Origin: Christensenella sp. UBA7571
GTDB taxonomy: Bacteria > Bacillota > Clostridia > Christensenellales > CAG-917
NCBI GenBank assembly: GCA_002476605.1
Contig: DLLD01000015.1
Span: 9,694 to 73,693, forward strand
Length of the DNA: 64,000 bases
Direction of reading: 5' to 3'
Shown: piece after piece, positions 1 to 64,000 of the stretch
Position numbering within the stretch: position 1 is the first letter of the stretch
How the letters are laid out: each line of letters begins with the position of its first letter
The notes under the pieces: model-generated
What the model was told of the DNA's origin: nothing
The model's database searches: none
The model's input: the letters and a program-made list of their open reading frames with translations, nothing else
Made by a program: the position numbers and the translations under genes

Positions 1-192
1 GCGCGCGGACAAACAGTACCCGAACACGCTAGCAAAGCCGAATATGGCAATCTGCACTACGCACGTGAAAAGTGCGTCGGCGTCCTCAACTCCGAGCGCG
101 GAATAGATATCGAGTGCGGACGCCACCCTCAAAAGGAGCGTCAACAATACGACGATAAAATAGGTGATGCCGACGTTGAGCCTTTTTGTCAT
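1..192 (-). CDS. 5' end of a membrane protein gene that runs off the window edge (N-terminus MTKRLNVGITYFIVVLLTLLL...)
   Basis: The ATG at 190-192 overlaps the TGA stop (189-191) of the upstream ORF in an ATGA junction. The frame stays open for 64 codons to position 1 and the N-terminus is hydrophobic. It is absent from the ORF track because it is truncated. Confidence 0.4.
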   Translation of the reverse strand, partial: MTKRLNVGITYFIVVLLTLLLRVASALDIYSALGVEDADALFTCVVQIAIFGFASVFGYCLSAR

Positions 193-1283
193 ATCAACCC
201 CGAAATAAAGCCGTAAAGCCAATACACGCACACGAATGCGAGAGCGATCCATACGCCTATCATATTTTGATTTTTGCCGACGTATTCGACCGAGTTGCTT
301 TCTTCAAGCGAATAAGTTATCCTCTTCCACCCGCCTTTGGTGAATAGCATTACGAAAAACTTTCCGAAACCGACGAAGAAGTTATCTTTTTTCGTATCGT
401 TTGCCGTTGCTACGATGGTGAAACCTTCCTCTTCGTACACGCTCTTGACTTCACCGCTTGCCGACTTCGGTTTGCCCGCACGATAGAACGCGTAAAGCAA
501 GAATACGAGCAAAAGCAAGCCTATTACGACGCTTGCAAAGCCCGTAAGCCAGTTGTAATAGCCGAGTTTGTCGTAAATTTCATCCACTTGCGGGAGATAC
601 GCCGTGAGCGTGATACTGATAAAATTGTTGACGAAGTGCACTATCACGCTTGCCCACAGCGAACCCGATATCGCAACGACGAGCGCAAGCACGACGCCAA
701 GTCCGAATTGGTGCACAGTTTGCACGGGGTTTGCGTGCATAAGGCTGAACATAAGCGCGGATATAAGCACGCCGAACCAAATATTGCGAGTGGACAATCC
801 CGAAAAGAGATTGCCTCTTATAAGCAATTCCTCACCGAAAGCGGGCAAAACCGCCATCAAGAGCAAGGACAAGAAATAAATTCCTACGTTGGAATAATCG
901 GGCATTGCGACGCCCGAGCCGTGATAACCGATGACGTTCAAAAACGCCGTCCACGCATTTGCAAGAGGCAAAAACACGAGGATAGTGGCAATTGCAATAA
1001 ACGGAAGCACGGTTATTTGCAAAGGGTTGAGCTTGCCTCTCATTTTGGAGACGTAAACCAAGTCGTATTTGCGGACTTTGGAATATACGAGCACCGTGCA
1101 TACGAACCCCACTTGCATAAGCGCGTATCCGCACCACGAGAAAACGTTCATTCCGTCAAAAGACGCGCCCGCGACGCCCGCGGCACGCAAAATCAAGGAC
1201 AAAAACGTTGACAACAAACTGCCTACGCATATTCCCAACAAATATATAGAAGAGCCTTCGCTCGCGCCTATCGTCCTTCTCAT
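189..1283 (-). CDS. CPBP family intramembrane glutamic endopeptidase (CAAX protease-like)
   Basis: The protein is polytopic and carries the CPBP motifs EELLIRG (EExxxR), SLMHANP (FxxxH) and VIVHFVNNF (HxxxN). Its start overlaps the upstream stop by 4 nt. Confidence 0.8.
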   Translation of the reverse strand: MRRTIGASEGSSIYLLGICVGSLLSTFLSLILRAAGVAGASFDGMNVFSWCGYALMQVGFVCTVLVYSKVRKYDLVYVSKMRGKLNPLQITVLPFIAIATILVFLPLANAWTAFLNVIGYHGSGVAMPDYSNVGIYFLSLLLMAVLPAFGEELLIRGNLFSGLSTRNIWFGVLISALMFSLMHANPVQTVHQFGLGVVLALVVAISGSLWASVIVHFVNNFISITLTAYLPQVDEIYDKLGYYNWLTGFASVVIGLLLLVFLLYAFYRAGKPKSASGEVKSVYEEEGFTIVATANDTKKDNFFVGFGKFFVMLFTKGGWKRITYSLEESNSVEYVGKNQNMIGVWIALAFVCVYWLYGFISGLI

Positions 1284-2059
1284 AAGATTTCAAAAACCTC
1301 ACTGCGCCTATTTTGATGCGCCACGTACAATTCTATGTCCGAGTCACGCTCTTTGAGCGTGTTTTCCACCGTGTCGTAAGCAAGTTTTTCGGTGTTGTTG
1401 TTTTCGCTGATATGCCCCAAGAGCAACCTTTGCACTTCCGAGCCTTCGCACAAGCGGTTTGCAATTCGTGCGGTTGCGTCGTTGGACAAGTGTCCGTTGT
1501 TGGACAAAATGCGTTGTTTGAGCCACGCGGGATATTTGCCATCTTGCAACATTTTGAGGTCGTGATTGGCTTCCAAAAGCACCACGCTACTGTCCTTTAT
1601 ATTGCGAAGAACGCCCACCGTGGGCGTGCCGATATCCGTTGCGACGCTACAACGCGCGTGCCCGCACTCAAAAGAATACGCAAGCGGATACGCCGCGTCG
1701 TGCGGTATTCTGAACGGCATAACTTTGATATCGCCTATATCGAAACCGCCCTCGTAATTATCGACGTCCGCAAAGTTTTTGAGACCGTCGTATTTTGCGC
1801 AAAGCGCGCGAGCGGTGAGCGTGTGCGCGTAAATTTGCGTGTGCTCGCAAAGTTTTGCAAGTCCGCAAACGTGGTCGGCGTGTTCGTGAGTTATCACTAT
1901 GCCGTCAATCATATCGGGTGTAAGCCCGAAATCCCGAAGCTCGGTGGCAATCCTCGTATACGAAACGCCGGCGTCAACGAGTATTGCCGTCGTGTTGGAA
2001 AGTATAAGCGTAGCGTTGCCTTTGCTTCCGCTTGCCAGTGATACGAGTTTCAAGGACAT
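1280..2059 (-). CDS. MBL-fold metallo-hydrolase (YycJ/WalJ-like)
   Basis: It has the HEHADH metal-binding motif, the N-terminal pattern LASGSKGNATLI...ILVDAG, and a 259-aa length typical of the family. Confidence 0.85.
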   Translation of the reverse strand: MSLKLVSLASGSKGNATLILSNTTAILVDAGVSYTRIATELRDFGLTPDMIDGIVITHEHADHVCGLAKLCEHTQIYAHTLTARALCAKYDGLKNFADVDNYEGGFDIGDIKVMPFRIPHDAAYPLAYSFECGHARCSVATDIGTPTVGVLRNIKDSSVVLLEANHDLKMLQDGKYPAWLKQRILSNNGHLSNDATARIANRLCEGSEVQRLLLGHISENNNTEKLAYDTVENTLKERDSDIELYVAHQNRRSEVFEIL

Positions 2060-2126
2060 ATTTTTTCAAAAATTAAACGAATTACCGCCGAGGGTAATTC
2101 GTTTATATATCGACTGTTGCCGAATA

Positions 2127-2981
2127 TCAGATTTCACGCGAAGCACGGTTGCTGTCTTCCACCTTGTCGTCGAGCTTGTTGAGCACGCAAGAGAACACGA
2201 TGGTAAGAACGAGGTTGAGAAGCGTGAGTGCCACGAGCACTACAAGCGCAATCTCGTTGCCGAGGACGAATTGCTTCTTGACGAGCAACTTGATGAGGTA
2301 TGCAAGCATTGCCGCCGCGCTTCCGAGAGAAAGTATAAACGTAAACGCACGCGGATATTTGCCCACGATTATGGAGATAAGCGAAGTTATCACCATCACC
2401 GCCTCGACTGCCGCCACGCCTATAAACGCGAAGTTGCGAAGAGGTCTTGCATTGAAGCCGTCTTTTACCCAGCCCATAATCACGCCGATAACGTTGTATT
2501 TGGTTATATCCAGCGTGCCTATCGACTTCATAAAGTAAGACAATATGAACGGGAGCACCGTGACTGCCGCAATCAAGAAGGTGACGAGTGCGAAAACTCT
2601 CGGTTGAACCTTTGCTTTCTTCTTGATTTTCTTTTGAGTGGATACGGTCTCGAATTCGGTTGCGTCACCGTACTCGACGGTTGACGGCATATAACCGCTC
2701 TGTTGCTTGCCGTCCGTGCGCAAAACGTTGCTGTCTTGCGTCATATAAGGCACGACCGCAAGAGGCACGACAATCGGTTGCAACTGAATGGTGTTGTGCT
2801 TGGGTGCGACGATAGGAACGGGACCGCCGATGCCGACGGGCTTCATAACCGTAACGTCAGAACCTGCTTCGGGTTGCGGAGTGCCGTACGCCTCCGACTC
2901 GAACAACGGCTCGTCGTCGACTTTTACGTCGTTAGTATCCGGAGAAAAAACTATCTCTTGATTTTTGTCCTTCTTTGCCAT
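2127..2981 (-). CDS. hypothetical membrane protein with a Pro-rich cytosolic N-terminal region and a C-terminal multi-TM domain
   Basis: The 284-aa ORF has several hydrophobic helices after a KKIKKKAK stop-transfer-like segment. It shares a PxVxPxAxVPYxTQ(D/E) motif with the gene at 3796..5010. Confidence 0.6.
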   Translation of the reverse strand: MAKKDKNQEIVFSPDTNDVKVDDEPLFESEAYGTPQPEAGSDVTVMKPVGIGGPVPIVAPKHNTIQLQPIVVPLAVVPYMTQDSNVLRTDGKQQSGYMPSTVEYGDATEFETVSTQKKIKKKAKVQPRVFALVTFLIAAVTVLPFILSYFMKSIGTLDITKYNVIGVIMGWVKDGFNARPLRNFAFIGVAAVEAVMVITSLISIIVGKYPRAFTFILSLGSAAAMLAYLIKLLVKKQFVLGNEIALVVLVALTLLNLVLTIVFSCVLNKLDDKVEDSNRASREI

Positions 2982-2997
2982 AATTCCTCCAAAAGAG

Positions 2998-3786
2998 TTA
3001 TTTGAGATAACCGTACTTTTCGCGGTTTACGATTGCGCATATTCCGCAAAGTAGCACGTATCCCGCGCCGAACACGAGCATCGTAAACAAATAACTCGTA
3101 CGATATCCGTGTATGAAGTCTTGCATAAAATCTATCTTTGCGATGCCTATACCGTTTGCCCCCACGAGTGCCGTGATGAATATCGCAAGCACGCATATAA
3201 GATTGACGATTGCACCGCTCGTATACTTGATCGGTTTGATTGCGCCGAATATCGCAAAAACGGATTTTATCATATTGATAAGAACGGATAAAATGCCGAT
3301 TGTGATAACTATATCGGGAATCATACCAAGCCAAATCTTGCCTACCGTCTCACCTTTCCAGCCGAGTTCGGCAGTGCGTTTGAACGCGTCGATAAAATGT
3401 CCGACGACGTTGAATCTGTCCGCAACGAGCAAGAAAGGCAACTTTGCGTCCGCCTTTACCGCCGACAAAATATAGGGCAAAAGCACCGCGACCGAGGCAA
3501 GAAACGCTATTATACCCGCCGTCATATTCTTTGCTCGCTTGCCTCTCTTCCACTTCTTGTTGGCGTCTTCCTTTTTGGGTTGGAAGTCGTTGGCGGTGGA
3601 TTGAGCGCGGACGGAATCGCCCTCTTGCGGGCGTTCTTCCGTCACGAGATGCGGCTCTATAACGAACTCTTGCATCACGGTGGGCATCACGTGATATCCC
3701 GAATTGGGCGCGGGGGTAGGCGCAAGCCTTATGCCCGCGTCGTCAACGCCTTTTATTCTGGGTTTGTTGTTTTTTGTATCTGCCAT
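2998..3786 (-). CDS. hypothetical membrane protein with the same architecture as its neighbour
   Basis: The 262-aa ORF has a Pro-rich N-terminus, a basic KKWKRGKRAK segment and then at least 4 predicted TM helices. Confidence 0.6.
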   Translation of the reverse strand: MADTKNNKPRIKGVDDAGIRLAPTPAPNSGYHVMPTVMQEFVIEPHLVTEERPQEGDSVRAQSTANDFQPKKEDANKKWKRGKRAKNMTAGIIAFLASVAVLLPYILSAVKADAKLPFLLVADRFNVVGHFIDAFKRTAELGWKGETVGKIWLGMIPDIVITIGILSVLINMIKSVFAIFGAIKPIKYTSGAIVNLICVLAIFITALVGANGIGIAKIDFMQDFIHGYRTSYLFTMLVFGAGYVLLCGICAIVNREKYGYLK

Positions 3787-3795
3787 AATACGCCG

Positions 3796-5010
3796 TCAGT
3801 TTTTCTTGTTTGAACCTTTGCTCGGGGTTGCTACTACGGGTTTTTGCACCGTGCGTCTTTCCTCCACCACGGGTGAGTATTGCATAAGCGGTTGCTCTTG
3901 CGTCACGTAAGGCACGAACGCCACCGGTTGCACGATGGGAGGCATTTGATAGGGCTTGCCGTCAGCTCCCATAAAGAACGCGGGTTGACCTTGCGCAACT
4001 CCCGCTTGTTGGGGATAAGGTTGTGCCGCCGCCGGAGGCGCGTACGGATACGGGTACGGCGGATACGGATAGGGATAAGGAGGATACGCTCCGAAATGCG
4101 CTTGGTTAGGACCGGAAAAGTCCGCTTGTTCTTCCTTCTTCTCTTCCGTCTTGGGCGGTGCGACTTGCTCTTGCTTGGGCGCGTTGATTTCGTCTATAAA
4201 CTCGTCCAAAGTGGGCGTCTTTTCCACTTCGAGATCCGCTTGCGGAGGGGGTACGATTTTTTGTTTGCGCTTAACGGGCGGGCATTGCTTGATCTTGTTT
4301 TTGGCAAGAAGCAAAAGCGCGCGCGCCTTGTCGCGACCGCAGTGAGTGCAAGCGGTTGCGTCGAGCGGATTGATAGTTCCGCACGCGGGGCAAACGTAGG
4401 TCTCACCCTCTATGTCGTCTTCGTCTATTTGAGAATACGGATCTGCGTAATACTTGGCGTAAGATTGGAGCGCAACGGACATCTTTTTGAGAAGAGCCAC
4501 GTCTTCCGAGCCGAGTTCATTGAGTTTTTGTCTGTAACGTTCAAGCACGTTTGCCTTTTTCTCGTACTCTTCCTCGCTCTTTTTGCGGTAATCTTCCACT
4601 TGCAAGAGAGCGGTTTCTCTCTCTTCCGCGGTCTTTTGGCGTTTTTCGGCAATCTCTTTGTCAACCGCCGCCATTCTCTCGCGCTCCATATTGTCAAGAC
4701 GCAATTTGGTCTTGCGCGCGTCGAGCATATCCGCGTCGCTGTGCGTTTCGCTTTCCGCTACGATGGGAGCACCGCAAGATACGCAAAATTTTGCACCGGG
4801 CAAGTTCTTCGTTCCGCAAACGGCGCAAACGGGTTTGCGCATAACGGACAAGATACCGCCGCACTTGGCGCAATATCTGCTTCCCGCACTGTTCTTTGCG
4901 TGACATACGGGGCAAACGGTCTCGTAATTTTCAACTACGTCCGCTCCGCACGTTGGGCAAAACGCTTGTCCGGGTTTTACTTCGTTTCCGCATATTTTAC
5001 AAACAAACAT
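3796..5010 (-). CDS. zinc-ribbon domain protein with coiled-coil and Pro/Tyr-rich regions
   Basis: It contains repeated CxxC...CxxC zinc ribbons (CKICG..CPTCG, CPVCH..CAKCG, CAVCG..CVSCG, CPACG..CTHCG). It also has a Glu/Lys-rich central region and a PYPYPYPPYPYPY tract. Confidence 0.7.
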   Translation of the reverse strand: MFVCKICGNEVKPGQAFCPTCGADVVENYETVCPVCHAKNSAGSRYCAKCGGILSVMRKPVCAVCGTKNLPGAKFCVSCGAPIVAESETHSDADMLDARKTKLRLDNMERERMAAVDKEIAEKRQKTAEERETALLQVEDYRKKSEEEYEKKANVLERYRQKLNELGSEDVALLKKMSVALQSYAKYYADPYSQIDEDDIEGETYVCPACGTINPLDATACTHCGRDKARALLLLAKNKIKQCPPVKRKQKIVPPPQADLEVEKTPTLDEFIDEINAPKQEQVAPPKTEEKKEEQADFSGPNQAHFGAYPPYPYPYPPYPYPYAPPAAAQPYPQQAGVAQGQPAFFMGADGKPYQMPPIVQPVAFVPYVTQEQPLMQYSPVVEERRTVQKPVVATPSKGSNKKN

Positions 5011-5039
5011 ATTTCACCTACAAAATGTTTATCGTTAAG

Positions 5040-6665
5040 TCACGCCTTGGGTTTGAAACTGTCTTTGAGGCCGACTATGCTGTTAAATTCGTTCTTATCG
5101 TTGCGCTTGATGAAGTAACCTTCGCGCAAGAATTGGAATCTCGTATGGACGGGTGCGTCTCCGACGATTTTCTCCGCTTTTCCGTGAAGAACGGTGAGCG
5201 AATTGGGATTGACTCTGTCCATATAATCTCCGTCTCCGTCGTTGATGAGGTAATCGAACATATTGAGAGTAACGTCCACGCAGTCGTTGGCATTGACGAA
5301 ATGTATCGTGCCTTTGACTTTCATATTTGCGCCCTCTTCACCCGACTTCGTGCCTTCGAGATACTCGGCGTGCACCGCGGTGACGTTGCCGTCCGCGTCT
5401 TGCTCGCAACCGACGTATTTGATGATATACGCGCCTTTGAGGCGTACTATTCCGTCGGGCTTCAAGCGGAAGTATTTTGGCGGAGGATTGAGCGAGAAAT
5501 CGTCTTGCTCGATGTACAATTCTCTACCGAACGTCGTCTCGTGTACGCCCGCACCCTCTTGTTGCGGATTGTTTTCGATATACACGGGTTCGCTCTTGCC
5601 TTCGGGATAGTTGTCGATGATGAGTTTCAAGGGCTTGGTTACGACCATCGCTCTTTGTGCGTGTGCGTTCAAGTCCTCTCTCACGCAGTGTTCCAAAATG
5701 GAAATATCCACTTCGCTATCCGCTTTTGCAACGCCTATGCGTTGGCAAAAATCTCTGATTGCTTCGGGAGTGTAACCTCTTTCTCTTATACCCGAAAGAG
5801 TGGACAATCTCGGATCGTCCCAGCCCCACACGATTTTTTCGTCGACCAAACGCTTGATAAAACGCTTGCTCATAACCGTGTGCGTGAGATTGAGTCTTGC
5901 AAACTCTATTTGACGAGGTCTGGGATCAAAACCGCAGTTGAGCGTAACCCAGTCGTAAAGCGGACGATGGTTTTCAAATTCAAGCGAGCAAAGGGAGTGC
6001 GTAATGCCCTCGATTGCGTCCTCGATGGGGTGCGCAAAGTCGTACATCGGGTAGATAACCCACTTGTCTCCCGTGTGCGGGTGCGTTGCGTGGCAAATAC
6101 GATAGATGACGGGGTCACGCATATTGATGTTGGGTGACGCCATATCGATTTTTGCACGCAAGACTTTTTCACCGTCGGCAAATTCCCCCTTTCTCATACG
6201 CTCGAACAAATCGAGGTTTTCCTCTACGCTTCTGTTTCTGTACGGGCTTTCAGTACCTGGGGTGTTGAAATTGCCTCTCGTTGCGCTTATCTCTTCCGCG
6301 CTCAAATCGCAAACGTACGCTTTGCCCTCTTTGATGAGCTTGACGGCACAATCGTACATTTTCTCGAAATAATCGCTTGCGTTGTGGAGTTCGTCCCAAT
6401 CGAAGCCGAGCCACTTGATGTCGGCTTTGATGCTCTCCATATATTCGACGTCCTCTTTGGCGGGGTTGGTGTCGTCAAAGCGCAAATTGCACGCGCCGTG
6501 ATACTTTTCTTTCATACCGAAGTTGATGCAAAGAGCCTTTGCGTGTCCGATATGCAAATATCCGTTGGGTTCGGGCGGAAAACGAGTGATAATCTTGTTC
6601 ACCTTTCCGCTTGCGAGGTCTTCGTCGATAAATTCTTCAATAAAGTTTCTTGAATTGTCTTCCAT
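5040..6665 (-). CDS. glnS: glutamine--tRNA ligase
   Basis: It has the class I HIGH motif ([13 protein letters not shown]) and a KMSKS-type motif (VMSKR). The 541-aa length and overall GlnRS-like sequence fit. Confidence 0.9.
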
Positions 6666-6820
6666 TTAGGTATAGCCTTTGCGCGACAACGTGCAGACAC
6701 GCACGCATATTGCGCGTAAATAAAATTATTATACTTAATGATAAAACTAAAACGATTTTATGTCAATAACGTAAGCGCATAACGCGCATACAAATTTTTC
6801 AAAATTTTTGAAATTTTTTA

Positions 6821-7630
6821 TCAATAAACCACTTTGATAAGGTGCAAACCCTTTGCCGAAAGCGTTTTGCCCGCCTTTTTGCGGTCGCCTTTTTCGAGAA
6901 TATCCTTTACGTCGTCCACAGTGAGTTTGCCAATTCCCACGTACAACAAAGTGCCCGCGATTATGCGCACCATATTGTACAAAAAGCCGTTGCCCGTGAC
7001 GTATATACATATCTCGCTGTCGTAGATAAAATCGGGATTTGAGCCGTTTAGACGTTGATTTTTGGCGTCGTCGAATATTGCCGAAGCGTAGGAAAGTTCG
7101 CGCGTTTGAATATCTACGGAATACACCGTGCGGACGGTGTTTTTAACCACGCTTCCGCTTGCCTCGAAGCACTTGAAATCGTGCGTTCCCTCAATGATTT
7201 TCGCAGCCTCTTTCATCGCTTTGAGGTTGAGCGGGACGACGACGTGTTCGTGCGTCGCTTCCATCATCGGCAAACGATGTTTTGAAAGATACATCTTGTA
7301 GCAGTACGTTTTGCGCTTGGCGTTGAACCTTGCGTTGAAATCGTCGTCTACGACTTCGCAATAGAGCATACTCACGTCGTCGGGCAATTCCGTATTGACG
7401 GCAAAAGGTATTTTGTCGGTGGGTATGGACGTCGTCGCGTCGAAATGCACCACTTGCCCCTCGGCGTGTACGCCCGCGTCCGTGCGACCGCTTGCGGTTG
7501 CGCTCGTTGGCGTTCCGAAAGTTTTGGAAAGTGCTTTTTCGAGGACTTCTTGTACGGAAAGACCGTTGAGTTGGCGTTGCCAGCCCACGTACCTCGTTCC
7601 GCAATACGAAATTATCGCGCGATATCTCAT
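6821..7630 (-). CDS. truA: tRNA pseudouridine(38-40) synthase TruA
   Basis: It has the catalytic GRTDAGVHA motif and the N-terminal Y.G..Y.GWQ.Q pattern. It overlaps ecfT by 4 nt, the conserved ecf-truA arrangement. Confidence 0.9.
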   Translation of the reverse strand: MRYRAIISYCGTRYVGWQRQLNGLSVQEVLEKALSKTFGTPTSATASGRTDAGVHAEGQVVHFDATTSIPTDKIPFAVNTELPDDVSMLYCEVVDDDFNARFNAKRKTYCYKMYLSKHRLPMMEATHEHVVVPLNLKAMKEAAKIIEGTHDFKCFEASGSVVKNTVRTVYSVDIQTRELSYASAIFDDAKNQRLNGSNPDFIYDSEICIYVTGNGFLYNMVRIIAGTLLYVGIGKLTVDDVKDILEKGDRKKAGKTLSAKGLHLIKVVY

Positions 7631-8478
7631 ACCAGCCCTCCGAAAATCATTTGGTCGATATTTATGCCCACCGTCGGGAAATAGTATCTTTCAAGCAAAA
7701 TCACCACGAAATACGCTATCATAAAAAACAATGCAAAAGCGTCGCCGACGCCGAATTTTGCCTTCTTCATTTTGGTGCGATTTTCCGTTGCGTTGTAACA
7801 CCTTGCGTCCATTGCGAAAGCAAGTTCGTCCGCTCGTCTGAACGAGTTGACGAAAAGCGGAATAAGCACCGGAAGCATTGCCTTTGCCCTTGCGAAAAGT
7901 CCACCCGTATCGAAGCTTGCGCCACGTGCTTTTTGTGCGGAAATTATCTTGTTTGTTTCCTCGAAAAGCGTGGGGATAAAGCGAAGCGCAATGCTCATAA
8001 TCATTGCGATATCTCTTACGGGGACTTTGATGAGTTTGAGCGGAGACATAAGGCTTTCCACACCGTCGGCAAGTGCTACGGGAGTTGTCGTAAGCGAAAG
8101 CAAAGACGCGCCCGAAATCAACAAAACGAGCCTTAAAACCATCTTTATGGTGGTATGAACCCCGTCTTTGGTTATCGTGAAGATTTTCCACGACCACAAA
8201 ACTTCACCTTTTTTGATAAGAAACAAGTTGAGCACGGCGGTGAACAAAATGATGAACATCACGCCTTTGACGCTCTTCAAAACGGACATCATAGGCAGTT
8301 TTGCAAGCAAAACGATGCCTATCAAAATAACCGCCGTAAGTATAAAACCGAAGTACGATTTAACGAAGAAAATCGCAATCACGAACATAAGTGTGAGAAG
8401 CATTTTCACTCTTGCGTCGAGGCGGTGGATAATCGAATCCGCGGGGTAATATTGACCGAAAGCAACGTCCTTAAACAT
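7627..8478 (-). CDS. ecfT: energy-coupling factor transporter transmembrane component EcfT
   Basis: The protein is polytopic with the CbiQ/EcfT signature around AQKARG, and it lies directly downstream of two EcfA ATPase genes. Confidence 0.88.
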   Translation of the reverse strand: MFKDVAFGQYYPADSIIHRLDARVKMLLTLMFVIAIFFVKSYFGFILTAVILIGIVLLAKLPMMSVLKSVKGVMFIILFTAVLNLFLIKKGEVLWSWKIFTITKDGVHTTIKMVLRLVLLISGASLLSLTTTPVALADGVESLMSPLKLIKVPVRDIAMIMSIALRFIPTLFEETNKIISAQKARGASFDTGGLFARAKAMLPVLIPLFVNSFRRADELAFAMDARCYNATENRTKMKKAKFGVGDAFALFFMIAYFVVILLERYYFPTVGINIDQMIFGGLV

Positions 8479-9352
8479 CGGCTTTTACCCCCTCGTTTTC
8501 TCTAATTTTCGAGAGCGCGTCGGCAAGCTCGTCAAGGCTTATTATATCTTTGGGAAGGTCGTATCCCCTTGCTATAAATTCGTCTGAAAGAGAGGTTGCA
8601 AAAGGCACGTCAAGACCAATCTCTTCAACGTGCTTTCTATCCGAAAATACTTCTTTGGGAGTGCCGTCGGCAACGATTTTTCCGTCTTTGAGCGCGACTA
8701 TTCTATCCGCCATAACCGCGATATCGTCCATATTGTGGGACACCAAAATTATGGTGGGAGACACTTCTTTTTGAAGTTTTTTCACGAGCGCAAGTATCTC
8801 TTCTCTGCCCGCGGGATCGAGCCCCGCAACCGGTTCGTCGAGGACGAGAATTTCGGGTTGCATTGCGATAACGCCCGCAATTGCCGCTCTTCTCTTTTCA
8901 CCACCGCTCAAATCGAAGGGACTGCGGGAAGCGAATTGGTCGTAATCGAGCCCCACCACGTCCATAGCCTTGCGCACTCTCGCGTCGATTTCCTCTTTGG
9001 ACAATTTCATATTTTTAGGGCCGAACGCGACGTCCTTTTCCACCGTATCGGCAAAAAGTTGGTATTCGGGGTATTGGAACACCATACCCACCTTAAAACG
9101 CAAGTTTTTGAGCGTCTTTTTGTCCGTGGCGGACATACCCTTTACCACGACGCTCGACGTCTTTTTGTCTTGAACTTTGATAAGACCGTTGAGATGCTGA
9201 ATAAGCGTGGATTTTCCGCTTCCCGTCGCGCCGACTATGCCTACGAAACTGCCTTCTTCAATGCAAAGATTGACGTCGTCGAGTGCTTTTTTCTCGTACG
9301 GCGTCTTGCGTGAGTAAATATACGTCAAATGTTTTATCTCAATTGCCGACAT
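8471..9352 (-). CDS. ecfA2: ECF transporter ATPase EcfA2
   Basis: It has Walker A GATGSGKST, ABC signature LSGGEKRR and Walker B ILVLDEP. Confidence 0.9.
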   Translation of the reverse strand: MSAIEIKHLTYIYSRKTPYEKKALDDVNLCIEEGSFVGIVGATGSGKSTLIQHLNGLIKVQDKKTSSVVVKGMSATDKKTLKNLRFKVGMVFQYPEYQLFADTVEKDVAFGPKNMKLSKEEIDARVRKAMDVVGLDYDQFASRSPFDLSGGEKRRAAIAGVIAMQPEILVLDEPVAGLDPAGREEILALVKKLQKEVSPTIILVSHNMDDIAVMADRIVALKDGKIVADGTPKEVFSDRKHVEEIGLDVPFATSLSDEFIARGYDLPKDIISLDELADALSKIRENEGVKADV

Positions 9353-10167
9353 ACTTCCTCCACGAGTTTGTCTTTGCTCACGATTGGCGCGTCAAAGACG
9401 AAACCTTTGCTTTTTAGTTTTTCGGACAATTGCGATACGGGCGGAAGCGTAAGTCCGCACGCTTCCAAAAGTCCCGACGAAAATACTTCTTCGGGAGTGC
9501 CGTCAACTGCGATTCTGCCCTTGCGGAGCACGATAATTCTGTCCGCAAGCACCGCTTCTTCCATATTGTGAGTGATGTTTACGACGGTAATTCCTTGCTC
9601 GTTGAGAGTGGTGGCAATATCCATAATCTCTTTGCGCCCGTTGGGGTCGAGCATAGAGGTGGACTCGTCCAAAATGAGAATATCGGGGCGCATTGCAAGC
9701 ACGCCCGCGATTGCCACTCTTTGTTTTTGTCCTCCGCTCAATTTGGATACGGAACGATTGCGATATTCGCTCATTCCAACGGCATCGAGTGCGTAATTCA
9801 CTCTTTCCACGATTTCTTCGCGCGGTAAACCGATATTTTCAGGTCCGAACGCTACGTCATCCTCGATAATGGTTGCAACCGTCTGATTGTCGGGATTTTG
9901 GAAAACCATACCCGCTTTTTTGCGGATTTCAAAAGTATTTTTTTCGTCGGACGTGGAAAGACCGTCGATAAGCACTTCTCCGCTCGACGGTATAAAAAGA
10001 CCGTTGAGAAGTTTTGCAAGCGTGGATTTGCCGCTGCCGTTCATACCCACGAGCGCGACAAATTGGCCTTTCTCAACGGAAAAAGACAGGTTTTTGAGGG
10101 CTTTTAGACTGCGGCCCTCCCCTAATGAGTAACTATAACTTACTCCTTTGAGGACAATTTGCGACAT
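9334..10167 (-). CDS. ecfA1: ECF transporter ATPase EcfA1 (start trimmed from the track ORF)
   Basis: It has Walker A GMNGSGKST, signature LSGGQKQR and Walker B ILILDES. The homologous N-terminus begins at MSQIVLKGVSYSY (ATG 10165-10167). The 47-codon upstream extension in the track runs into a non-coding repeat. Confidence 0.88.
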   Translation of the reverse strand: MSQIVLKGVSYSYSLGEGRSLKALKNLSFSVEKGQFVALVGMNGSGKSTLAKLLNGLFIPSSGEVLIDGLSTSDEKNTFEIRKKAGMVFQNPDNQTVATIIEDDVAFGPENIGLPREEIVERVNYALDAVGMSEYRNRSVSKLSGGQKQRVAIAGVLAMRPDILILDESTSMLDPNGRKEIMDIATTLNEQGITVVNITHNMEEAVLADRIIVLRKGRIAVDGTPEEVFSSGLLEACGLTLPPVSQLSEKLKSKGFVFDAPIVSKDKLVEEVCRQLR

Positions 10168-10173
10168 ATCGCG

Positions 10174-10202
10174 ATTATACCACAGAGTATTTAGATTTGC
10201 AA
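10174..10202 (-). promoter_or_regulatory. sigma-A-type promoter of the ecf operon that may produce a leaderless mRNA
   Basis: On the minus strand the sequence reads TTGCAA (10202-10197), a 17-nt spacer, then TGG-TATAAT (10179-10174). The -10 ends 6 nt before the ecfA1 ATG and no Shine-Dalgarno sequence lies between them. Confidence 0.55.
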
Positions 10203-10236
10203 TCTTATATCGTTTATTGTGGATTTTATGAAAATT

Positions 10237-10372
10237 TCGAGTGTGGGTGTCCCGCCCTCGAAACAGTGATATCGTGCTTGCGCACGGTGATATTTGCGCA
10301 TAGCGCAAGTGATATTTTTTGTTATCGCAAAAAGTGATATTGCGACTTTGTCGCAGTTGTGGAATATTCCAT
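10237..10372 (+). repeat. Family A hairpin array: GC hairpin, then 4 x (GTGATAT + short palindrome), then GTTGTGGAATATTCC
   Basis: GTGATAT occurs 4 times, separated by CGTGC-TTGC-GCACG, TTGCGC-ATA-GCGCAA, TTTTTG-TTATCG-CAAAAA and TGCGAC-TTT-GTCGCA. The same architecture recurs at 56775-57058. Confidence 0.8.
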
Positions 10373-10391
10373 AAACAATAATAAAGTGCGT

Positions 10392-10719
10392 CGTAACTCC
10401 TCTAAATAGAATTGCCCCCTCTTTCCGGACACGCCGGCATTTCTAAAAAAATAATTAAATGCAACTTTCCCCCTTCCTCACGGTGTTTCCCCTATTCCGT
10501 TCCCCCTCCGCACTTCGTTTGAGGGAACCCACGGAACCGCTCCGCGGGGGGACACACTCGGCACGCGCATAGAGAAGTAACGTTCTCTCGTTATGCCACT
10601 CGTTCGCCAACGAAAAGAACAACACTCGTTGGCTCACTTGTACTTATCATCAAGCTTGGCGCTCGATTCGGTCGGCGCCTTGCGCCTCCAACTCCGAATA
10701 AGCAGATTCCGTGTATAAG
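10392..10719 (+). repeat. Family C interspersed structured element, copy 1 (about 330 nt)
   Basis: It shares conserved blocks with 42676-42953 and 51436-51950. These are TAACTCCTCTAAATAGAATTGCCCCCTCTTTCCGGACACGCCGGCATTTC, CTCGTTATGCCACT, the hairpin GCCAACGA/TCGTTGGC, CTTGTAC and the hairpin GGCGC-CTT-GCGCC. Confidence 0.75.
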
Positions 10720-10836
10720 TAGTCTTCGATTGAGTGTTCGTTAATTGGCCCGCTCTACAAGTTCGCGGACGGCGGTTTCTATTTCGTTTTCAAATAGGCA
10801 CATTCCGTTAATAAGTACGCTCTCAATAGGTTTTCG

Positions 10837-10895
10837 TTCGGGTGTGGGTGTCCCACCCGCAATTATTAATTATTAACTATTAATTATTAATTCCT
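10837..10895 (+). repeat. H0 GC hairpin (TTCGGGTGTGGGTGTCCCACCC) fused to an AT-rich TTAATTATTAA tract
   Basis: A near-identical composite occurs at 59298-59352. H0 alone occurs at 47951-47972 and heads each family A copy. Confidence 0.75.
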
Positions 10896-10902
10896 AAAAA
10901 AT

Positions 10903-10931
10903 ATTGACTTAAAATTTTTCTCAATATATAA
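10903..10931 (+). promoter_or_regulatory. sigma-A-type promoter of nifJ
   Basis: TTGACT (10903-10908), a 17-nt spacer, then TATAAT (10926-10931). A GGAGGA RBS precedes the ATG at 11006. Confidence 0.65.
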
Positions 10932-11005
10932 TATCTAATGACTATGCGCATCGCGCGCATACGCAAAATATTACTCGAAGATACTTTATTGGAGGAATTC
11001 CCGAT

Positions 11006-14000
11006 ATGAAAAAAATGACCATTGACGGTAACACCGCTGCGGCACATATTGCTTACGCTTTTTCCGACGTTGCGGCTATTTACCCTATCACTCCGTCATC
11101 CCCGATGGCAGAGAACTGTGACGACTGGGCAGGTCAAGGAAGAAAGAACATTTTCGGCAACGTTCTTAAAATTGCCGAAATGCAATCCGAAGCCGGCGCG
11201 GCAGGCGCAGTACACGGCTCTTTGGCAGCAGGCGCATTGACGAGCACGTTTACGGCGAGCCAAGGTTTGCTCCTTATGATTCCGAATATGTACAAAATCG
11301 CAGGCGAGTTGCTTCCTTGCGTATTCAACGTCTCCGCACGTAGCGTTGCAGGACACGCCCTCAACATTTTCGGAGATCACTCCGACGTTATGGCTTGCCG
11401 TCAAACCGGTTTTGCTATGCTCGCATCCAACAGCGTACAAGAAGTTATGGATTTGACCTTGGTCTCTTACCTTTCCACGATCGAATCCAGCGTTCCTTTC
11501 CTCAACTTCTTCGACGGTTTCCGCACCTCTCACGAAGTTGACAAGATCGACGTCATCGACTACGACGAGATCAAGGACCTCGTAAACTTCAAGAAGGTTG
11601 ACGAATTCCGCGCACGTGCACTCAACCCCGAGCATCCGCATCAACAAGGCACGGCTCAAAACCCCGACATCTACTTCCAAAACAGAGAAGCAAGCAACAA
11701 ATACTACGACGCAGTCCCCGCAATCGTTCAAGCGGAAATGGACAAAGTCAGCAAGCTCACGGGCAGAAAATACAATCTCGTTGACTACTACGGCGCAAAA
11801 GATGCAGACCGCGTGATCGTCATTATGGGTTCTGGTGCAGAAGCGGTTGAAGAGACCGTTGACTACCTCAACGCAAGAGGACAAAAAGTCGGTCTTCTCA
11901 AAGTCAGACTTTATCGTCCGTTCCCGATGGACGCATTCGTCGCGGCACTTCCCGAGACGGTCAAGACCATCACCGTTATGGACAGAACCAAAGAACCGGG
12001 CGCACAAGGCGAACCCCTCTACCTCGACGTCGTATCCGCTCTCAACGAGAAAGGCATCAAGAAAGAAGTGCTTTGCGGACGTTACGGCCTCGGCAGCAAG
12101 GAATTCAATCCTTCTATGGTCAACGCAATCTACGAAAATATGAACGGTGAGAAGAAAGATCGCTTCACGGTCGGCATCAACGACGACGTGACGTTCCACT
12201 CTCTCGCAGTCACCGAAAAGATCGACGCTTCCGACGCAAGCGCAATCTCTTGCAAGTTCTACGGTCTCGGCTCTGACGGTACGGTCGGCGCGAACAAGAA
12301 CTCCATCAAGATCATCGGCGACCACACCGACAAATACGCACAAGCGTACTTTGCATACGACTCCAAGAAATCCGGCGGTATCACCATTTCTCACCTCCGT
12401 TTCAGCGACAAGCCCATCCGCAGCACGTACCTCATCGACCAAGCGGACTTCGTGGCGTGCCACAACGAGTCTTACGTGCTCCGTTACGATATGCTCTCCG
12501 ACCTTAAAGAAGGCGGTACGTTCCTCCTCAACTCTCAATGGGAGCCCGAAGAGATGGACGCAAAACTCCCCGCTTCTATGAAGAATATGATTGCCAAAAA
12601 GCACATCAAATTCTACACTCTCGACGGTCTCAAAGTTATCCAAGAGATCGGCACGAAGAAGGGCGTCAACACGGTTATGCAAGCGGCGTTCTTCAAGCTT
12701 GCAAACGTCATTCCTTACGAAGACGCAGAGCGTTATATGAAGGAAATGATCAAGAAGTCCTACGGCAAGAAAGGTGACGCGGTCGTCGCAATGAACAACG
12801 CTTGCGTGGACAACGCAATCGCACACCTCAAAGAAGTCAAATATCCGCAAAGCTGGGAGACCACTACCAACGGCGCAGCTCCGCTCGAAGTGCCCAACGA
12901 CGAATATTTCAAGAACTTCATCGCTCCGATCACCGCACAAGAAGGCGACAAACTCCCCGTTTCCGCATTCAATCCCAACGGCTTCGTACCCACCGGCACG
13001 ACCAAATTTGAAAAACGCGGTATCGCAGTGTCCGTTCCTATGTGGGACAAAGACAAATGTATCCAATGCAACCGCTGCGCTCTCGTTTGCCCGCACGCGA
13101 CTATCCGTCCGACGCTCGCAACCGCAGAGGAACTTGCAAACAAACCCGAAACGTTCGAAACCAAACCGGCTATCGGCGTAAAGGGCTACGAATTCCGTAT
13201 GCAAGTAAGTCCGTACGACTGCACGGGTTGCTCCAACTGCGTTGCTGTATGCCCCGCAAAAGAAAAAGCTCTCACTATGGTTCCGCTTGACGAAGCAATC
13301 GCAAAAGAGGCGGAAAACTGGGAATATGCGGCAGACCTCAAAGAAACTTCCGCAGAACTCAAATCCGTCAACGTCAAGAACAGCCAATTCAAGAAACCGC
13401 TCTTCGAGTTCTCCGGCGCTTGCGCGGGTTGCGGTGAAACTCCGTACGTCAAGCTTATGACGCAACTCTTCGGTGACAGAATGCTCATCGCAAACGCAAC
13501 GGGTTGCTCCTCCATCTACGGCGGTAGCGCTCCGACTTGCCCCTACACCAAGAACGACAAAGGTCGCGGTCCTGCTTGGGCAAACTCCTTGTTCGAGGAC
13601 AACGCAGAGTTCGGTTACGGTATGCACCTCGCTTATGACACTCGTCGCAACGTGCTTGCAAACACGATTACCAACCTTATCAGCCTCGGCACGATTTCCG
13701 AAGATATGACTAACGCTCTCAACGCGTGGCTTGAAAACAAAGAAGACGCGGCAAAGAGCGAAGAAGCGGCAAACGCAATCATCGCACTTCTCCCCGAAGA
13801 AAAGAAGAACGCAAACGGCGTGAGTCTCGAACTCTTGCAAAACATCGAAGCAAGAGAAGATTGCCTCATCAAGAAATCCGTATGGATCGTCGGTGGTGAC
13901 GGCTGGGCGTACGATATCGGTTACAACGGCGTTGACCACGTCCTCGCAAGCGGTGAAGACGTCAACATCCTCGTCCTCGACACCGAAGTGTACTCCAACA

Positions 14001-14533
14001 CGGGCGGACAAGCTTCCAAGTCTACCCCGACCGGCGCAATCGCAAAATTCGCTGCAACGGGTAAACGCACCAAGAAGAAAGACCTTGCACTTCTCGCAAT
14101 GGACTACGGTTACGTGTACGTCGCACAAGTTTCTATGGGCGCGGATATGAACCAAGTGGTCAAAGCGTTTGCAGAGGCAGAGGCATATCACGGACCGTCC
14201 ATCATCATCGCTTACGCACCGTGCATCAACCACGGCATCAAAGGCGGTATGGACAATTCGCAAATGGAAATGAAGAAAGCAGTTGACTGCGGTTATTGGC
14301 AACTCTTCCGTTACAACCCGACGTTGGTCGGAACGGACAAAGCACCGCTCGCAATCGACAGCAAAGAGCCGACCGACGATTATCAAGCGTTCCTTATGAA
14401 CGAAACGAGATATGCGTCCTTGGCAAAGATGAATCCGGATGCGGCAAAAGTCTTGTTCGCAAAGAACGAAGAAGACGCCGCAAAGAAACGTGCATTCTAC
14501 CTCAAAAAGGCAGCTTCTTACACGGAAGAATAA
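11006..14533 (+). CDS. nifJ: pyruvate:ferredoxin (flavodoxin) oxidoreductase
   Basis: The 1175-aa protein has two 4Fe-4S ferredoxin motifs (CIQCNRCALVCPH, CTGCSNCVAVCPA) and the TPP-binding GDGWAYDIG motif. The N-terminus is PFOR-like. Confidence 0.95.
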   Translation: MKKMTIDGNTAAAHIAYAFSDVAAIYPITPSSPMAENCDDWAGQGRKNIFGNVLKIAEMQSEAGAAGAVHGSLAAGALTSTFTASQGLLLMIPNMYKIAGELLPCVFNVSARSVAGHALNIFGDHSDVMACRQTGFAMLASNSVQEVMDLTLVSYLSTIESSVPFLNFFDGFRTSHEVDKIDVIDYDEIKDLVNFKKVDEFRARALNPEHPHQQGTAQNPDIYFQNREASNKYYDAVPAIVQAEMDKVSKLTGRKYNLVDYYGAKDADRVIVIMGSGAEAVEETVDYLNARGQKVGLLKVRLYRPFPMDAFVAALPETVKTITVMDRTKEPGAQGEPLYLDVVSALNEKGIKKEVLCGRYGLGSKEFNPSMVNAIYENMNGEKKDRFTVGINDDVTFHSLAVTEKIDASDASAISCKFYGLGSDGTVGANKNSIKIIGDHTDKYAQAYFAYDSKKSGGITISHLRFSDKPIRSTYLIDQADFVACHNESYVLRYDMLSDLKEGGTFLLNSQWEPEEMDAKLPASMKNMIAKKHIKFYTLDGLKVIQEIGTKKGVNTVMQAAFFKLANVIPYEDAERYMKEMIKKSYGKKGDAVVAMNNACVDNAIAHLKEVKYPQSWETTTNGAAPLEVPNDEYFKNFIAPITAQEGDKLPVSAFNPNGFVPTGTTKFEKRGIAVSVPMWDKDKCIQCNRCALVCPHATIRPTLATAEELANKPETFETKPAIGVKGYEFRMQVSPYDCTGCSNCVAVCPAKEKALTMVPLDEAIAKEAENWEYAADLKETSAELKSVNVKNSQFKKPLFEFSGACAGCGETPYVKLMTQLFGDRMLIANATGCSSIYGGSAPTCPYTKNDKGRGPAWANSLFEDNAEFGYGMHLAYDTRRNVLANTITNLISLGTISEDMTNALNAWLENKEDAAKSEEAANAIIALLPEEKKNANGVSLELLQNIEAREDCLIKKSVWIVGGDGWAYDIGYNGVDHVLASGEDVNILVLDTEVYSNTGGQASKSTPTGAIAKFAATGKRTKKKDLALLAMDYGYVYVAQVSMGADMNQVVKAFAEAEAYHGPSIIIAYAPCINHGIKGGMDNSQMEMKKAVDCGYWQLFRYNPTLVGTDKAPLAIDSKEPTDDYQAFLMNETRYASLAKMNPDAAKVLFAKNEEDAAKKRAFYLKKAASYTEE

Positions 14534-14550
14534 TTCCGCATAGCGTAGCA

Positions 14551-14585
14551 AAAACCCCTCGGAAATCCGAGGGGTTTTTATTTTG
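14551..14585. terminator. bidirectional rho-independent terminator between nifJ and the LRR gene
   Basis: The sequence is AAAA-CCCCTCGG-AAAT-CCGAGGGG-TTTTTATTTT. Confidence 0.8.
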
Positions 14586-14595
14586 TTTTGACAAA

Positions 14596-16062
14596 TTATT
14601 CGGCAAACGGTACGTGATCTTTATTCAGCGATATAGTGCCGTCTTTGCAAATCACGTACGTCGACATTTGATCTTCGCAATCTATCACAGCGTCCCATTG
14701 CGCCATAGTTCCTTCATAATATACGGTTATCGGGCGTTGTTTTGTTGTCACGTAATAATAAATCGATTCAAATGCATCATCGTCGATTTCTTCAATTGAC
14801 GCTGGCACTATAACCGTTTCAACCAAGCTATCGCCACAAAATGCATATCTACCTATCTTTTTTACTCCGTAAGGCAAAATGACGCGTTTTACTTTTGAAT
14901 TATAAAAAGCTCCGCTTACTACTTCCGACGTATCGGCATCGATGAACAAAACCTCTCTTTCGCTTCCGAAATATCCAACGAACCGTTTTTCTTGTTCAAG
15001 TACCAAATAATACGTGTCTTTTTCCGTCTCAACCAGTTTATTTCCTCCTTCTTCGCTATAAAAATATATGTCCAACCCATCAAAACAAAAAGATTGAATG
15101 GGAATATTTGATCTATTATAAACTTGTACGAGTCTCGGACAAGCTCTTACCACCGGCTCAAACCAGCCGATTATAGTTTGCTTATAATTCTTCCCGACAG
15201 TTATACTCATAAGGCTTGCACAATTATGAAAAGTATTTGAGTACAACGTTTCGACTTTATCGGGGAACACGACCTCTTTTATCGATGGACAATCGTAAAA
15301 ACGAGTTGGATGCGTAATGTTTTCGCTAAATTTTACGGACTTTAACTTCTTACAATTCCTAAACAAGCAACTTCCGATATCCACGACGCTATCGGGCATA
15401 ATCACTTCTACCAATTCGTCGCAATCTTCAAAAAAATAATCGGCAATAACCGTCGTTCCTTCTCTAAAAGCAACGGTAGTATCTTTGGGCATATTCCCTT
15501 TATATGCATAGGCAATAGTACCGTAATATATCACTCCGTCGGGTTGTGCGTCAAACCAAGCCGTGCCGTAAAAAGATTTTGCACAAACGCCTTTTAGTGA
15601 TGACGGAAAAACTACGTCTTTAAGAGAAGAACAGCCGAAAAAGCAATTTTGCGAAATAAATTCAAAATCATCAGAAAACACGACTTCTACAAGTTTCTTG
15701 CAGTTTTCAAAAACTCCACGCCCCATTTGTACGTTTGGAAGCGTCACTTTTCGCAAATTTTTCATTTCCTTAAACGCGCCACCGTATATGAGAGCGCACG
15801 TATCCGGAATAACCATTTCAGTCACAACGTCTTTGTATTCGTATTTGATTTTTTTGATCTCAATCTTCCCTTCGGAAGCTCTTGAATCGTCAATTTCAAA
15901 ATACTCGTAGTCCTCAACGTGAAAATCGGGAACTTCTTCCTCTACGTCCTCTATTGGTGTAGGTTGTTCGTCGTTGTCATCGCAAGCGGTAAACGCAAAT
16001 ATCAAGCAAGCCAATAATACGGCAATCAAAAGGGTGTAACCCAAGAATTTCATTCGTTTCAT
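14596..16062 (-). CDS. BspA-like leucine-rich-repeat lipoprotein
   Basis: It has a lipoprotein signal (LLACLIFAFTAC) and repeated units of about 22 aa of the type IPDSV..IG..AF..C..L..V. Its GC content looks lower than its neighbours. Confidence 0.7.
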   Translation of the reverse strand: MKRMKFLGYTLLIAVLLACLIFAFTACDDNDEQPTPIEDVEEEVPDFHVEDYEYFEIDDSRASEGKIEIKKIKYEYKDVVTEMVIPDTCALIYGGAFKEMKNLRKVTLPNVQMGRGVFENCKKLVEVVFSDDFEFISQNCFFGCSSLKDVVFPSSLKGVCAKSFYGTAWFDAQPDGVIYYGTIAYAYKGNMPKDTTVAFREGTTVIADYFFEDCDELVEVIMPDSVVDIGSCLFRNCKKLKSVKFSENITHPTRFYDCPSIKEVVFPDKVETLYSNTFHNCASLMSITVGKNYKQTIIGWFEPVVRACPRLVQVYNRSNIPIQSFCFDGLDIYFYSEEGGNKLVETEKDTYYLVLEQEKRFVGYFGSEREVLFIDADTSEVVSGAFYNSKVKRVILPYGVKKIGRYAFCGDSLVETVIVPASIEEIDDDAFESIYYYVTTKQRPITVYYEGTMAQWDAVIDCEDQMSTYVICKDGTISLNKDHVPFAE

Positions 16063-16161
16063 TTTATCTTCCCCCTAAAAATCGTTTTTGAAACTTATAT
16101 AATGTATACAAATAACGACGTCGTTTTATTGGACTATACAGAAATTAGTTTTGCGATACAT

Positions 16162-16195
16162 AAAAAACGAAGAGACGTTTTCTCTTCGTTTTTCT
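16162..16195 (-). terminator. rho-independent terminator downstream of the flavodoxin-domain gene
   Basis: The stem AACGAAGAGA-cgttt-TCTCTTCGTT is flanked by an A-run and a T-run. Confidence 0.65.
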
Positions 16196-16234
16196 CGATA
16201 TTTTACACAATCGGCACTTTATACCGTTATTTTG

Positions 16235-17137
16235 TCAATTTAATCTCTTTATTTTGCCGAATTGCGTACTGTACGACTCGAAAGACGTATGCCTTGTGTC
16301 AAGCAATGCGTCCATATCGTCCGCAACGTTTTCAAAGCGCGCTTTCATCGTATGCGTGATAACGTAGCCTACGCTTTTGAGCTTGCCTTTTTGCATTTTG
16401 CAAAACTCCCTAATAGGGGCGCACACACCAAACACCCACATCGGAGAACAGATTATAACGCTGTCGTAACTGCTTAAATCGATATCGTCGATAGGCATAC
16501 CCCACTTGTGCATTCCGTATCTTCCGCACCACAAAAAGCCCAAATCTCCGTCCGTCTTTTCGGAAGTGGTGATTTGGTAAATATCCGCGCCTTGCGCGTT
16601 TGCGATTTGATAGGCAATCTTTTTGGTATATCCCAATCTTGAAAAATACACCACGGCGCAAGACGGGTTTTTGCCTATATTTTGATACTCGTTCTCGTCA
16701 AAATCGAAGTGATCTTGATCGTATCTCACAAGACAAACGTACCCCGTGATTGCTTGCAAAATGCCGAACACAAACCACAACGACGACATAACGTTTGGCG
16801 GAAAGATTACGAACTGAATTATTATCCACGCCATAAGAGTGACGCCGAATACCATTCCCATAATTATTCCGCTTTTCTTGTTTGCGAAAATCAAGCCCGT
16901 TGCGACGAGGTTGGTAACGCCGTTGACGATTATAAGCGCTATGCCCGAAAACAGAAAGTCTTGGAACAACTTGTCCGCAAGCGGTAACACTTGAAAGTAC
17001 GGCAACATACCGTCCATTCCCATAACACTCCCGTCGGGTTTTATAATCATACACAATCCACCGCCGATTGCGCCCAAACCTATAAACAGCGTCCAAAACA
17101 GCAAAATGCCCTTTGAAATCTTATATCTCTTGCTCAT
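16235..17137 (-). CDS. membrane-anchored flavodoxin-domain protein
   Basis: The N-terminal part has about 4 TM helices. The C-terminal part resembles flavodoxin-family proteins (VVYFSRLGYTKKIA...ICSPMWVFG). Confidence 0.55.
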   Translation of the reverse strand: MSKRYKISKGILLFWTLFIGLGAIGGGLCMIIKPDGSVMGMDGMLPYFQVLPLADKLFQDFLFSGIALIIVNGVTNLVATGLIFANKKSGIIMGMVFGVTLMAWIIIQFVIFPPNVMSSLWFVFGILQAITGYVCLVRYDQDHFDFDENEYQNIGKNPSCAVVYFSRLGYTKKIAYQIANAQGADIYQITTSEKTDGDLGFLWCGRYGMHKWGMPIDDIDLSSYDSVIICSPMWVFGVCAPIREFCKMQKGKLKSVGYVITHTMKARFENVADDMDALLDTRHTSFESYSTQFGKIKRLN

Positions 17138-17241
17138 TTTATCCTTCTTTGCGCACCTATGCGCAGTGATATGAACGTATAAAATCTATTGGTGCAATGC
17201 ACTTCATTTTATATCCGTTTTATATCACAATTCGTTTTATT

Positions 17242-17604
17242 TTAATTCTCGCTCTTATCTTCGTAGAACTTGCCCTCGAAAAAGTTTTCGTTTCCGAGAG
17301 GCGTTGCCGTAAGGCGGAACATAACGCAACCGTCGGGACACACGATAGTTTTGACGTATTTGTCCTCACCGCCCACTTTGCGCAAGTCTCCACCGCTTCT
17401 CACCGCTTCCATAATCGGATAAAGCATAGTCATAGTCTTACTGCAAATTCCGTAGCCTTGCGCGTTGACGGGGCAACCGTAAGTGCACTCGTATTTATCT
17501 CCGATTTGCTCGCCGTTGCGACAATAATTTTCCGTCTTGTCCCCTCTCAAAAATCCGATGGTTTCAATCTCGAATTTATATTCTTCGTCATACCATTTTT
17601 TCAT
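17242..17604 (-). CDS. TIGR04076-family Cys-rich protein (start moved to MKKWYD)
   Basis: The Cys pattern (YCRNG...CTYGCP...GICS...CPDGC) resembles the TIGR04076 family. The ATG at 17602-17604 has a GAGAGGA RBS and sits 2 nt after the upstream stop. Confidence 0.6.
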   Translation of the reverse strand: MKKWYDEEYKFEIETIGFLRGDKTENYCRNGEQIGDKYECTYGCPVNAQGYGICSKTMTMLYPIMEAVRSGGDLRKVGGEDKYVKTIVCPDGCVMFRLTATPLGNENFFEGKFYEDKSEN

Positions 17605-17606
17605 CG

Positions 17607-18275
17607 TTATATCCTCTCTTCGCAAAATTTCGCAATCTCTTTTTCCAGCGTGACGTACACTTGCGAAAGCAAATATCCGTCCACAATCGCGTGGTTGAGG
17701 CGCACCGTCAACGGCAACTTATATCTGCCGTTTTCTTCACGATACTTGCCCCAATTGACTACGGGTTGGAAATATAGATGCCCGTCGGGAAGTTCCACGT
17801 TCATACTGTCGTAACTCACCCACGGCAAATACGACGCGTCAAACCAATTGAGGTGATTTGCCATATCGAGACGATATTCTCTCGTTTGCTTTGCACGCGC
17901 TATATCCTTGGCGGCCTCGGCGTAAAACTCGTCGTAATCCTCGTAATACGTCGTATATACGGGAGTGCAAGTCTCCGTATCCTCGTGGAAAACGTATTGC
18001 GTCGGGTTTATCGTATCGAAGCAAATAAGTTCGTCCGTTTTCCAATCGTAAAACATCTTGTAATCGTCGCGCGAATTGAGCGTTTTGCAAAGCAAATACA
18101 AAAAGTTGATATAAAACTTGCTTCCCGTCTTTTTTGACACCTCGCGCAAGTCGGTTACGTCCACTCTTGCCGTCATAGAAATCGAGCATTTGCAATCTTG
18201 CGAAAAGTGCTTGAAAACGCCCTTTCTATAATACGTATTCATATCTATTTTTCTCATAATCGTATCAATCTCCAA
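17607..18275 (-). CDS. chloramphenicol acetyltransferase-like (CatA-family) O-acetyltransferase
   Basis: The 222-aa length and a C-terminal active-site-like NHAIVDG (family HHAxxDG) support the call. The substrate is unknown. Confidence 0.65.
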   Translation of the reverse strand: MEIDTIMRKIDMNTYYRKGVFKHFSQDCKCSISMTARVDVTDLREVSKKTGSKFYINFLYLLCKTLNSRDDYKMFYDWKTDELICFDTINPTQYVFHEDTETCTPVYTTYYEDYDEFYAEAAKDIARAKQTREYRLDMANHLNWFDASYLPWVSYDSMNVELPDGHLYFQPVVNWGKYREENGRYKLPLTVRLNHAIVDGYLLSQVYVTLEKEIAKFCEERI

Positions 18276-18876
18276 ACATTATCTTTGCTCTTTCGGGTGA
18301 AAGTCCCAAAATCATATTGACGGTTTTGCGTATTTGCGTGGTGCTGTCGTCCACCCATTCGGCGTCCTCGTGCAAAATCACGCTGCCGACGCCGTGGGAC
18401 AAGAACACCGCCATAATCGGAGTGTCCATAGTCGGTTTTGCGCCGTCCGCTACCAAAACTTCCAAAATTTGCTCTATGTACGGTTCGATGACGGTGAGCG
18501 TTTGCTCTCGTATTGCCCAACGCACCGTGCGATGCATATTGCCCTCGTACTTATCCCTGAACTCGCGCACTTTTACCTTCATATAGCCGAAAAATCTCAT
18601 AAGTGCTTGATTAGGGTTTTGCTTTGCGCTTTCCACAAGTGTGGCAAAATCTGCCTTGTACGGCTCGAAAAAGTGGTCGAGAACGTCGGAAAACAAATCG
18701 TCTTTGGTCTTGTAATAATAGTAAAACAATCCGACTTCGCAATCGAGCTCGTCCGTGATATTGCGTATGCACGTGCCGTCAAAGCCTTTTTCAAAAAACA
18801 GTTTCGTGCCGACTTCTATCATTTTGTTCTTCGTTCCGCAATCGTACTTTGGTTTTCTTGCCATATAGCCCCTCAA
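18265..18876 (-). CDS. TetR/AcrR family transcriptional regulator
   Basis: It has an N-terminal TetR helix-turn-helix (EVGTKLFFEKGFDGTCIRNITDELDCEVGLFYYYYKTKDDLF) and overlaps the downstream CAT-like gene by 11 nt. Confidence 0.85.
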   Translation of the reverse strand: MRGYMARKPKYDCGTKNKMIEVGTKLFFEKGFDGTCIRNITDELDCEVGLFYYYYKTKDDLFSDVLDHFFEPYKADFATLVESAKQNPNQALMRFFGYMKVKVREFRDKYEGNMHRTVRWAIREQTLTVIEPYIEQILEVLVADGAKPTMDTPIMAVFLSHGVGSVILHEDAEWVDDSTTQIRKTVNMILGLSPERAKIMFGD

Positions 18877-18957
18877 AAATTACTGAATTTCGCTCAATTA
18901 TAGCACCGTAAGCGACGTGTGTCAACCGTTACTGAATATCGTACAAAAATAAACATA

Positions 18958-18992
18958 ATAAAAAACGACGCATAAAAATGCGCCGTTTTTAG
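18958..18992 (-). terminator. rho-independent terminator downstream of the GLUG-motif gene
   Basis: The stem ACGACGCAT-AAAA-ATGCGCCGT has one mismatch. An A-run on the plus strand gives a U-run on the minus strand. Confidence 0.6.
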
Positions 18993-19007
18993 ATAGTTTT
19001 TTTGCTG

Positions 19008-21566
19008 TTATTTAATTAAAAATTGAAGTGTGGGAAGATTGCCGTCTTCTATCGTCCACACGTCCTTGAAGTCAAAGCCCGTGTTGTCCGTAAACCACGT
19101 TTCGGAGCGGAACGAGCTCGTCGAGTCGGGGTCGGTTGATTTGAGGTTGCCCGTCTTGGTGATAACGAAGTTCTCGACGTCCTCACCGTCAACCACCGTA
19201 ACGGAGTAAACTTCACCGTTGAGCGAAAGCGTGTTTTGAGGATCGTACCAGCACTTGGTTACGGTCGAATTGTTTTCCATACTGCCGAAACCAAAGCCGA
19301 GGAAGAGTGCATTGGTATCGTTGTTTTTGAGCTCACCCGCTTCGTCTTCGACGGTGTTGTCAACCGCGATATTCACGAGCGTGAAGCAAGAGGAGATTGA
19401 CTTTTGAGAGTTTCTGCCCGCGATGCCCGCAACGTAAAGTCTGACGTTTTTCGTCTCTCTGTCGAGGCTTACGTCAATCGTGCCCGTTGAGTAGCAATAG
19501 TTGATTGCGCCGACGCTCGTCGTGGACGTGCCCGATTGCGATTTTCCGCTGAAATTGTTGCCGACGATACCGCCGATTGCGACGATACTTGCCGACTTGT
19601 TGAGAATGACTCTCATATCCGCGTCAACGTAGGAATTTCTCACGTAGCCTTCGTTCTTGCCGATGATACCGCCGATATTCACTGATTGCGAAAGCGATCC
19701 GCCAAGGATAGCGGGGCAACCGCCCGCACCGAAATTCACTTTGACAGACACTTTTTCAACTGCCGCCGCATTGTCCGCAACCGCACCGCCGAAGTACGCC
19801 GTGTTCGTCGCGATCATATTGTTGACTGTGTATACCTCAACTTCGCATTGAGAGACTTGACCGCCGTTTGTGCCCGCTATGCCGCCGATCTTGAAAGAGT
19901 CGCATCTGATTTCGTCTGGGGAAACGAACGCTTTGCCGTCCACGATAGTGGAAGAAGCCTTGTTTTCACCGACGATACCGCCGAAGATAAGAGACTTACT
20001 GTTTGATGTAAACGAAATCCTTCTCGTATCGCTTCCGAACGCGCTTCCGCCGATATAGCCCTTGTTTATGTCGCTTGCAACGCCTTGGTTGACCGCTACA
20101 ATACCGCCGACGGTAACTTTGTTGAGTTCGTTAAGGTTGAGCGTTGCCGACTTCACCGTAACGCCGTAAATCCTACCGCTGTTGACGGTTGCAACTACGC
20201 CGACGCGCACGTCGCTCACGTAACTTTCACCGTCTTTGACGACGGAAAGCGTGATATTTTCAAAAGTGAGATTTTCAAGCGTACCGCCGACGTAACCGAA
20301 CACGGAAGCGTGCGTGGTATCTCCAAAGATACCGCCCTTAATCGTTGCGCCGTTTTCACCGCCGTCAATCGTGCCTACAAAAACGTGAGACGCGTCGAAG
20401 AGAGGTTTGAAGACGTTAGTACCGAAGTTGATCGTGCCCGAGAACTTAATATCCGCGTCGAGAATTTCCTCGATTGCGACTTTTTCCTCGTCGGTGGGAT
20501 TTTCCTTGTGCAAAACGTCGTAAACGCTCTCGTATTGGTCAACGGAAGAGATTGCGATTTGCTTGGTCCACTTGGAATAAATCTTTACGATACCGCCCTC
20601 GAAATAGTTGTCAAAGTCACCCATTGCAAAAACGCGCGTGCCCGTTTGCTCGTCGTTTTCGTATTTGATATCGTTCTTGACCGTTTCTTTGTCGGAATTG
20701 ACGGTCTCGTAATACCATTTATCAAACTTGTAGCCCGAGATATTTTCGGGGACGTATTTGTCGCTTTCCGCAATCTTGTCAACGGAGCGCATTTCTTTGC
20801 TGTTGAGCACACTACCGTCTTTTGCAAGATATTGCAACGTAACCACGGGAAGCGTGGAGCGGAACATTGGATAGAGCGTCAACACGTCGGACGTGTTGTA
20901 AGTGAGCGTGTATTTGTCCAAAGACGCAACGTTGGTGTCCTTGTCGCTTGCAAGTGCGGTGAAACGCACGGGTTTGTTGTCTTTGTCAAGATAGAACCAG
21001 AAGCAGAACGTATCGTTCTCCGCCTCGGGGCAATCGAGATTGGTCTTGTCGTTGTACACGGATTTGACCTTTGCGTCCGCGCCGATAGTCATATCGTAGC
21101 CCGTCAAATTCTTGTACTCACCGTTATTGACGGTTATCGTGCCGTCCTCGTTGTAGGTGTACGTCGCGCCGAGAACGTAGTTATGATTGAACTCGTTGGG
21201 AGAATAATACGCCGAAAGCGTGGTGTTTTTGTTGATCGTTTGCGTATTGAAATCAAACTCTTTTTTGCCGTCTTCCGTCCAGTATTGGAAAGTGTATCCC
21301 GTCTTGGTGGGGATAACCTTTTCACCCTTATCGTTGGTGGGCGCTTTAATCTTCGAGCCTGCCACGACGCCCGTCAAAACGTTGTTTTCAAAGGTGTAAT
21401 TGCTCAACGTGTTGAAAGTAACGGTGTATTTTGCAACTTCGTATTGGTTGTTTCCGCCGTTATTATTATTGTCGTCGTCTCTGTCCGTTCTGTTGCAAGC
21501 AACGCAAACCGAGCAAAGAAGAACGACGAGCAAAATCGTGCAAGTGAGCGTGAGAATTTTCTTCAT
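19008..21566 (-). CDS. secreted/lipoprotein surface protein with Listeria-Bacteroides repeats and multiple GLUG motifs
   Basis: It has a signal peptide with a Cys (LLCSVCVAC) and repeats of the GYTFQYWTEDG type. At least 6 GLUG-like units are present (IGGIVG.N.G.I..). Confidence 0.75.
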   Translation of the reverse strand: MKKILTLTCTILLVVLLCSVCVACNRTDRDDDNNNNGGNNQYEVAKYTVTFNTLSNYTFENNVLTGVVAGSKIKAPTNDKGEKVIPTKTGYTFQYWTEDGKKEFDFNTQTINKNTTLSAYYSPNEFNHNYVLGATYTYNEDGTITVNNGEYKNLTGYDMTIGADAKVKSVYNDKTNLDCPEAENDTFCFWFYLDKDNKPVRFTALASDKDTNVASLDKYTLTYNTSDVLTLYPMFRSTLPVVTLQYLAKDGSVLNSKEMRSVDKIAESDKYVPENISGYKFDKWYYETVNSDKETVKNDIKYENDEQTGTRVFAMGDFDNYFEGGIVKIYSKWTKQIAISSVDQYESVYDVLHKENPTDEEKVAIEEILDADIKFSGTINFGTNVFKPLFDASHVFVGTIDGGENGATIKGGIFGDTTHASVFGYVGGTLENLTFENITLSVVKDGESYVSDVRVGVVATVNSGRIYGVTVKSATLNLNELNKVTVGGIVAVNQGVASDINKGYIGGSAFGSDTRRISFTSNSKSLIFGGIVGENKASSTIVDGKAFVSPDEIRCDSFKIGGIAGTNGGQVSQCEVEVYTVNNMIATNTAYFGGAVADNAAAVEKVSVKVNFGAGGCPAILGGSLSQSVNIGGIIGKNEGYVRNSYVDADMRVILNKSASIVAIGGIVGNNFSGKSQSGTSTTSVGAINYCYSTGTIDVSLDRETKNVRLYVAGIAGRNSQKSISSCFTLVNIAVDNTVEDEAGELKNNDTNALFLGFGFGSMENNSTVTKCWYDPQNTLSLNGEVYSVTVVDGEDVENFVITKTGNLKSTDPDSTSSFRSETWFTDNTGFDFKDVWTIEDGNLPTLQFLIK

Positions 21567-21643
21567 ATAAGTTCTCCGAGCGAAGGCGCGATATTATGCG
21601 CGCCCGCGCTATTATGATTAGTATGAATAGATAGATAAATTAT

Positions 21644-21672
21644 ATTATACATATAAAGCGCGCCTTTTTCAA
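21644..21672 (-). promoter_or_regulatory. sigma-A-type promoter upstream of the GLUG-motif gene
   Basis: On the minus strand the sequence reads TTGAAA (21672-21667), a 17-nt spacer, then TATAAT (21649-21644). Confidence 0.5.
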
Positions 21673-21728
21673 CAAGTTTTTGTCGCCGAAGCGTTTTTAA
21701 CTCGTATTTAAGGCGCGTATTATAGTTT

Positions 21729-22388
21729 TTATGCAAATTTTTCAAAGTACGCTTTTGCGATTTGGTCTGCGGTTGCGCTTTGTTCAAGCGAGAGTAACGT
21801 TGCAATTTCGCTCTTCACGGTTGCATCGTTTATAGAGTAAGAGACCACCGCTTCTTCCCCGCTTTGCATACCGTCGCGAATTGCCGAAACGAGTGCGGTT
21901 GCAAGTTGCAACGCGGTGTTTCTATCTTCACCAATCACACAAACGCGCACTTTATCGTCGTCTTTGACTTGATAAACATCTTTTATTGCGTATTTGATGT
22001 TTTCACCTTGCTTGCCTACGTTGCTGAAAGGCGTATCTTCGCCGTCGCGCTCCAACGTGCAAACGGTCACGCTTTCGTCGCTTATAACGAAGCCGTAAAT
22101 TATAGTCTTGCCTTCGCTTTCGACGCTCAATCTCACGTAACTTTGAGCGGGCGCGGGCTTATTGTCTTGCATAAGCGCAAGTGCGGAAAACGCAAGCGCA
22201 CACACCAAAAGAAGTGCAAGCGCAATCCACAAAAGGCGCACCGCCGTGGTTTTATCAAAGGCGCGCAACGGCTCTTCACCCGTCAAAAGTCTGTTTATCG
22301 GGGCTTGCTGTGCGCGGGAAAAGACGTCGGGCACGGACTTTTCGTCGTGTTCGGTTTTGAGATTGTTTTTGATATCCCTAATCTTCAT
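21729..22388 (-). CDS. putative anti-sigma factor (single-pass membrane protein)
   Basis: It overlaps the upstream ECF sigma gene by 11 nt. It has a short cytosolic N-terminus, one TM helix (LLWIALALLLVCALAFSALAL) and an extracytoplasmic domain. Confidence 0.55.
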   Translation of the reverse strand: MKIRDIKNNLKTEHDEKSVPDVFSRAQQAPINRLLTGEEPLRAFDKTTAVRLLWIALALLLVCALAFSALALMQDNKPAPAQSYVRLSVESEGKTIIYGFVISDESVTVCTLERDGEDTPFSNVGKQGENIKYAIKDVYQVKDDDKVRVCVIGEDRNTALQLATALVSAIRDGMQSGEEAVVSYSINDATVKSEIATLLSLEQSATADQIAKAYFEKFA

Positions 22389-22917
22389 CTTTCCCCTCCT
22401 TTTGCAATTCTTTCTTTATTTTGGCAAGCGCGTTGTTGTATGCCCACAATATAGTTCCGAGCGGTTTTTCGAGCGTCTCGGCTATCTCTCTGTGCTTAAA
22501 TCCCGATATAACGTGCAAGGTGACTATCTGCCTTTCCTCGTCGCTGAGCACCTTGTTCATCGCTTTGGTGACGGGCGTGTCCTCCTCTTCCATATCGTAC
22601 GAGCCGAATCGTCCGTCGTCGCCGGTGGTGTCCGTCACGCTTTCGCGCTTGCGACGATTTAGCTCGTTGATGGTCACGTTCTTTGCTATCGTGTATAGCC
22701 AAGCGTATGCGTTAGAGCCCGCGCGATATTGCGATATGGTGGTTCTCAACCTTATATACGAGGTCTGCATCATATCTTCGGCAAGGTGATAATCGCGAGT
22801 CATAGACAAGAGGAACGCGAAAAGTCCGCGCTTGGTATCGTTGTAGATATTTTCAAACGCGGTTTCGTTGCCTTGTTGCAATTTGAGCATTTCTCTGTCC
22901 AATTCTTGCTTGGTCAT
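22378..22917 (-). CDS. RNA polymerase sigma-70 family ECF-type sigma factor
   Basis: The 179-aa protein has region 2 (FENIYNDTKRGLFAFLLSMTRDYHLAEDMMQTSYIRL) and a region 4 HTH (ERQIVTLHVISGFKHREIAETL). Confidence 0.85.
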   Translation of the reverse strand: MTKQELDREMLKLQQGNETAFENIYNDTKRGLFAFLLSMTRDYHLAEDMMQTSYIRLRTTISQYRAGSNAYAWLYTIAKNVTINELNRRKRESVTDTTGDDGRFGSYDMEEEDTPVTKAMNKVLSDEERQIVTLHVISGFKHREIAETLEKPLGTILWAYNNALAKIKKELQKEGKDED

Positions 22918-23126
22918 AATTATATTTTAGCACACAAGTCAAGATATCTCAACTTTCTTTATTCAATGCGACGAGGATTGCGTTTTATCGTGCATTTGCT
23001 CGATATCGTGCGCGAATTTTGCAAAAATTTGCGATTTTTGGATATTCTTTTGATTATCTTTATGTTGATTTTATTGTGTTTTTATATTTTGGGTATATTA
23101 TCTATATATAAAATAGAGGAAAGAGT

Positions 23127-24683
23127 ATGCGCAATTACAAAAAAACGTCAATCTTGTTGGCTATGTGCCTTGCGTTCACGGTGCTTTGTGCCGTGTGTTT
23201 AATTGCGTGCAATTCCCTTACTCCCAACACCATTTCGTTCACGCCAAAAGCGACCTCTTACGTCAGCGTAGACGTCAATCCGTCAATAGAGCTCGTACTC
23301 GATCAAAACGACGAAGTTATGAGCGTCACGGGTGCGAACGAGGACGCAAGAGTGCTCTTATTCAGAGAAGACGGCATCGTCGGCGCAAAGGTGAACGTCG
23401 CAATCGAAAATATTGCCGCTCTTGCCGTTGAATACGGATATCTCAAAGAGGAAAACGCAACCGTCGACGTGTGCGTGGTATCCTCGTCTGACGATAAGCA
23501 AAACGACCTCTTCAAGTCTATATCAGACTCCTTTATAAAAGGCGTGCAAGAGCAAAACGAGTCGCTTTGCGTGTCTATCACAAACGAAATCAGCTTGTCT
23601 CTCAATACGGAACTTGCAAAGCTCAAATCACAATACTCGGCGGATGAGAATATTCAATCTTTGTCCGTTGGTGACTTCAAGCTCGTAAAGCGCGCAATGG
23701 AAACCGATCCGTCTCAAAACTACCAAGATTTGGCGAGCAAAAGCACGGAAGAGTTGTTGTCTATCGCTTCCGTCTTGCAAAACAACGCCGACGCAACGTA
23801 CGGCGACGCGTACAAAAAACAAGTGGACAAGGCAAAACTCGTGTACAACAACACGGTGCAAACGCTTGAAGGCACTTTCTACGTAAAACACTTTGCAACC
23901 AAGGCACTCTCAAATTATACCGAGGCAATGGCAAACCTTGCAAAAACCTCAAGCGCAATCAAGTATACCGCCGCAAACGCGTATTTGCTTTCCCTCACCT
24001 ACTATCAAACGAGATTTGCAAGCTATTTTGCAAACCCCACCTACACGATATCGCAAGACGCAATATCCAAGATTGCAACCGCACTCGGAGTGTACGAAGA
24101 CGATTTTGAAAAGGCAATCGACGCATCTACGGTCAAAGACGGCGTGCAAATATCCAAAAGCGATCTCGAATTTTTCGTCGACAAACTCTATCGCAACGCA
24201 AGCGAGCAAGAAAAGGCGCGCCTTGCAAGCGTGTACGAAAATATTTGCAACGAGTATCTCGTAACCGCCGACAAGGACGAGGAGGATATGCAGTTCTCAA
24301 TCGACGACGTGGACAAGCGCATACTCACTATCAAAGCCACCCTTGCGACGCCTCAAATGACGCTTATGCTCAATCTCGCAGGCTTCGATATCGACGATAT
24401 ACTCGGTCAATGCAAGCCCGAAAACGTGGACTACGACGATTATTCCAGCATAGATAAAGCAATCGCTTCCCTCAAAGAGTTTGCGCAATCGGCAAAGAAA
24501 GATATGGCACTCACCGAAGAGGACGAAGCGCAAGTTAAAGAAGATTTTTCATCGGTGCAATCAACGCTTGACGACGCACTGCAAATCTTCAATAAAGCAA
24601 AAGAAAAAGCCGTAAACGACGCAATTGACTATATTCTCTCAATAAAAGCAAGTCGCAAAAACGACAGTAAAAATCGAATTTAA
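23127..24683 (+). CDS. hypothetical lipoprotein (518 aa)
   Basis: It has a lipoprotein signal (LAFTVLCAVCLIAC), a good RBS (AGAGGAAAGAG) and a helical, Ala/Lys/Glu-rich body. I recognise no family. Confidence 0.6.
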   Translation: MRNYKKTSILLAMCLAFTVLCAVCLIACNSLTPNTISFTPKATSYVSVDVNPSIELVLDQNDEVMSVTGANEDARVLLFREDGIVGAKVNVAIENIAALAVEYGYLKEENATVDVCVVSSSDDKQNDLFKSISDSFIKGVQEQNESLCVSITNEISLSLNTELAKLKSQYSADENIQSLSVGDFKLVKRAMETDPSQNYQDLASKSTEELLSIASVLQNNADATYGDAYKKQVDKAKLVYNNTVQTLEGTFYVKHFATKALSNYTEAMANLAKTSSAIKYTAANAYLLSLTYYQTRFASYFANPTYTISQDAISKIATALGVYEDDFEKAIDASTVKDGVQISKSDLEFFVDKLYRNASEQEKARLASVYENICNEYLVTADKDEEDMQFSIDDVDKRILTIKATLATPQMTLMLNLAGFDIDDILGQCKPENVDYDDYSSIDKAIASLKEFAQSAKKDMALTEEDEAQVKEDFSSVQSTLDDALQIFNKAKEKAVNDAIDYILSIKASRKNDSKNRI

Positions 24684-24721
24684 TTTTGTCAAGCATAGCT
24701 TGAAACCTTTTATCCCCTATA

Positions 24722-24752
24722 TGAAAAAGCGTGCATAAATTGCACGCTTTTT
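24722..24752. terminator. bidirectional rho-independent terminator
   Basis: The sequence is AAAAA-GCGTGCA-TAAAT-TGCACGC-TTTTT, placed between convergent genes. Confidence 0.8.
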
Positions 24753-24771
24753 CATATTCTCACAGTCTCTA

Positions 24772-26262
24772 TTATTTCAACGCTCTGAAATAAACTATCT
24801 TGTCTCCCTCTTTCGTCGGCGTTTCGAGCGTCGGATTTTGCGCTCTTACGTCGTCGGGCATTGCGGATAGTGCTTTGCAAATATCGAGCATTTCCTCACC
24901 CTCGGAAGCCACGTATACGGACAATGCGGACGTGTTGGTGACTCTTGCCTCACCCACCGTGACTGCGGATATGTAGTCCGCTTGCAAGTCGGAATATCCG
25001 CACGCTTTGACCGCTATATCCATAACGATATCGAATTCTCTTTCTCTGACGATACTTGCGTCTATTCTTTGCACGTCGGAATGCACCTTGACCTCTTTGG
25101 AGAACGGAATTTCGCTTGCAACCGCCACCGCGAACGGAATTTCCGCACGCACCGCGTTGTAACCGTTTTCGTCCGTATAAATAATATCGGTGTTGACGAC
25201 GCCCTCGACCACGAGTCTGTTGTCCTCGGTGACGTACGAGCGAGTTGTATAGCACCTTGCGTACGGCATTGCGCACACTTGAAGTGCGGCGGGCTTGTTG
25301 TCTCCGAGCATTGCCGTTCCGCTCACGCCTTGCATAAAGTATCCGCAACCGTCAAAGCATTGATAATTTGCGCTCTTGCGCTCGATTTCCGTCTCGTTGG
25401 AGAGCATAAAGAGGTCGCTTACGATTTCCGTTTTGGAGCATCTAAACGCGCCGACTTTGATTTGCACTTCACCTTCGACTCTAATAACGTTGTCGTCCGT
25501 CACGCCTTGAAGCACCACTTTTGCCGTCTTTACGCACGCTTCGACTTTGATTGCGTCCGACGGAGTAACGCCGTCAAGACTGAATTCGTCCTCTATGGGA
25601 ATATTGAAAGCGCGTTGCTTAATTTCACCGTTTTCGACGTACGTTACGTTGGCAATCACTTGGAATTTGGTTTTCGCACCGCCGTCGGTTGCGATGGATT
25701 GCTTGGGAATACACACGGTATTGAGCCCGAGCACCACGCTTATTTCACCGCCCACGTCCGCCTCGTCGTCAAAGGGTACGGACGACGTTTTGGTTGCGAT
25801 AAAGGACGGCACGTATATCTCTTTGGTGGTGGTATAGCAGTCCTCGCAAGAGGTGAGCATCTCTATCTCGTCGCGCTTGATTGCGCTTGCTCTTATGTCG
25901 AGAACGGCGGTCAATGACAATCTATCCGTCGCGCCTACGTCCGCTTCGGTGACGTATATGTCGCAACGAGCGTTGTCTCCCTCCGCAAATTCTCCGTCCA
26001 CTCTCACTTCAAAATCGGCGTTGTAATCCACGCCTCTTGCCACGCCCTCTTTATCGAGGTAGATAAGTCGGAAATTGGTTCGTCCGCTCACTTGCACGTA
26101 TCCGTCGTGCGCTTCTACGGTCGTGCTTTTTGCGTCAACCGCAAGCGACAACACTTTTGCGACGTTGCTCATATCAACGTCTTGCGGTGAAAACTCAACC
26201 ACTCTCTCGACGGACGGCGCGGTGTAAAATTTGCTTGCACTTATTTTCTCAAAATTGAACAT
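24772..26262 (-). CDS. DUF3794-like protein with a degenerate LysM-like C-terminus (start trimmed)
   Basis: The ATG at 26260-26262 is preceded by a GGAGGAG RBS. The body is a repetitive beta-rich domain, and the C-terminus (GEEMLDICKAL...PDDVRAQNP...KEGDKIV) is LysM-like. It is divergent from veg, as seen in many Firmicutes. Confidence 0.6.
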   Translation of the reverse strand: MFNFEKISASKFYTAPSVERVVEFSPQDVDMSNVAKVLSLAVDAKSTTVEAHDGYVQVSGRTNFRLIYLDKEGVARGVDYNADFEVRVDGEFAEGDNARCDIYVTEADVGATDRLSLTAVLDIRASAIKRDEIEMLTSCEDCYTTTKEIYVPSFIATKTSSVPFDDEADVGGEISVVLGLNTVCIPKQSIATDGGAKTKFQVIANVTYVENGEIKQRAFNIPIEDEFSLDGVTPSDAIKVEACVKTAKVVLQGVTDDNVIRVEGEVQIKVGAFRCSKTEIVSDLFMLSNETEIERKSANYQCFDGCGYFMQGVSGTAMLGDNKPAALQVCAMPYARCYTTRSYVTEDNRLVVEGVVNTDIIYTDENGYNAVRAEIPFAVAVASEIPFSKEVKVHSDVQRIDASIVREREFDIVMDIAVKACGYSDLQADYISAVTVGEARVTNTSALSVYVASEGEEMLDICKALSAMPDDVRAQNPTLETPTKEGDKIVYFRALK

Positions 26263-26346
26263 ATACTCCTCCGTTTCACAAAAACATATTCTCAAAAGTC
26301 TTGCGATATGACGAATAAATTTCAAATTATCGGCAAAAATTATCGT

Positions 26347-26583
26347 ATGAGAGAAATCGGACAATCAATCGCAGGCGCAAAAGAAAGAGTGCAAAAACTC
26401 GTGGGCATACCCGTGCTTATGAAAATCAATACCGGAAGAGGCAAATCCACTCTTCTCAAAGGCGAAGTTACGGCGGTATTTCCCGCAGTGTTCACCGTCA
26501 AATCCGACGACGGACAAAACCGCACCTTTTCATACTGCGACGTGCACACCAAAAACGTGCTTTTCCTCCCTCGCAAAGACTGA
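26347..26583 (+). CDS. veg: Veg family protein (start trimmed)
   Basis: The sequence (IAGAKERVQKLVGIPVLMKINTGRGKSTLLKGEVTAVFPAVFTVKSDDGQNRTFSYCDV) matches the Veg pattern of B. subtilis (..RLTLKANGGRRK...G.L...YPSVF.....). Confidence 0.8.
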   Translation: MREIGQSIAGAKERVQKLVGIPVLMKINTGRGKSTLLKGEVTAVFPAVFTVKSDDGQNRTFSYCDVHTKNVLFLPRKD

Positions 26584-26760
26584 AAATCCTATTTGTAAAT
26601 ACTATGCGTATAAATACGATATTCTGCGTATAAGAAACGAGATTTTGGAAATAATCGAAATATAAAACGCAAAATCAACGCAAACCGTATCGATTTTCAA
26701 ACAGCCCCAAAAGACGAAAACCATTGGCTTTCGCTCCTCATAATACTTCCCCTTATCAAG

Positions 26761-26790
26761 CAAAAGGCCGTCGCTATGGACGGTCTTTTG
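26761..26790. terminator. bidirectional terminator between veg and the S8 peptidase gene
   Basis: The sequence is AAAA-GGCCGTC-GCTATG-GACGGTC-TTTT. Confidence 0.65.
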
Positions 26791-26861
26791 CTTATATAAT
26801 ATATTCGTAATATTTAGTTTGGATATCTTAACCTTATTGGGTTATTGCCTATCGTCGACCT

Positions 26862-28757
26862 TTACTCTTCCGTATCGTTTTGGGGCTCGTCGATGAGCAT
26901 CGGTTTTCTCTTCTTTACGACTATCACGACGACGGTGATTATTGCCGCAAGCGCAATCGTAAGCCCTACGATGAGCATTGACAAGTCGAGAGGACGGAGT
27001 ATAAACGGCTTGACGACGGCGGTGAATTTGTATTGGAAATCGACTATCGAATTATCCCCGAAGCGTGCCGTGATATAATACGTGCCCGCTTTCTTTGGCG
27101 TGAAATCAAAGGTTGCGCCCGATGCTACGTACTCACCGTTGACGTACCACTTGGTCTCGATATCGGGGTCGAGATATTTTACGCCCGTAAGCGCAAAGGT
27201 CGTCGTTTCGGTAGTATAAAGCGTTGCGCTCGACGGCGCGATCGATACGTCTTCACCCGCTCTGCTTGCAAGAGTGACGCGCACTTCACCAACGTAATAT
27301 TTGCCGTATTCTACGTGCACTTGTTGATACGTTTCGAGATCGTAATAAGGCAATTTTGCTCTGACGATATAATCTCCGCCGCCCTCTGCGACGAAAGTTA
27401 CGCTCTTGCCTTTGCCGAGAGAATACTCGTCAATAACGGTAGTATCGTCCGCATTTTTTATCTTTTGCGCAACCCACTCGACGCTATTCTCGACCAAAGG
27501 ATCTACCGCACCGAGAGGAGCAAGTTGCACGTACAACTCGACGGGAGTTATTGCGTCCGCGCGCATATAAACCATATCGGTGTAATCACCCTCACCAAGC
27601 GTGCCGTTGTGAACGAGCGTCATTTCGGTAGGAGTCAAATATCCGAGGTTTACGTCGTCGAGATTTGCGCTTGCAACCGTCAAAAGATTGAGCGCGGGGA
27701 ACGTGTATGCGGGGCTAACGGAAGTCGCGCTTACGCTCACCGTCTTGGGGTAATTCATTTTGCAAACGAGTCTTGCAATCTTTCTTGCGTCGACGTCTCT
27801 TGCTTGCACTTTGCAGCGGAGTTTCAAAAGCGCGCTTGCAAAACTCACGCTACCCGCCGAAAGACTAGTGCCCGTTACGTTGTCATATTTGCTCTCGGCA
27901 TTGAAATCGTTGTAGCCTTTTGAGGTATAGATATCTTGTCCCGGGGCGCAAATGTCCGTCGTATCGTGATAGAAGGACGAAGCGTACAAATTGCCGTCGC
28001 TTCCTTGGTTGGCAACTGATATTACGTTTGGTAAAGAAGCGGGATAGAACGCTTGATTTCTGCTGTCCGAACTCGATTGTCTGTTGCCCGCCGCTGCCAC
28101 GATTACGGAAGTTTCGCTTGCCTTGGACACCGCCACTTCAAAGGCGTTGCGCAAGGACGATCCATTTTGACTATAATTCTTTTGCGGAAAACCGAGCGAC
28201 ATATTGATAACGTCCGCTTTTGCGTTGCTTTGCGCCCACTCCACCGCCTTGGTGAGGCTTGCAATGGTGAAGTTGCTGTCACCCTTATCCGCTTTTATAG
28301 GGTAAATCTTGATATAATCTTCAAGTCCGAACTCTTTTATAAGCATTGCGATAACGCCCGCAATTTCAGAACCGTGCTTGGTGGTATTGTCGGAGATATC
28401 CACGCTTCCGTCGGAGTTTACACCGTTCGTGTTGTATCCGAGCACTTCGCCTTTATCGTTTTTGGCAAGAACGTCGTCAAAAAGCTCGTGCGCGGTATCG
28501 ATACCCGTATCTATCACCGCAATGACGATAGGCTCGTTTATACGGCTCAAATCCCACGTATCAACGACGGCTTTTGCGCCTTGAACGTCCAAAAAACCGT
28601 CCTTGTAATAGGACAAATTTGCCGTGTCCTTTCCACCCCAACTCGTCGCATACGCAACGGACGGAGCGGGAATAAGCACGGCAAAAAGCACGCTTGTAAG
28701 TAGCACAAGCACCGCTATTATCGCAATTATTCTCTTATTTGCAAGAGTAAGTTTCAT
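26862..28757 (-). CDS. S8 family (subtilisin-like) serine peptidase with a C-terminal membrane anchor
   Basis: The catalytic triad motifs VIDTGID, HGSEIAGV and GTSLSAG are present. It has an N-terminal signal/TM segment and a C-terminal TM helix followed by KKRK. Confidence 0.88.
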   Translation of the reverse strand: MKLTLANKRIIAIIAVLVLLTSVLFAVLIPAPSVAYATSWGGKDTANLSYYKDGFLDVQGAKAVVDTWDLSRINEPIVIAVIDTGIDTAHELFDDVLAKNDKGEVLGYNTNGVNSDGSVDISDNTTKHGSEIAGVIAMLIKEFGLEDYIKIYPIKADKGDSNFTIASLTKAVEWAQSNAKADVINMSLGFPQKNYSQNGSSLRNAFEVAVSKASETSVIVAAAGNRQSSSDSRNQAFYPASLPNVISVANQGSDGNLYASSFYHDTTDICAPGQDIYTSKGYNDFNAESKYDNVTGTSLSAGSVSFASALLKLRCKVQARDVDARKIARLVCKMNYPKTVSVSATSVSPAYTFPALNLLTVASANLDDVNLGYLTPTEMTLVHNGTLGEGDYTDMVYMRADAITPVELYVQLAPLGAVDPLVENSVEWVAQKIKNADDTTVIDEYSLGKGKSVTFVAEGGGDYIVRAKLPYYDLETYQQVHVEYGKYYVGEVRVTLASRAGEDVSIAPSSATLYTTETTTFALTGVKYLDPDIETKWYVNGEYVASGATFDFTPKKAGTYYITARFGDNSIVDFQYKFTAVVKPFILRPLDLSMLIVGLTIALAAIITVVVIVVKKRKPMLIDEPQNDTEE

Positions 28758-28763
28758 TTTACG

Positions 28764-30209
28764 TTACGCCTTTTCGAGCAAGTCGAGCGAGTACGCAAGA
28801 CGGCGCATCGTCTCGTCTTTTTTGAGCACTACCGCCATTTCGATAGCACCGCCGGGGGTTACGGGTGCGCCCGTGAGCGCAACGCGCATAGAAAACATAA
28901 CTTGTCCGCTCTTGACGCCGACTTGTTCGGAATACGTCTTAATACGCTCTTTGATAGCGTCCGCGTTCCAATCCTCGAAGTCTTTGAGCGCGTCGATTGC
29001 GGTCTTGACCGCGACTTTTGCAACGTCCTTGTTGACCTTCATCTTTTGATGCTCGTACATACCAAGGTCGTACTCTCCGAATTGATTGAGGAAGGCAAGT
29101 TTTTCGGGAATTTCGCTCAAAATATCCACTCTCGTTTGCATAAGAGACGCAAGTTCCTTCACGTCGTAGTCTTTGCCGTCGATTGCCTTTTCAATCCAGC
29201 TCGTCGCAACTTTTTCAAACTCTTCGGGAGTCATTGCTTTGAGGTATTCGCCGTTGAGCCAACGCATCTTTGCCTCGTCGAAAATGGAACTGCTGTGAGA
29301 GATGCCGTCCGTGTCGAACTCCTCAATCATCTCTTGCATAGTCATTTTCTCTTTGTTGTTCTTGGGACACCAGCCCAAAAGCGCGATATAGTTCACCACC
29401 GCTTCGGGAAGATATCCTTTTGCGATAAAGTCCTCGAAGTTGGCGTCACCGAAACGCTTGGAAAGTTTGCGCGTGGCGTCTTTCATAATGGGCGGAAGGT
29501 GCATATATTTGGGTCTTTCCCAACCGAACGCGTCGTAAATGAGGTTGTATTTGGGGGTTGAGCTCAAATATTCCGTACCTCTGATGACGTGCGTGATGCC
29601 CATAAGATGGTCGTCAACGACGTTTGCGAAGTTATACGTGGGAAGTCCGTCGCTTTTAAGCAAAACGCCGTCTTCGATATCCGCGCTGTCTACGCTTATC
29701 TCGCCAAAGACCATATCCGTATAACTGGACACTACGCCCTCGGGCACTTTTTGTCTTATAACGTACGGTTCACCCGCCGCAAGGCGTCTTTGCACTTCCT
29801 CTTTGGAAAGATTGCGACAATGCTTGTCGTAGGTGTGCACGCCGTTGGCGTCTTTGAGGCTTTCAAGTCTCTCTTTGTCGCAGAAGCAGTAGTAAGCACC
29901 GCCGAGTTCGACGAGTTTTTCAGCATACTCTTTGTATATGCCCATACGCTCGGTTTGCACGTAAGGACCGTATCCGCCGTCTTTGTCCGGACCTTCGTCG
30001 TAGGTGATACCCGCAGTCGCAAGCGTGCGATACACCATCTCAACCGCGCCTTCGACCTTTCTTTCTTGGTCAGTGTCCTCTATACGCAAGATAAATTTAC
30101 CGCCGTTTTTGCGAGCATACAAAAAAGCGTACAATCCCGTGCGGAGATTGCCAATGTGCATAAATCCCGTCGGAGACGGAGCAAATCTCGTTCTAACCGT
30201 GTTACTCAT
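28764..30209 (-). CDS. gltX: glutamate--tRNA ligase
   Basis: It has RFAPSPTGFMHIGNLRT (HIGH-type) and KLSKR (KMSKS-type), and is 481 aa long. Confidence 0.92.
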   Translation of the reverse strand: MSNTVRTRFAPSPTGFMHIGNLRTGLYAFLYARKNGGKFILRIEDTDQERKVEGAVEMVYRTLATAGITYDEGPDKDGGYGPYVQTERMGIYKEYAEKLVELGGAYYCFCDKERLESLKDANGVHTYDKHCRNLSKEEVQRRLAAGEPYVIRQKVPEGVVSSYTDMVFGEISVDSADIEDGVLLKSDGLPTYNFANVVDDHLMGITHVIRGTEYLSSTPKYNLIYDAFGWERPKYMHLPPIMKDATRKLSKRFGDANFEDFIAKGYLPEAVVNYIALLGWCPKNNKEKMTMQEMIEEFDTDGISHSSSIFDEAKMRWLNGEYLKAMTPEEFEKVATSWIEKAIDGKDYDVKELASLMQTRVDILSEIPEKLAFLNQFGEYDLGMYEHQKMKVNKDVAKVAVKTAIDALKDFEDWNADAIKERIKTYSEQVGVKSGQVMFSMRVALTGAPVTPGGAIEMAVVLKKDETMRRLAYSLDLLEKA

Positions 30210-30933
30210 AAAAATTTATACCTTCTTTCAAACAGTTCTTTACGTTTTTGATTTTGTCGAGCATACCTTGCTCTTCAAACGAATAATAGCTTGCACCGCT
30301 AAACACGTAGTGGTCAAGAAGAGCAATTCCCATTGCCGAGAGCGTAGTATACAGCTCTTGCGTTACGTCCACGTCCTTTTGAGACGGTGAGGGATTTCCG
30401 CTTGGGTGATTGTGTGCGATAACCACGCTGCACGCCTTGTTTTTGAGTGCGAAATCGACGATGTTTCTCACGTTGAGTTCAACTGCGTCCGCACTTCCTT
30501 TTGCAAGGCATCTTGCGTCTACCAAGCCGTCTCTGGCGTCGAGCGCGATTGCGTATAATTCCTCTTCGCGCAAGCCGTAGAACTTGTTGCCGAGAAACTT
30601 GCGTATCTCGCCTCTGCCTTTGAGCGTTTGCTTTTCACCCTCGCAATCTTGCATATATCTACGCAAAATCTCGGGCAAACACGCAATAAACAACGATGCG
30701 TTTTGCGTCATTCCGGCAACTTCGTTCAACCTCTTTTCGTCGGCGTTAAGAACCCCCGCCAAAGAGCCGAATTTGTCGATAAGCGCGTGCGCTATCTCGT
30801 TTGTGTCTTTTCTGGGCACGAACGCGTACAAAAGATATTCCAAAATCTCGTGTTCTTCCAAAGTTGCAATACCGCTCTTGCGTATGCGTGCGCGCATACG
30901 TTCGCGGTGACCTTCGTGTACTTGTTTAGCCAT
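30202..30933 (-). CDS. radC: RadC-like JAB/MPN domain protein
   Basis: It has the JAMM motif VIAHNHPSGNPSPSQKD and an N-terminal HhH-like region. It overlaps gltX by 8 nt. Confidence 0.85.
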   Translation of the reverse strand: MAKQVHEGHRERMRARIRKSGIATLEEHEILEYLLYAFVPRKDTNEIAHALIDKFGSLAGVLNADEKRLNEVAGMTQNASLFIACLPEILRRYMQDCEGEKQTLKGRGEIRKFLGNKFYGLREEELYAIALDARDGLVDARCLAKGSADAVELNVRNIVDFALKNKACSVVIAHNHPSGNPSPSQKDVDVTQELYTTLSAMGIALLDHYVFSGASYYSFEEQGMLDKIKNVKNCLKEGINFYE

Positions 30934-30990
30934 TTTAGTTCGTAGGGCAACGCTTTTGCGTTGCTATCCTCTTTCGTCTTATTCAAACGC

Positions 30991-31407
30991 TTACAGTTCC
31001 GGATATTCCTTAAAGACGGTCTCGTCCAACTTAACGAGACGTATAAGCACGTTTAGAGCGTCGTTTTCGTCCTTAAATCCGTAGGTTTTGCCGATAACCT
31101 TCCACGCTCCGTACGCGTGCAAAAAGTCGTACCAAAAATAACACTCGTCTTGAAGTTGGAAAATTTCGAGAAAACTGAAAGACTCGTATTTGCTCCAACG
31201 TTTAAGCACGTCGATGAGCGCGTTGACCTCTTCGTTGTCGTCGTAGCGCGCGTGGATAAATTGAAGCATATACTTCTTGACCTCTTTCGAGAATGTCATA
31301 ACGCCTTGTTTGGCGTTTTCGATGTCCTTTATGATCGCGGCGATTTCGGGATCGTCGCTGTGTTTTTTGAGGACTTTCTGGCACGGAAATGCAAATGCGT
31401 TCGTCAT
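30991..31407 (-). CDS. hypothetical protein (138 aa)
   Basis: This is the only long ORF in the interval and is co-oriented with its neighbours. I recognise no motif. Confidence 0.45.
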   Translation of the reverse strand: MTNAFAFPCQKVLKKHSDDPEIAAIIKDIENAKQGVMTFSKEVKKYMLQFIHARYDDNEEVNALIDVLKRWSKYESFSFLEIFQLQDECYFWYDFLHAYGAWKVIGKTYGFKDENDALNVLIRLVKLDETVFKEYPEL

Positions 31408-31493
31408 AATGGTTAATATTATAAACTAAACTAGTTTATAAATCAAGGCGTATTGCACATTTGCGGTTTTTTCACGCTATTCAAAACGTAAAA

Positions 31494-31533
31494 TTAAAAA
31501 ACGGACGGACGCTTTTTGCAAGTCGTCCGTCCG
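31494..31533 (-). terminator. rho-independent terminator of the 1060-aa lipoprotein gene
   Basis: A 10-bp stem (CGGACGGACG ... CGTCCGTCCG) is followed on the minus strand by TTTTTT. Confidence 0.75.
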
Positions 31534-31606
31534 CTCGTACGTCGTTTATCTATCGTCTAACGCGCTTATAAACGCTTCGGTATTCCAATAAGCCGGATAA
31601 TGCTTC

Positions 31607-34600
31607 TTACAGATAAAAATCAAATCGTATCGACGCTCCGTCTTTGTCGTAGACGTATCCGTCGTTCTTAAAATCGTTAAACGTATAATTCTCGGGCACG
31701 TCAAACAAACCGTTCCAAAACGCCTCTTGTTTTTCTCGTGAAAGATTTTCAAAGTCTTCTCTACTCGCCATAAAGGCAAAAGTAAAGTTATTCAACTTGT
31801 CGCCTTTCAAGTTCAAATTGATGCTTTGGACGTTGAGGTCGTTCAATATTATACCGAACAATTGCGTTCCCGATATATTCAACAATCCCAAATTTACAAC
31901 GATAGACGCGTTGTCGAGCCTATCGTAAGCGACGTAACGGATATTTGCAAACGAATATTTGTCGTAATCCGCATTATCCAAGAACGCTTGGTCTATCGTT
32001 ACGGTAGGAATCGTGCCGTCTTCCCCTGCCGGATACGGTGGCAACGCAATGACGATTTCGGACGATCCGAAATTGGGCAATTGCAGTCCGTCTTTGGAAC
32101 AAATCTTGCCGTCCACCATACTAAACAACGGTGAATTGCCGGTGAGCGTTATGGAGTTGACCGTATAGGAAATGACGCTTCCGTCGTTGAAGAATTTCGG
32201 CGTCCAACTAAACAAGCCCGCGTCGGACGGTTCTATAACCGACTTCAACACGCCGCTATACGTTCCGTTTTGGACGTGATAATATTTGTAGTTTTGCGGA
32301 ATAACTATTTCTGTTATTTTATTGACGGTGAAAATTTGCATATTTTGCGGTTCTAATGCGTTGCAATCGGTTGGCAAAGCGAGAGTGCCGCCACAACTTC
32401 CCGTCTCGTCTATATATCCGAGCAAGAGCTTGCCGTCTTTTACCCAATAATCGGAAATAAGCACGCTCTCTTGGCAATCCGTTTGTGCAAACTCGTATTG
32501 AACGCTACCGTTTGCGTTTTTCCAACCGTTTTCTTTTATCGTCTCGTAATCGTTGCCGAAAATTCTATACGCGTACGGATAATTTTCGGTTTTTTCCATA
32601 GTTTCTTGCGTTTTCGGAAGTTTCACGATATAGCAAGGAGAAGTGAAAACATAATCGTCTCCGCACCAAATCTTGTTGTCGGTAGAGGGTCTGTCCGTGT
32701 CTTTGCCGGTCGCACCGTCCGTTCCGCTGTTTGCAGAACCGCTACCCGACGCTTCGTATCTGACGGGAGTAGGATTGAATTTGAGAGAGAGGAATTTTGC
32801 CGTAGGATTCAAAACGATTTCAACTGCGGAATAATCGTCAACGTTTATCTCTTCTTCAACGGCAATATTCGCATAGTTTCCGTCGACGGTCACATTATTT
32901 ATTTTGCCGTTGACGTTGTCGAATACGTTATACGCGGATATATCCAATTCCGTCGTGCTGTCTTTGATAAGTTTAACGTCTCCGCCGACGCTAACGCTAT
33001 CAAATATAGTATCTATCTCCGCCGATGCCAAAACGAATTTGTAACCGTTGGAAACTATTTTAAGCTCTCCGATCGAAATTCCGTTCAAACGATCTTTGAT
33101 AGTACCGCCGTTAACGAGATTTGCAATTCTGATCGTGAGTCGATTTGCCGTGTCGTATTTGTCACCGACAGTGTCTTGTTGCGTTTTAAGAGGTTCGGGA
33201 GCGTTGCCGAAATGAATTTCAAGAGTATTCAAGTCCAATTGCCATTTTGCAACGAAATCACAAACGGTGCTTATATCGTACTTGAAAGTTATCTCACCAT
33301 CCGAGCCCAAACTCGTCGGATAATACTTTTTGCTTGCGCTCGCAATCAAGGTTTTTACGCTACCGGAGTTTTTGAAACCGCGATTGTTTACGGCAAAATT
33401 ATCGTCCAATTCCACACCACTTAAATCGTAAACTTCCGTGTTTTTGTCAAACAAATAAAACGCTTTGCCGTCGCTCGTTGCAAGTGTGCCGGACTTTTCG
33501 TCGGTCTTAAACAACGGAGAATACGACGTGATACTTTCAAGATTGTACTCCGCGTTGCCATTGCTTATATAAGGACTAAATTCGTTGCTATCCGCTATTT
33601 CCCAACGGTTAGATACGAGTTTTTTGACTTGTTCGCAAGAAGACGGTATTACGAGATTTTTGACCGTTCCCGTGTTGTCTACGATACGAAATTCGCTTGA
33701 TATCGCCACCACTCCGTCGGGAATCGTTACGGTTTCCGCGGGCGTAACGTTTTTGGTCGCGAAATCGCAACCCGTCAAAACGTTGTTCTCGTATACCCAA
33801 GGAGAGCCGTCCTCTTCACTCTTGCCCGATTGCTCCGCCCAAAGGTTGAGAATTTTGTCAAGATCGTCTTTTGCAAGCGAAATCGAGTTGCGCGACGCAA
33901 CGTTTCTAAAATAATCTTTGTCTACGTAGTCGTAAAGAATGTCGAGATTTGACGACAATTTTTCGCACTCTTGCGCGCTTGCGCTTGCCGTGATTTGCTT
34001 AGTGTCTCGTTTGAGATCTCCGTTCGCCCACGCAAAGCTATTGAGGCTTTCGTCTGACAAAACGCCGTAGGCAAACTTGTTTTGGTTGTCACCGTACGCA
34101 AACGTAACACTCTCGTTTTCTCCCGTTATGGAAATCATAGAAAAGCCGTAATTGCTTTCACTGACGTAATACAAATCCACGAACGAAAATGCTTCCTTTC
34201 TTACGTTCACTTCGCTCGTCCCTTCTATTTGAGTGACAGTTTGAGGATAATATACGAGTTGGAAAACGTGATTACCGTCTTTTTCGGCAACGTAATAGCT
34301 GTCCGCGTTTTGCTTCTCGTTCAAAATTTTGACGGTTTTTCCGTAAAAAGAACTTTCTCCTTTTATTCTCGTGATGCCGTCTCCGATCTGTTTTGCAAGC
34401 GAAAACGACGATGAAAACGCGTTTTTATAAACGGAATACATCTCGGGCATCGCTTCGGGAACGAAGCCGTTTTGCTCGTCTTGGGACAAAGCGTCCATCA
34501 TCGTTTTTACGGCGTCTGCCATTCCCGTTATGGAGTTGTTTCCCTTATAAGCGGACTTACATATTTGGATGCTTGACGACGTCGTTGCGCCCTCCGTCTT

Positions 34601-34789
34601 GAACAAAGCGTTCTCCAATTTTGCGATAGTTTCGTAAAAATCCTTGTACTCGGCGTTCTTTTCAAAAACGTCGACTTTTGGCAATTCGTCGTCCGGATTA
34701 TCGCCGGATTTCGAGCAAGATACTAGCACCGAAGCGCACGTAATCGCAACCAAGCAAATTGCCAAAATCGCAACAAATTTTCTTTTCAT
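31607..34789 (-). CDS. large hypothetical lipoprotein (1060 aa)
   Basis: It has a lipoprotein signal (LVAITCASVLVSC) and a long Asn/Ser/Thr/Asp-rich extracytoplasmic body. Its GC content looks lower than the flanks. I recognise no family. Confidence 0.6.
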   Translation of the reverse strand: MKRKFVAILAICLVAITCASVLVSCSKSGDNPDDELPKVDVFEKNAEYKDFYETIAKLENALFKTEGATTSSSIQICKSAYKGNNSITGMADAVKTMMDALSQDEQNGFVPEAMPEMYSVYKNAFSSSFSLAKQIGDGITRIKGESSFYGKTVKILNEKQNADSYYVAEKDGNHVFQLVYYPQTVTQIEGTSEVNVRKEAFSFVDLYYVSESNYGFSMISITGENESVTFAYGDNQNKFAYGVLSDESLNSFAWANGDLKRDTKQITASASAQECEKLSSNLDILYDYVDKDYFRNVASRNSISLAKDDLDKILNLWAEQSGKSEEDGSPWVYENNVLTGCDFATKNVTPAETVTIPDGVVAISSEFRIVDNTGTVKNLVIPSSCEQVKKLVSNRWEIADSNEFSPYISNGNAEYNLESITSYSPLFKTDEKSGTLATSDGKAFYLFDKNTEVYDLSGVELDDNFAVNNRGFKNSGSVKTLIASASKKYYPTSLGSDGEITFKYDISTVCDFVAKWQLDLNTLEIHFGNAPEPLKTQQDTVGDKYDTANRLTIRIANLVNGGTIKDRLNGISIGELKIVSNGYKFVLASAEIDTIFDSVSVGGDVKLIKDSTTELDISAYNVFDNVNGKINNVTVDGNYANIAVEEEINVDDYSAVEIVLNPTAKFLSLKFNPTPVRYEASGSGSANSGTDGATGKDTDRPSTDNKIWCGDDYVFTSPCYIVKLPKTQETMEKTENYPYAYRIFGNDYETIKENGWKNANGSVQYEFAQTDCQESVLISDYWVKDGKLLLGYIDETGSCGGTLALPTDCNALEPQNMQIFTVNKITEIVIPQNYKYYHVQNGTYSGVLKSVIEPSDAGLFSWTPKFFNDGSVISYTVNSITLTGNSPLFSMVDGKICSKDGLQLPNFGSSEIVIALPPYPAGEDGTIPTVTIDQAFLDNADYDKYSFANIRYVAYDRLDNASIVVNLGLLNISGTQLFGIILNDLNVQSINLNLKGDKLNNFTFAFMASREDFENLSREKQEAFWNGLFDVPENYTFNDFKNDGYVYDKDGASIRFDFYL

Positions 34790-35071
34790 TTATGCTCTCC
34801 TAAATAATATTTTAAGCAAAATCCCCCTAACGAACAAAAATAGACCAAGGCTTTACCCTGATCTGTAAAACGGCAACACAAACGCTACCAAATTCATCGA
34901 AAATTTTCAGAAGAAGGCAAGATTCAAATCTTTTAGACCATTTTTGTTTGCGTGATTTATACTTTTGACGGACACATTGTAGCATATCTTTTTCGTCGTT
35001 TCAACGATTTTGAATTTATAATTTGAAAAAAATTATAACTTATATCGTTGCGCCACGCTCTTTTATTCCGT

Positions 35072-35854
35072 TTACGAGGCAAAACGGCATATTCCGTCCG
35101 CGATAACGCTTGCCATTCTATACTGATACTCGGGCAAAACCAAGTTCCTTTCGTCGGCAAAATTGCTCAAAAACCCACATTCTACGATGACGGACGGATA
35201 TGGGCTACATTCAAGAAGATACTTTTGCGCACACAACGGAGAATACTCCCGTCCGCCGTCCGCAAGATTGATTTTGGCGTTGAGAATCGATTGTAAAACA
35301 GTTGCAAGCCTTGCACCGTCTTCGCTTTTTTTGTTGAAAAACACTTGCGCGCCTCTACGCGTGGGTGCGGAATAAAAATTTTGATGTATGCTGATCACCG
35401 CAAACGGCTTTGCCTCGTTGATTATCTCCCCTCGCTTGAACATATCCGCACGCTTTTTGTTGTTTTTTACGCCCTCGAACTCGTGCATAGCGTCGTTGCG
35501 ACGCGTGTAGACAACGGTGTATCCGCGCGCTTTTAGAATTTCACCCAAGTAGAACGCTATTTTGAGGTTGACCGTCTTCTCCTCAACACCGGTTTTGACT
35601 CCCGACACTCCCGAATCTATACCGCCGTGCCCCGCGTCTATCACAATCGTGGACTCGTGCGCCTTTTCCGTGTTTACGGCGTTGATTATAAAGGGTGCGG
35701 AGGCGCAATACGCCACCAAAAGCACCGTTAAAACGATTACGATAAGTTTTGAATATTCTTTTTTGTTTCGACTCTTTTCGACACGCATATAGTTACAAAA
35801 GCAATTATATTCACGGCGGCATAAAAATACGTGTTTTTCCACAAAGTTATCCAC
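35072..35854 (-). CDS. cwlD: N-acetylmuramoyl-L-alanine amidase, CwlD-like
   Basis: It has the Amidase_3 motif VIDAGHGGIDSG, an N-terminal TM segment and a GAGG RBS before the ATG at 35854. Confidence 0.8.
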   Translation of the reverse strand: MDNFVEKHVFLCRREYNCFCNYMRVEKSRNKKEYSKLIVIVLTVLLVAYCASAPFIINAVNTEKAHESTIVIDAGHGGIDSGVSGVKTGVEEKTVNLKIAFYLGEILKARGYTVVYTRRNDAMHEFEGVKNNKKRADMFKRGEIINEAKPFAVISIHQNFYSAPTRRGAQVFFNKKSEDGARLATVLQSILNAKINLADGGREYSPLCAQKYLLECSPYPSVIVECGFLSNFADERNLVLPEYQYRMASVIADGICRFAS

Positions 35855-36073
35855 ATTTTGACCTCAAATTGTGGACAACTCGGTGGATAACCCCGTTTTG
35901 AGCGAAATTTTCACCTCGTTAGAACACCGCTTTTTTGATAGGATTTTTGCGGTATTCTGCGTGCATTTTTCGGCGTAATTCGACAATTTTCGTAAATCTA
36001 TCCCGCCGTGTTTTTCGTCCTTGTCCGTCATATCGCAAAAGATATTCGCATACGCTTTTTCGAGGTGTAAATT

Positions 36074-37030
36074 ATGGCTCAATTTTCTCAATTGCAAAAC
36101 AAACCCGTGCTTGAAAGAGACTCGTCCAATATCGTCGGGCGCATAAAAAATGCATATTTTTCGCAAGGATGCAAATGCATCGTATATTTGGTTATGAATA
36201 GTTGCAAAAACGGTGAGGAAACGCTTATACCGTTTGACGACGTTTTGTCTTTTAAGGACGCAATCGTCGTGCAAAATTCCGTAAACTTCAAAAGTGCGCA
36301 AGATATAGACTTCACCGCTTTTACAGCGGGAATTATGGATATGCCGATATACACGCAAGCGGGCGTATTAAAAGGCAACGTGAGCGAAATCGAGTTTTCT
36401 CAAAGCGGAAAAGTGAGCAAAATATGCACGGAAACGGAGCAATTTTCACCCTCCGCAATACTCTCGGCGGGCAACGCGATAATATTGAAAGGCGCACCCA
36501 AAACGCCAAAGGCAAAACCCGCAAAAATTCCTCGTCCGAGCGTCGAAACGCTTGCCGTAATAGAAACCGACGATCTATCCGTACAAAACGACGCCACAAA
36601 GGTGAATATCGCAAGAGATATTTTCGTTAATACACAAAACGATAACTCCGACGGCACGACGAACGATATGTCGAATACGCAAATAGCAAAAACTGCAACC
36701 GACGCCAAACCCGACTATATTATGCAAAACGCAATATTGCACACCGCCCCGCCCGCAGTGTTCGTATCGGGCAATTCTCCTCTTTTTACGAAAGACGCGT
36801 TTGACACAATCGTCGGTGAGGAAAGCGAATACGAGGACACGCACACGCCTACGCGCGTTATATGCGATTACGAATTTCTTCTGGGCAGAGTGCTCGGACA
36901 AGACCTATATACGTATGCAAACGTGCCTATTGCCAAGAAAGGCGATATCGTCACGGACGAACTGGTAAGCAAAGCCCGCCTTGCAGGCAAACTTGTCGAA
37001 CTCACGTTAAATAGCATAAAACAAGAGTGA
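36074..37030 (+). CDS. PRC-barrel domain protein (YlmC/YmxH-like N-terminus, extended C-terminus)
   Basis: The N-terminal pattern LQNKPVLERDSSNIVGRIKNAYF...LIPFDDVLSFKDAIVV is PRC-barrel-like, and a second similar module follows. Confidence 0.6.
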   Translation: MAQFSQLQNKPVLERDSSNIVGRIKNAYFSQGCKCIVYLVMNSCKNGEETLIPFDDVLSFKDAIVVQNSVNFKSAQDIDFTAFTAGIMDMPIYTQAGVLKGNVSEIEFSQSGKVSKICTETEQFSPSAILSAGNAIILKGAPKTPKAKPAKIPRPSVETLAVIETDDLSVQNDATKVNIARDIFVNTQNDNSDGTTNDMSNTQIAKTATDAKPDYIMQNAILHTAPPAVFVSGNSPLFTKDAFDTIVGEESEYEDTHTPTRVICDYEFLLGRVLGQDLYTYANVPIAKKGDIVTDELVSKARLAGKLVELTLNSIKQE

Positions 37031-37076
37031 TAATTTGGATATTTTATATAAATAATATATAGATAATAAAATAATA

Positions 37077-37110
37077 GTTGATGTGGTTTGAAAGAGCCGC
37101 ATCAACTTTT
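37077..37110 (+). terminator. rho-independent terminator of the PRC-barrel gene
   Basis: The sequence is GTTGATGTGG-(10 nt)-CCGCATCAAC-TTTT. Confidence 0.65.
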
Positions 37111-37172
37111 AAATTGAGAATTTTTGAAAAGTTGTGATAAATAGATGGTTTTATTGACGCGACTGTAAGTCG

Positions 37173-37283
37173 CACCAAATAAACGCATAATGCGAAAGCG
37201 CCACGATTTGGCAACCCTAACCGTACAAATGCGTACGTGAGTTGTCAAATCGTGGCGCTGACAAAATTAGGCGTTATTTGGTG
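37173..37283 (-). repeat. Family B extended-hairpin module (variant with ATGCGAAAGC arm)
   Basis: P1 is CACCAAATAAACGC/GCGTTATTTGGTG. The outer stem is 37198-37210/37246-37258. The core is CAAC-CCTAAC-[CGTAC..GTACG]-TGA-GTTG. Strand was assigned from the U-rich tract that follows the hairpin on the minus strand. Confidence 0.7.
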
Positions 37284-37300
37284 TGACTTGGAAAGCCGTG

Positions 37301-37405
37301 CCAAATAGATGAAGAACAAGGAAGAGCCGTCCGTACGACAACCCAATTTACAAGTCGTAAATGAGTTGCGGGCGGACGGCTCTGACGCAGTTATTCGTTA
37401 TTTGG
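37301..37405 (-). repeat. Family B extended-hairpin module (variant with AGATGAAGAACAAGGAA arm), overlapping the stop codon of the M28 gene
   Basis: The outer stem is GAGCCGTCCG/CGGACGGCTC (37324-33/37373-82). The core is CAAC-CCAA-[TTTAC..GTAAA]-TGA-GTTG. P1 is CCAAATA/TATTTGG. On the minus strand the hairpin is followed by UUCCUUGUUCUUCAUCU. Confidence 0.7.
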
Positions 37406-38753
37406 TGCGGCTTTCCTCAATTTTGGAGATAACGCGGACGACTACGTCTAGTCCAAGCCCTACCGTGTCGGGGCTGAAACGCTCGGGAACGTCACGGAAG
37501 GTGTGATAGTAGTCGGACATAACGGGGTTTTGGGCGGCAAAGGTGATGGATTTGACACCGGCGCGTTGGAAAGGCGTTGAGTCGCACCCACCGACGGGGT
37601 TGGCAATGTTGCCGGGCTTTTTGATACCCGCTTCTTTCATTGCGTCGAAGAACATCTTTTCCAAGTCCTTGTCAAAGTGCGGGCAAAGCCAACTGTCACC
37701 GTGGATAACCTCGAAATGCTCTGCGTCGGCAATGGAGTCTATGTTGATGTGATAGGCGTTGTCGAGCATACCGTCGTCTTTATGCTTGCGAGTAAATGCG
37801 ATAGATCCGCGAAGACCGGACTCCTCCGCACCGACGTTGCAGTCGATAATACGGCAGTTTTTGGGCATTTTGTCGGGGTTTTCCTTGTAATACTTAACCA
37901 CTTGATACGCTATGGAAACGCCCGTTGCGTTGTCCATTGCACCTGGGGAGGCAATCTCTTCCGTCTTCTCGTTGTACATCGTGAGCAAGAATGAGCAAGC
38001 GATTGCAAGCGGTGAGCCGTAAAGCGCGATTTGGGAAAGTATTCCGTATGCTTCAAGCACGTTGAGGAGCGTGCGTTGGTCGAGGTTGTCACCGTATTGA
38101 TACATCATAATGAGCACGGTGAGCGCAATGCTGACCATAGTCACGAGCGCAACCGCGATTGCACCGAGACCGAGTCTCAACACGACGCCGACGAAGCCGA
38201 GCTTGTATTGCGAGGCACTGAGTTTGAGCGTCCAACTCGTATCGGTGTGTCCCGTAAGATAGATAGTGTAATCGTATTTGCCGTCTTCGGGAAGAAGCTC
38301 CGCATAAGTGTTTTGCGACACTTTGTGCTTGAAGCACCAGTCAAAGCAAGTGTGATATTTGAACACGCTGACGAAAAGCCAAATCCACACGCAAATCATA
38401 AACATCGTGCAGACGAAGTGTACCACCACTCCCGCGAAAGGCGAACCGAAACGCATTCTGGTGAATTGATACAAATCACCGCCGATGGACGACACCAAGA
38501 TTGCGATAAGCGTAAGAACGCAACCGATAATGCCCGCCCAACCCGCGTACGGAAGTCCGCCAATGGACGAGTGCGGTGCAAACACGAAGTTTTCGGTGAC
38601 GGGATTGAGACCTATCTCTTTGAGCTTGCCCGACATATAGTCGTGGTATTTTTTCTCGTTTTGAGAACCGGGAAGGCGCGGACCGATTTCGTTGGCGGCG
38701 TATTCCACCATCTTGTACGCATCGTCGCCGTACTTTTTGAGTTCTTCTCTCAT
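37398..38753 (-). CDS. M28 family metallopeptidase with an inserted multi-TM region (start trimmed)
   Basis: It has the M28 motifs GAMDNATGVS and NVGAEESGLRGS. The ATG at 38751-38753 is preceded by a GAGGA RBS. Confidence 0.75.
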   Translation of the reverse strand: MREELKKYGDDAYKMVEYAANEIGPRLPGSQNEKKYHDYMSGKLKEIGLNPVTENFVFAPHSSIGGLPYAGWAGIIGCVLTLIAILVSSIGGDLYQFTRMRFGSPFAGVVVHFVCTMFMICVWIWLFVSVFKYHTCFDWCFKHKVSQNTYAELLPEDGKYDYTIYLTGHTDTSWTLKLSASQYKLGFVGVVLRLGLGAIAVALVTMVSIALTVLIMMYQYGDNLDQRTLLNVLEAYGILSQIALYGSPLAIACSFLLTMYNEKTEEIASPGAMDNATGVSIAYQVVKYYKENPDKMPKNCRIIDCNVGAEESGLRGSIAFTRKHKDDGMLDNAYHINIDSIADAEHFEVIHGDSWLCPHFDKDLEKMFFDAMKEAGIKKPGNIANPVGGCDSTPFQRAGVKSITFAAQNPVMSDYYHTFRDVPERFSPDTVGLGLDVVVRVISKIEESRTK

Positions 38754-38824
38754 AATTTCCTCACTATCTTTTATTGTTATAAAATGCGAGCGCAAAATTA
38801 TGCGCTCGCACACTAAAACCTATT

Positions 38825-40108
38825 TTATTTGGTGATTTTTTCCATACCGCCCATATACTTGCGAAGCACTTCGGGGATAGTTACGCTACCGTCGGCGTTT
38901 TGGAATTGCTCGACGATTGCGGGGATAAGGCGGGACGTTGCAAGACCGCTGCCGTTGAGCGTATGCACGTATTGGGGTTTGCCGGTCTTGGAGTCGCGAT
39001 AACGCGTGTTGTTGCGACGCGCTTGATAATCGTTGGCGTTGGATACGGAAGAACATTCCTTATAAATGCCCATAGACGGAATCCAAAGCTCGACATCGTA
39101 CGTTCTTGCCATAGACGCGGAGCAATCTCCCGCGGCAAGCTTGCTGACTCTGAAATGCAAGCCGAGTTGCTCGACGAGACGAGACGCCTTTTCTACGAGC
39201 TCCTCAAACGCTTCTTTGCTGTGTTCGGGGTGAGCGTATTGCACCATTTCGATTTTGTTGAATTGGTGACCTCTTATCATACCTCTCTCTTCCGCTCTTG
39301 CGCTGCCCGCTTCTTTTCTGAAACAAGGAGAATATGCAAAGAACTTCATTGGGAGCTTGCTTTCGTCGATGATTTCACCCGCGTACATATTGACGAGCGC
39401 GGTCTCCGCGGTGGGAAGCATAAAGCGGTTGCGCTTTCTGTCCTCGTCGCAATCGAGCCAATACACTTCGTCGCTGAATTTGGGGAATTGACCCGCGCCG
39501 AAACCGCAATTGTAGCCGAGTTGGTAAGGCGGAAGGATAAATTCGTAACCGTCTTTGAGGTGTTCGTCCACGAAGTAGTTGAGCAACGCCCATTCCAAGC
39601 GTGCACCAACGCCTCTGTAAATCCAAAAACCGTTACCCGAGAGTTTTACGCCTCTTTCATAGTCAATCATACCGAGGTCGGTGCAGATATCCACGTGGTT
39701 TTTGAGCGGGAAATCGAATTTGGGTTGTTCACCAACGATTTTGATAACCTTGTTGTTTTCCTTTTCACCGGGGAGCAAGTCTTCGTCGGGAATATTGGGC
39801 ATACAAGCAAGCGTATCGTTGATTTTGGCGATGAGCTCGTTGATTTTGGCGTCACCCGCGGCAATCTCGTCACCGAGTTTTCTCATCTCGTCAAAGATAG
39901 GCTCGACGGGTTGTCCCGCTTTTTTGAGAACGGGGATTTGTGCGGAGACTTTGTTCTTTTGCGCTTTGAGTTGCTCGATTTGCGTGATGGTGGCTTTTCT
40001 TTCGTCGTCCCACTTGATCACGTCGGTAAAGTCCGCTTTATATCCTTTTTTTGCAAGAGCGTCAACGACTTCTTGCGGGTTGTTTCTGATTCTGATAAGG
40101 TCTAACAT
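38825..40108 (-). CDS. serS: serine--tRNA ligase
   Basis: It has an N-terminal coiled-coil arm and class II motifs including GSGLATSRLIPAIVEQ. It is 427 aa long. Confidence 0.93.
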   Translation of the reverse strand: MLDLIRIRNNPQEVVDALAKKGYKADFTDVIKWDDERKATITQIEQLKAQKNKVSAQIPVLKKAGQPVEPIFDEMRKLGDEIAAGDAKINELIAKINDTLACMPNIPDEDLLPGEKENNKVIKIVGEQPKFDFPLKNHVDICTDLGMIDYERGVKLSGNGFWIYRGVGARLEWALLNYFVDEHLKDGYEFILPPYQLGYNCGFGAGQFPKFSDEVYWLDCDEDRKRNRFMLPTAETALVNMYAGEIIDESKLPMKFFAYSPCFRKEAGSARAEERGMIRGHQFNKIEMVQYAHPEHSKEAFEELVEKASRLVEQLGLHFRVSKLAAGDCSASMARTYDVELWIPSMGIYKECSSVSNANDYQARRNNTRYRDSKTGKPQYVHTLNGSGLATSRLIPAIVEQFQNADGSVTIPEVLRKYMGGMEKITK

Positions 40109-40153
40109 ATATCCCTCTATTGATTTTATTGTCTATTTTTGTGCGCTATGCGC

Positions 40154-42574
40154 TTATGCTATGATGTTTACGAGTCTTCCCGGCACGACGATAACTTTCT
40201 TGGGTGCGCCGTTAAGTTGGTCTTTTACCGCTTCGAGAGCCGCTTTTTCCACTTCTTCCTTGCTTGCACTGCTTGCAACGGTCACTCTACCGCGAAGTTT
40301 GGAGTTGATTTGCACGGCAAGTTCCACCTCGTCGAGCACCATTGCGGACGGATCGAATTTGGGATACGGTTGATTGAACACGCTATACTCTTGTCCGAGC
40401 ATTTCCCAAAGTTCCTCTGCAAAGTGCGGAGCGAACGGAGCGAGCAACAACACGAGGTCTTTTGCGCAGTCCTTGTAGAAAGCGTTCTTCTTGTCAACCG
40501 CGCTCTCGTACGCGTAGATTGCGTTGACGAATTCCATAAGACGAGCAACCGCCGTGTTGAATGAGAATATACCGAGGTCGTTGGTCACGCACTTGATGGT
40601 GTTGTGACGCACGCGATTGAGTTCCTTTTCCGCCTTGCCGAGCGGTTTTTCCTCGAAGTTGACTTCGTAGCACTTCTTGACGATGCGTTCCACTCTGTCG
40701 AAGAAACGATTGATGGAATCGAGACCGTTCTCGTTCCAAGGACCGCCCTCGATATAGTTGAAGCCGAACATAAGGTATACTCTGAATATATCCGCGCCGA
40801 ATTTGGAAATGCTGTCGTCGGGAGATACCACGTTACCGCGAGACTTGGACATCTTGTTGCCGTCCGGTCCTAAAATAGTGCCTTGGTGCACGAGCGACAA
40901 GAACGGTTCGTCAAAGTTGAGATAGCCCATATCTCTCAACGCCTTGGTGAAGAAGCGCGCGTAGAGGAGGTGCATACAAGCGTGTTCCGCACCGCCGATA
41001 TATTTGTCTACGGGGAGCATCTTGTTTATCCACTCGCTGTCGAACGGCTTGTCCGCGTTGTGCGCGTCGGGGTATCTCAAAAAATACCAACTTGAACACA
41101 CGAACGTATCGAGCGTGTCCGCGTCACGTTTTGCGGGGCGTCCGCAAACGGGGCATACGGTGTCCTCGAATTCTTTGCACTTTTTGAGCGGAGATTCTCC
41201 GTCGGGAGTAAAGTTGACGTTGTGCGGAAGAAGTACGGGCAAATCCTTTTCGGGAACGGGCACGTCACCGCAGTGTTCGCAGTGGATAATGGGGATAGGC
41301 GCACCCCAATAACGTTGACGGCTTACGAGCCAGTCGCGCAAACGATAGTTGGTTTTGAGACCGCCCTTGCCCATACTTTCGAGCTTTTTGAGAATTGCAA
41401 GCTTGCCTTCTTCGCTGGTCATACCGTCAAATTCACCGCTGTTGCAGAGAATTCCGTATTCGCAGAACGGCAAATCGTCATTTTGTCCGTCCTTGCCTTT
41501 TATGACTCTCTCAACGGGCAAACCGAGTTTTTGAGCAAACACGAAGTCACGCTCGTCGTGAGCCGCAACACCCATAACCGCGCCCGTGCCGTAGCTTGCG
41601 ATGACGTAGTCCGCAACCAAAATGGGCACTTCTCTGCCGTTGATGGGGTTGATTGCGTAAGAGCCGGTGAGCACGCCCGTCTTTTCTCTGGTCGAGGACA
41701 AACGGTCGATTTCGGTTGCCTTTGCGCTCTTTTCCTTGTACGCTTCAACCGCTTCTTTTTGCTCGGGGGTTACCACGAGGTCAACGAGCGGACTTTCGGG
41801 AGCGAGAACGACATAGCTTACGCCGAATATCGTATCGGCTCTCGTCGTAAACACCTTGAAAGTGACATCTTTGCCTTTGACCGCAAACTCGATTTCTCCG
41901 CCGTAACTTCTGCCGATCCAGTTCTTTTGCATAAGTTTGGTCTTTTCCGGCCAATCGAGCTTGTCAAGACCTTCGAGCAATTCGTCCGCGTAAGCGGTTA
42001 TCTTGAAAAACCATTGATTGAGATTTTTGTGAGTGACTTGACTTCCGCATCTTTCGCAAATACCGCCTTGCGCTTGTTCGTTGGCAAGCACGGTGTTGCA
42101 AGAGGGACACCAGTTGACGGGCGCTTCCTTGCGGTATGCCAAGCCCTTTTTGTAGAGTTGCAAAAACATCCATTGCGTCCACTTGTAGTAATCGGGCATA
42201 CAAGTCTTGATCTCGTAGTCCCAATCGTACATCGCGCCGATGCGTTTGAGTTGGTTCTCCATCGTTTCGATGTTTTTGAGAGTGCTTTCTTGGGGGTGAA
42301 TACCCGTCTTTATGGCGTAGTTTTCCGCGGGCAAACCGAACGCGTCGAAGCCCATCGGCTGGAACACTTCGTAACCTTGCATTCTCTTAAAGCGCGCAAA
42401 CGTGTCGGCAGGTCCGTAATTGTACCAGTGTCCTGCGTGAAGTTTTGCGCCCGAGGGATAAGAAAACATTTCGAGACAATAATATTTTTTGTCGACTTTT
42501 GAGCGGTCGAATTTATAAAGACCGGTTTCCGCCCATTTCTTTTGCCACTTTGCTTCAATTTGCTTATAGTCCAT
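40154..42574 (-). CDS. leuS: leucine--tRNA ligase
   Basis: It has HIGH-type [16 protein letters not shown] and KMSKSRGN, and is 806 aa long. Confidence 0.95.
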
Positions 42575-42615
42575 AAACTTTAAGCACTCCTATACTCTTA
42601 AAAATAATAATATTT

Positions 42616-42645
42616 AGTTTAATACCTAAATAGCGTCGTTGTCAA
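42616..42645 (-). promoter_or_regulatory. candidate sigma-A promoter of leuS-serS
   Basis: On the minus strand the sequence reads TTGACA (42645-42640), an 18-nt spacer, then TAAACT (42621-42616). A GGAG RBS precedes the ATG, which implies a leader of only about 40 nt. Confidence 0.45.
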
Positions 42646-42675
42646 GTGGTAAGAGAAAGCGCATATTTGCTACTT

Positions 42676-42953
42676 CGTAACTCCTCAAATGCAATGCCCC
42701 CTCTTTCCGGACACGCCGGCATTTCTCCCGCCACTCGTATAAGGGTATTTCTCTACAATATTATCCGTCGCTCGCGGGGGAGACAATCGGCACTCACATA
42801 AAAAAGTATCGTCCCCTTGTTATATCACTCGTTCGCCAACGAAAAGAACAACACTCGTTGGCTCACTTGTACTATCCGTCAAGTTCGGCGCTCCACCGCT
42901 CACCGCCTTGCGGTTCGAGTTCTGTCTCCGAAATTGCGCATAGCGTTTATAAG
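42676..42953 (+). repeat. Family C interspersed structured element, copy 2 (about 280 nt)
   Basis: It has the same conserved blocks as copies 1 and 3. Hairpins are GCCAACGA/TCGTTGGC (42835-42/42855-62) and ACCGC-CTT-GCGGT (42902-14). Confidence 0.75.
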
Positions 42954-43017
42954 CGCAGTATTGATTTTAGCCAGCAAAAGTGTTAAAATAAATTTTAGTA
43001 AAATATAGGGGTATGTT

Positions 43018-44472
43018 ATGAAAAAAGTTGTTACTGCGCTTATTACGCTATTGCTTATATGTTGCGCCGTTATATTCTGTGCGTGCAACGATAGGGGTAC
43101 ACCGAAAGGCGCAACCACCGACGGCTACGTGCAGACGCAAGGCGTCAAAATCGTGGACGGAGAAGGCAACGCAATAGGTCTTTACGGCACTAATCTCGGC
43201 GGTTGGCTCGTGCAAGAGAGTTGGCTCGTCCCCACCGATATCGGCGGTGAGTACGGACAAATCGATATGATGCTCTCGCTTGCAAACAGATTCGGGCTTG
43301 ACGGAATGAACCGACTTCTCAACGTATATATGGACAATTGGCTTACGGAAGCGGACTTTGCAAATATCGCAAATCTCGGTTTCAACTGCGTGCGTATCCC
43401 CTTCACCTATCTCAACCTCACCAACGCCGTAACGCTCGATGAAACGACGGGCACGTACGTGCGCACTCCGTTTGAGGATTTGCAAATTCAAGAAAGCGGA
43501 TTTGCTCGTCTCGATTGGGCACTTTCTATGTGCGAAAAATACGGACTTTACGCCATACTCGATATGCACGGTGCGGTGGGCTCTCAAAGCGGAAACGACC
43601 ACACGGGCGACATTGCCTACCCGAATAGCGGACTTTTGTGGAAAGACGACGAAACGGGCACAATTTGCCGTCAAAAAACCAAAGAAATTTGGGTTGCGAT
43701 TGCGCAAAGATACAAAAACAACAAGTCCGTTGCGATGTACGACCTCATCAACGAACCGGGCATCAAATACCCCATCGTGGGACAACTTACCGACTCGACC
43801 ACGGCGGAATATCACGACGAACTTTACAAAGCAATACGAAACGTTGACCCCGTGCACGTTATTTGTATGGAGTCCTGCTGGTCGGCAATCAATCTTCCAA
43901 ATCCGTCGGAATACGGCTGGACGAACGTCGTGTACGAATATCACCACTACAACTGGGCAAGCAGCGGTATTCCCAACGACGTATATTACTCGAGACTTAT
44001 CGACGACAACGCCGAATCGGGACACGGAGTGCCGATTTTGATTGGCGAATTTAACGTTTGGGGCGACGCTCACGACGACAAAATTAACAAATGGAACGGT
44101 TCTCGCACTTCCACTCAAACGGACGAGCAAGCGTGGGACGGCGCGATGGAACTTTATTGCGACCTCGGTTGGAACTTCACCACTTGGAATTTCAAGCACG
44201 CTGCCGAGCACTCCTCTTGGGGTATATTCAACTACGATAAAAACGTTGCCGACATCGATAAACAAGCCAACTATCTCACTATGACGGAAGAGGAAATCGC
44301 AACGATTTGGGCAAGACACAACTCACAAAATTACGTCGTAAACCAAACGCTCGTGGATTGCATAACTCCGCATATCGCGCACTTCAACGTCAACGGCAAC
44401 GACACGAGAAAAACCGACGAAATCACCAAGGACTATTATATTCTCCGTCAAAACTACGCTTGGGCAAATTAG
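43018..44472 (+). CDS. glycoside hydrolase family 5 lipoprotein
   Basis: It has a lipoprotein signal (LLICCAVIFCAC) and the GH5 catalytic motifs DLINEPG (acid/base) and LIGEFN (nucleophile). Confidence 0.8.
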   Translation: MKKVVTALITLLLICCAVIFCACNDRGTPKGATTDGYVQTQGVKIVDGEGNAIGLYGTNLGGWLVQESWLVPTDIGGEYGQIDMMLSLANRFGLDGMNRLLNVYMDNWLTEADFANIANLGFNCVRIPFTYLNLTNAVTLDETTGTYVRTPFEDLQIQESGFARLDWALSMCEKYGLYAILDMHGAVGSQSGNDHTGDIAYPNSGLLWKDDETGTICRQKTKEIWVAIAQRYKNNKSVAMYDLINEPGIKYPIVGQLTDSTTAEYHDELYKAIRNVDPVHVICMESCWSAINLPNPSEYGWTNVVYEYHHYNWASSGIPNDVYYSRLIDDNAESGHGVPILIGEFNVWGDAHDDKINKWNGSRTSTQTDEQAWDGAMELYCDLGWNFTTWNFKHAAEHSSWGIFNYDKNVADIDKQANYLTMTEEEIATIWARHNSQNYVVNQTLVDCITPHIAHFNVNGNDTRKTDEITKDYYILRQNYAWAN

Positions 44473-44553
44473 TGCAACGGCAAAAAACCGTTAAGTGTGG
44501 ACACAAGGCTTGCTTTGTGATACAATAATTCAATCAAAATACATAGAGGCGTT

Positions 44554-45165
44554 ATGTTTGTTTCATTTGAAGGTTGCGAAGGTGTAGGAAAATCCACGCA
44601 ACTCAAACTTCTCAAAAACTATCTCGACTCCACTTCCCAACAAGCGGTCTACGTTCGCGAGCCGGGAAGCACGGACATCAGCGAACAAATCCGCAAGGTC
44701 ATACTCAATCCGCAAAACACCGCGATGACTGACGTAACCGAGGCGTATCTTTACGCGTCCAGCCGTGCGCAACTCGTGCGCGAAGTCATCAAGCCGGCAC
44801 TTGCCGAGGGCAAGCTCGTAATATGCGACAGATACGTGGACAGTTCGGTTGCCTACCAAGGCTACGGAAGAGGTATGGGTGCGGACAAAATTTGGCAAAT
44901 TAACGCCAATGCAATCGACGGTTGTTTGCCCGACGTGACGATTTTCCTCGACTTGAAACCCAGCGAATCTTGGCGCACTTTCAGAATGCCCGACGACAGA
45001 TTGGAGCAAGAATCCAACGAGTTTTTCGACAGAGTATATGAGGGCTTTGACACCGAAATCAAGCGTTCAAACGGTCGTTTCGTACGCATAAAACCCGATT
45101 TTGATAAAAACGTGACTTCTCAAAAGATAATTCAAGCTTTGAGAGAAAGAGGTGCTATAAAGTGA
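44554..45165 (+). CDS. tmk: dTMP kinase
   Basis: It has the P-loop FEGCEGVGKSTQ and the DRY motif region (CDRYVDSSVAYQG). Confidence 0.92.
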   Translation: MFVSFEGCEGVGKSTQLKLLKNYLDSTSQQAVYVREPGSTDISEQIRKVILNPQNTAMTDVTEAYLYASSRAQLVREVIKPALAEGKLVICDRYVDSSVAYQGYGRGMGADKIWQINANAIDGCLPDVTIFLDLKPSESWRTFRMPDDRLEQESNEFFDRVYEGFDTEIKRSNGRFVRIKPDFDKNVTSQKIIQALRERGAIK

Positions 45166-46136
45166 ACGAAATCACCTTTGAAAAATCTTTGCGCGCGTCA
45201 AAAGCGTTTTCGCTGATAAGCAGTGATTTGAAGACGGGGCTAGGCCACGCCTATATGATCGTGTCTCCCGACGACGAAATCGTGGACGAACTTTTTATGC
45301 TTACGGCAGCGAGCGTGTATTGCGTATCGCACGACGCTTGTCTCGATTGCGCGGAATGCAAAAAGGTGCTTCACAACAACCACCCCGACATATTCCACCT
45401 CTACCCCGTCAAGGACAAAATCAAGGTTGAGGACATCGAAGGACTTTTGGACACGGTCTCGGTCAAGTCGCTTTCGGGACGCAAACTTTATTTTATCCAC
45501 AGAGCGGATTTGATGAACGTGCAAGCGCAAAACAAGCTTCTCAAAACGCTTGAAGAACCGCCGTCGGACGTGACGATTTTCCTCGGCGTTGCCAACGAAG
45601 CGGGTATGCTCGACACCATCAAGTCGCGCACGAGAGAGATATACGTCGACATATTTGACGAGGACGTCGTATACGATGCAATGCTCGCACTCGGTCTCGA
45701 CAAGGAGATGAGCGCGATTGCCGCCACTTGCAGTGAGGGACAATTGGGCAAAGCGCGCAAAATCGCAACTTCCCCAAAGTACGCCGATTTATACAAGAGT
45801 GCGCTCTACGTCCTCAACAATCTTGCACGAAGCAACGACGTCGTAAAGGTGGACGGAATTATCGCAACGCAAGAGGATATCCAAGGATTTTTGGACGTTC
45901 TCTCCATTATTTTGCGAGATATGCTCGTAAGCAAACAAAACGAAAAAATGATGTTGTCCAAACACGTCAGCGAGGACATAATAAATTTGAGCGGTCGATA
46001 CAGCGAGCGCGCCGTTGCCGAGATTATCCTCAAAATCAACGCCGTGCGCAAAAAACTCGCGCTCAACGTCAGCACAATCGCGACGATTGACGACTTGCTC
46101 TTCTCTATATTGGAGGTTAGACACAAATGGCAGTAA
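45162..46136 (+). CDS. holB: DNA polymerase III subunit delta'
   Basis: It has a Cys cluster (CVSHDACLDCAECKKV) and an AAA+-like core lacking a canonical P-loop. It sits in the conserved tmk-holB-yaaT order, with a 4-nt overlap. Confidence 0.8.
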   Translation: MNEITFEKSLRASKAFSLISSDLKTGLGHAYMIVSPDDEIVDELFMLTAASVYCVSHDACLDCAECKKVLHNNHPDIFHLYPVKDKIKVEDIEGLLDTVSVKSLSGRKLYFIHRADLMNVQAQNKLLKTLEEPPSDVTIFLGVANEAGMLDTIKSRTREIYVDIFDEDVVYDAMLALGLDKEMSAIAATCSEGQLGKARKIATSPKYADLYKSALYVLNNLARSNDVVKVDGIIATQEDIQGFLDVLSIILRDMLVSKQNEKMMLSKHVSEDIINLSGRYSERAVAEIILKINAVRKKLALNVSTIATIDDLLFSILEVRHKWQ

Positions 46137-46984
46137 TTGTCGGAATAAAATTCAAAAACACCAACAAGGTGTACTACTTCGATCCAAAAGGTATCGAATT
46201 TAACGAAGGCGACGGCGTCATCGTGGAGACGGCGCGCGGTTTGGAATACGCCACTTGCACCATACCCAACAAGGACGTCGACGATAAAGAAATCGTGCAA
46301 CCATTGAAGCCCGTCGTGCGCAAAGCCACCCCCGAAGACGTCAAAAAGGTGGAAAAAAACAGACAAGACAAGGAGCACGCCCTCAAAGTCATTCGCGAAA
46401 AAGTGGCGGAAATGAACGTCGATATGAAGCTCGTCGACGCCGAATACACCTTTGACCGCTCCAAGCTCATCTTCTACTTCACCGCAGAAGGCAGAGTGGA
46501 TTTCAGAGAGCTCGTGCGCGTGCTTGCGTCAATATTCAAAGTGCGTATAGAACTCCGCCAAATTTACGAGCGCGACGACACCAAAATGCGCGGTGCACTT
46601 GCTCCTTGCGGACGTCCGTGTTGCTGCACCACCCACTTGCCCGACTTTGAAAAAGTGTCCATAAAAATGGCAAAAGTGCAAGGTTTGAGCCTCAATCCGC
46701 AAAAAATCAGCGGTGTTTGCGGTAGACTTATGTGCTGTTTGAAATACGAAAACGCCTATTACAGCGAAGTGTACAAACTTATGCCCAAAGTGGGTAGCAA
46801 AGTGCACACTCCCGACGGTGAAGGCACGGTTGAATCCAACGACCTCATCAAGCAAACCGCACGCGTAAAAGTTATGCTCAAAGACGGCAGTTTCGACGTC
46901 AAAACCTACGCCCTCGACGATATGAAGATCGGTGAACGCCAATCCACGGCGGAGATTGACGCAATGCCGGATAAAGAAGAGTAG
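46127..46984 (+). CDS. ricT: PSP1-domain regulatory protein RicT/YaaT (stage 0 sporulation protein)
   Basis: It has a PSP1 domain and a C-terminal Cys cluster (PCGRPCCC...CGRLMCCLKYE). Confidence 0.85.
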   Translation: MAVIVGIKFKNTNKVYYFDPKGIEFNEGDGVIVETARGLEYATCTIPNKDVDDKEIVQPLKPVVRKATPEDVKKVEKNRQDKEHALKVIREKVAEMNVDMKLVDAEYTFDRSKLIFYFTAEGRVDFRELVRVLASIFKVRIELRQIYERDDTKMRGALAPCGRPCCCTTHLPDFEKVSIKMAKVQGLSLNPQKISGVCGRLMCCLKYENAYYSEVYKLMPKVGSKVHTPDGEGTVESNDLIKQTARVKVMLKDGSFDVKTYALDDMKIGERQSTAEIDAMPDKEE

Positions 46985-46990
46985 CTTCGG

Positions 46991-47020
46991 TAGAGCCGTC
47001 CGATTTTCGGACGGCTCTTT
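46991..47020 (+). terminator. hairpin terminator after ricT
   Basis: The sequence is AGAGCCGTCCG-ATTTT-CGGACGGCTCT-TTC, with a short U tract. Confidence 0.55.
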
Positions 47021-47094
47021 CGACACCTATCTCGCACCGTTTTATAAAATATTTTTTATTAGATTATATCCGCATTACCCAAATTGTAATACGG

Positions 47095-47514
47095 CTATTT
47101 ATGTGCTTTTGCATATTTCAATGCATTGTAAGCACCGCCAAAATCACTCGTCACATACAACAAAACGTAATCTGCGTTTTTTATCATCCACTCGTTTCTC
47201 TTGGATATAGCAAACTTTAACGGTACGTTCTCAATCTCGGGATAAACAATCTCGTCATATTCTTCGTTTAGATAATCTTCCCTATTCTTTAACCATTTAT
47301 TTATATAAGGCGTCACGAAAATCAATCTCGTATCGGGGTGCGTTTCTTTATATTTTTTTGCACATTTTTTTACAAATCCGTCAAAATTCCCGTATCCGCC
47401 AAAATAAAAATTCAATCGTTCACCGTTTGAAATTTTTGATAATAAACTTAAAACTTTTTCTTCGTCCCCAAGGTTAGACATAAAGGAAGAGTGCCCAAAA
47501 ACTGTAATATTCAT
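47095..47514 (-). CDS. SLOG-family (YpsA/DUF1273-like) protein
   Basis: The 139-aa protein shows the pattern ITVFGH...FYFGGYGNFD...IFVTPY...ADYVLLY..GGAY, which resembles the YpsA/DUF1273 Rossmann-like SLOG fold. The gene is clearly AT-richer than its flanks. Confidence 0.5.
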   Translation of the reverse strand: MNITVFGHSSFMSNLGDEEKVLSLLSKISNGERLNFYFGGYGNFDGFVKKCAKKYKETHPDTRLIFVTPYINKWLKNREDYLNEEYDEIVYPEIENVPLKFAISKRNEWMIKNADYVLLYVTSDFGGAYNALKYAKAHK

Positions 47515-47533
47515 TGCTAATATCCGCCCCGCT

Positions 47534-47654
47534 TATGTAAGTATACTTTCTCAATTATAGCACTGAATGTTTATTCTAGTAAAGCGTATGTAAGTATACA
47601 TTCTTATTGTTAAAAATGCAAATACTATAATTGGTATGAAAGCATACTTTCATA
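47534..47654. promoter_or_regulatory. divergent control region with candidate operators
   Basis: The direct repeat TATGTAAGTATAC occurs at 47534-46 and 47587-99. The perfect inverted repeat TATGAAAG-CATA-CTTTCATA lies at 47635-54, just downstream of a TATAAT (47626-31). Confidence 0.5.
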
Positions 47655-47673
47655 CAAATTATCGAGGTGCGTT

Positions 47674-47916
47674 GTGACTGTAAATGATGCCGTGGCAAAA
47701 AGAATAATTGCTCTGTTGTCCGAAAAGAAGATGACGCAGTATCGTTTGGAGCAACTTTCGGGCATACAACACGGACATATGCAATGGATATTGAGTGGGA
47801 AAAGCAAAACCGTGACTTTATCCACCGTAATGATGATTGCACACGGTTTTGGAATGACCGTATTAGAATTTTTGGACGACGACCTCTTCAAATACGAGAA
47901 TTTAGAAGTAGAATAA
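47674..47916 (+). CDS. XRE-family helix-turn-helix transcriptional regulator
   Basis: The 80-aa protein has a GTG start with a GAGGTG RBS. The HTH pattern is IIALLSEKKMTQYRLEQLSGIQHGHMQWILSGK. Confidence 0.75.
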   Translation: MTVNDAVAKRIIALLSEKKMTQYRLEQLSGIQHGHMQWILSGKSKTVTLSTVMMIAHGFGMTVLEFLDDDLFKYENLEVE

Positions 47917-47920
47917 CATA

Positions 47921-47952
47921 GAAACCGAGAACTGTGTTCTCGGTCTTTTTTT
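47921..47952 (+). terminator. rho-independent terminator of the XRE gene
   Basis: The sequence is ACCGAGAAC-TGT-GTTCTCGGT-CTTTTTTT. Confidence 0.8.
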
Positions 47953-47972
47953 CGGGTGTGGGTGTTCCACCC
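47951..47972 (+). repeat. H0 GC hairpin module
   Basis: The sequence TTCGGGTGTGGGTGTTCCACCC directly follows the terminator U-run. It is the same module seen at 10837, 56775, 56918 and 59298. Confidence 0.7.
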
Positions 47973-48007
47973 TCACCGTCATTCCCTCTATAAAAAATGC
48001 GATAAAC

Positions 48008-48353
48008 AGATGAAGAACAAGAAAGGACTGTTCGCACGGCAACCCTAATTCCACTTGTTAAAAACGCGATAAATCGATGCACAACGCGAAAGCACCCCGA
48101 GGAGCGCAAACCCAACGTACACGACGTACGTGATTTGCGAAACTCGGGGTGCTGTAAGGAACGCAGTGACGGAATAGCGATTGTTACGTTATGCGTCAAT
48201 CGCGTCCAAAGTTAGGCGCGATTTAGCGCGTTTGTAAAACTTCGATATTTAGATGAAGAGCAAGGAAAAGCCCCTCGAATGACAACCCTAATTTACTAAT
48301 CGTAAATGAGTTGGCAGTCGAGGGGCTTTGACAAAGCTATTCGCTAAATAGCG
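48008..48353 (-). repeat. Array of family B modules: one truncated, two complete, plus a small GCGC hairpin
   Basis: Complete modules have outer stems 48092-48101/48143-52 (GCACCCCGAG/CTCGGGGTGC; core GCAAA-CCCAA-[CGTAC..GTACG]-TGA-TTTGC) and 48267-78/48318-29 (AAAGCCCCTCGA/TCGAGGGGCTTT; core CAAC-CCTAA-[TTTAC..GTAAA]-TGA-GTTG). The truncated copy is at 48008-48060. Confidence 0.7.
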
Positions 48354-48359
48354 AAGTTT

Positions 48360-48491
48360 TTACTTGCAGTCTTTGCAATCGGAAACGCCCTTTTTAGCGC
48401 GAGATTTCGTCGTTTTCTCTACTTTCGGTTCACCGCAATGGCAACCTTCGGATTTCTTGGTTTGTTTGACAGTTGAATTTGTTTTTGCCAT
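48360..48491 (-). CDS. small basic Cys-containing protein (43 aa), absent from the ORF track
   Basis: The translation is MAKTNSTVKQTKKSEGCHCGEPKVEKTTKSRAKKGVSDCKDCK. A strong RBS (AAGGAG) lies 7 nt before the ATG at 48489-48491, and a family B hairpin sits immediately downstream. Confidence 0.5.
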   Translation of the reverse strand: MAKTNSTVKQTKKSEGCHCGEPKVEKTTKSRAKKGVSDCKDCK

Positions 48492-48612
48492 AAATATCTC
48501 CTTTTATTTTGAGGCGTTGCGCCTCGGGTTATCCGTTTGAGCGGATTTGATTATAGTATGGCAAAAAGCGTGTGTTTATATACCTTGCGCAATCAAAAAA
48601 ATGTGGTATAAT

Positions 48613-49290
48613 ATGGATATGGTCAATATAGGAAACAGCTGGGACGGAATACTGAAAGAGGATTTTGAGAGCGAAAATTATCAGAATCTGCGCAAATTTT
48701 TGGCGCAAGAGTATCGTGCGCATACGGTTTACCCCGATATGCACGACATTTTCAACGCGCTAAAAGCAACGCCGTACGAGGCGGTGAAAGTGGTGATTTT
48801 GGGGCAAGACCCCTATCACGGTGAAGGACAAGCTCACGGTATGTGCTTTTCCGTAAAGCCGAACGTCCCCGCTCCGCCGTCGCTGGTCAATATATTCAAA
48901 GAAATCGAGGACGACGTAGGCGTCAAAAACACGTCCCCCTATCTCGTCAATTGGGCAAAGCAAGGCGTTTTGCTTCTCAACACCGTGCTCACCGTGCGCG
49001 AAGGTCAACCCAACTCGCATAGAGGTATGGGCTGGGAAGTGCTCACGGATAGCATTATAAGAAAGCTCAACGCGCGCAAAGAGCCTATCGTGTTTATGCT
49101 TTGGGGCGCAAACGCTCGCTCCAAAAAGGCGTTGATAACCAATCCGCAACACTTGATTTTGGAATGTCCGCACCCCTCCCCGTTGTCGGCATACGCGGGA
49201 TTTTTCGGGTGTAAACACTTCTCCAAGTGCAACGACTTCCTCGCAAAGCACGGGCAAACGCCCATAGACTGGCGCACGGACGTACGATAA
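48613..49290 (+). CDS. ung: uracil-DNA glycosylase (start trimmed)
   Basis: It has the motifs GQDPYH and HPSPLSA. The homologous N-terminus begins near MDMVNIGNSW. Confidence 0.9.
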   Translation: MDMVNIGNSWDGILKEDFESENYQNLRKFLAQEYRAHTVYPDMHDIFNALKATPYEAVKVVILGQDPYHGEGQAHGMCFSVKPNVPAPPSLVNIFKEIEDDVGVKNTSPYLVNWAKQGVLLLNTVLTVREGQPNSHRGMGWEVLTDSIIRKLNARKEPIVFMLWGANARSKKALITNPQHLILECPHPSPLSAYAGFFGCKHFSKCNDFLAKHGQTPIDWRTDVR

Positions 49291-49309
49291 GAATTATAAG
49301 AGGTATAAT

Positions 49310-49531
49310 ATGGATATCGCAAGAATAAACGAATTGGCAAAGAAAGCAAAGACCGTCGGGCTCACCGACGAGGAAAAAGCCGAGCAAGCAAAACTCCGCA
49401 AGAAATATATCCAAAGCGTAGTGGGTGATTTGCGCTCGCAACTCGACAACACGTACGTGCTGGATAAGGACGAAAACAAGGTCAAACTCACCGACTACAA
49501 CAAAAATAACCAACCCCCGACGGATAAATAA
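49310..49531 (+). CDS. DUF896 (UPF0291/YnzC-like) protein
   Basis: The pattern INELAKKAKTVGLTDEEKAEQAKLRKKYI is typical of the DUF896 family. Confidence 0.75.
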   Translation: MDIARINELAKKAKTVGLTDEEKAEQAKLRKKYIQSVVGDLRSQLDNTYVLDKDENKVKLTDYNKNNQPPTDK

Positions 49532-49591
49532 CTTGATAATTGTCCGCACACGGATTATAATAATAACTCAGTCAAACATCAGAGGGAAACA

Positions 49592-50143
49592 ATGGACAGA
49601 TTTTACACCGTTGACATCAAAGGCTACAAAGCCGACTTGCCTATACTTCCGCTCCCCAACGGAATCAGTATTTGCTTTTTCAACTTGCACGGCAATCAAG
49701 AGATGACCGAGCATTGCGGAAAGGAACTTGCCAAACTTCTCCACGGTTGCGACATCGTGCTCACCGCGGAGTCCAAGGGCTTGCAACTCTCGCACGTAAT
49801 CGCGCGTGAACTCGGACAAAAATATTACGCCGTATGCCGTAAGTCCAAAAAACTCTATATGCAAGACGGTATCGAGACGAGCGTGAAGTCTATCACCACG
49901 GGCGGTACTCAAACGCTTTATTTGTCCAAGCACGACGCAGACCTTCTCAAAGGCAAGAAAGTGGCAATCGTAGACGACGTGGTATCCACGGGCGGCAGCC
50001 TCAAAGGGCTTGAACAAATAGTCAATCTCGCGGGCGGAACTATCTATAAAAAAGCGTTCGTCCTTGCAGAGGGTGACGCGGCAAACCGCGACGATATCGT
50101 GTATCTCGCAAAGATACCTATAATCACGGATAATCGATATTGA
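49592..50143 (+). CDS. phosphoribosyltransferase family protein (purine PRT-like)
   Basis: It has the PRPP-binding motif VAIVDDVVSTGGS. Confidence 0.7.
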   Translation: MDRFYTVDIKGYKADLPILPLPNGISICFFNLHGNQEMTEHCGKELAKLLHGCDIVLTAESKGLQLSHVIARELGQKYYAVCRKSKKLYMQDGIETSVKSITTGGTQTLYLSKHDADLLKGKKVAIVDDVVSTGGSLKGLEQIVNLAGGTIYKKAFVLAEGDAANRDDIVYLAKIPIITDNRY

Positions 50144-50217
50144 TTGAAATCGGCATTTTATAATGCCGATTTGCATTGATAAACGCTTTATTGCGACAAA
50201 ATCACACTATTTGACTT

Positions 50218-51453
50218 ATGCTTGAACTATTGATGCCGGCGGGCAATCTCAAAAAACTCAAAACTGCTTTTCACTTCGGTGCGGACGCCGTGTATATAGG
50301 CGGAAAGCAGTTTTCTTTGCGTGCCTTTGCGGACAACTTCTCCGAAGAAGAAATGATAGAAGGCATAAATTTTGCTCACGCGTTCGGCAAAAAAGTGTAC
50401 GTCACGGTCAATATATTTGCCAAAAATTCCGACCTCGAAAAAGCCAAAGAATACTTTGAGTTTTTGCAAAAAGTCGGCGCTGACGCGGTGCTTATAAGCG
50501 ATATAGGTCTCGTGACGCTTTGCAAAGAAGTTGCTCCCGACCTCACTATTCACCTCTCCACGCAAGCCAACACAACTAACCTTCTTGCCGTCAAATTTTG
50601 GCAAAGTATGGGCGTAAAACGCGTGGTGCTTGCGCGCGAACTCGGCTACGACGAGATACTTGCCGTTCACAACGCCGTACCCGATATGGAACTCGAAGCG
50701 TTCGTGCACGGCGCAATGTGTATGAGTTACAGCGGGCGTTGTCTTCTCTCCTCTTATTTTAGCAATCGCAGTGCCAACCGCGGGGCGTGCATACAACCTT
50801 GCCGTTGGGGATATCGCATAACGGAGACGGAACGCCACGAGGGAAAACCTCTCGATATAGAGCAAGACGAGAGAGGCACTTACTTTATGAACAGTCGCGA
50901 TTTGCGCCTTTTGAGGCATATTCCCGAAATTGCACAATCGGGCATCGTTTCACTCAAAGTGGAAGGCCGTATGAAGAGCGAATTTTACGTCGCTACGGTG
51001 GCGTGCGCCTATCGCAAGGCAATCGACGAGTATTTGTCCACGGGACGTATAGACGACGTGGACACGCTCGAAACGCGCCTCGAAACGGTTGCTCACCGCA
51101 CCTACACCGACGCGTATTTTGACGGAGACAACCTCAACACCGTATGTATGGACGAGGGACAATCCCAAGAAAAATATATCTTCACCGCAGTCGTGCTTGA
51201 CTACTCGGACGGCGTTGCCACGGTTGAAATGCGCAATCGCTTCAAAACGGGTGACGTCTTGCGTATACTCTCCCCCGACGAGAGCGTAGACGACGAGCTT
51301 TTTGCCGTCGGTGAGATAACCCACACTCAAACGAACGAAAAAACGGACGATGCCAAACTCGTGCAACATACCTATTCTTTTGGCTGCCCCTACGCCGTTC
51401 AAAAAGGTGATTTATTGCTTAAAGACATGGACAGTCATAACTCCTCTAAATAG
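50218..51453 (+). CDS. peptidase U32 family protein
   Basis: The N-terminal pattern ELLMPAGNLKKLKTAFHFGADAVYIGG and a conserved Cys-rich core (CMSYSGRCLLS) support the call. The last codons and the stop lie inside family C copy 3. Confidence 0.85.
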   Translation: MLELLMPAGNLKKLKTAFHFGADAVYIGGKQFSLRAFADNFSEEEMIEGINFAHAFGKKVYVTVNIFAKNSDLEKAKEYFEFLQKVGADAVLISDIGLVTLCKEVAPDLTIHLSTQANTTNLLAVKFWQSMGVKRVVLARELGYDEILAVHNAVPDMELEAFVHGAMCMSYSGRCLLSSYFSNRSANRGACIQPCRWGYRITETERHEGKPLDIEQDERGTYFMNSRDLRLLRHIPEIAQSGIVSLKVEGRMKSEFYVATVACAYRKAIDEYLSTGRIDDVDTLETRLETVAHRTYTDAYFDGDNLNTVCMDEGQSQEKYIFTAVVLDYSDGVATVEMRNRFKTGDVLRILSPDESVDDELFAVGEITHTQTNEKTDDAKLVQHTYSFGCPYAVQKGDLLLKDMDSHNSSK

Positions 51454-51950
51454 AATTACCCCCTCTTTCCGGACACGCCGGCATTTCCACTTCGGCGTTT
51501 GCGCACCGCAATCCGCCTCGTTCGCTTTGGCTACAACACATTCACCGAATGTGTTGCTTGACGCGTCGCGCCCGACCACTCTTATAATGGCATTTCTCTG
51601 CAATATTATCCGTCGCTCGTGGGGGAGACATTTGGCACGCGCATAGAAAGGGACATTTCTCTCGTTATGCCACTGCGCTTTGTGCGCCAGCTACGCAACA
51701 ACACGGCGCAGTCGCTTGTACTACACCCCACAAGGCTTCCACACACAAAAGACAAGCGAACGAAGGCGCGATATATAAGATGAAAGCGCAGTCTTTTGTG
51801 TGAAGGAAAGAAGGAGCACCAAGGCAAAAAGCAAACAATTGGCACAAGTGGCAATTGTGGCAAAAAGCCTTGTGTGTGACGCGAGCTTGGCGCAAAGACG
51901 CTCGCCGCCTTGCGGCTCGAAGATCTGAATAAGCACATTTCGCTTATAAG
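51436..51950 (+). repeat. Family C interspersed structured element, copy 3 (about 515 nt, with two insertions)
   Basis: It has the same left block, central block (ATTTCTCTGCAATATTATCCGTCGCTCGTGGGGGAGACA), CTTGTAC, and the hairpin GCCGC-CTT-GCGGC (51904-16). Extra nested helices are CACAAGGCTT/AAGCCTTGTG and CACACACAAAAGAC/GTCTTTTGTGTG. Confidence 0.75.
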
Positions 51951-52002
51951 AGTGTTTCTAATATATAATATAAATGCGTAATATAACTTATAATAAAACA
52001 AT

Positions 52003-52032
52003 AAAAAAGCACGCAAGATTGCGTGCTTTTTA
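52003..52032. terminator. bidirectional rho-independent terminator
   Basis: The sequence is AAAAAA-GCACGCA-AGAT-TGCGTGC-TTTTT, placed downstream of the minus-strand gene ending at 52059. Confidence 0.8.
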
Positions 52033-52058
52033 TTATTTGTTTTTTTGCGATTATGCGA

Positions 52059-53936
52059 TTACGCCGTTGCCGTCGTATCCGCCGTTACGGGCGTATCGGC
52101 ATTTTCGGGTGTTTCGTCCGTACCGAGTTCTTTTGCGAGCATAATGCGTTCGCGAGAATCGTCCGTGCGCTTGCGCGTCTTTTCACCCATATCACGGCAT
52201 ACGCCTGCCGCTATGATGAGCACCACGCCGACAGCACCGAGAGTGCAGAACCAGTTGCGCAAGGACACGACGTTGATAACCGCCATAAGCAAGTTGTCGC
52301 TGTCAACCCACGTTGCTTGCATATAGCCGAGCATACCGTAAGGTGCGTTCATTGAGAAGAGGTTAATTTCGAGTGCGTCATCGTCGTTGAGGCAAAGACC
52401 GATTTGAAGCGCAGAGCCTTGCGTTGCCGCAGCGATGACTTCTGCAAGGTCTTCTTGCACGAGACCGCCGACTGCTTTGACTGCGCCGAGTTGGTCGAGA
52501 ACACCGATAACCAAACTTACGATATCGTTGTCAAGAGACGTGATTGACATCGGATCGCCGAGCATATCGAGGACGAGCCAGTTGATGGGACGTTTGGTAT
52601 AGCCGTTTTCGTACATAATCCATCCGTCTTCGTTGTAGCCGTATCTGACCTTGACTTCGTTGTTGTTTTGGTCGACTATCGTACCCTCGTAATCGAACGC
52701 ACCGCCGTTTGCGACGTATTCGTCAACCATAGCCTTGTCGTACAATTGATAGAGGAAGTTGCCGTTTTCACTGTAGATGGTCTTTCCGCTTCCGTCAGTG
52801 CCTTCGTAACCGGGTTGCGAATAACTCCAACCTTTGTTGAGGATAAGGCGCAACACCACGGGGATAGTCATACGACCGTTGACTTGCGCATAAAGGAGGA
52901 GCGGATCGTCAAACGTAAGATAACCGTCTTGGTTGAAGCTGTTGTAATTGTCAATGAACAACTTCTTCACGCGCGGATTGTTGAAACCTTCTTTGAGCAA
53001 GCCTTCGTAACCGCCTTTTGAGGTGTTGAAGTATTTGTAGATATAGTCGGTGATTGCAAGACCGAGAGCACGTCTTTCAACGCTGTTGTTGAAAGCGTAA
53101 TCGTAGTCGTTGAGGATATCGTACTTGTAGATAAAGTCGAAAAGTTCAATCTTGGTCGGATTCTCTTTTCTGAGGTTTTCGATGGCTTTGTCTATGGTTT
53201 CGATATCGAGATAGTTGTCGTACCACTCCGCAAATCTTTCCGCGATGTACTCGTTGTCATATTCGAGACCCGTGCGTTTTGCAAGAGTTTTGTACGAGAA
53301 GTCACCGTTTTCTTTGATCTTGACTTCACCGGTGTCTGCATCCACCTCAAAGTCGTTGAGGTTGCCGTTGAGCACGTTGTAGGTGAAATAATCTCTTTCG
53401 AGTTTTGCATTCTTCTCCGCTTGCGCTTCACCGTTGTAGTACAAGTCCTCGCAGTAGAGAGTGTTTTGCGTTGCGTTTGCGATGACGTCGGGAACGATGT
53501 ACGTGAGAAGAAGTCCAAACACGCAAGTGAGGCACACGAACGCAATGAGCGTGCGCACCGTTTGCGAACGTATGCTTCTCTTGGATTTTCTTCTCGTCAC
53601 GACGAGCGTAATCGTCATAAAGATAATTCCGAAGAGCCCCGCGATAATCACGCCGACGAACGGCCAGAAGGAATAGTACGGCATAAGATTGTAGCACTTG
53701 ATGCCGAGCACGAGCGAGATGATAAAGATAGGTAGATATGCAAGCACGTAAAGTACAACCGTTGCCACCGTGTACAAAACGGACGTTCTGGATTGGTCGT
53801 TTTTGGTGCGTTTGCTTATCGGGAAGGCTTTCTTGACCTTGACGTCTGCGACTTCTTCACTATTTTGTTGCGTATCGACGACTTCGTCTTGTACGACGTC
53901 GTTCACTTCGTTGACTGCGTTATAATTGTCGCTCAT
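52059..53936 (-). CDS. large hypothetical membrane protein (625 aa)
   Basis: It has an acidic N-terminal tail, 3 N-terminal TM helices, an extracytoplasmic domain of about 400 aa, a C-terminal TM helix and a charged tail. Its ATG lies 1 nt after the upstream stop. Confidence 0.65.
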   Translation of the reverse strand: MSDNYNAVNEVNDVVQDEVVDTQQNSEEVADVKVKKAFPISKRTKNDQSRTSVLYTVATVVLYVLAYLPIFIISLVLGIKCYNLMPYYSFWPFVGVIIAGLFGIIFMTITLVVTRRKSKRSIRSQTVRTLIAFVCLTCVFGLLLTYIVPDVIANATQNTLYCEDLYYNGEAQAEKNAKLERDYFTYNVLNGNLNDFEVDADTGEVKIKENGDFSYKTLAKRTGLEYDNEYIAERFAEWYDNYLDIETIDKAIENLRKENPTKIELFDFIYKYDILNDYDYAFNNSVERRALGLAITDYIYKYFNTSKGGYEGLLKEGFNNPRVKKLFIDNYNSFNQDGYLTFDDPLLLYAQVNGRMTIPVVLRLILNKGWSYSQPGYEGTDGSGKTIYSENGNFLYQLYDKAMVDEYVANGGAFDYEGTIVDQNNNEVKVRYGYNEDGWIMYENGYTKRPINWLVLDMLGDPMSITSLDNDIVSLVIGVLDQLGAVKAVGGLVQEDLAEVIAAATQGSALQIGLCLNDDDALEINLFSMNAPYGMLGYMQATWVDSDNLLMAVINVVSLRNWFCTLGAVGVVLIIAAGVCRDMGEKTRKRTDDSRERIMLAKELGTDETPENADTPVTADTTATA

Positions 53937-53937
53937 A

Positions 53938-56586
53938 TTATTCTACCTCCTTTTGCGTATTTTCTTCCGCAGGTAAGGCGGTATCCTCCGTGGCGGAGGT
54001 GTCTACGGCGTTTGCCGTATCTGCTTCTTGCACGGCGTTTTCGTCTTGCAAAACGTTTTTACCTTTCTTTTTATTGCGTTTTTTGCGCTCTTCGACGACG
54101 GCAGTGCCGTTGGCGTATTCACGCTCTTTTTCAGCGCATACGAAGCTGAGGAAGTAGAAGAACACCACGAGTCCCGTGAAGAACATAAGCATATCTCTAA
54201 GCGAGAAGAGCGGATACATTCTCGGCTTGTAGGAGAGGTCAACCATAACTTGTCTTACGGAATTGAGGTCGGCAAGACCGAGTGCGGAGGGATAAGTTCC
54301 CGCGCCGAGTGTGTCACCTACGAGGACCGAACCGATCATTTTGCCGTAAGTTTGCGCTTCGTATTGTGCTTTGTAGAATTTCTTCACCGCTGCGTCGACT
54401 TCGCCCATTTCGGGATCGATAAATTCCCAGAACGGCTTGATAAGCGGAGATTGATAGGAGTACAATCCTTGGAGCACGTTCACGAGGATTGCGGTTATGT
54501 CGATGACGGGTTGATAATAAGTGTTGCCGTTGGCTCTCTTTGCCTCTTTGAAGAGCGGAATTTCGATACCGCTGATGCTGAGACCTTTGACGGTTTCACC
54601 GTTGACGGTGAGATCTTTAAGCACGAGACCGCCGACGAGTTTGCCGATGGTGTTTTGCACGAGAATGTTGTAAAGATCGATGCCGAACGTATTGAGCACG
54701 CCGTCAAGAGCCGTGTTGAGGAATTGGGAGAGGTGATCGAGGTCGAACGCATAATCGTCTTCACCGAGAAGCGTATTGTCAAAGTCGATATCGAGCAACA
54801 CGTCACCGCCTTCCGTTGCTTTGGCGGGGTTCGTACCCATATTGCCGTCTTCGTCCGCTCTTACGAGTGCGACGTAGAGGTGATCTTTCTTTTGTCCGAA
54901 GATTTCACCCTTGTAAATAAGCACGAGGCTTGCGTTCTTCAATTCGTAGCTATCGTCAACGCCGACCAAGGACTTGATAAGTCCGCCGATCGTCGTACTG
55001 CCGACCGAGCCGTTCATATCCGCGCCCATATCTTTGAGACTCCAACCTTTTTCGAGTTTTTCGAGGATAGGAGCAATGATATTTGCGATAGTCGTTTGCT
55101 TGCCGTCAAAGTTGATTGAGATACTGTTGATAAGAGGTATCTTTTCTCCGAGTTTCTTGACGATTTCGCTTGCGCCGTAATCACCGCTTGCGTTCTTGTC
55201 GAGCAACAAGTCAAAGAGGTGGTTGTCACCGAGCAACGCACCCACTTGCGCCACGAGATAATCGAGTCTACCGTGCGTCAAAGAGAATCTGTCGGTAAAG
55301 TAGACTTCTTGCTCGTAGTACGCCGTCTCGCGTGCGCTTGCTTCCGTTGTATAGTAAGCGTCGCGTGCGTCGATTGCGTTTTGGATAACCATAGCAACTT
55401 CGTCTTTATAATCGTCGGACGTTACGAGTGCTTGCGATTCGTAGTAGTCTTCGAGGATTTCAAGGACGTTGTAGAGGCTGAACACCCAGCCGTCGGAGAA
55501 CAATCCGTTGGGATTGTAAATACCCGTGCCGTAGTCACCGTCCGTGGTGTTGACGACGCTCACCGTTCCGCCTGCCGCGCCTTCGGGGAGTTCTTTGCCG
55601 TCTGCGTCAACGTACACCGTGCCGACGGGCATCAAATCTTTGGAATACCACACGTAAACGTATTGACCGTTTTCTTTGTCGGCACTGACGGTTACCCATT
55701 CACCTTTCTTCTCGTCGTATTGGACGGTTTTGTAGCCTTTCTCTTTATACCAATAGTTGGAGTAAGTCACACCGTTGATGACGAGCTTACCGTCGATAGG
55801 TTTAAGCTCGACGACTTGATTTCTCTCAACGTCGGTGATAAGACCGTCACCCGCTTCGATATTATTGTTTTTATCTGCGTTTACTCTGGACGCACCCGTC
55901 TTCTCGTCAATCGTGAAGCTGATGTCCACGCCGACTTCGACCGTGCCGTCCACTTCGTCGGAGATGAGATAGCCGTACGTTACGGGTTTGTTGGAGATGT
56001 TGCCCGCAACACCGCCCTTGTCTTTGCCTTCCATCTCGACATTGTACGCCTTTTTGAGCAAGTCGATTTTTTCAATGAGTTTGGTAGTTTCGTTCTTGCT
56101 TGCCGCGTTTGAAGAGAGGGTGCGGTAGTAGGAAAGCTGCGTCTTATAGTCTGCAACCGTAACTCCGTCCCCGTAGGTCTTCTTTGCGTCGGCTGCAATT
56201 TGCTCGATTTGGGACTCGAACACCGCGTCCATAACAAAGCCGGATACGAGCATAACCACGAGACACGTCGCGACAACCGCAAACATTCTCACTCGACTGC
56301 TTTTCACCGTCTTGGCAAGGATAATATGCACGATGGAAATAATCGCCCAAAGAGCAAACGCGATCCAAACGCCGTAAAGAGCGGGCGCGGTGATATACGC
56401 TTCCATTTGCATAAAGAAACCAAGCGCGGACGTGCTCACCGTGTCACCCATAAACGGGTCGTGACCGAGGAACTTGACTGTCGTGAAACACACGGCAACC
56501 ATAAACAGCGGAAGACCAAGCATATAGAACACGATTTTCAGTGCACGATACAACTTGACCTTTTGGTACTGTTGATTTTGGCTCAT
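53938..56586 (-). CDS. large hypothetical membrane protein (882 aa)
   Basis: It has N-terminal TM helices, an extracytoplasmic domain of about 650 aa, a C-terminal TM helix and a Lys-rich then acidic tail. I recognise no family. Confidence 0.65.
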   Translation of the reverse strand: MSQNQQYQKVKLYRALKIVFYMLGLPLFMVAVCFTTVKFLGHDPFMGDTVSTSALGFFMQMEAYITAPALYGVWIAFALWAIISIVHIILAKTVKSSRVRMFAVVATCLVVMLVSGFVMDAVFESQIEQIAADAKKTYGDGVTVADYKTQLSYYRTLSSNAASKNETTKLIEKIDLLKKAYNVEMEGKDKGGVAGNISNKPVTYGYLISDEVDGTVEVGVDISFTIDEKTGASRVNADKNNNIEAGDGLITDVERNQVVELKPIDGKLVINGVTYSNYWYKEKGYKTVQYDEKKGEWVTVSADKENGQYVYVWYSKDLMPVGTVYVDADGKELPEGAAGGTVSVVNTTDGDYGTGIYNPNGLFSDGWVFSLYNVLEILEDYYESQALVTSDDYKDEVAMVIQNAIDARDAYYTTEASARETAYYEQEVYFTDRFSLTHGRLDYLVAQVGALLGDNHLFDLLLDKNASGDYGASEIVKKLGEKIPLINSISINFDGKQTTIANIIAPILEKLEKGWSLKDMGADMNGSVGSTTIGGLIKSLVGVDDSYELKNASLVLIYKGEIFGQKKDHLYVALVRADEDGNMGTNPAKATEGGDVLLDIDFDNTLLGEDDYAFDLDHLSQFLNTALDGVLNTFGIDLYNILVQNTIGKLVGGLVLKDLTVNGETVKGLSISGIEIPLFKEAKRANGNTYYQPVIDITAILVNVLQGLYSYQSPLIKPFWEFIDPEMGEVDAAVKKFYKAQYEAQTYGKMIGSVLVGDTLGAGTYPSALGLADLNSVRQVMVDLSYKPRMYPLFSLRDMLMFFTGLVVFFYFLSFVCAEKEREYANGTAVVEERKKRNKKKGKNVLQDENAVQEADTANAVDTSATEDTALPAEENTQKEVE

Positions 56587-56774
56587 AATGTTCTCCTTAA
56601 CTTCTCGTACTCACGCCTACGTACGTAAGCGTGCGCACAATATATATAATATTACTTTTCTATCATATCATAACAAAAATCATATTTCAATACGATTTTG
56701 ACAATTTTTTCTCGGCACAACAAATTGTGGTCGCGCACAACGCCGTGCGAATATGTGGCTTTTTATATATTTTA

Positions 56775-56916
56775 TTCGGGTGTGGGTGTCCCACCCCCGC
56801 CCTCAAAAATAGTGATATTGTGCTTGCGCACAGTTATATTTGCGCTTTGCGCAAGTGATATTTTTGGCTTGCGCCAAAAGTGATATTCGCACTCTGTGCG
56901 AGTTGTGGAATATTCT
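56775..56916 (+). repeat. Family A hairpin array, copy 2
   Basis: H0 (GGGTGTGGGTGTCCCACCC) is followed by GTGATAT/GTTATAT heptamers at 56812, 56833, 56855 and 56880. These are separated by TGTGC-TTGC-GCACA, TTGCGC-TTT-GCGCAA, TTTTGGC-TTGC-GCCAAAA and TCGCAC-TCT-GTGCGA. The copy ends in GTTGTGGAATATTC. Confidence 0.8.
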
Positions 56917-56917
56917 A

Positions 56918-57058
56918 TTCGGGTGCGGGTGTCCCGCCCCTTTCTCAAAAATAGTGATATTGTGCTTGCGCACAGTTATATTTGCGCTTTGCGAGAGTGA
57001 TATTGTTGCTATCGCAACAGTGATATTCGCACTTTGTGCGAGTTATGGAATATTCCAT
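56918..57058 (+). repeat. Family A hairpin array, copy 3 (tandem with copy 2, 143-bp period)
   Basis: The architecture is the same, with H0 changed to GCGGG/CCCGC and the third hairpin to TGTTGC-TATC-GCAACA. The second hairpin is degenerate. Confidence 0.8.
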
Positions 57059-57583
57059 ATTTCGCTACGCTAGATTCCCACGCTAACGCTCGGAATGACA
57101 AACGGAATAATCCATCAGCGCACAAAGTGCGCCTAACGTTGCTCGTAGACAGGCGGAGCCGTAGAATATAACTCCACGAAGAGTTGTTGTGAGCATCAAC
57201 TATCCGTCCGAGCAACCGCCGAGCCGTCTCAAGGTTGTGAGACCTTACGCACAAAAGCAATGCTCCTTTCACCAAGCAAGCGATATAGCGAAACTGTGGA
57301 TTGAGTTTTTATCCGTGCCCAAACTGATAGCGTGTATCGGTTGCGCGGTAGTAGTTGCGAGAACAAATGCGGTTTATGACAACAAATGTATTTGTTGTCA
57401 TCACCGCGATGCCGTTTGAGCAACGTGCGCCTAAATATGTGTCAAGTTATCTTGAAAAGATAAGTGACACGTGTTTAGCATTCGGCGCAAAAAAAATTAA
57501 TACAATCATTAATTTTTGTGTGCATATAATTCGTTTTCGCATTTTAATCTTAAAACTCGCACAAATTGATTTCATTTTTGATA

Positions 57584-57612
57584 TTGATTTTGCACCGATT
57601 GCAGTATATTAT
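57584..57612 (+). promoter_or_regulatory. sigma-A-type promoter of gdhA
   Basis: TTGATT (57584-89), a 17-nt spacer, then TATTAT (57607-12). An AGGAGGA RBS precedes the ATG at 57651. Confidence 0.5.
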
Positions 57613-57650
57613 AAAATTACATAGGCGAAAGCCACTTTTAGGAGGAAAAT

Positions 57651-58997
57651 ATGTCATATATCAGTGAAGTCATTGAACAGACCGAATTGAAAAACCCGGG
57701 ACAACCCCAATTTATGCAAACGGTGAAAGAGGTTCTTACGTCTCTCGCTCCCGCCGTCGAGCAACACGAAGAAACGATGAGAAAGAACGTTATCCTCGAA
57801 CGCCTCGTAGAACCCGATAGACAAATTATGTTCCGCGTGCCTTGGATGGACGACAACGGTGTATATCACGTCAATCGTGGTTTCCGCGTGCAATTCAACA
57901 ACGCAATCGGACCGTACAAGGGCGGTTTGCGCTTCCAAAAAGACGTCAACCTCGACGCAATGAAGTTCCTCGGTTTTGAACAAACCTTCAAAAACTCCCT
58001 CACTTCCCTTCCTATGGGCGGTGCAAAGGGCGGCGCGGACTTCGATCCCACCGGCAAGAGCGACGCTGAAATTATGCGTTTCTGCCAATCCTTTATGAAC
58101 GAACTTTATCGCCACATCGGACCGAGTATGGACGTCCCCGCGGGTGATATGGGCGTCGGCGGAAGAGAAATCGGTTATCTCTTCGGACAATACAAAAAAA
58201 TCGTCGGTTCTTACGAAAACGGCGTTCTCACCGGCAAAGGTTTGAGTTACGGCGGATCTCTCATCCGTCCCGAAGCAACCGGTTACGGCGCAACTTACTT
58301 CCTCGACGAAGTGCTCAAACACGAAGGCGAACAAATCAAAGGCAAGACCTTCTGCCTCAGCGGTTTCGGCAACGTCGCTTGGGGCGCAGCCGCAAAAATC
58401 ACCGAACTCGGCGGTAAGGTCGTCACCCTCTCCGGTCCCGACGGATATATCTACGATCCGGACGGCGTAAGCGGTGAAAAAATCGATTATATGCTCGAAA
58501 TGCGTGCATCTAACCGCAACAAAGTCAAAGATTACGCAGACAAATACGGTTGCGAATTCGTCGCGGGCAAGAAGCCTTGGGGCAACGTCAAAGCAGACGT
58601 TTATATGCCTTGCGCAAGACAAAACGAAGTGCTTCTCGAAGACGCGGAAGCCATGGTCAAACTCGGAGTCCCCGTACTCAACGAAGTTTCCAATATGCCC
58701 ACCACCAACGAGGCAATCGCATACTTGCAATCTCACGGAGTTCTCGTCACTCCGTCCAAAGCAGTCAACGCGGGCGGCGTAGCGACCAGCGGTCTCGAAA
58801 TGTCTCAAAACAGCGAACGTCTCTCTTGGACGGCAGAAGAAGTCGATGCAAAACTCAAACAAATTATGAAAGGCATCCACAACCAAATCTGCGACGCGCT
58901 CAACGCATACGGTCTCGACTACAACCTCGTCAAGGGTGCAAACCTTGCCGGTTTCAAGAAGGTATACGAAGCAATGTTGGCACAAGGCATAAACTGA
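57651..58997 (+). CDS. gdhA: NADP-specific glutamate dehydrogenase
   Basis: It has the Glu/Leu/Phe/Val dehydrogenase active-site region PMGGAKGGADFDP and a GFGNVAWG dinucleotide fold. It is 448 aa long. Confidence 0.93.
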   Translation: MSYISEVIEQTELKNPGQPQFMQTVKEVLTSLAPAVEQHEETMRKNVILERLVEPDRQIMFRVPWMDDNGVYHVNRGFRVQFNNAIGPYKGGLRFQKDVNLDAMKFLGFEQTFKNSLTSLPMGGAKGGADFDPTGKSDAEIMRFCQSFMNELYRHIGPSMDVPAGDMGVGGREIGYLFGQYKKIVGSYENGVLTGKGLSYGGSLIRPEATGYGATYFLDEVLKHEGEQIKGKTFCLSGFGNVAWGAAAKITELGGKVVTLSGPDGYIYDPDGVSGEKIDYMLEMRASNRNKVKDYADKYGCEFVAGKKPWGNVKADVYMPCARQNEVLLEDAEAMVKLGVPVLNEVSNMPTTNEAIAYLQSHGVLVTPSKAVNAGGVATSGLEMSQNSERLSWTAEEVDAKLKQIMKGIHNQICDALNAYGLDYNLVKGANLAGFKKVYEAMLAQGIN

Positions 58998-59016
58998 AAA
59001 TCGACGCGATTTTACG

Positions 59017-59050
59017 AAAGACACGCAATTTTGCGTGTCTTTCTTTTATT
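59017..59050 (+). terminator. rho-independent terminator of gdhA
   Basis: The sequence is GACACGCA-ATTT-TGCGTGTC-TTTCTTTTATT. Confidence 0.8.
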
Positions 59051-59189
59051 CGCTAGATTTTCAGTTTTCTAATCGCGCAACCGCTGTGTTGCTCGCAGTC
59101 CATACACGGACAAAAACTCCCGCCACAATTCCGCCACATCGCTTGCTTGATACTCGCTTCGCTCGTTGTTTTATGCGGATAGTAATTTT

Positions 59190-59240
59190 GGGTTTGCACC
59201 TCACGGGGTGCTTTCTTGTTCTTCATCTATTTTACAGCCT
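59190..59240 (+). repeat. Partial family B module (3' half only), plus-strand orientation
   Basis: The sequence TTTTGGGTTTGCACCTCACGGGGTGCTTTCTTGTTCTTCATCTATTT aligns with the reverse complement of the 48.1-kb module (GTTGGGTTTGCGCTCCTCGGGGTGCTTTCGCGTTGTGCATC). The 5' half is missing. Confidence 0.55.
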
Positions 59241-59260
59241 TTTAGAATTGTGTTTTTATT

Positions 59261-59292
59261 AAAAAAGGCACTCTATCGAGTGCCTTTTATTT
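59261..59292. terminator. bidirectional rho-independent terminator
   Basis: The sequence is AAAAAA-GGCACTC-TATC-GAGTGCC-TTTTATTT. Confidence 0.75.
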
Positions 59293-59297
59293 ATAAT

Positions 59298-59352
59298 CGG
59301 GTTTGGGTGTCCCACCCACAATTATTAATTAATAATTGCTAATTATTAATTT
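59298..59352 (+). repeat. H0 hairpin variant plus AT-rich palindromic tract
   Basis: CGGGTTTGGGTGTCCCACCC is followed by the perfect palindrome AATTATTAATTAATAATT and then GCTAATTATTAATT. It is the counterpart of 10837-10895. Confidence 0.7.
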
Positions 59353-59368
59353 TAACTCGCACAATTCC

Positions 59369-60865
59369 TCAATAATTTTTGTTCTTTATCATAACGTCGT
59401 GCGCACCGCCCTCGACGATGCTCGTTGCGGATACGAGTGTGAGTTTTGCGTCTTTGTGCAAATCCTCTATCGTAGTAACACCGCAGTTGCACATAGTGGA
59501 CTTGACCTTGTAAAGGCTCCTGCGTACGTTGTCGGAAAGTTTGCCAGCGTACGGCACGTAGGAGTCGACGCCCTCTTCAAAGGAGAGCCCGCTCTTTCCG
59601 CCGAGGTCGTAACGTTGCCAATTCCTTGCGCGGTTGCTACCCTCACCCCAATATTCTTTGACGTAATTGCCGTTGATATTGAGTTTTGCCGTGGGGCTTT
59701 CGTCAAATCTTGCAAAATATCTGCCGAGCATTATAAAGTCCGCGCCCATAGCAAGCGCAAGCGTCATATGGTAGTCTTGCACGATACCGCCGTCAGAGCA
59801 AATGGGGATATATACGCCCGTTTCCTTATAATACTCGTCGCGAGCCGCCGCCACTTCGATAAGCGCGGTTGCTTGCCCTCTGCCTATACCCTTGGTTTCG
59901 CGCGTAATGCAGATAGATCCACCGCCAATGCCTACTTTGACGAAGTCCGCACCCGCTTTTGCGAGGAACAAAAATCCGTCTCTGTCCACGACGTTGCCCG
60001 CACCTACGAGCACGCTGTCGCCGTATTTGGTTCTAATAAAATCGATGGTCTTTTGTTGCCAAACTGTGTATCCCTCACTGCTGTCAATGCAAAGAACGTC
60101 CGCGCCCGCGTCCACGAGAAGCGGAACCCTCTTTTGGTAATCCAACGTGTTTATACCCGCGCCGACGAGATATCTCTTTTCGCTATCGAGCACTTCGAGC
60201 GGATTTTCTTTGTGTTGTTCGTAGTCTTTTCTAAATACGAAATAAAGCAATCTGTCCTCTTCGTCCACGATGGGCAACGTATTGAGTTTGTTGTCCCAAA
60301 TGATATCGTTTGCCTCTGAAAGCGTCACGGTTGAGGGTGCGACCACGAGTTTTTCTCTCGGAGTCATAAACGAGGACACTTTATCTTCAAGCGACATTCT
60401 CGACACGCGATAGTCTCTGCTCGTAACCATACCCAAAAGTTTTCCGTTTGACGTACCGTCCGAAGTCACGGCTATGGTATTGTGTCCGTTTCTCTCAACG
60501 AGGTCGAGCACGTCTTTGAGCGTATCGCCGGGAGTGAGATTGCTGTCGCTCACCACGAAACCCGCCTTATACGCCTTGACTCTGCGCACCATATTCGCTT
60601 CGCTTTCGGGTGATTGCGAACCGTATATAAAAGAAATTCCGCCCTCTTTGGCAAGCGCAATAGCCATTTTGTCATCGCTGACCGATTGCATAATTGCCGA
60701 AACGAGCGGAATATTCAACGTGATTTTGGGTGCTTCGCCTTTTTTGAACTTGACGAGCGGAGTTTGCAGACTGACGTTTGCCGGTATGCATTTTTCCGAC
60801 GTATATCCGGGGATAAGCAGATACTCGCTGAAAGTTCTCGACGGCTCTTGGGAATACTTTGCCAT
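59369..60865 (-). CDS. IMP dehydrogenase/GMP reductase family protein with CBS domains (guaB-like)
   Basis: It has the active-site loop [13 protein letters not shown] (the family consensus reads GIGPGSICTTR) and a CBS pair region. It is 498 aa long with a divergent N-terminus, so its exact activity is uncertain. Confidence 0.75.
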
Positions 60866-61003
60866 ATTTCACCTCTATAAAAATTTTTTGTATTCTATCA
60901 TAAAAACGGCGATCTTCAAACCGTTTTACCGCCAAAATTCAAAATTAATTTTTTATATCGAAAGAACGGCGTTTCCGCCGTCCTTTATCAATCGTTTCGT
61001 CTA

Positions 61004-61765
61004 TTATTCAGCGAGTTTTGCACCGCATTTGTGGCAAACCTCGTCTTTGGCTTTGTTTTTTGCGCCACAGTACTTACAAACAACAGTCTTGTTTCCTTTT
61101 TCTTCTTCAATTTTGTTTTCGAGTTGTGCTACTTGCAAGTCTTTTTCCAATTGCTCTATTTGATTATCCGTAGCCTTATCTTCTACTTTTTCTTCCGTCT
61201 TTTTCGCTTTTGGCTTTCTGAACACTACGAACTTTTGCCACATAAATTCAAGCGCAAAGTTGATGACCATAACCGTGCCCTCTGCGATAATCCCCGCAAG
61301 CGTAGCGTTGATTTTTGCGGAAAGCAACGGCTCTATCGTGCAAACGTACCACGTTTGGAAGGGATAGAACGGCACGTAGAACAAAAACGCCAAAATCATT
61401 GCCTTGGGGACGTTGCTTGCGTCCTTAAAGGTGAATTTGCGGTTGAGCGTGAAGTTCCAAAGTATAGACGCGCAAAGTGCCACCGTCGTTGCGACGAAAG
61501 TATTGATTGCCGTCGGTTGGATAAAGTTGATGGTCTTTCCGTCGTCGGGAATGACGTTGTGCAAAATGGTAAACACCACCAATTGTATTATGCCCGCGCT
61601 TGCCGCGCAAAGTGCGTATTTGATAAATTGCATCACGCCTTGACGCTTCTCTTTTTTGGCTTGTTTCTCGGCGTATTTGACGCTGTAATCGGCAAGTATT
61701 CCGCTCGGTTTTTGCTCCTCGCTTACCTCTTGCAACTCGACCGTACGTACGACGTTTTCGTCCAT
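61004..61765 (-). CDS. GtrA-like membrane protein fused to a C-terminal coiled-coil and zinc ribbon (start trimmed)
   Basis: It has 4 TM helices with a GtrA-like pattern (FIKYALCAASAGIIQLVVFT...FTLNRKFTF). The C-terminus carries CKYCGAKN...CHKCGAKL. The ATG at 61763-61765 is preceded by a GAGG RBS. Confidence 0.6.
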   Translation of the reverse strand: MDENVVRTVELQEVSEEQKPSGILADYSVKYAEKQAKKEKRQGVMQFIKYALCAASAGIIQLVVFTILHNVIPDDGKTINFIQPTAINTFVATTVALCASILWNFTLNRKFTFKDASNVPKAMILAFLFYVPFYPFQTWYVCTIEPLLSAKINATLAGIIAEGTVMVINFALEFMWQKFVVFRKPKAKKTEEKVEDKATDNQIEQLEKDLQVAQLENKIEEEKGNKTVVCKYCGAKNKAKDEVCHKCGAKLAE

Positions 61766-62006
61766 AATTTCTACCTCTTTGATAGTATACGAATAGTTTA
61801 ACAATATAAATATGCGATGTCAATATCTATCTTTATTTTCCCTTTATTTATATATATTTTTATCAGCTTTTCCCGCCATAGTTTCGTCGCTTTAATATCG
61901 GTGTACGGAGCGCAAAAAGATTTCTTTTTGTGTCGATTTTGCACGAACGCAAACTTTATATGCGTTTTCGTGCGTATAAACGCGTCGTTTTGGCAAAAAT
62001 GCGTTT

Positions 62007-63437
62007 GTGAATATATCAGAGCTCGAACGACTTCTCAAATCGACTTTCTCGCATAGCGACGACTTTAAGTGTCGTCGTCTTTTCGTAGGGCAAAAGGAAT
62101 GTATGTTTGCCTATCTCGACGGCAATATAGACAAAATGCTCTTTGAGCAAGACATAGTGCGCCCTCTCAAAAACGCCGAGGAATTTGACACGCCTTATCT
62201 CAAAGACCTACAAAACAAGGTTGCTTACGCCGACGAGATAGACGTCGTGCCCGTATCTCAAACGCCCGAGAAAATCGCTTGTTGCGACATAGCGTTTTAT
62301 ATAGACGGTGAAAACGACGCCTATATCTTTTCTTTGCGAAAACCCAGTGCACGCGCGATAGGCGAACCGCCAACGTCCAGCGTTATGAAAGGACCTCGCG
62401 AGGGATTTATCGAGGAAATCAAAACCAATATGTCTCTCATACGCCGTCGTATAAAATCACCCGACCTCGTGGCAAAAACTTTTCAAGTGGGACGATATTC
62501 CTCAACAACGGTTGCGCTTATGTATATAAGAGGCATTGCCGACGACGCAATAGTCGAACAGTTATCTCACAAAATCGAACGCATAGACGTTGACGGAGTA
62601 GTTGACAGCGCGTACGTGCTTTCGTTTATCCAAACTCGCAAAAATTCCTTCTTTTTGCAAGCGGGCTCGACGGAAAAACCCGACGTCGCAAGCGCGAAAC
62701 TTCTCGAAGGGCGCGTTGTGATAATCGTTGACGGCTCACCCATAGTCATAACGCTTCCCTATCTCGTATTCGAGGACGTTCAAGACGGCTACGACTACTA
62801 CTCGGGGGACTGGCGCGCTTCGATGATAAGAATGTTCCGTATGCTCGGTGCGCTTTTGACGGTGCTGTTGCCGGGTGCGTACGTAGCACTGCAAACCTAC
62901 CACTTTCAGTTGCTACCCATAAAATTCCTTATGACGCTTATGGCGGCAACCACCAATATACCCTTCCCGCCCGCAATAGAAATGCTTCTCGTTATGACGC
63001 TTTTCGAGATACTCAACCAAGCGTCCATACGTATGCCTCGCTACTTCGGCATATCCCTATCCGTCGTGGGCGCAATCGTGCTCGGAGACACGGCAGTGAA
63101 AGCGGGACTTATATCCTCGCCCAGCGTCCTCGTAGTCGCGCTGTCGGCAATAGGCATATTCTGCGTGCCCGACCAAGTCGGACCTATGTCTATAATGAGA
63201 TTTTTGTTTTTGTGCGTGAGTGCGGTTACTGGGTTCGTGGGTATGATAGTGCTCACCATAGTCATAATCGCATACCTTGCAAGCCTCGACAACTTCGGCA
63301 CGCCTTACCTTGCCCCGTACGCTCCGCGCATAATCCCCGACCTTCAAGACGGCGTATTGAAAGCGGCCGCTTCGTCAATGGAACTGCGCCCCTACTCTAT
63401 CCCGACGACAAACCGCCGTCGCATAAGAAAATCATAA
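62007..63437 (+). CDS. spore germination protein, GerA/GerKA family (A subunit)
   Basis: It has a GTG start, the conserved stretch SSVMKGPREGFIEEIKTNMSLIRRRI and C-terminal TM helices. Confidence 0.88.
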   Translation: MNISELERLLKSTFSHSDDFKCRRLFVGQKECMFAYLDGNIDKMLFEQDIVRPLKNAEEFDTPYLKDLQNKVAYADEIDVVPVSQTPEKIACCDIAFYIDGENDAYIFSLRKPSARAIGEPPTSSVMKGPREGFIEEIKTNMSLIRRRIKSPDLVAKTFQVGRYSSTTVALMYIRGIADDAIVEQLSHKIERIDVDGVVDSAYVLSFIQTRKNSFFLQAGSTEKPDVASAKLLEGRVVIIVDGSPIVITLPYLVFEDVQDGYDYYSGDWRASMIRMFRMLGALLTVLLPGAYVALQTYHFQLLPIKFLMTLMAATTNIPFPPAIEMLLVMTLFEILNQASIRMPRYFGISLSVVGAIVLGDTAVKAGLISSPSVLVVALSAIGIFCVPDQVGPMSIMRFLFLCVSAVTGFVGMIVLTIVIIAYLASLDNFGTPYLAPYAPRIIPDLQDGVLKAAASSMELRPYSIPTTNRRRIRKS

Positions 63438-63452
63438 AATAAGGACTTTAAT

Positions 63453-64000
63453 CGTGCAAAACTTCACTGTAAAACACGGATTGCGAAAAAATCTACCAAT
63501 AGGCACGCTATACAACAATCAAGTGGCAGCAATTATTCTTATGGTTGGAATAGCGTTCAAATTATCCGCCGCCCCGGGTATGATATCCTCCTATTACGGC
63601 TCGTCTACGCTTTGGGTGTTTATAACCTTTTCCGTCTTGGAACTTATTTGTGCCGTAACGATATTTGCGTTTTCGTGTATGAGCGGAGACGGCTTTTTGA
63701 TTGCCACGAATTCGCTTTGGTACAAGGCAACGTGCGCGGTTGCATTCGTGCTGTTGAGCATAAAATGCACGTTCTATTTTTGCTACTGCGCATCGTACCT
63801 CACCCACGAATTGTTTACGGGCGCGCAACCCGTCTTCATATACGTGCTTCTCATAGTGCCGATAATTTACCTCGGCGCAAAAGGCACTCGCTCTGTCGCG
63901 CGCTCTTGCGAATTGTTTGCACCGCTGTTTTTGGCGGTGATAATCCTCAATCTTGCCTTCCTCGATACGGAATTCGATATAGGTCGCAATCTTCCCGTAT
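63453..64000 (+). CDS. spore germination protein, GerAB-type permease (B subunit), truncated by the window end
   Basis: A GTG at 63453 follows an AAGGA RBS. The frame is open to the window end and the sequence is polytopic and hydrophobic. Its position directly after the A subunit fits. It is absent from the ORF track because no stop is reached. Confidence 0.7.

Follow-up and report, generated by a model that had tools for sequence, protein, structure and literature searches.

Here we describe a hairpin array that occurs three times, always on the plus strand, in the window, i.e., the whole stretch of 64 kb that was analysed (10236-10372, 56775-56916 and 56918-57056), the second and third copies being arranged head to tail. 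The likely promoter of the PFOR gene (TTGACT-17-TATAAT, 10904-10932) and that of the ABC operon (10202-10174, minus strand) flank the first array, which therefore stands between divergent promoters, as do the arrays of the GDH locus. Each copy is laid out as a GC hairpin, four heptamers (GTGATAT or GTTATAT), each with a perfect mini-hairpin on its 3′ side, and finally GTTRTGGAATATT; hairpin 2 of copy 3 is degenerate (TTGCGC..GCGAGA). The features are the following:

10234..10377, plus strand: whole cassette of copy 1 (H0 and array), delimited by comparison with relatives without the cassette
10236..10262, plus strand: H0, the GC-rich hairpin TTCGAGTGTGGGTGTCCCGCCCTCGAA 5′ of copy 1, a separate repeat module
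10266..10355, plus strand: array of copy 1, with four GTGATAT at 10266, 10287, 10309 and 10334
10273-10286, 10294-10308, 10316-10333 and 10341-10355, plus strand: perfect hairpins of copy 1
10356..10372, plus strand: terminal motif of copy 1, GTTGTGG (a degenerate heptamer) at 10356 and the palindrome GGAATATTCC at 10361-10370
17150..17172, plus strand: solo unit, the hairpin TGCGCACCTATGCGCA followed directly by GTGATAT, in a short intergenic spacer
56775..56805, plus strand: H0 hairpin 5′ of copy 2
56809..56916, plus strand: array of copy 2, with heptamers at 56812, 56833 (GTTATAT), 56855 and 56880, and GTTGTGGAATATT from 56902
56918..56948, plus strand: H0 hairpin 5′ of copy 3
56951..57056, plus strand: array of copy 3, with heptamers at 56954, 56975 (GTTATAT), 56997 and 57020, and GTTATGGAATATTCC from 57042

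In copy 1 the heptamers follow one another at 21, 22 and 25 nt, every spacer is a complete hairpin, and the palindrome of the terminal motif, a motif common to 55 metagenome stretches, forms a fifth small hairpin. The layout is that of the original prediction, from the GC hairpin through four heptamer/hairpin units at 21-25 nt to GTTGTGG and the palindrome. H0 had been rightly recognized as a hairpin, but its start had been placed one base late, the true one being 10236; the heptamer, which had been called invariant, is GTGATAT in ten of its 12 occurrences, the second one of copies 2 and 3 being GTTATAT. The arrangement is far from what chance would give: GTGATAT is found 26 times in the window vs. 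4.9 ± 2.3 expected, and a pattern of three heptamers four times vs. none in 100 shuffles. A covariance model built from the family (R1), a search that had been suggested together with the original prediction, recovers exactly three copies in the window, with 113.5 (10263-10368), 111.7 and 93.4 bits, the next best score being 14 bits. Folding z-scores of the array are -6.7 as sense RNA and -6.9 as DNA. H0, in turn, is present six times in the window, always on the plus strand, three of these without an array, and is not found upstream of the array in any window-type copy obtained from metagenomes.

The array has already been catalogued, and the motif itself is not new. At gathering scores Rfam gives no match in the window; when reporting is by E-value, Gut-1 (RF01706) stands out, matched in all three copies with 48.0 bits (10264-10345), 39.5 bits (56831-56908) and 36.2 bits (56952-57031), E-values ranging from 7e-9 to 4e-5, and all of them below the gathering score of 50 bits. 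Relatives of these arrays exceed it (L091, 66.8; L050, 58.0; L106, 52.7; L093, 50.3), and so do both halves of the composite elements described below. Since two of these relatives, L093 and L106, share about 80-85% identity with the window arrays across some 85-110 aligned nucleotides, the window copies are, judging from such similarity, to be regarded as sub-threshold but genuine members of Gut-1. The family was defined by Weinberg et al., 2010 (PMC2864571) from 43 members, all of them from human-gut metagenomes, and was rated there as an RNA, probably not cis-regulatory, with no statement on its function. Its seed alignment of 2010 includes GUGAUAU members with the layout of the window copies (strong hairpin, heptamer/hairpin units, GUU...) and also shows a downstream inverted array, made of AUAUCAC and hairpins. 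Seed and window copies have in common a minimum of three short hairpins with GUGA(A/U)AU between them, whose pairing is kept by compensatory change, a strong hairpin on the 5′ side, GUU... on the 3′ side, and gut bacteria as carriers. The window copies differ from the seed in having four hairpins plus the GGAATATTCC palindrome, in lacking the inverted second half, and in being preceded by H0 and not by the terminator of a gene. A literature search for the heptamer returned primers only. What appears to be new, in that we did not find it described in the literature searched, is the taxonomic placement of the family, its copy number, its modularity, the polymorphism of the cassette and the strand tests reported here.

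Conservation outside this genome, which the original prediction implied, is extensive: the array, a member of an Rfam family, was found in metagenomes and in other genomes of gut Clostridia. In a pattern scan with one genome per species, at least 119 stretches were obtained, at least 91 of them with true hairpin arrays. Judged by record titles, the carriers among the matches listed are overwhelmingly Oscillospiraceae, Acutalibacteraceae, Christensenellaceae and unclassified Clostridia/Eubacteriales MAGs, and the hosts of the listed genome matches are human and ruminant guts. The window-type end (..GTTRYGGAATATT), sought in metagenomes, turned up in 55 stretches, and those with a source label come from human-gut assemblies. 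Copy number was approached through coverage-matched metagenome contigs and an ascertainment-corrected density. One sample held 13 strict matches on 12 contigs of equal coverage, which amounts to at least 13 copies in one population genome, and another sample held nine; the model, run on 393 kb of fetched sequence, found 65 copies, ten of them beyond the copy that had triggered each fetch, or about one per 40 kb, and the window has three in 64 kb. We estimate from these figures tens of copies per carrier genome. A phage or plasmid origin was rejected, given that true arrays account for only two of the 120 matches to the pattern in viruses and that blastn against plasmid and phage collections gave no match.

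Most arrays have four heptamers, whose start-to-start spacing goes from 18 to 32 nt (mostly 22-25) and varies with the length of the full hairpin that each spacer forms; in 324 of 366 spacers self-complementarity extends from the first base to the last. In the window-type subfamily about 12 stem types recur, with positional preferences and in an order that differs between copies: the last hairpin is TCGCAC, TGCGCC or TTGCGC, and the penultimate one has an A/T-rich stem, TTTTTG or TTTTGG. The number of units ranges from two to five, and at one orthologous locus there are four in L147 and two in L149 and L169. In many Oscillospirales the array belongs to a composite element, formed by a forward half with four near-invariant GTGATAT heptamers (113/116), a short centre (TATATTCGCC..), and an inverted half whose heptamers are degenerate and, read on their own strand, U-richer (GUUAUAU, GUUUUAU) beside a long terminal hairpin. 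Pairing of the forward GUGAUAU with downstream AUAUCAC, which would build a ladder of four-way junctions in composite elements, was considered and rejected, as the inverted heptamers vary (ATACCAC, ATAAAAC, ATAGAGT) with no matching change in the forward ones.

The palindromy of the units is actively maintained. In sets of 35 and of 57 distinct window-type copies, paired cells make up 99.2% and 97.9% vs. 76.5% and 74.2% in shuffles, and cells changed on both sides number 222 and 384 vs. 69 and 114, slid controls being far lower; 17-19 of 30 pairs have such both-side changes. Part of this signal is module swapping. Real maintenance is seen in variants that differ by one pair within a module (TGCGAC/TGTGAC/TGCGGC, TTTTTGC/TTTTGGC, CGTGC/TGTGC). 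The covariation read from the copies of the window divides along the same line: CGTGC/GCACG vs. TGTGC/GCACA and TTTTTG.. vs. TTTTGGC.. are indeed compensatory changes of one pair, whereas TGCGAC/GTCGCA vs. TCGCAC/GTGCGA, and TGTTGC/GCAACA, are swaps between standard recurring hairpin modules. The structural reading of the original prediction, hairpins kept by paired changes around a conserved heptamer, holds all the same, and in the larger alignments the paired changes exceed those of shuffles.

Close relatives show that the cassette is gained or lost as a unit. For this comparison we used relatives whose ABC-ATPase or GDH proteins fall into the same 90% identity clusters as the window proteins. 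In two of them (L305 and L306) the flanks are homologous on both sides of the PFOR-ABC array, and 17 unrelated bases replace window positions 10234-10377, which is exactly H0 plus array; in L299-L304 the PFOR-ABC spacer measures 264 nt and retains both promoters. The GDH spacer of L296 and L297 measures 434 nt, with an H0-like hairpin and (AATTATT)n and without arrays, and that of the window is about 690 nt longer, the extra sequence including both arrays. The one junction that was compared shows no evident target-site duplication. The cassette, being absent from the same loci in close relatives, is thus dispensable for the neighbouring genes. A role as 5′ leader of PFOR or GDH was rejected, in view of the conservation of both TTGACT-17-TATAAT and the gene-proximal region upstream of GDH in relatives that have no array, and in the annotation of the window the arrays should not be taken as regulators of either gene.

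The genomic surroundings bear on two further readings, the first being the one that the original prediction had favoured. The repeated heptamers had been likened to the single-stranded motifs that CsrB and RsmZ display between hairpins, and Gut-1 would in such a case be a trans-acting small RNA whose tandem hairpins present a repeated motif that titrates an RNA-binding protein. The likeness, a short repeated motif interleaved with hairpins, is real. Moreover, the family was rated as RNA by its authors, pairing is strongly maintained, the sense strand folds to -55.5 kcal/mol (z = -6.7), and the helices have at their base invariant A-U and U.G pairs that only the sense RNA can form. Some arrays also have a terminator on their own strand 3′ of them (L030, L052, L126, L130 and L122), or lie in sense between a stop codon and the terminator that follows (the L121 group, L151 and L152). 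Nevertheless, CsrB and RsmZ come from one or a few gene copies, each equipped with its own promoter and terminator, at fixed loci, and expose a GGA motif in loops, whereas Gut-1 has tens of copies per genome and no fixed promoter: a conserved promoter upstream of the arrays was sought and rejected, none being found at a fixed distance. About one third of the arrays have a terminator-like hairpin at most 90 nt upstream on the array strand, as compared with 7% of random positions, and where this hairpin stands 5-12 nt from the first heptamer, as in some arrays, little room would be left for a promoter. Orientation with respect to the flanking genes is not fixed either: beside window-type arrays, co-oriented and opposite genes number 16 and 21 on the left, nine and 22 on the right; the window copies are placed between divergent promoters, and cassettes are lost in relatives that do without them. 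Besides, G-U pairs are no commoner than A-C mismatches and the stable G..A loops are on the opposite strand, as detailed below. Finally, the heptamer is not displayed as had been proposed: both the Rfam consensus and RNAalifold pair neighbouring heptamers with one another, the initial GU of each with the final AU of the preceding one, which would leave about 3 nt (GAU) unpaired in the sense RNA, so that the motif of the supposed sponge is mostly paired. A dedicated protein-titrating RNA gene is not supported by this context, and we regard the small RNA reading as unlikely.

The second reading concerns transcript ends. The array could be a stack of weak, orientation-dependent terminators or insulators that backs an upstream terminator and shields the neighbours from read-through. 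Read in the sense direction, each hairpin is followed by GU(G/U)AUAUU. For composite elements, 31 of 38 cases (31 vs. 7) have the terminal hairpin of the convergent gene immediately before the array, and the heptamers closest to this hairpin are the U-richest ones; in other instances the array follows a tRNA 3′ end. In general, arrays are enriched in convergent spacers, and the upstream terminator-like hairpins just mentioned fit the same picture. However, a terminator would have no need of a near-invariant GUGAUAU, and the U-tract is poor, with four U in eight bases. Arrays are also found in antisense directly 3′ of stop codons (L161, L093), and no co-oriented gene lies upstream of the window copies. 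This reading seems to us improbable; it is partly compatible with the repeat reading developed below.

As to the genes themselves, 71 flanking proteins match 83 Pfam families, none of which recurs more than three times, and they correspond to housekeeping genes; 17 arrays lie at most 400 nt from tRNA genes of many identities. We rejected a gene or transposase that recurs beside the arrays, since no family does so and the 25 commonest of these Pfam families include neither a transposase/RAYT nor another mobilising family. With respect to replication direction, the arrays show no bias against GC skew or coding strand (19:17, 18:18 and 19:16), nor where both of these local proxies agree (14:10).

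An iteron-like array of protein-binding sites in duplex DNA had been put forward as the alternative to an RNA, a reading that we extend to clusters of nucleoid or regulator sites. GTGATAT would then be the site, and the palindromes would be incidental. The heptamer is conserved, it recurs at roughly two helical turns, and it has no fixed relation to the direction of transcription. There is also a resemblance to known operators: TATCACT, the reverse complement of AGTGATA, may be likened to the WATCACW heptad bound by the omega repressor of inc18 plasmids, and the terminal palindrome TTGTGGAATATTCCATAA to a Rex or CRP-type operator, but neither likeness was given weight. Against this, a spacing of 18-32 bp does not keep helical phasing, whereas iterons of a plasmid origin would be expected at constant spacing and beside an initiator gene or replicon; the neighbourhood has no replication gene, and comparison with plasmids and phages gave no match. 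Nor does double-stranded binding account for the 324 self-complementary spacers, or for paired changes that keep the palindromes, and outside the arrays nearly every isolated GTGATAT of the window falls within a gene. We hold binding to duplex DNA to be very improbable as the basis of these arrays.

Which strand, and which nucleic acid, the hairpins serve can be approached through their pairs and loops. In the stems of 339 distinct units there are 1642 Watson-Crick pairs, 14 G-T, 20 A-C and 16 others, so that on the heptamer strand G-U is no better tolerated than A-C. Loops of the type G-N-A or G-N-N-A are present in 131 of 286 units (46%) when the ATATCAC strand is read vs. eight of 286 (3%) on the GTGATAT strand, and the pair that closes the triloops is C-G in 145 of 152. 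In RNA, c(GNRA)g is also a stable loop. As sense RNA the array folds better than as antisense (-55.5 vs. -41.7 kcal/mol) because of the invariant A-U and U.G extensions. Taken together, the G-U and A-C counts, the promoters and the orientations do not appear to favour any transcribed strand. In DNA, d(C-GNA-G) mini-hairpins are exceptionally stable (PMC13037366, PMC3201870). The argument for DNA over RNA that can be made from the loops and the absence of G-U is suggestive only, and strong selection for stability in short stems could also purge G-U pairs.

All in all, we consider that Gut-1 is probably a dispersed, modular, extragenic hairpin-array repeat. Extragenic repeats of this kind, present in many copies and mostly at gene 3′ ends or in convergent spacers, are REP/BIME in Enterobacteria, BOX in Streptococcus pneumoniae and STAR in Staphylococcus aureus. 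The cassette is composed of a strong hairpin (the terminator of the upstream gene or, here, H0), two to six units of GTGATAT plus a perfect hairpin of 5-7 bp, and a GTT..GGAATAT end. The spacers in which cassettes are found adjoin unrelated genes, with a preference for gene 3′ ends and without any constant relation to transcription; copies exchange units and vary in how many they have. As in REP/BIME, many copies are dispersed in spacers, short palindromes are accompanied by a conserved short flanking motif and form mosaics with other repeat modules, both orientations occur, and presence (L305/L306, L296/L297) as well as unit number (L147 vs. L149) differ between close relatives, as they do between strains in the REP/BIME case. 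Unlike REP, which is one sequence in alternating orientation, Gut-1 units are direct tandem repeats with different stems; furthermore, no RAYT-type transposase is among the Pfam families listed for the proteins that flank the arrays, and the estimated copy number is lower, tens rather than hundreds.

Under the repeat reading, the hairpins would form in a single-stranded state, as the spacers are self-complementary to the last base despite their varying length and double-stranded phasing fails to explain this. The heptamer would be the recognition site of a putative protein, and units may be exchanged through recombination or slippage at the heptamers. Mini-hairpins of DNA would account no worse than RNA for two features, the scarcity of G-T pairs and the C-G-closed G..A loops of the ATATCAC strand. 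If there is any effect on the host, it would presumably be that of hairpin stacks at transcript ends or in spacers (termination, insulation, 3′-end protection) and not the titration of a regulator.

Several observations speak against the repeat reading. No mobilising enzyme is among the Pfam families listed for the flanking proteins, and the junction compared above shows no target-site duplication. The composite element is found at what seem to be the same tRNA 3′ flanks in several MAGs, as downstream of tRNA-Gln in L016 and L048; in L119 the terminator and the upstream flank are as in these two, and the nearest called tRNA is tRNA-Ser. Likewise, a 3′-UTR copy, with a stop codon before it and a terminator after it, persists in divergent samples. 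Both findings suggest a constraint at the level of the host. In addition, a merely selfish palindrome would need neither a near-invariant heptamer (113/116) nor strand-asymmetric loops, and the better folding of the sense RNA, together with the RNA rating given by the Gut-1 authors, also weighs against the repeat reading.

A bolder version of the extragenic repeat, which we propose only tentatively and hold to be rather doubtful, is that Gut-1 elements are stacks of single-stranded DNA mini-hairpins and not small RNAs, with c(GNA)g or c(GNNA)g loops on the ATATCAC strand, Watson-Crick-only stems, and heptamers read by a putative dedicated Clostridial protein; this might constitute a new system, REP/RAYT-like or based on hairpin recognition, that spreads the cassettes and reshuffles their units. 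DNA mini-hairpins of the d(GC-GNA-GC) type are described at single-strand initiation sites and in the early promoters of phage N4 (PMC13037366, PMC3201870). The G-N-A and G-N-N-A loops of the ATATCAC strand, closed by 5′C-G3′ on stems of 5-7 bp, are similar to them. The described ones, however, occur singly, at sites of replication or at promoters in phages and plasmids, whereas Gut-1 forms arrays in chromosomal spacers and shows no detected bias with replication direction. The placement of the family in named clades, its repeat character and its strand features together shift the question from which protein an RNA sponge might titrate to what reads and spreads the hairpin arrays, which can be addressed in cultivable carriers.

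The other repeat modules of the window matched no family in an Rfam search. Across the family, such modules stand 3′ of GGAATATT in varying combinations that include H0, (AATTATT)n and several others.

The GC-rich hairpin that precedes each Gut-1-type array in the window (H0, TTCGGGTGTGGGTGTCCCACCC) constitutes a separate repeat family, distinct from the arrays. Six copies are observed in the window against 0.02 expected, and three of the six stand without an array. Beyond the window (L-numbers denote loci fetched from other genomes and metagenomes), H0 also occurs 3′ of arrays in the metagenome relatives L136 and L145, and the GDH spacer of L296, a relative lacking arrays at that site, carries an H0-like hairpin. 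The H0 copies and the other elements considered here lie as follows.

Repeats and predicted promoter in the window
10236, 10837, 47951, 56775, 56918 and 59296, all plus strand: H0 copies
10861-10892 and 59320-59355: (AATTATT)n tandem repeats
57058-57100: module TTCGCTACGCTRGATTCCCACG...CGGAATGAC
57113-57160: module CAGCGCAC-AAA-GTGCGCCTAACGTTGCTCGTAGACAGGCGG
37303-37361, 48004-48062 and 48247-48305: three copies of the AGATGAAGAACAAGGAAG... family
10390-10664, 42672-42893 and 51434-51674: three copies, in large spacers, of a family of about 270 nt containing CCCCCTCTTTCCGGACACGCCGGCATTTC
10165-10202, minus strand: promoter predicted for the ABC/ECF-type ATPase operon (TTGCAA-17-TATAAT plus an upstream TG)

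After H0, or after the end of an array, stand the (AATTATT)n repeats, which were found too in L106, L131, L150, L160, L164, L167, L170, L296 and L305. The first window copy ends a short way upstream of the -35 box (10904) of the predicted PFOR promoter, and occupies the place expected for an UP-like A/T element. The ABC/ECF-type ATPase promoter predicted in the same PFOR-ABC spacer is kept in L299 and L305. Its -10 box ends 6 nt ahead of the start codon (ATG at 10167), where no Shine-Dalgarno sequence can be seen, and the operon may therefore be expressed as a leaderless mRNA.

Further repeats follow the arrays. The TTCGCTACGCTRGATTCCCACG...CGGAATGAC module is located 3′ of arrays at many loci and in both orientations, the same as in the window in L123, L133, L138, L159, L172 and L163, and the reverse in L140, L141, L153, L157 and L166. 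The CAGCGCAC-AAA-GTGCGCCTAACGTTGCTCGTAGACAGGCGG module is seen again 3′ of arrays in other genomes (L125, L146, L165), and the AGATGAAGAACAAGGAAG... family lies immediately 3′ of tandem arrays in L091.

The CCCCCTCTTTCCGGACACGCCGGCATTTC family has no match in Rfam and is also present in L305 and L306. Segment 57270-57424 is a further dispersed repeat, since it shares 83-84% identity with two L091 sites in mutually opposite orientation. The spacer 46985-48546, unusually long (about 1.56 kb) and devoid of ORFs of at least 150 aa, contains H0 together with other repeat modules.

As regards other Rfam families, a weak match to the Trp operon leader (52001-52107, minus strand; 29.7 bits, gathering score 41; E = 0.0085) is probably due to chance. 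The matches in related loci to tmRNA, THF riboswitches and the ZMP/ZTP riboswitch (L126 2202-2565; L130 14113-14206; L157 1641-1734; L030 4869-4952) are unconnected to the arrays.

Follow-up and report, generated by a model that had tools for sequence, protein, structure and literature searches.

A modular, hairpin-rich, non-coding element interspersed in the genomes of uncultured human-gut Clostridia

Results

Three copies of an interspersed element in the window

The window, that is, the whole 64-kb stretch of DNA analyzed here, harbors three copies of an interspersed element, which we call family C. The copies are found next to genes for an ECF-type ABC ATPase, PFOR, LeuS, a GH5 cellulase and a U32 peptidase, and a Pfam scan of eight flanking ORFs identified them as housekeeping genes. 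Copy 2 sits upstream of leuS. The U32 peptidase gene (50218-51453) runs into the head of copy 3, which provides the gene's final codons and stop codon. A sequence-only reading of this DNA had located three copies, all on the + strand, and had listed a number of shared blocks; alignment of the copies confirmed both their places and their strand, and the blocks were readily visible in it. A 29-mer (CCCCCTCTTTCCGGACACGCCGGCATTTC) was identical in all three copies, with 0 such matches expected from shuffles, and the blocks TCRTAACTCC, GGCAC.C.CATA, TTATRYCACT and CRCTTGTAC were each found three times in the window and on the + strand only. A sensitive BLAST search of the copies against the window yielded no extra family C fragments, only a separate REP-like hairpin. 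One boundary had to be corrected: copy 1 had been taken to end at 10719, which is too early, as a tail of ATAAG units and a hairpin module reach to ~10835. The revised coordinates are given in Table 1.

Table 1 Features of the three family C copies (positions are those of the window)
Feature	Position	Strand	Description
Copy 1, composite "A-type"	10380-10835	+	Head, A-run and second head-like box, structured 5′ domain, conserved 3′ domain, long tail
Copy 2, simple "B-type"	42664-42956	+	Head, B box CCACTCGTATAAGGGTATTTCTCTAC...CGCTCGCGGGGGAGACA, 3′ domain, one tail unit
Copy 3, "C-type"	51434-51955	+	Head, C-module, B box, 3′ domain with loop expansion, tail
Head of copy 1	10380-10446	+	Semi-conserved AATAAAGTGCG, near-invariant GTCGTAACTCCTCTAAATAGAAT, CCCCCTCTTTCC, CCGG ACACG CCGG hairpin (10425-10437), CATTTC
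5′ domain helices, copy 1	10495-10547	+	P_a TTCCG 10495-10499 / CGGAA 10532-10536; P_c TTCCC 10500-10504 / GGGAA 10523-10527; P_b CCGC 10537-10540 / GCGG 10544-10547
C-module in copy 3, ~88 nt	51488-51575	+	ACTTCGGCG...inner hairpin CAACACATTC/GAATGTGTTG...GCGTCGCGCCC
Conserved block GGCACGCGCATAGA...CTCGTTATGCCACT	10560-10600; 42789-42829; 51634-51674	+	Kept in divergent metagenome lineages
Hairpin H_A, copies 1 and 2	Copy 1 10606-10633; copy 2 42835-42862	+	GCCAACGA/TCGTTGGC, conserved loop AAAGAACAACAC
Hairpin H_A, copy 3	51683-51688 / 51705-51710	+	TGCGCC / GGCGCA
Hairpin H_E	Copy 1 10637-10654; copy 2 42866-42883	+	CTTG.AC / (G/A)TCAAG
H_E loop expansion in copy 3 (long hairpin)	51722-51882	+	CACAAGGCTT/AAGCCTTGTG, CACACAAAAGAC/GTCTTTTGTGTG
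Hairpin H_B, CTT loop, GNCGC/GCGNC	10674-10686; 42902-42914; 51904-51916	+	GGCGC-CTT-GCGCC; ACCGC/GCGGT; GCCGC/GCGGC
Tail of copy 1	10690-10835	+	Loose 16-17-nt units (G/T)AATAAG-N8-10, broken by hairpin module GCCCGCTCTACAAGTTCGCGGAC (10747-10775)
REP-like hairpin GGGTGTGGGTGTCCCACCC and (AATTATT)4.6 run, 3′ of copy 1 tail	10837-10892	+	Terminator-like on +

The element is a mosaic of modules

Family C elements are non-coding, rich in hairpins and 280-600 nt long. Each one is a mosaic that opens with a conserved head, continues with alternative 5′ modules (A and B, with C as an option) and a 3′ domain whose three hairpins are conserved, and closes with a loose ATAAG tail; loop expansions are optional. 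With the + strand as reference, the left end across copies consists of a semi-conserved AATAGAGTGCG followed by a near-invariant GTCGTAACTCCTYTAAATRSAAT, and information content climbs sharply at GTCGTAAC within the head. The small head hairpin CCGG-ACACG-CCGG takes the form CC-UUCG-GG or CCC-UUUC-GGG in other lineages, and metagenome contigs revealed that the 22-mer head is just one among several alternative 5′ parts. The 5′ module that follows is one of two types: the "A" domain comprises an A/T run, a second head-like box (TAAATGCAAC-CCCCCTTCCTC) and the nested helices P_a, P_c and P_b, while the "B" box reads CCACTCGTATAGGGACATTTCTCTAC...CGCTCGCGGGGGAGACA. The optional C-module lies either ahead of the B box or within the A domain of A-type copies, and extra hairpin modules in general occupy fixed internal points, which precede the B box or fall within the A module or a hairpin loop. 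The core common to all types is GGCAC.C.CATAGA...TTATGCCACT, followed by hairpins H_A, H_E and H_B. The H_A loop is conserved as ..RCAACAACAC, and the H_E loop can hold a long-hairpin expansion of 150-160 nt (~160 nt in copy 3). The tail is made of one to several loose units (G/T)AATAAG-N8-10, and the left end resembles one further tail unit, so that a loose direct motif is common to both ends. The tail does not qualify as a true tandem repeat, since its units are too irregular and TRF reports only the AATTATT run; in roughly one in four complete copies the tail is followed by GGGTGTGGGTGTCCCACCC and this run.

A search for a conserved sigma-70-type promoter in the head or the A-run gave weak, non-conserved matches only; a TAnnnT-like head box reads TGCAAT in about half of the copies and has no −35 counterpart. 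Several copies begin right after the terminator of an upstream gene, but no consistent promoter or terminator frames the copies. In line with the earlier reading, no conserved ORF runs through the element. As neither frames nor starts are shared between copies, a small conserved ORF or a type I toxin was rejected as well.

Family C is widespread in uncultured gut Clostridia

The 22-mer head was found 71 further times in five GTDB species-representative MAGs (uncultured Clostridiales UMGS1366, a Hadza-sample uncultured Clostridia MAG, a bin labelled Butyrivibrio crossotus, Christensenella sp. UBA767 and a Bacillota MAG), with at least 19-24 copies per well-covered MAG. A motif of the 3′ domain, CAACAACAC-N7-8-TCRCTTGTACW, was present on more than 110 metagenome contigs among the matches listed, almost all of them from the human gut and bearing differing heads; a few of the matches, L083 and L087 among them, were due to chance. 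The three copies originally described are thus genuine members of the family but understate its size and modularity (74 exact-head copies in the window and the five MAGs, more than 110 metagenome loci). Family C is a large, lineage-specific family of uncultured human-gut Clostridia. It also appears to be undescribed, as well as unusually large and helix-rich; its sequences had no match in open-access literature text or in the supplements searched. A phage or plasmid origin was dismissed: BLAST searches returned no phage or plasmid relatives, and the lone viral 19-mer match (L071) was a high-GC chance match.

Copies persist at orthologous sites while their modules change

The copies are intergenic and randomly oriented with respect to their flanking genes (12/12/8/7 over the four configurations; 12 of the cases are convergent, and copy 3 overlaps the 3′ end of a gene). 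The + strand of the element lies on the strand of negative GC skew in 82 of 130 loci (82:48) and opposite most coding sequence in 80 of the same 130, many of which are orthologous across samples and not independent; the + strand of the window likewise has negative skew. Recurrent neighbors, read by eye, are orthologous housekeeping genes (pgk, tpi, pfk, glycogen phosphorylase), and the central-metabolism genes for PFOR and GDH are also among the frequent ones.

UMGS1366 is syntenic with the window at ~93% identity, and the flanks of orthologous copies are ~83-93% identical across genomes. Orthologous sites in different species retain a copy, yet with modules swapped. For instance, the UMGS1366 orthologue of copy 3 (L008) lacks both the C-module and the H_E loop expansion, and its H_A stem (GCGTGGC/GCCACGC) is replaced with full compensation within almost identical element sequence. 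Orthologous copies at L011/L064 and L022/L048 differ by whole modules, and at L044/L057 and L022/L048 an A-type and a B-type copy occupy apparently the same site, with the equivalence of L044 and L057 given by a syntenic block and matching left flanks. Presence/absence differences between species occur too: L043 and L065 are each without the other's copy, and comparison of filled and empty sites at these two loci revealed replacement junctions and no duplication. Furthermore, new heads sit within an older A module in two places that are unrelated and non-orthologous, each time at the same point, where the junction joins ..CCCCTATT to ..ACACT..AATAGAGTGCG.

The closest full-length paralogues are 92-94% identical, with a median of 84%. 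The family therefore looks old and maintained, with no sign of a recent burst, though MAG assemblies break at the repeats, and near-identical young copies could be missed or hidden in collapsed assemblies. Indeed, 31 of the 74 exact-head copies lie at contig ends, and in a LeuS look-up for strain-level polymorphism the only contig shown breaks at the repeat.

Stems covary, while the mismatches favor neither strand

The sequence-only reading had proposed three covarying helices, two of which withstood a test on 22 distinct copies. In the CTT-loop hairpin (H_B) 2 of 5 pairs covaried and 100% of cells paired; in the hairpin with the ..AACAACAC loop (H_A) covariation extended to 5 of 8 pairs. Taken together, 97% of H_A and H_B cells paired; none of 500 shuffles reached the observed score, and slid helices dropped to 22-43% pairing. 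The third helix (GGCAT/ATGCC vs GGTAT/ATATC) was not supported: its two sides vary independently across B-type copies when the alignment is read by eye. An unbiased search for covarying columns detected nothing there beyond sub-family linkage, and the correlation between columns 143 and 231 likewise represents such linkage rather than pairing.

Two additional helices emerged from the 5′ domain of A-type copies. P_a showed changes on both sides in 4 of 6 pairs (TTCCG/CGGAA, TCGCCG/CGGCGA, TCACCG/CGGTGA, TCGCTG/CAGCGA), and P_b in 1 of 4 (CCGC/GCGG vs CTGC/GCAG); for both, 0 of 500 shuffles matched and slid controls collapsed. Metagenome copies contributed further H_A stems (TGCGCC/GGCGCA, TGTGCC/GGCACA, TGTGAC/GTCACA, TGTGAT/ATCACA). 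Compensatory changes that withstand shuffle and slide controls were thus observed in at least four helices. The stems are free to change with compensation, while loops and junction sequences are almost invariant. Two other candidates were rejected: a long-range C-run/G-run pairing, both sides of which are nearly invariant and where a local covarying hairpin precedes the G-run instead, and a head hairpin TAGAG/CTCTA, which did not covary consistently.

A G.T mismatch is tolerable if the + strand is the RNA, and an A.C mismatch if the − strand is. A hand tally of internal mismatches in the trusted helices, taken from the listings, gave ~8 G.T and ~9 A.C, a balance that favors neither strand and does not demonstrate RNA-level selection on one of them; calling the transcribed strand from wobble pairs was given up for the same reason. 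The even split would fit a structure with a role on both strands or at the DNA level. Single-sequence folding was unremarkable (z = −2.3 on + and −1.3 on −).

Known RNA and mobile element classes

The Rfam check suggested with the initial reading gave no family match for the element, including OLE, ROOL, GOLLD, raiA and HEARO. Covariance models run over the whole window at the gathering threshold produced 0 matches, a search of copies 1 and 3 at E≤10 nothing relevant (IS605-orfB, group II intron and T-box included), and in 11 related loci only tRNAs and Gut-1 were detected, outside the element. A group II intron, for which GTGCG at the left end had been considered, HEARO/omega RNA and other large RNAs were therefore discarded, as none gave an Rfam signal at E≤10. 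A cis-regulatory leader (T-box, riboswitch, r-protein leader) does not agree with the occurrence of all four gene configurations. Similarly, a 5′ leader on the − strand, considered in view of the GAGGAGTTAYG end and the position of copy 2 upstream of leuS, was rejected given the random orientation and the fact that copy 3 faces a convergent gene.

The accompanying check for mobile elements revealed no classical IS/MITE signature. No terminal inverted repeats (TIRs) join the ends of any of the three window copies, no copy encloses an ORF, and neither the 626 nearby ORFs nor the top ORF clusters around ~200 copies, read by eye, contained a recurrent transposase-like neighbor within the ~1.6 Mb of fragmented assemblies searched around the copies. 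In the fragments around the copies, TnpA(Y1), TnpB and IscB were not seen either, and directly left of AATAGAGTGCG, where an IS200/IS605 left-end target motif would lie, information content was at background. A classical MITE was rejected because TIRs in the three copies, target-site duplications (TSDs) at the two filled and empty sites compared and an autonomous partner with the same ends in the assemblies searched were all missing.

Discussion

A proposed structured mosaic intergenic repeat

Family C has the general properties of interspersed repeats, being short, non-coding and present in many dispersed copies, and in addition those of ERIC/BOX-like repeats, namely a modular build with optional or alternative modules, intergenic location, stable hairpins and no transposase of its own. 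The modular build, nesting, module exchange, intergenic restriction, lack of TIRs, TSDs and transposase, random orientation and symmetric mismatches together point to this class. By analogy, we favor, with roughly even confidence, the interpretation that family C represents modular, hairpin-rich, non-coding intergenic repeats of the ERIC/IRU, BOX and bcr kind. Of the initial description, the conserved blocks, the covarying hairpins and the interspersed, non-coding character of the family thus remain, while the structured RNA that it implied stays tentative, given the near-equal G.T and A.C mismatches, the lack of a consistent promoter or terminator and the random gene orientation.

Under this interpretation, spread and reshuffling would be processes of the DNA, with copies undergoing recombination or gene conversion among themselves and relying for movement on mobilization in trans rather than on a transposase of their own. 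The hairpins may persist because the fold has a role, be it in single-stranded DNA or inside read-through transcripts running in either direction; neither a dedicated promoter nor a single sense strand is claimed. An effect on the stability, termination or translation of adjacent mRNA would resemble that of ERIC and BOX; ERIC probably acts within neighboring transcripts.

ERIC/IRU elements are intergenic, form hairpins, occur in tens to hundreds of copies without an associated transposase, share orthologous sites and are unusually well conserved; family C resembles them in being intergenic, non-coding and hairpin-forming, in lacking a transposase, in sharing orthologous sites and in carrying insertions at fixed sites. 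ERIC, however, is a single imperfect palindrome of ~127 bp from Enterobacteria, some copies of which are enlarged at fixed internal sites, whereas family C, from gut Clostridia, is 280-600 nt long, has no fewer than 5-6 separate helices and adds alternative 5′ modules and a repeat tail; the two have no sequence relationship. With BOX and bcr repeats the family shares a modular construction from few boxes, a variable number of units, many copies, intergenic location, predicted stable structure and restriction to a lineage. BOX of Streptococcus pneumoniae (boxA-boxB(n)-boxC) has complementary TIR-like terminal boxes and bcr1 of the Bacillus cereus group has a TSD; in contrast, family C has neither, and its stems are extensively compensated.

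Several observations count against the assignment as a repeat. Presence/absence and nesting are the only indications of a mobile character, and no mobilizing enzyme, target site or duplication was identified for the family. The retention of copies at orthologous sites is more suggestive of a functional molecule under purifying selection than of a passive repeat, and loops and junctions are more conserved than stems. The + strand orientation bias, weak and drawn from non-independent loci (82/130), also argues against a repeat.

Alternative explanations

A second interpretation, which we consider possible but rather unlikely, is that each copy encodes a structured ncRNA that is modular and large (~300-600 nt), and that the family is a new multi-copy RNA class of gut Christensenellales-like Clostridia. 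Its functional surfaces would be the conserved single-stranded boxes, such as the C-rich, anti-Shine-Dalgarno-like AACUCCUC, CCCCCUCUUUCC and CUUUCCCCCUUCCUC on + and the loop ..CAACAACAC, while peripheral helices would be free to vary or expand. Compensatory changes in at least five helices support this proposal, as do variable stems combined with near-invariant loops and junctions, insertions at hairpin tips that lengthen helices like expansion segments, the exchange of the head hairpin for C(UUCG)G-like loops on + in some variants and the persistence of copies at orthologous loci. Several copies moreover begin after an upstream terminator and end in a hairpin plus A/U-rich run on +. Pairing-preserving covariation, as expected of an ncRNA gene, was found in H_A, H_B, P_a and P_b, but neither an excess of G.U over A.C nor a promoter and terminator of its own. 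G.U and A.C mismatches show no asymmetry, and the TGCAAT box, present in ~half of the copies and without a −35, is no substitute for a conserved sigma-70-type promoter. Furthermore, it is unusual for RNA genes to be present as dozens of paralogues in one genome, to be nested or to swap modules, and the weak orientation bias makes the − strand co-directional with genes.

Large ncRNAs such as ROOL, GOLLD, OLE, raiA and HEARO/omega RNA do resemble family C in size range, number of helices and the combination of a conserved core with variable peripheral helices. However, none of their covariance models matches, and the copy number of family C is much higher than that of ROOL, GOLLD, OLE and raiA; HEARO can be multi-copy, but family C is not accompanied by an IscB ORF. 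It is also atypical of large, ornate ncRNAs that family C is nested, swaps modules and shows no strand asymmetry.

Arrays of GTGATAT hairpins neighboring family C follow the design of the Gut-1 motif, but remain below the Rfam threshold in the window. Gut-1 (Rfam RF01706) is a motif of ~77 nt with three hairpins separated by GUGAAAU and is known solely from human-gut sequence (Weinberg et al. 2010, PMC2864571). Family C occurs in the same organisms and the same intergenic regions and likewise has conserved single-stranded words between hairpins with variable stems, but gives no Gut-1 match itself, and the relative orientation of the two is not fixed. As Gut-1 is an accepted ncRNA candidate, the adjoining arrays add to the case for an RNA. 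It is conceivable, though we regard it as doubtful, that family C is a large multi-copy RNA linked to Gut-1-type arrays, whose C-rich and CAACAACAC boxes might, for example, titrate ribosome-binding sites or an RNA-binding protein.

A third proposal, that family C is a non-autonomous derivative, mobilized in trans, of a single-stranded DNA transposon (an IS200/IS605-type PATE, possibly a TnpB/IscB guide-RNA scaffold) or of a TIR-less and TSD-less element such as IS110, appears improbable. It would account for the absence of both TIRs and TSDs, for hairpins near the left end whose structure could matter as single-stranded DNA, and for a − strand end, GAGGAGTTAYG, that looks like a 5′ UTR entering a lost ORF. 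The identical nesting junction at two non-orthologous places and the modest replication-strand bias are also in agreement with such an origin. No TnpA, TnpB, IscB or IS110-like ORF stood out by eye near ~200 copies, however, and matches to HEARO or other Rfam models were absent even at E≤10. A conserved short target directly outside the left end was not found, at 63:37 the strand bias falls far short of what is usual for IS200/IS605, and the variable number of tail units conflicts with a defined right end.

Finally, it is very improbable that the element is a protein-binding platform on DNA, with ATAAG units and boxes serving as sites (iteron-like, for a nucleoid or regulatory protein) near highly expressed genes and with hairpins as incidental palindromes kept perfect by templated (quasi-palindrome) repair: the loose 16-17-nt direct repeats at the left end and in the tail, the strand-symmetric mismatches and the central-metabolism neighbors (PFOR, GDH, pgk, tpi, pfk, glycogen phosphorylase) would suit it, but the unit is so degenerate that TRF misses it, a spacing of 16-17 nt is not helical-phase, stems that vary around invariant loops are hard to explain without a folded form, and no candidate binding protein was found.

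Significance

How much interest family C deserves hinges on whether it is an RNA. If it is only a repeat, as we favor, it would provide a marker for a poorly known group of gut Clostridia and account for the fragmentation of their MAGs, 31 of 74 copies being located at contig ends; it would also be an unusually complex member of the ERIC/BOX class, with about half a dozen helices maintained by compensatory change. If it is an RNA, it would constitute a new class of large ncRNA, present as dozens of paralogues in each genome of bacteria that are common in the human gut, and would give the orphan Gut-1 motif a genomic home and a partner. Either way, family C offers hundreds of natural variants for studying how structured repeats are maintained.

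Family C copies and neighbouring repeats

A U32 peptidase gene (50218-51453) takes its final few codons, stop codon included, from the head (51434-51456) of copy 3 of Family C, a modular, hairpin-rich non-coding repeat. Since the U32_C domain of the peptidase is complete to residue 400/411 (Pfam), the insertion of copy 3 lies directly against the gene and leaves it untruncated. The same arrangement of head and gene was found in the orthologue of UMGS1366, a syntenic uncultured Clostridiales MAG. In several Family C copies a recurrent hairpin module sits between tail units, and immediately or further to the right of many copies from other genomes (loci L006, L022, L036, L051, L060 and L061) there is a second structured repeat family, laid out as AAATAGATGAAGAACAAGGAA-(long variable stem)-CAACCCTAA-(inner hairpin)-TGAGTTG-..-GACA..GCTATTCGC. 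Family C copies also lie near a 1.66-kb segment that differs between two MAGs: L004 (2481-4142) carries it, and L041 lacks it at the orthologous position (4342-4346).

Positions of repeats and small genes in the window
Feature	Window position	Remarks
REP-like hairpin TTCGGGTGTGGGTGTCCCACCC	10236-10260, 10837-10861, 47951-47975, 56775-56799, 56918-56942, 59296-59320	direct copies
Gut-1-like arrays	10262-10372, 56800-56918, 56940-57058	
Second structured repeat family	37303-37361, 48004-48062, 48071-48150, 48247-48345, 59188-59232	last copy inverted
Tail hairpin module AGTCCGCTCTACAAGTTCGCGGAC(GGCGGTTTCTAT)	10747-10775	also L003, L018, L030, L049, L070
Inverted repeat, 45 nt	57273-57317, 59105-59149	arms 82% complementary
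Divergent small gene pair	47095-47514 (-), 47674-47916 (+)	139 aa; 80-aa ORF

A GC-rich, REP-like hairpin, whose six copies in the window all share one orientation, occupies junctions of other repeat modules; in two cases an (AATTATT)n run comes after it, at 10861-10892 and 59321-59351. The non-coding stretch of about 1 kb (56586-57650) upstream of a glutamate dehydrogenase gene (57651-58997) contains two of these hairpins, two Gut-1-like arrays and ~600 nt of unassigned sequence. The gene itself is bracketed by the 45-nt inverted repeat, whose CAAGCAAGCGATATAGCGAAACTGTGG motif is also present in L043 and L053, again close to copies of Family C. The divergent gene pair lies in an AT-rich island with repeat-rich regions on both sides; its 80-aa product looks like a candidate helix-turn-helix protein.

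Gut-1-like hairpin arrays

Each array in the window comprises 4-5 short hairpins whose stems vary, with GTGATAT(T) between them and TGGAATATTCCA at the end. In the Rfam scan of the window these arrays stayed below threshold. Two related loci (L086 177-254 and L102 5095-5172) share their design and exceeded the threshold for Gut-1 (RF01706), an RNA motif labelled 'human gut only'. The orphan motif would therefore belong to the Clostridia that bear Family C, adjoining Family C itself.

Follow-up and report, generated by a model that had tools for sequence, protein, structure and literature searches.

A large family of ~127-bp palindromic repeats docked on stop codons in uncultured gut Clostridia

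Two long hairpins between convergent genes

The window, by which we mean the whole 64-kb stretch of DNA that was analysed, contains a PRC-barrel gene at 36074-37030 on the plus strand and, convergent with it, an M28 peptidase gene at 37398-38813 on the minus strand, the latter recognized from the open reading frame list and its match to Pfam M28. Two adjoining long hairpins, M1 followed by M2, lie between both genes at 37167-37416. Folded as RNA, they reach -55 to -59 kcal/mol whichever strand is taken (z-scores relative to shuffles, -6.6 to -9.7), and their CAACCC..TGAGTTG pattern occurs three times in the window against an expectation of 0.01. The strand assigned to M2 is the sense of the M28 gene on which it is docked; the anatomy is read throughout on the GATGAAG strand.

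M2 (37290-37416, minus strand) is a complete copy of type II, matched by nhmmer at 37291-37415 (E 7.7e-31), and runs on the plus strand from a P1 arm through the GATGAAG unit to a second P1 arm. The far P1 arm (37290-37307, minus strand; plus-strand sequence GGAAAGCCGTGCCAAATA) is the inverted 3' coding end of the M28 gene with two transition mismatches. The unit (37308-37398, minus strand) opens on the plus strand with GATGAAGAACAAGGAA (37308-37323) and continues into the P3 stem, in which plus-strand GAGCCGTCCG (37324-37333) pairs with CGGACGGCTC (37373-37382). P3 encloses CAACCC (37339-37344), an apical stem of TTTAC (37347-37351) paired with GTAAA (37357-37361), and the core bases TGA (37362-37364) and GTTG (37365-37368); the right end of the unit is TGACGCAGTTATTCGT (37383-37398). 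The gene-side P1 arm (37399-37416, minus strand) consists of the last M28 codons, ..E S R T K, and the TAA stop codon of this gene (37398-37400, minus strand) straddles the junction between arm and unit. M1 (37167-37289, minus strand) is likewise complete, a type I variant and the second member of the tandem pair (nhmmer E 2.5e-15). Its P1 is formed by AAGTCGCACCAAATAA (37167-37182) and TTATTTGGTGTGACTT (37274-37289), its P3 by GCGCCACGATTTG (37198-37210) and CAAATCGTGGCGC (37246-37258), and its core by CAACCC (37212-37217), a CGTAC/GTACG apical stem and TGAGTTG (37238-37244).

The earlier note on this DNA placed both modules, and the order of their elements, correctly. Its module length of 105-111 nt becomes 123-127 nt once the full outer arms are counted. 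The two P1 stems, which it had taken to be unrelated in sequence, are in fact related, because both are copies of the 3' end of the M28 gene (its last 16-18 nt, ..CGCACCAAATA); M1 holds two further copies of the M28-end 16-mer. The purine-rich arm that it described is a paired element, GATGAAGARC lying opposite GYTATTCGC.

Searching the window with the family HMM (nhmmer) gave seven copies or remnants: three complete copies, where four complete modules had been counted before, a fourth whose 3' tail is variant, two that amount to 5' halves and one that has decayed. M3 (48234-48363, minus strand; nhmmer E 2.3e-35) is complete and belongs to type II; the gene end on which it docks is the TAA stop (48360-48362) of a minus-strand ORF of 43 aa at 48362-48490. 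Beside it, M4b (48058-48215, minus strand) is a type I copy with a long 3'-tail variant and a compensated core, and M4a (47993-48050, minus strand) is the 5' half of a type II copy whose orthologous site in locus L092 carries a full copy. M5 (59175-59246, plus strand) is also a 5' half, with its GATGAAG strand on the minus strand of the window; its 3' half has been replaced by ~190 nt of other conserved sequence, and the orthologous sites in L041 and L056 bear full copies. The decayed copy (~46985-47045, plus strand) lies 3' of a plus-strand gene at 46127-46984 and retains only a P3 hairpin (GAGCCGTCCG, a 5-nt loop and CGGACGGCTC), a short T-run and the far arm.

In the family at large, a copy is a ~127-bp imperfect palindrome composed of a 93-bp conserved unit and outer arms of 16-19 bp. 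The arms form P1 (16-19 nt, variable, with the loose consensus TAAAAnnGCGATATTKA); they are always inverted repeats of each other, their sequence varies widely, and no parent insertion sequence was seen for them. P2, in which GATGAAGARC pairs with GYTATTCGC, shows R/Y covariation (A-T 94 versus G-C 16) and together with P1 makes a duplex of 26-29 bp. An internal loop with AAGRAA facing TGMCGNA leads to P3 (10-13 bp, GC-rich, variable), which is followed by P4 (CAAC/GTTG), an asymmetric loop with CCTAA facing TGA, and an apical stem of 5-6 bp, of the TTTAC, GTAC or CGTAC type, with a small loop. The conserved blocks of the 111-copy consensus are GATGAAGARCAAGRAA, CAACCCTAA, TGAGTTG and GYTATTCGC, and the invariant unpaired motifs are GATGAAGARCAAGRAA, TGMCGNAGYTATTCGC and CCTAA/TGA. 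A small ORF running from GATGAAGAAC to CAACCCTAA (12 codons) was considered and rejected: the peptide shifts with the P3 arm and has no ribosome-binding site. A K-turn in the CCTAA/TGA loop was discarded by eye, the G.A pair beside the bulge being missing on either strand. Insertion of the unit into existing short hairpins was also set aside, as 876 kb contained 0 empty P1 hairpins.

Extent of the family and nature of its pairing

Public genomes, one per species, were scanned with a pattern derived solely from the 5' half of the element (GATGAAGARCAAGRAA, a gap of 8-22 nt, then CAAMCC). The scan returned at least 116 loci, nearly all of them from uncultured gut Clostridia, and among the matches listed the family is confined to one lineage of these, with loci labelled Christensenella sp. 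UBA7588/UBA6880/UBA767, Clostridiales UMGS bins and a complete 1.65-Mb MAG. Bins named Phascolarctobacterium, Butyrivibrio, Anaeroplasmataceae and Bacteroides carry orthologues of window genes that are ~90% identical, and these bins are therefore probably mis-named. A few chance matches to the pattern fall in unrelated phyla. Taking the loci listed and the window together, there are at least 116 full copies, and the unit measures exactly 93 nt from GATGAAG to TTCGC in 72 of 116 (matches listed and window); the 3' motif is missing from 44 additional matches to the 5' motif, which comprise truncated and chimeric copies as well as chance matches in unrelated phyla. With nhmmer, at least 191 hits were obtained in 824 kb (loci listed and window). 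A phage origin was rejected: viral contigs gave 14 matches to the pattern, all of them due to chance and none recognised by the family HMM. At gathering scores, Rfam 15 returned 0 matches for the entire window, and relaxing the search of 37000-37500 to E values up to 10 brought up far-sub-threshold noise alone; no Rfam family explains the modules, for which the earlier note had left a known family to be looked for. The family is a large, undescribed one of ~127-bp palindromic repeats of uncultured gut Clostridia.

The idea, first drawn from this locus, of a repeated hairpin family with compensating stems and conserved unpaired motifs is supported by an alignment of 111 distinct copies, from which pairs were taken with RNAalifold. 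The consensus has 46 base pairs, and the covariation first seen in a few modules persists with more copies, compensated double changes being found at 40 of the 46. Standard pairs fill 94.5% of the cells compared with 73.0% in column shuffles (0 of 500 shuffles were as high), pairing drops to 32-41% when partners are slid by 1-3 columns, and changes on both sides account for 1075 cells. The CAAC/GTTG core, previously described as invariant, covaries as well: it appears as CAAA/TTTG (CAAACCC/TGATTTG in the window copy at 48058-48154), ACAG/CTGT and CTCG/CGAG.

The 4988 paired cells contain as mismatches 120 G.T, 79 A.C and 201 of other kinds, and the G.U and A.C counts give no clear signal by which a strand could be assigned. 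These counts do not support the earlier emphasis on RNA, there being no G.U signature on either strand. Since mismatches are rare and roughly symmetric between strands, the constraint appears from the alignment to be Watson-Crick complementarity, not RNA-style pairing of one strand. From close to distant copies the ratio of compensated to one-sided changes climbs from 0.08 to 2.68; changes in pairing arise singly and are resolved later, a course that selection on pairing and slow templated correction fit equally. One conserved wobble is present on each strand.

Oriented docking on stop codons

Of the 116 copies (matches listed and window), about 87 have at their right arm the end of an ORF of at least 100 codons encoded on the opposite strand. 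The docked stop codon starts at the outer end of this arm, 11-16 nt away from the unit. Genes flanking the other side have their ends 26-350 nt away, and the mirror-image arrangement within 20 nt was seen once. An orientation bias of 87:1 combined with exact docking lies beyond any known REP or MITE mechanism. When orthologues are collapsed into independent sites, 59 gene families remain. Of these, 42 have the stop in the outer arm, 8 have it deeper in the arm, 5 where arm and unit join, and 2 within the unit. TAA is the stop codon in 38 of 40 families with a stop in the outer arm, compared with ~45% TAA in the long-ORF background. In gene sense, all three reading frames are closed where the element starts, by a TAA at the tip, TGA/TAG at the junction and a TAA in GCGAATAAC. 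Complementarity of the far arm to the three stop bases is 0.93, 0.85 and 0.75, and to the last two coding bases 0.68 and 0.53, falling to ~0.3 beyond; the stop codon forms part of the palindrome. A single stretch of monotonic GC skew in the window contains modules of both orientations, indicating that orientation tracks the gene and not the replication strand. This oriented docking on the stop codons of ordinary genes is the main new result, and it agrees with the terminator-like placement suggested at the outset, the elements standing in sense orientation directly after genes with a U-rich run after the outer GC stem.

At the M28 gene, the unit starts exactly at the stop in every lineage examined (window, L029, L120-122 and L117-118, at 79-99% protein identity), serS-M28 synteny is kept in all lineages, and the copy is common to lineages with 78-99% protein identity, its arms still pairing. 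The gene-side arm encodes ..E S R T K and the C-terminus ..KIEESRTK is conserved in 120 homologues. Donation of the tail EESRTK by the element was rejected, because homologues down to 27% identity align through it and a 52%-identical, element-free relative has ..KIAESRTG.. at the matching site, followed by 35 more residues and a plain terminator; as judged from these sequences, the M28 gene-side arm is native coding sequence. The far arm is in each case an inverted copy of the lineage's own codons: the coding gene-side arm and the far arm read GGAAAGCCGCACCAAATA and TATTTGGCACGGCTTTCC in the window, AAGTCGTGTCAAATA and TATTTGACACGACTT in L120, and CAAGAGCGCACTAAAT and ATTTATTGCGCTCTTG in L117, and in L029, where the gene-side arm is GGAAAGTCGCACCAAATA, the far arm matches its reverse complement exactly. 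The outer stem at M28 is therefore host-derived, with a far arm that follows the gene. In L119 the M28 protein is identical to that of L117, yet it is followed by just a P3 hairpin and a T-run.

Orthologous sites, compared by anchoring on coding flanks only, differ in their occupation. At one gene end, L033 has an ordinary terminator and no element, L037 a full copy, L092 a truncated one and the window a decayed one, all with the same protein length, and an identical C-terminus, DLEFEWVD, is joined in three MAGs to three different combinations of arm, unit and stop codon. Near-identical units with near-identical arms are found at several distinct gene ends, which means that a unit can also carry its arms with it; in tandem arrays (L081, L104, L054 and the M2-M1 pair of the window) the arms are common and the units can differ. 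Decayed copies shrink to P3 and the T-run, suggesting that host selection acts on this part. Among 86 distinct copies, the palindrome ends show direct repeats no more often than the control does, and a TA duplication at the stop codon was dismissed, as the A/G that it predicts after the far TTA was not seen. The copies are diverged and target-site duplications are absent, which is not the picture of recent identical copies that the earlier note had named as a possible refutation of its view. For a Y1 or RAYT transposase, tblastn with approximate queries (IS608 TnpA and E. coli RAYT) gave 0 hits in ~880 kb; between inverted pairs no transposase is found, the ORFs there encoding an HTH protein and an uncharacterised one.

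A proposed terminator-like gene end and its relatives

The closest class is that of the REP/BIME/REPIN elements, and the comparison originally drawn with REP/BIME was apt. REPs have been proposed to act as terminators and as stabilisers of mRNA. The present repeats resemble this class as high-copy extragenic palindromes that are long kept within one lineage, as hairpins that combine conserved blocks with compensating stem changes, and in the absence of target-site duplications. Compensatory changes are reported to be common in REPIN hairpins (PMC3116915), and REPs at most 15 nt from stop codons are a described class, to which ~11% of the RepRanger-predicted REPs of E. coli belong (PMC12306157). 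In contrast to REPs, about three quarters of the copies described here are docked, nearly all in one orientation (matches listed and window), the unit, at ~127 bp, greatly exceeds theirs in length and has five helices with fixed internal loops, the stem takes in the stop codon and in some cases host codons, and the 111-copy consensus has no GTAG-type head. For the single-copy RAYT gene, flanked by the repeats, that marks the REP/REPIN-RAYT system, the ~880 kb sampled with approximate queries gave no candidate.

The ERIC/IRU and Correia (CREE/NEMIS) families consist of imperfect palindromes, 100-150 bp in length, that lie in transcribed intergenic regions and form long hairpins in mRNA; they are reported to influence termination, the stability of mRNA and its processing by RNase, and compensated substitutions occur among ERIC copies. 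The present family is like them in size and in the formation of mRNA hairpins, but its sequences are unrelated to theirs. Correia elements have conserved 26-bp terminal repeats and TA duplications, whereas the arms vary here and no duplication is found, and neither ERIC nor Correia elements are known to be locked onto stop codons in one orientation. Intrinsic terminators and the family have in common a GC-rich stem, here of 10-13 bp, that is preceded by an A-rich stretch and, in gene sense, leads into a U-rich run; decayed copies are reduced to such a stem and T-run. It differs from them in that the loop is a conserved sub-hairpin of 35-40 nt, two further helices surround the stem, and the flank forming the 'U-run' is near-invariant across hundreds of copies, beyond what a terminator requires. 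The family is best filed among palindromic intergenic repeats, from which it is set apart by near-universal oriented docking on stop codons and a five-helix architecture; a further distinguishing trait is that host coding sequence can become part of the outer stem and be tracked by it.

We propose, with a probability of about 0.5, that these repeats are a REP/REPIN- or ERIC-like, lineage-specific family of DNA palindromes that has been specialised as a terminator-like gene end and is probably mobile. In the mRNA of the gene, the GC-rich P3 stem followed by UUYCUUGYUCUUCAUC would serve as an intrinsic terminator and as a protective 3' hairpin. A terminator scan flags the 3' arm of the M2 P3 with its TTCCTTGTTC tail on the gene strand; the U-run is interrupted, and the decayed window copy is not called a terminator by a simple scan. 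Ordinary terminators lie downstream of 5 of 65 docked genes (7.7%) versus 80 of 506 genes without the element (15.8%), a small difference against a crude control set that is suggestive only. From the other side, the full hairpin and the U-run encoded by the TAAAA stop region could halt convergent transcription.

The complementarity would be kept at the DNA level, since pairing is strictly Watson-Crick on both strands, through hairpin-templated correction or fold-back synthesis, through selection on a single-stranded DNA hairpin, or through both. Templated perfecting of quasi-palindromes is an established mutational process. The pattern of one-sided and then compensated changes fits ordinary selection as well as it fits DNA-level correction. 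As no duplication is left and sites are reused, spread may have come about by a single-strand transposase of the HUH/Y1 type inserting beside TAA, or by fold-back repair; snap-back synthesis at the hairpin would also account for the inverted copies of gene-side flanks. The far arm tracks the gene-side arm even where the latter is coding. The invariant motifs GATGAAGARCAAGRAA, TGMCGNAGYTATTCGC and CCTAA/TGA would be the recognition surface of a candidate protein, and a protein probably reads these unpaired blocks, because they are conserved far beyond the needs of a terminator.

A more far-reaching version of this proposal, which is possible but doubtful, holds that the unit, rather than simply carrying in terminal repeats, builds or rebuilds its far arm as an inverted copy of the gene side, stop codon and native codons included, that a lineage-specific enzyme reads the loops, and that the whole would be a dedicated gene-end system replacing ordinary terminators on about one tenth of the genes of this lineage. 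Rebuilding of the arm, if true, would mean either an insertion chemistry with inverted target duplication or a DNA hairpin that perfects itself.

Alternatively, the element could be a structured cis-acting RNA of the 3' UTR: the gene-sense transcript would fold into the multi-helix hairpin, and a dedicated RNA-binding protein, or a nuclease such as RNase III on the P1-P2 duplex, would recognise its conserved internal loops and thereby set mRNA 3' ends, stability or translation termination, the covariation then coming from selection on RNA. Such a role would suit the strict sense orientation after genes, the covariation of every helix around invariant unpaired motifs, and the appearance of one-sided changes first and compensated ones later, as in classical compensatory evolution; it would also suit the 6-bp CAACUC/GGGUUG helix with one G.U, which forms solely on the gene-sense strand, and the reported influence of stop-proximal REPs on translation (PMC12306157). 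We consider this explanation unlikely, given that gene-sense G.U pairs (written A.C) number 79 against 120 for the opposite strand and 201 other mismatches, that the far P1 arm lies beyond the U-run and the likely termination point yet is still complementary, and that Rfam contains no match.

It also seems improbable that the repeats are sites for single-strand DNA recombination of the attC or IS200/IS605-end type, in which a tyrosine or HUH recombinase would act on the folded hairpin and its fixed bulges, docking would be site-specific insertion beside TAA, and terminator activity would be incidental. The copies are like attC sites in being imperfect palindromes of similar length that start in fixed orientation at the stop of the upstream ORF, with structure and bulged bases conserved above the varying stem sequence, but they have no R/L core boxes (no RYYYAAC/GTTRRRY at the ends, where the logos read TAAaa ... 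ttTTA) and their conserved blocks lie inside the hairpin and not at its base. Recombination would explain why target-site duplications are absent, why TAA is enriched, why pairing is strictly Watson-Crick and why one site holds different copies in related genomes, as with precise excision and a reusable target; it would leave unexplained, at least as simple insertion of a preformed site, that the M28 gene-side arm is host coding sequence. Moreover, the copies are flanked not by cassettes but by housekeeping genes in conserved synteny (serS-M28), conserved chromosomal genes lie upstream of them, no cassette arrays or nearby integrase accompany the copies, both orientations occur in the window, and neither an integrase nor a Y1 transposase was seen in the DNA sampled.

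An ordinary decaying MITE, whose hairpin would stem from terminal inverted repeats only and be free of structural selection and function, could produce many copies, tandem arrays, truncated and chimeric copies and presence/absence differences between genomes, but it is very unlikely to have left old, diverged copies with 94.5% of cells paired and 1075 compensated cells, M28 arms that still pair across lineages down to 78% protein identity, no target-site duplication, and a bias in orientation and position of ~87:1 that is unexpected from neutral insertions.

If the proposed terminator-like and probably mobile gene end is real, a common uncultured gut Clostridia lineage marks many of its gene ends with one mobile structured DNA module, which stands in for individually evolved terminators. 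The family would then offer a natural system for the upkeep of long DNA palindromes by templated correction versus selection, for site choice by REP-like elements, and for the question whether a hairpin at the stop codon couples the termination of translation and transcription. It is also a ready metagenome marker of the lineage, and a likely source of assembly breaks and mis-binning.

Docking on a small ORF and variation at the 3' side of the element

On its TAA stop, a 43-aa Cys-rich ORF, MAKTNSTVKQTKKSEGCHCGEPKVEKTTKSRAKKGVSDCKDCK (minus strand, 48362-48490), carries a docked copy of the palindromic element, and docking therefore extends to small ORFs; the end of this ORF recurs in L092, one of the loci found in public genomes. 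In some copies TGACGNAGTTATTCGC is replaced by a longer 3' tail, TGTAAGGAACGMAGTGACGGAATAGCGATTGTTACG..GCGTCAATCGCGTCC, which has a small hairpin of its own inside and occurs in the window at 48155-48215 and likewise in L003, L007, L008, L050 and L096. A conserved stretch of ~190 nt (about 58995-59175, minus strand), also present in two copies in L020, takes the place of the 3' half in truncated copies of the element. It reads ACGAGCGAAGCGAGYATCAAGCAAGCGATGTGGCGGAATTG..AGCAACACAGCGGTTGCGCGAT.. and ends in a hairpin. After the M28 elements of L117, L119 and L120 come related ATCAAGC..GCGAAATTGYGGC stretches; no match in Rfam was obtained.

At its outer margin the tandem pair M1-M2 bears a small extra palindrome, GCGACT-GTA-AGTCGC (37148-37184). 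In L120 and L121 a related palindrome, CGACT-TAC-AGTCG, is repeated after every far arm (the outer-stem arm away from the docked gene), and such palindromes may mark how element arrays are joined.

Taxonomic titles of element-bearing bins

Several element-bearing bins (L004, L029-L031, L005, L006 and others) are titled Phascolarctobacterium succinatutens, Butyrivibrio crossotus, Anaeroplasmataceae or Bacteroides sp. They contain the Clostridia-specific element together with orthologues of window genes at ~90% identity, so these names are probably wrong.

Other intergenic repeats

Intergenic repeats are unusually plentiful in the Christensenella sp. UBA7571 genome, given its small size. The second family in the window is a short GC-rich hairpin, TTCGGGTGTGGGTGTCCCACCC (10236-10260, 10837-10861, 47951-47975, 56775-56799, 56918-56942 and 59296-59320), often adjoined by AT-rich runs and present in related loci too, e.g. 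L053 and L065. Repeats of 72-118 nt (10249-10372, 56795-56918 and 56937-57058), two of them in tandem near 56.8-57.1 kb, are composed of GTGATATT motifs and the short palindromes GTGCTTGCGCAC and TTGCGCTTTGCGCAA. Three further dispersed sets (10390-10443, 42672-42725 and 51434-51487; 42731-42829 and 51576-51674; 10547-10664 and 42776-42893) are 54-118 nt long with 70-96% identity, and their sequences include ..CCCCCTCTTTCCGGACACGCCGGCATTTC.

What the first reader, a model, noticed from the sequence alone, without database searches (positions are those of the whole stretch)
48008..48353. Second family B locus: an array of modules directly downstream of an unannotated 43-aa gene, including covariation inside the conserved core
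The locus holds one truncated copy (48008-48060) and two complete copies. In the 48092-48152 copy the otherwise constant middle helix changes from CAAC/GTTG to GCAAA/TTTGC, a C:G to A:U compensatory change. In the 48246-48350 copy P1 changes from AAATA/TATTT (37-kb locus) to ATTTA/TAAAT. As at 37 kb, all modules point the same way as the upstream minus-strand gene, and the proximal module is followed by UUUUCCUUGCUCUUCAUCU on that strand. Compensatory changes at three helix levels across loci are hard to explain without selection on folding.
Basis: seen in the sequence. Interest (0 to 1): 0.65.

Follow-up and report, generated by a model that had tools for sequence, protein, structure and literature searches.

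The report
Repeated hairpin terminator modules at stop codons
The flagged array consists of copies of a roughly 125-base hairpin element, seen so far only in uncultured gut Clostridia, that sits exactly at the stop codons of many unrelated genes and most likely ends their transcripts; it is a real and unusually elaborate repeat family, but of a broadly familiar kind.

Summary
Window 47993-48363 holds one half copy and two full copies of a ~125-nt three-tier hairpin, directly after a conserved 43-aa gene.

About 247 copies were found in 120 loci from gut Clostridia (Christensenella-like MAGs and human-gut metagenomes). No Rfam, plasmid or phage match was found.

Covariation is very strong: 37 of 43 pairs show double changes, and 92.8% of cells are paired against 68.7% in shuffles.

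In 108 of 121 arrays a long open frame ends exactly at one fixed end of the element. The outer helix contains the stop codon and often the last codons.

Read in the gene's direction, the "conserved purine box" is a U-rich tract (CUUUCUUGUUCUUCAUC). It directly follows a GC-rich inner hairpin with median folding energy -31 kcal/mol. This is the layout of an intrinsic terminator.

The stems show no strand-specific G-U excess. The pairing may therefore be maintained at the DNA level, by template switching or gene conversion.

Best reading: a lineage-specific, recombining terminator module family, similar in role to REP or ERIC elements, with a stop-codon "clamp" helix of unknown purpose.

The parts
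48360..48491 (-). 43-aa Lys/Cys-rich small gene. Its stop codon TAA lies at 48360-48362.
   Evidence: The ORF has an AAGGAG ribosome-binding site. Orthologues in L070, L203, L155, L211 and L194 each have a module at the stop codon. No Pfam family matches.
48550..48578 (-). Promoter-like site (TAAACA-17-TATAAT) upstream of the small gene.
   Evidence: Consensus scan, 10 of 12 matches. This is a consensus match only.
48234..48363 (-). Gene-proximal complete module (three-tier hairpin).
   Evidence: Covariance-model score 136 bits. Fold energy -54.5 kcal/mol, z about -10 on both strands.
48344..48363 (-). Proximal arm of outer helix P1. It contains the stop codon and the last base of the final Lys codon.
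   Evidence: It is complementary to 48234-48252.
48330..48343 (-). Conserved 5' box (gene-sense CGAAUAGCUUUGUC; family consensus GCGAAUAACUGCGUCAG).
   Evidence: Alignments.
48267..48329 (-). Inner hairpin: P2 arms at 48310-48329 and 48267-48286, with the apex domain P3 at 48287-48309.
   Evidence: Inverted repeat I1, 90% complementary. Covariation. Family median folding energy -31 kcal/mol.
48252..48269 (-). U-rich tract directly 3' of the inner hairpin (UUUUCCUUGCUCUUCAUC). The predicted transcript 3' end is near 48260-48264.
   Evidence: Five to six U in the first 8 nt in 78 of 109 copies in the gene direction, against 1 U on the other strand.
48234..48252 (-). Distal arm of outer helix P1, ending in UUUUAC.
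48058..48240 (-). Second complete module (box subtype B2), with an extra hairpin at 48155-48215 inserted between P2 and the box.
   Evidence: The same insert is found in 16 loci.
47993..48058 (-). Distal, truncated module, cut near the hairpin apex.
   Evidence: nhmmer match to model positions 5-60. Truncation at the apex is common in array members far from the gene.
37289..37417 (-). Proximal module of the 37-kb locus. Its P1 proximal arm is formed by the last six codons and the stop codon of the M28 peptidase gene (37398-38813).
   Evidence: Orthologue comparison.
37163..37293 (-). Second module of the 37-kb locus (subtype B2).
59179..59242 (+). Relic half module about 190 nt downstream of gdhA. 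The gene-sense strand here is +.

Best explanation
**What it is**
- The modules are copies of a lineage-specific, repeated, palindromic terminator cassette.
- It occurs in uncultured gut Clostridia, in MAGs labelled Christensenella or Clostridiales.

**Order of parts, read in the direction of the upstream gene**
1. The stop codon.
2. The P1 proximal arm (which contains the stop codon).
3. The box GCGAAUAACUGCGUCAG.
4. A long GC-rich hairpin (P2 plus a conserved apex).
5. The U-rich tract CUUUCUUGUUCUUCAUC.
6. The P1 distal arm, ending in a GC clamp plus UUUU.

**Proposed mechanism (inferred)**
- The inner hairpin and its U tract act as an intrinsic terminator for the upstream gene.
- The hairpin has weak A-U base pairs at its foot and an interrupted U tract. 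In Bacillus subtilis this is the type that NusA and NusG assist.
- The outer helix P1 closes only in RNA that has read through, or in RNA made from the opposite direction.
- In those cases the whole 55-bp hairpin is followed by the U run templated by the A-rich sequence after the stop codon (TAAAA).
- P1 is therefore proposed as a second-chance terminator, or as a terminator for transcription coming from the opposite direction, placed at the gene border.

**What is shown**
- The anatomy of the module.
- Its position at stop codons and its orientation.
- The U-tail asymmetry between the two strands.
- The covariation.
- The shuffling of parts between loci: inner cores are shared between unrelated loci, and outer arms are locus-specific.
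- Simple terminators at the same site in relatives.

**What is inferred**
- Termination itself.
- The role of P1.
- That complementarity is kept up largely at the DNA level, by template switching in quasi-palindromes and by gene conversion or deletion among copies.
- That gene-proximal copies are kept intact by selection, while distal duplicates decay.
For: **Position and orientation**
- In 108 of 121 arrays an open frame of at least 40 codons (median 320) ends at the same end of the element. At the mirror end the figure is 29 of 121, with a median of 24 codons.
- The distance from a called gene's end to the element end has median -2, with quartiles -3 and 0.

**Terminator layout**
- The inner hairpin has a median folding energy of -31 kcal/mol.
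- It is followed by at least 5 U in 8 nt in 78 of 109 copies in the gene direction, against a median of 1 U on the other strand.

**End of transcription units**
- The next co-directional gene starts a median of 212 nt further on (first quartile 99).

**Orthologous sites (M28 peptidase gene)**
- One strain (L238) has only box + plain hairpin + UUUUUCAUUCUUU.
- A 78%-identical species (L240) has a plain hairpin terminator with remnants of the boxes.
- Module number and order differ between strains (L242, L243 and the window).

**Upstream genes are diverse housekeeping genes**
- Examples are PGK, ribosomal protein L1, EF-P, lysyl-tRNA synthetase, glycogen phosphorylase, glutamate dehydrogenase and an M28 peptidase.

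**Arrays**
- Arrays are direct in 149 of 150 cases.
- The gene-proximal copy is intact and the distal copies are decayed.

**Supporting literature**
- Terminators with weak terminal A-U pairs and interrupted U tracts are common and factor-assisted in B. subtilis (PMC8060035).
Against: - No transcript data exist, so termination is inferred from sequence only.
- The conserved boxes and apex (UAC/GUA invariant; an A.G mismatch and a U.G wobble that exist only on the strand antisense to the gene) are far more conserved than a terminator needs.
- The whole element folds better on the antisense strand: 73 copies against 36, with a median difference of 2.7 kcal/mol.
- There is no excess of G-U pairs in the gene-sense stems.
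- P1 is strongly maintained, and even co-varies with coding changes at the gene end (L237 against the window). Yet it would be absent from RNA that ends at the inner U tract.
- The outer U run is only 3-5 nt long.
- In convergent gene pairs the other gene usually has room for its own terminator, at a median of 135 nt away. A shared bidirectional role is therefore not required.
Confidence: 0.55

Rival explanations
1. The element is a selfish or neutral palindromic repeat, comparable to MITE or REP elements. It spreads and is homogenised purely at the DNA level. Its stems stay complementary through template switching and gene conversion. Its association with gene ends only reflects where insertions are tolerated or targeted.
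For: - G-U and A-C counts in the stems are equal.
- Arms are perfectly complementary over 18-20 nt, including host coding bases.
- Inner cores at least 95% identical occur at unrelated loci whose P1 arms are only 47-66% identical. At orthologous sites, unrelated cores sit inside identical P1 arms.
- Half copies are cut at the apex, as expected from hairpin cleavage.
- Template switching can create and repair stems (PMC8794818).
Against: - 89% of arrays have one fixed orientation with the stop codon inside the outer arm. A DNA mechanism cannot sense reading frames.
- No target-site duplication was found.
- No distant partner halves and no parent element were seen.
- The sites are retained across species that differ by 20% in protein sequence.
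- Intact proximal copies next to decayed distal copies suggest purifying selection on the first copy.
Confidence: 0.2
2. The element is a structured 3'-UTR RNA with a dedicated partner, such as an RNA-binding protein or RNase III/Y. It would control mRNA stability or couple translation termination to the fate of the mRNA. The stop codon would be sequestered in P1 and released by the terminating ribosome.
For: - The stop codon is within P1 in about 80% of proximal copies.
- The P1 distal arm co-varies with coding changes at the gene end.
- Internal loops and apex are strongly conserved.
- The long, nearly continuous duplex resembles an RNase III substrate (inference).
Against: - There is no G-U excess on the sense strand.
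- The conserved wobble and purine mismatches lie on the antisense strand.
- P1 cannot form in RNA that ends at the inner U tract.
- No partner protein has been identified.
- No Rfam family matches.
Confidence: 0.15
3. The modules are independent small-RNA genes transcribed antisense to the gene end, on the GAUGAAG... strand.
For: - The invariant U.G wobble, the A.G mismatch and a GA/AG tandem in one apex subtype exist only on this strand.
- This strand folds more stably.
- A hairpin plus U run at its 3' end is flagged as terminator-like.
Against: - No conserved promoter lies upstream. The sequence upstream is the variable P1 arm.
- The position is fixed relative to stop codons of unrelated genes, not relative to any promoter.
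- The stems show no clear G-U excess.
Confidence: 0.05
4. The modules are site-specific recombination sites of integron attC type that mark gene cassettes.
For: - They are structure-conserved but sequence-variable hairpins directly after ORFs, in one orientation, sometimes in tandem.
Against: - There are no RYYYAAC / GTTRRRY core sites at the ends.
- CAAC/GTTG lies at the top of the inner helix, not at the base.
- The flanking genes are dispersed housekeeping genes in both orientations.
- The sites are conserved at orthologous genes.
Confidence: 0.02

Closest known systems
Intrinsic (Rho-independent) terminators, including bidirectional and NusA/NusG-assisted ones
   Same: - A GC-rich hairpin is followed at once by a U-rich tract on the sense strand, downstream of a stop codon at the end of a transcription unit.
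- An A run sits before the structure and a U run after it, as in bidirectional terminators.
- The stem has weak A-U base pairs at its foot and the U tract is interrupted, as in factor-assisted terminators (PMC8060035).
   Different: - Ordinary terminators are short, unrelated in sequence and free-standing.
- Here hundreds of copies share 16-nt boxes and an apex domain.
- The hairpin is about 60 nt long.
- The whole is enclosed by a second helix that contains the stop codon.
- Copies form tandem arrays.
REP/BIME elements of Enterobacteria and Pseudomonas (from memory)
   Same: - Abundant extragenic palindromes in 3' regions of genes.
- Co-transcribed with the upstream gene.
- Known to stabilise upstream mRNA and, when close to stop codons, to affect translation.
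- Stems are kept complementary among copies.
- Occur in clusters.
   Different: - REPs are 20-40 nt with a conserved 5' tetranucleotide.
- They cluster in alternating orientation.
- They are linked to RAYT transposases.
- The present modules are ~125 nt and three-tiered, arranged as direct repeats, with locus-specific outer arms and no sequence similarity to REPs.
Long palindromic intergenic repeats: ERIC/IRU, Neisseria Correia (NEMIS), pneumococcal RUP/BOX (from memory)
   Same: - 100-150-nt imperfect palindromes in transcribed intergenic DNA.
- Some act as terminators or are cut by RNase III.
   Different: - Those families have fixed terminal inverted repeats, and Correia and RUP have target duplications.
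- They occur in either orientation.
- They are not locked to stop codons.
Integron attC sites
   Same: - Hairpins conserved in structure rather than sequence.
- They lie directly after ORFs in one orientation.
   Different: - The modules have no R/L boxes.
- No integrase context was seen.
- The flanking genes are housekeeping genes rather than cassettes.
Hairpins created and maintained by replication template switching (PMC8794818)
   Same: - Multi-base 'compensatory' changes and perfect arm complementarity.
- Extension of the palindrome into flanking sequence.
   Different: - That work describes a mutational process, not an element family.
- It does not explain the fixed orientation and the stop-codon position seen here.

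Membership tests
Intrinsic terminator | A stable GC-rich hairpin immediately followed by a U-rich tract on the transcribed (sense) strand. | tested here: met
   The hairpin has a median folding energy of -31 kcal/mol. At least 5 U occur in 8 nt in 78 of 109 copies in the gene direction, against a median of 1 U on the other strand.
Intrinsic terminator | Located downstream of a stop codon, at the end of a transcription unit. | tested here: met
   In 108 of 121 arrays the element abuts the end of a long open frame. The next co-directional gene starts a median of 212 nt away.
Intrinsic terminator | RNA 3' ends and transcript release at the U tract. | not testable with these tools
   No transcriptome data were available.
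REP/BIME | A short (20-40 nt) imperfect palindrome with a conserved 5' tetranucleotide. | tested here: not met
   The element is ~125 nt with three helix tiers, and its ends are locus-specific.
REP/BIME | Clusters in alternating orientation. | tested here: not met
   149 of 150 arrays are in direct orientation.
REP/BIME | An associated RAYT (Y1 transposase) gene flanked by the repeats. | not tested
   Whole genomes were not available, and none was noticed in the fetched loci.
MITE | Fixed terminal inverted repeats shared by all copies. | tested here: not met
   The outer arms differ between loci (mean identity 0.60) and include host coding bases.
MITE | Target-site duplication as direct repeats flanking the element. 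| tested here: not met
   No direct repeats were seen in the flanks listed.
MITE | A related autonomous element with the same ends. | tested here: inconclusive
   No distant partner halves were found within the fetched loci. Whole genomes were not scanned.
Integron attC | R''/R' core sites (RYYYAAC ... GTTRRRY) at the base of the hairpin, in cassette arrays next to an integrase. | tested here: not met
   The ends read TAAAAC...GTTTTA or are host sequence. CAAC/GTTG lies at the top of P2. The neighbouring genes are housekeeping genes.
Any Rfam 15 RNA family | A covariance-model match at the gathering score. | tested here: not met
   The window gave 0 matches at gathering score, and only chance-level matches at E up to 10 over 47800-48600.

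The most novel reading that the evidence does not exclude
The outer helix is functional and defines a new device: a 'stop-codon clamp'. It would pair the last codons and the stop codon with the segment just beyond the terminator's U tract. Ribosome occupancy at the stop codon would then decide whether the outer hairpin can close. This would couple translation termination to back-up transcription termination, to RNase processing, or to protection against antisense transcription. Alternatively, the family is a new kind of self-propagating terminator cassette. In that case its inner core moves between gene ends, and its outer arm is rebuilt from the host gene's 3' end by templated copying.
Probability: 0.2. 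Interest if true: 0.75.

Novelty: new variant of a known kind. Interest (0 to 1): 0.55.

Why it matters
**If the reading is right**
- A clade of abundant, mostly uncultured human-gut Clostridia ends a sizeable share of its transcription units with one homologous, recombining cassette rather than with unrelated hairpins. A rough estimate is 30-45 arrays per Mb.

**Practical uses**
- The family gives a sequence signature for operon ends in these genomes.
- It provides a set of natural terminator variants.
- It helps to reveal small unannotated genes, such as the 43-aa gene here.
- It marks hotspots of recombination that complicate assembly and strain comparison.

**A methodological caution**
- Covariation is overwhelming in these stems, yet they show no RNA-strand signature.
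- Covariation alone can therefore come from DNA-level palindrome maintenance and does not prove RNA-level selection.

**An open mechanistic question**
- The helix that contains the stop codon is unexplained and can be tested directly.

Tried and rejected
**Database and collection searches**
- Rfam at gathering score on the whole window, and at E up to 10 on 47800-48600, gave nothing relevant.
- Plasmid (PLSDB) and phage (INPHARED) blastn searches gave no match.
- An IMG/VR pattern scan gave 8 hits, none confirmed by the covariance model.
- Looking up protein clusters to name the organism returned no names.
- Literature searches for a described repeat of this kind in Christensenella or Clostridia, or for stop-codon-adjacent MITEs, returned nothing specific.

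**Readings considered and rejected**
- A small ORF starting at the ATG of the GATGAAG box: there is no ribosome-binding site, the frame is not conserved, and stops occur early (read from the sequence).
- K-turn readings of the internal loops: only one apex subtype shows a GA/AG tandem, and the rest do not fit.
- attC, REP and MITE membership: defining features are not met (see the membership table).
- Half copies as the ends of a larger mobile element: no complementary partner arms were found within the loci.
- Other long inverted repeats in the window (3125-3270, 21637-21739, 27758-27843) were read and are unrelated.

**Strand tests that gave no clear answer**
- G-U against A-C counts did not single out one RNA strand.
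- Folding energy of the two strands did not do so either.

**Test that could not be completed**
- Orientation relative to the replication strand, as opposed to the adjacent gene, could not be separated. Loci with two arrays are almost always co-oriented.

Full report
**1. What is in the sequence**

Between the HTH gene terminator (47922-47946) and a minus-strand 43-aa ORF (48360-48491) lie three head-to-tail copies of one element:
- a 5' half copy at 47993-48058;
- a full copy at 48058-48240, with an extra hairpin at 48155-48215;
- a full copy at 48234-48363.

Related copies in the window are a tandem pair at 37163-37417 and a relic half copy at 59179-59242.

Each full copy is a long, interrupted hairpin with these parts:
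- an outer helix, P1;
- two conserved, partly paired boxes;
- a GC-rich helix, P2;
- a small conserved internal loop;
- an apex hairpin, P3, with invariant UAC/GUA.

Single copies fold at -43 to -69 kcal/mol, with z-scores of -6 to -11. One point needs correcting. The U-rich string lies inside the proximal module, directly after P2, not after the module.

**2. The family**

- Rfam has nothing like it.
- A pattern scan of one genome per species brought in 119 loci, mostly chance matches. True copies were present in 16 of these loci. They come from MAGs labelled Christensenella sp., uncultured Clostridiales or Clostridia, or Bacillota.
- A stricter pattern in metagenomes returned 117 loci. Where the sample was named in the records, it was human gut, and nearly all loci were confirmed.
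- With an HMM I collected 247 copies in 120 loci, of which 168 are full length.
- No copies were found in IMG/VR, PLSDB plasmids or GenBank phages.
- The density of additional arrays in flanking sequence is about 29 per Mb. The window has 3 arrays in 64 kb.

**3. Covariation**

- On 26 diverse copies, 37 of 43 predicted pairs have double changes.
- 92.8% of cells are paired, against 68.7% in shuffles and 32-40% when partners are slid.
- There are 272 double-change cells against 88.5 in shuffles (0 of 500 shuffles reach this).
- All tiers co-vary, including the boxes: the two subtypes GAUGAAGAAC/GUUAUUCG and CGCAUAAU/AUUAGGCG co-vary with each other.
- In 109 distinct copies there are 3936 Watson-Crick cells, 243 G-U cells on the GAUGAAG strand, 96 A-C cells (which would be G-U on the other strand) and 194 others.
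- Of the 243 G-U cells, 106 are one invariant U.G and 23 lie at one apex pair. In the variable stems the two classes are therefore about equal, ~114 against ~96.

A helix used as RNA on one strand would normally tolerate G-U far better than A-C. This result is therefore more typical of a palindrome maintained as DNA, or used on both strands.

**4. Position and orientation**

- Arrays have 1 to 4 members: 73 with one, 60 with two, 14 with three and 3 with four. All but one are in direct orientation.
- In 108 of 121 arrays an open frame of at least 40 codons (median 320) ends at one particular end of the element. The same test at the mirror end gives 29 of 121, with a median of 24 codons.
- With called genes, the distance from gene end to element end has median -2 and quartiles -3 and 0.
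- Read in the gene's direction the element begins ...TAA AAC NGCGCUAUUUAG CGAAUAAC....
- The outer helix starts 0-4 nt upstream of the stop codon in about half of the proximal copies. It reaches 8-17 nt into the coding sequence in others.
- The upstream genes are unrelated housekeeping genes: phosphoglycerate kinase, ribosomal protein L1, EF-P, lysyl-tRNA synthetase, glycogen phosphorylase, glutamate dehydrogenase, an M28 peptidase, and others judged by eye.
- The 43-aa ORF is a real gene. Five other loci encode MAK(S/T)ETKQTK..CHC.EPK..KTTK.RAK...DCK(N/D)CK, each with a module at the stop codon.

**5. The functional clue**

In the gene's direction, the "conserved purine box" is a U-rich tract, CUUUCUUGUUCUUCAUC. 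It directly follows the P2/P3 hairpin.
- The hairpin has a median folding energy of -31 kcal/mol.
- The first 8 nt after it hold at least 5 U in 78 of 109 copies.
- On the other strand the median is 1 U.

This is the layout of an intrinsic terminator, and it explains the orientation rule. The next co-directional gene starts a median of 212 nt further on (first quartile 99), as expected at the ends of transcription units. The stem foot has A-U pairs (AAAG/CUUU) and the U tract is interrupted. These features mark NusA/NusG-assisted terminators in B. subtilis (PMC8060035).

**6. Orthologous sites (M28 peptidase gene)**

The M28 peptidase gene (37398-38813) keeps its C-terminus ...KIEESRTK in relatives down to 78% identity.
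- Its last six codons are the P1 proximal arm.
- In L237 the gene end reads caagagcgcactaaataa (…QERTK). The distal arm has changed to match it (…ATTTATTGCGCTCTTG).
- L238 encodes the identical protein. There it has only the box, a plain 12-bp hairpin and UUUUUCAUUCUUU.
- L240 (78% identity) has a plain hairpin terminator with box remnants.
- L242, L243 and the window differ in the number and order of modules.

The site is therefore old. It behaves like a terminator locus, and the elaborate module and a simple terminator are interchangeable states.

**7. Dynamics**

- Inner cores (P2 plus apex) at least 95% identical occur at unrelated loci whose P1 arms are only 47-66% identical.
- In 37 of 52 orthologous pairs the cores are less than 70% identical, although the P1 arms can be identical. 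The pair L148 and L171 shows this, and their distal flanks are unrelated as well.
- In arrays the gene-proximal copy is intact. Distal copies lack their gene-side arm or are cut near the apex.
- The distal arms of older array members still match the gene-end arm: median score 10-11, against 5 for arms from other loci and 16 for proximal copies.
- No partner halves that would mark a larger mobile element were found.
- No target duplications were seen.

I read this as duplication, deletion and gene conversion among copies, plus palindrome breakage at the apex. Selection would keep the first copy functional. Template switching in quasi-palindromes can produce multi-base "compensatory" changes and extend a palindrome into its flank (PMC8794818). 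That would account for three observations without RNA-level selection: the perfect 18-20-nt arms that include coding bases, the tracking of coding changes, and the lack of a G-U signature.

**8. What remains unexplained**

- A transcript ended at the inner U tract lacks the distal P1 arm. The strong maintenance of P1 therefore needs another reason. Candidates are a back-up terminator for read-through RNA (GC clamp plus UUUU), a terminator for antisense-direction transcription placed exactly at the gene border, an RNase III site, or purely DNA-level palindrome growth.
- The boxes and apex are more conserved than a terminator needs.
- The invariant U.G wobble and A.G mismatch exist only on the strand antisense to the gene.
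- The whole element folds 2.7 kcal/mol better on that strand (73 copies against 36). P2 plus apex alone does not show this.
- These points keep open a protein partner or a two-strand function.

**9. Verdict**

The element is a 3'-end element of the upstream gene with conserved folding. However, compensatory changes alone do not prove RNA-level selection here.

The best explanation (confidence 0.55) is a lineage-specific, recombining, palindromic terminator cassette with a stop-codon-containing outer helix. Rivals are:
- a non-functional DNA-level repeat (0.2);
- a 3'-UTR RNA with a dedicated partner (0.15);
- an antisense small RNA (0.05);
- an attC-like recombination site (0.02).

It is a new variant of a known kind: intrinsic terminators, and REP- or ERIC-like intergenic palindromes.

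Noticed in passing
L240:2910-2988; also L242 and L243 downstream of the family-B modules: A match to the Rfam Gut-1 RNA motif (RF01706; 58.6 bits against a gathering score of 50) lies just after the M28 peptidase gene's terminator (gene end 2820). It consists of arrays of short hairpins containing GTGATATTG. The window has no match at gathering score.
   Followed up: partly
window 48155-48215; L123, L128, L133, L148, L169, L172, L224: The extra hairpin of the middle module (GTAAGGAACGCAGTGACGGAATAGCGATTGTTACG...GCGTCAATCGCGTCC) recurs in 16 loci. In 9 of them it sits inside family-B modules. In 7 it is part of a different, larger conserved element (..GTGGCATAATGAGTGAACG..TATGCGAGTGCCGTAAGGAGCG..). 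Six of those seven loci were scanned against Rfam (L172 was not) and gave no match to this element.
   Followed up: partly
window 58991-59067 (+): The gdhA terminator has the same three-tier plan in miniature. The outer helix AACUGAAAAUC/GAUUUUCAGUU contains the stop codon UGA. The inner hairpin GACACGC/GCGUGUC is followed by UUUCUUUUAUUCGC. Fold energy is -38.7 kcal/mol, z = -8.8.
   Followed up: partly
window 48360-48491 (-): This 43-aa Lys- and Cys-rich protein (CHC...CxxC) is conserved in five other loci and has no Pfam family. It has its own promoter-like site at 48578-48550 and an AAGGAG ribosome-binding site.
   Followed up: partly
L238:2824-2885: In a strain encoding the identical M28 peptidase protein, the module is replaced by a short derivative: box ACAAATAACTGCGGCA + 12-bp hairpin + UUUUUCAUUCUUU. 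The apex domain and the distal P1 arm are absent.
   Followed up: yes
window 48340-48355 (+), and the family consensus GCGCTATTTAGCG: The P1 proximal arm and the start of the 5' box can form a small alternative local hairpin (UUCGCUAAAUAGCGAA followed by GUUUUUAC). The scan flags it as terminator-like on the strand antisense to the gene.
   Followed up: no
L148:3300-3520 against L171:330-550: At an orthologous gene end with identical P1 arms, both the inner core and the whole flank beyond the distal arm are unrelated between the two assemblies. This suggests that modules are breakpoints of rearrangement or of array collapse.
   Followed up: partly
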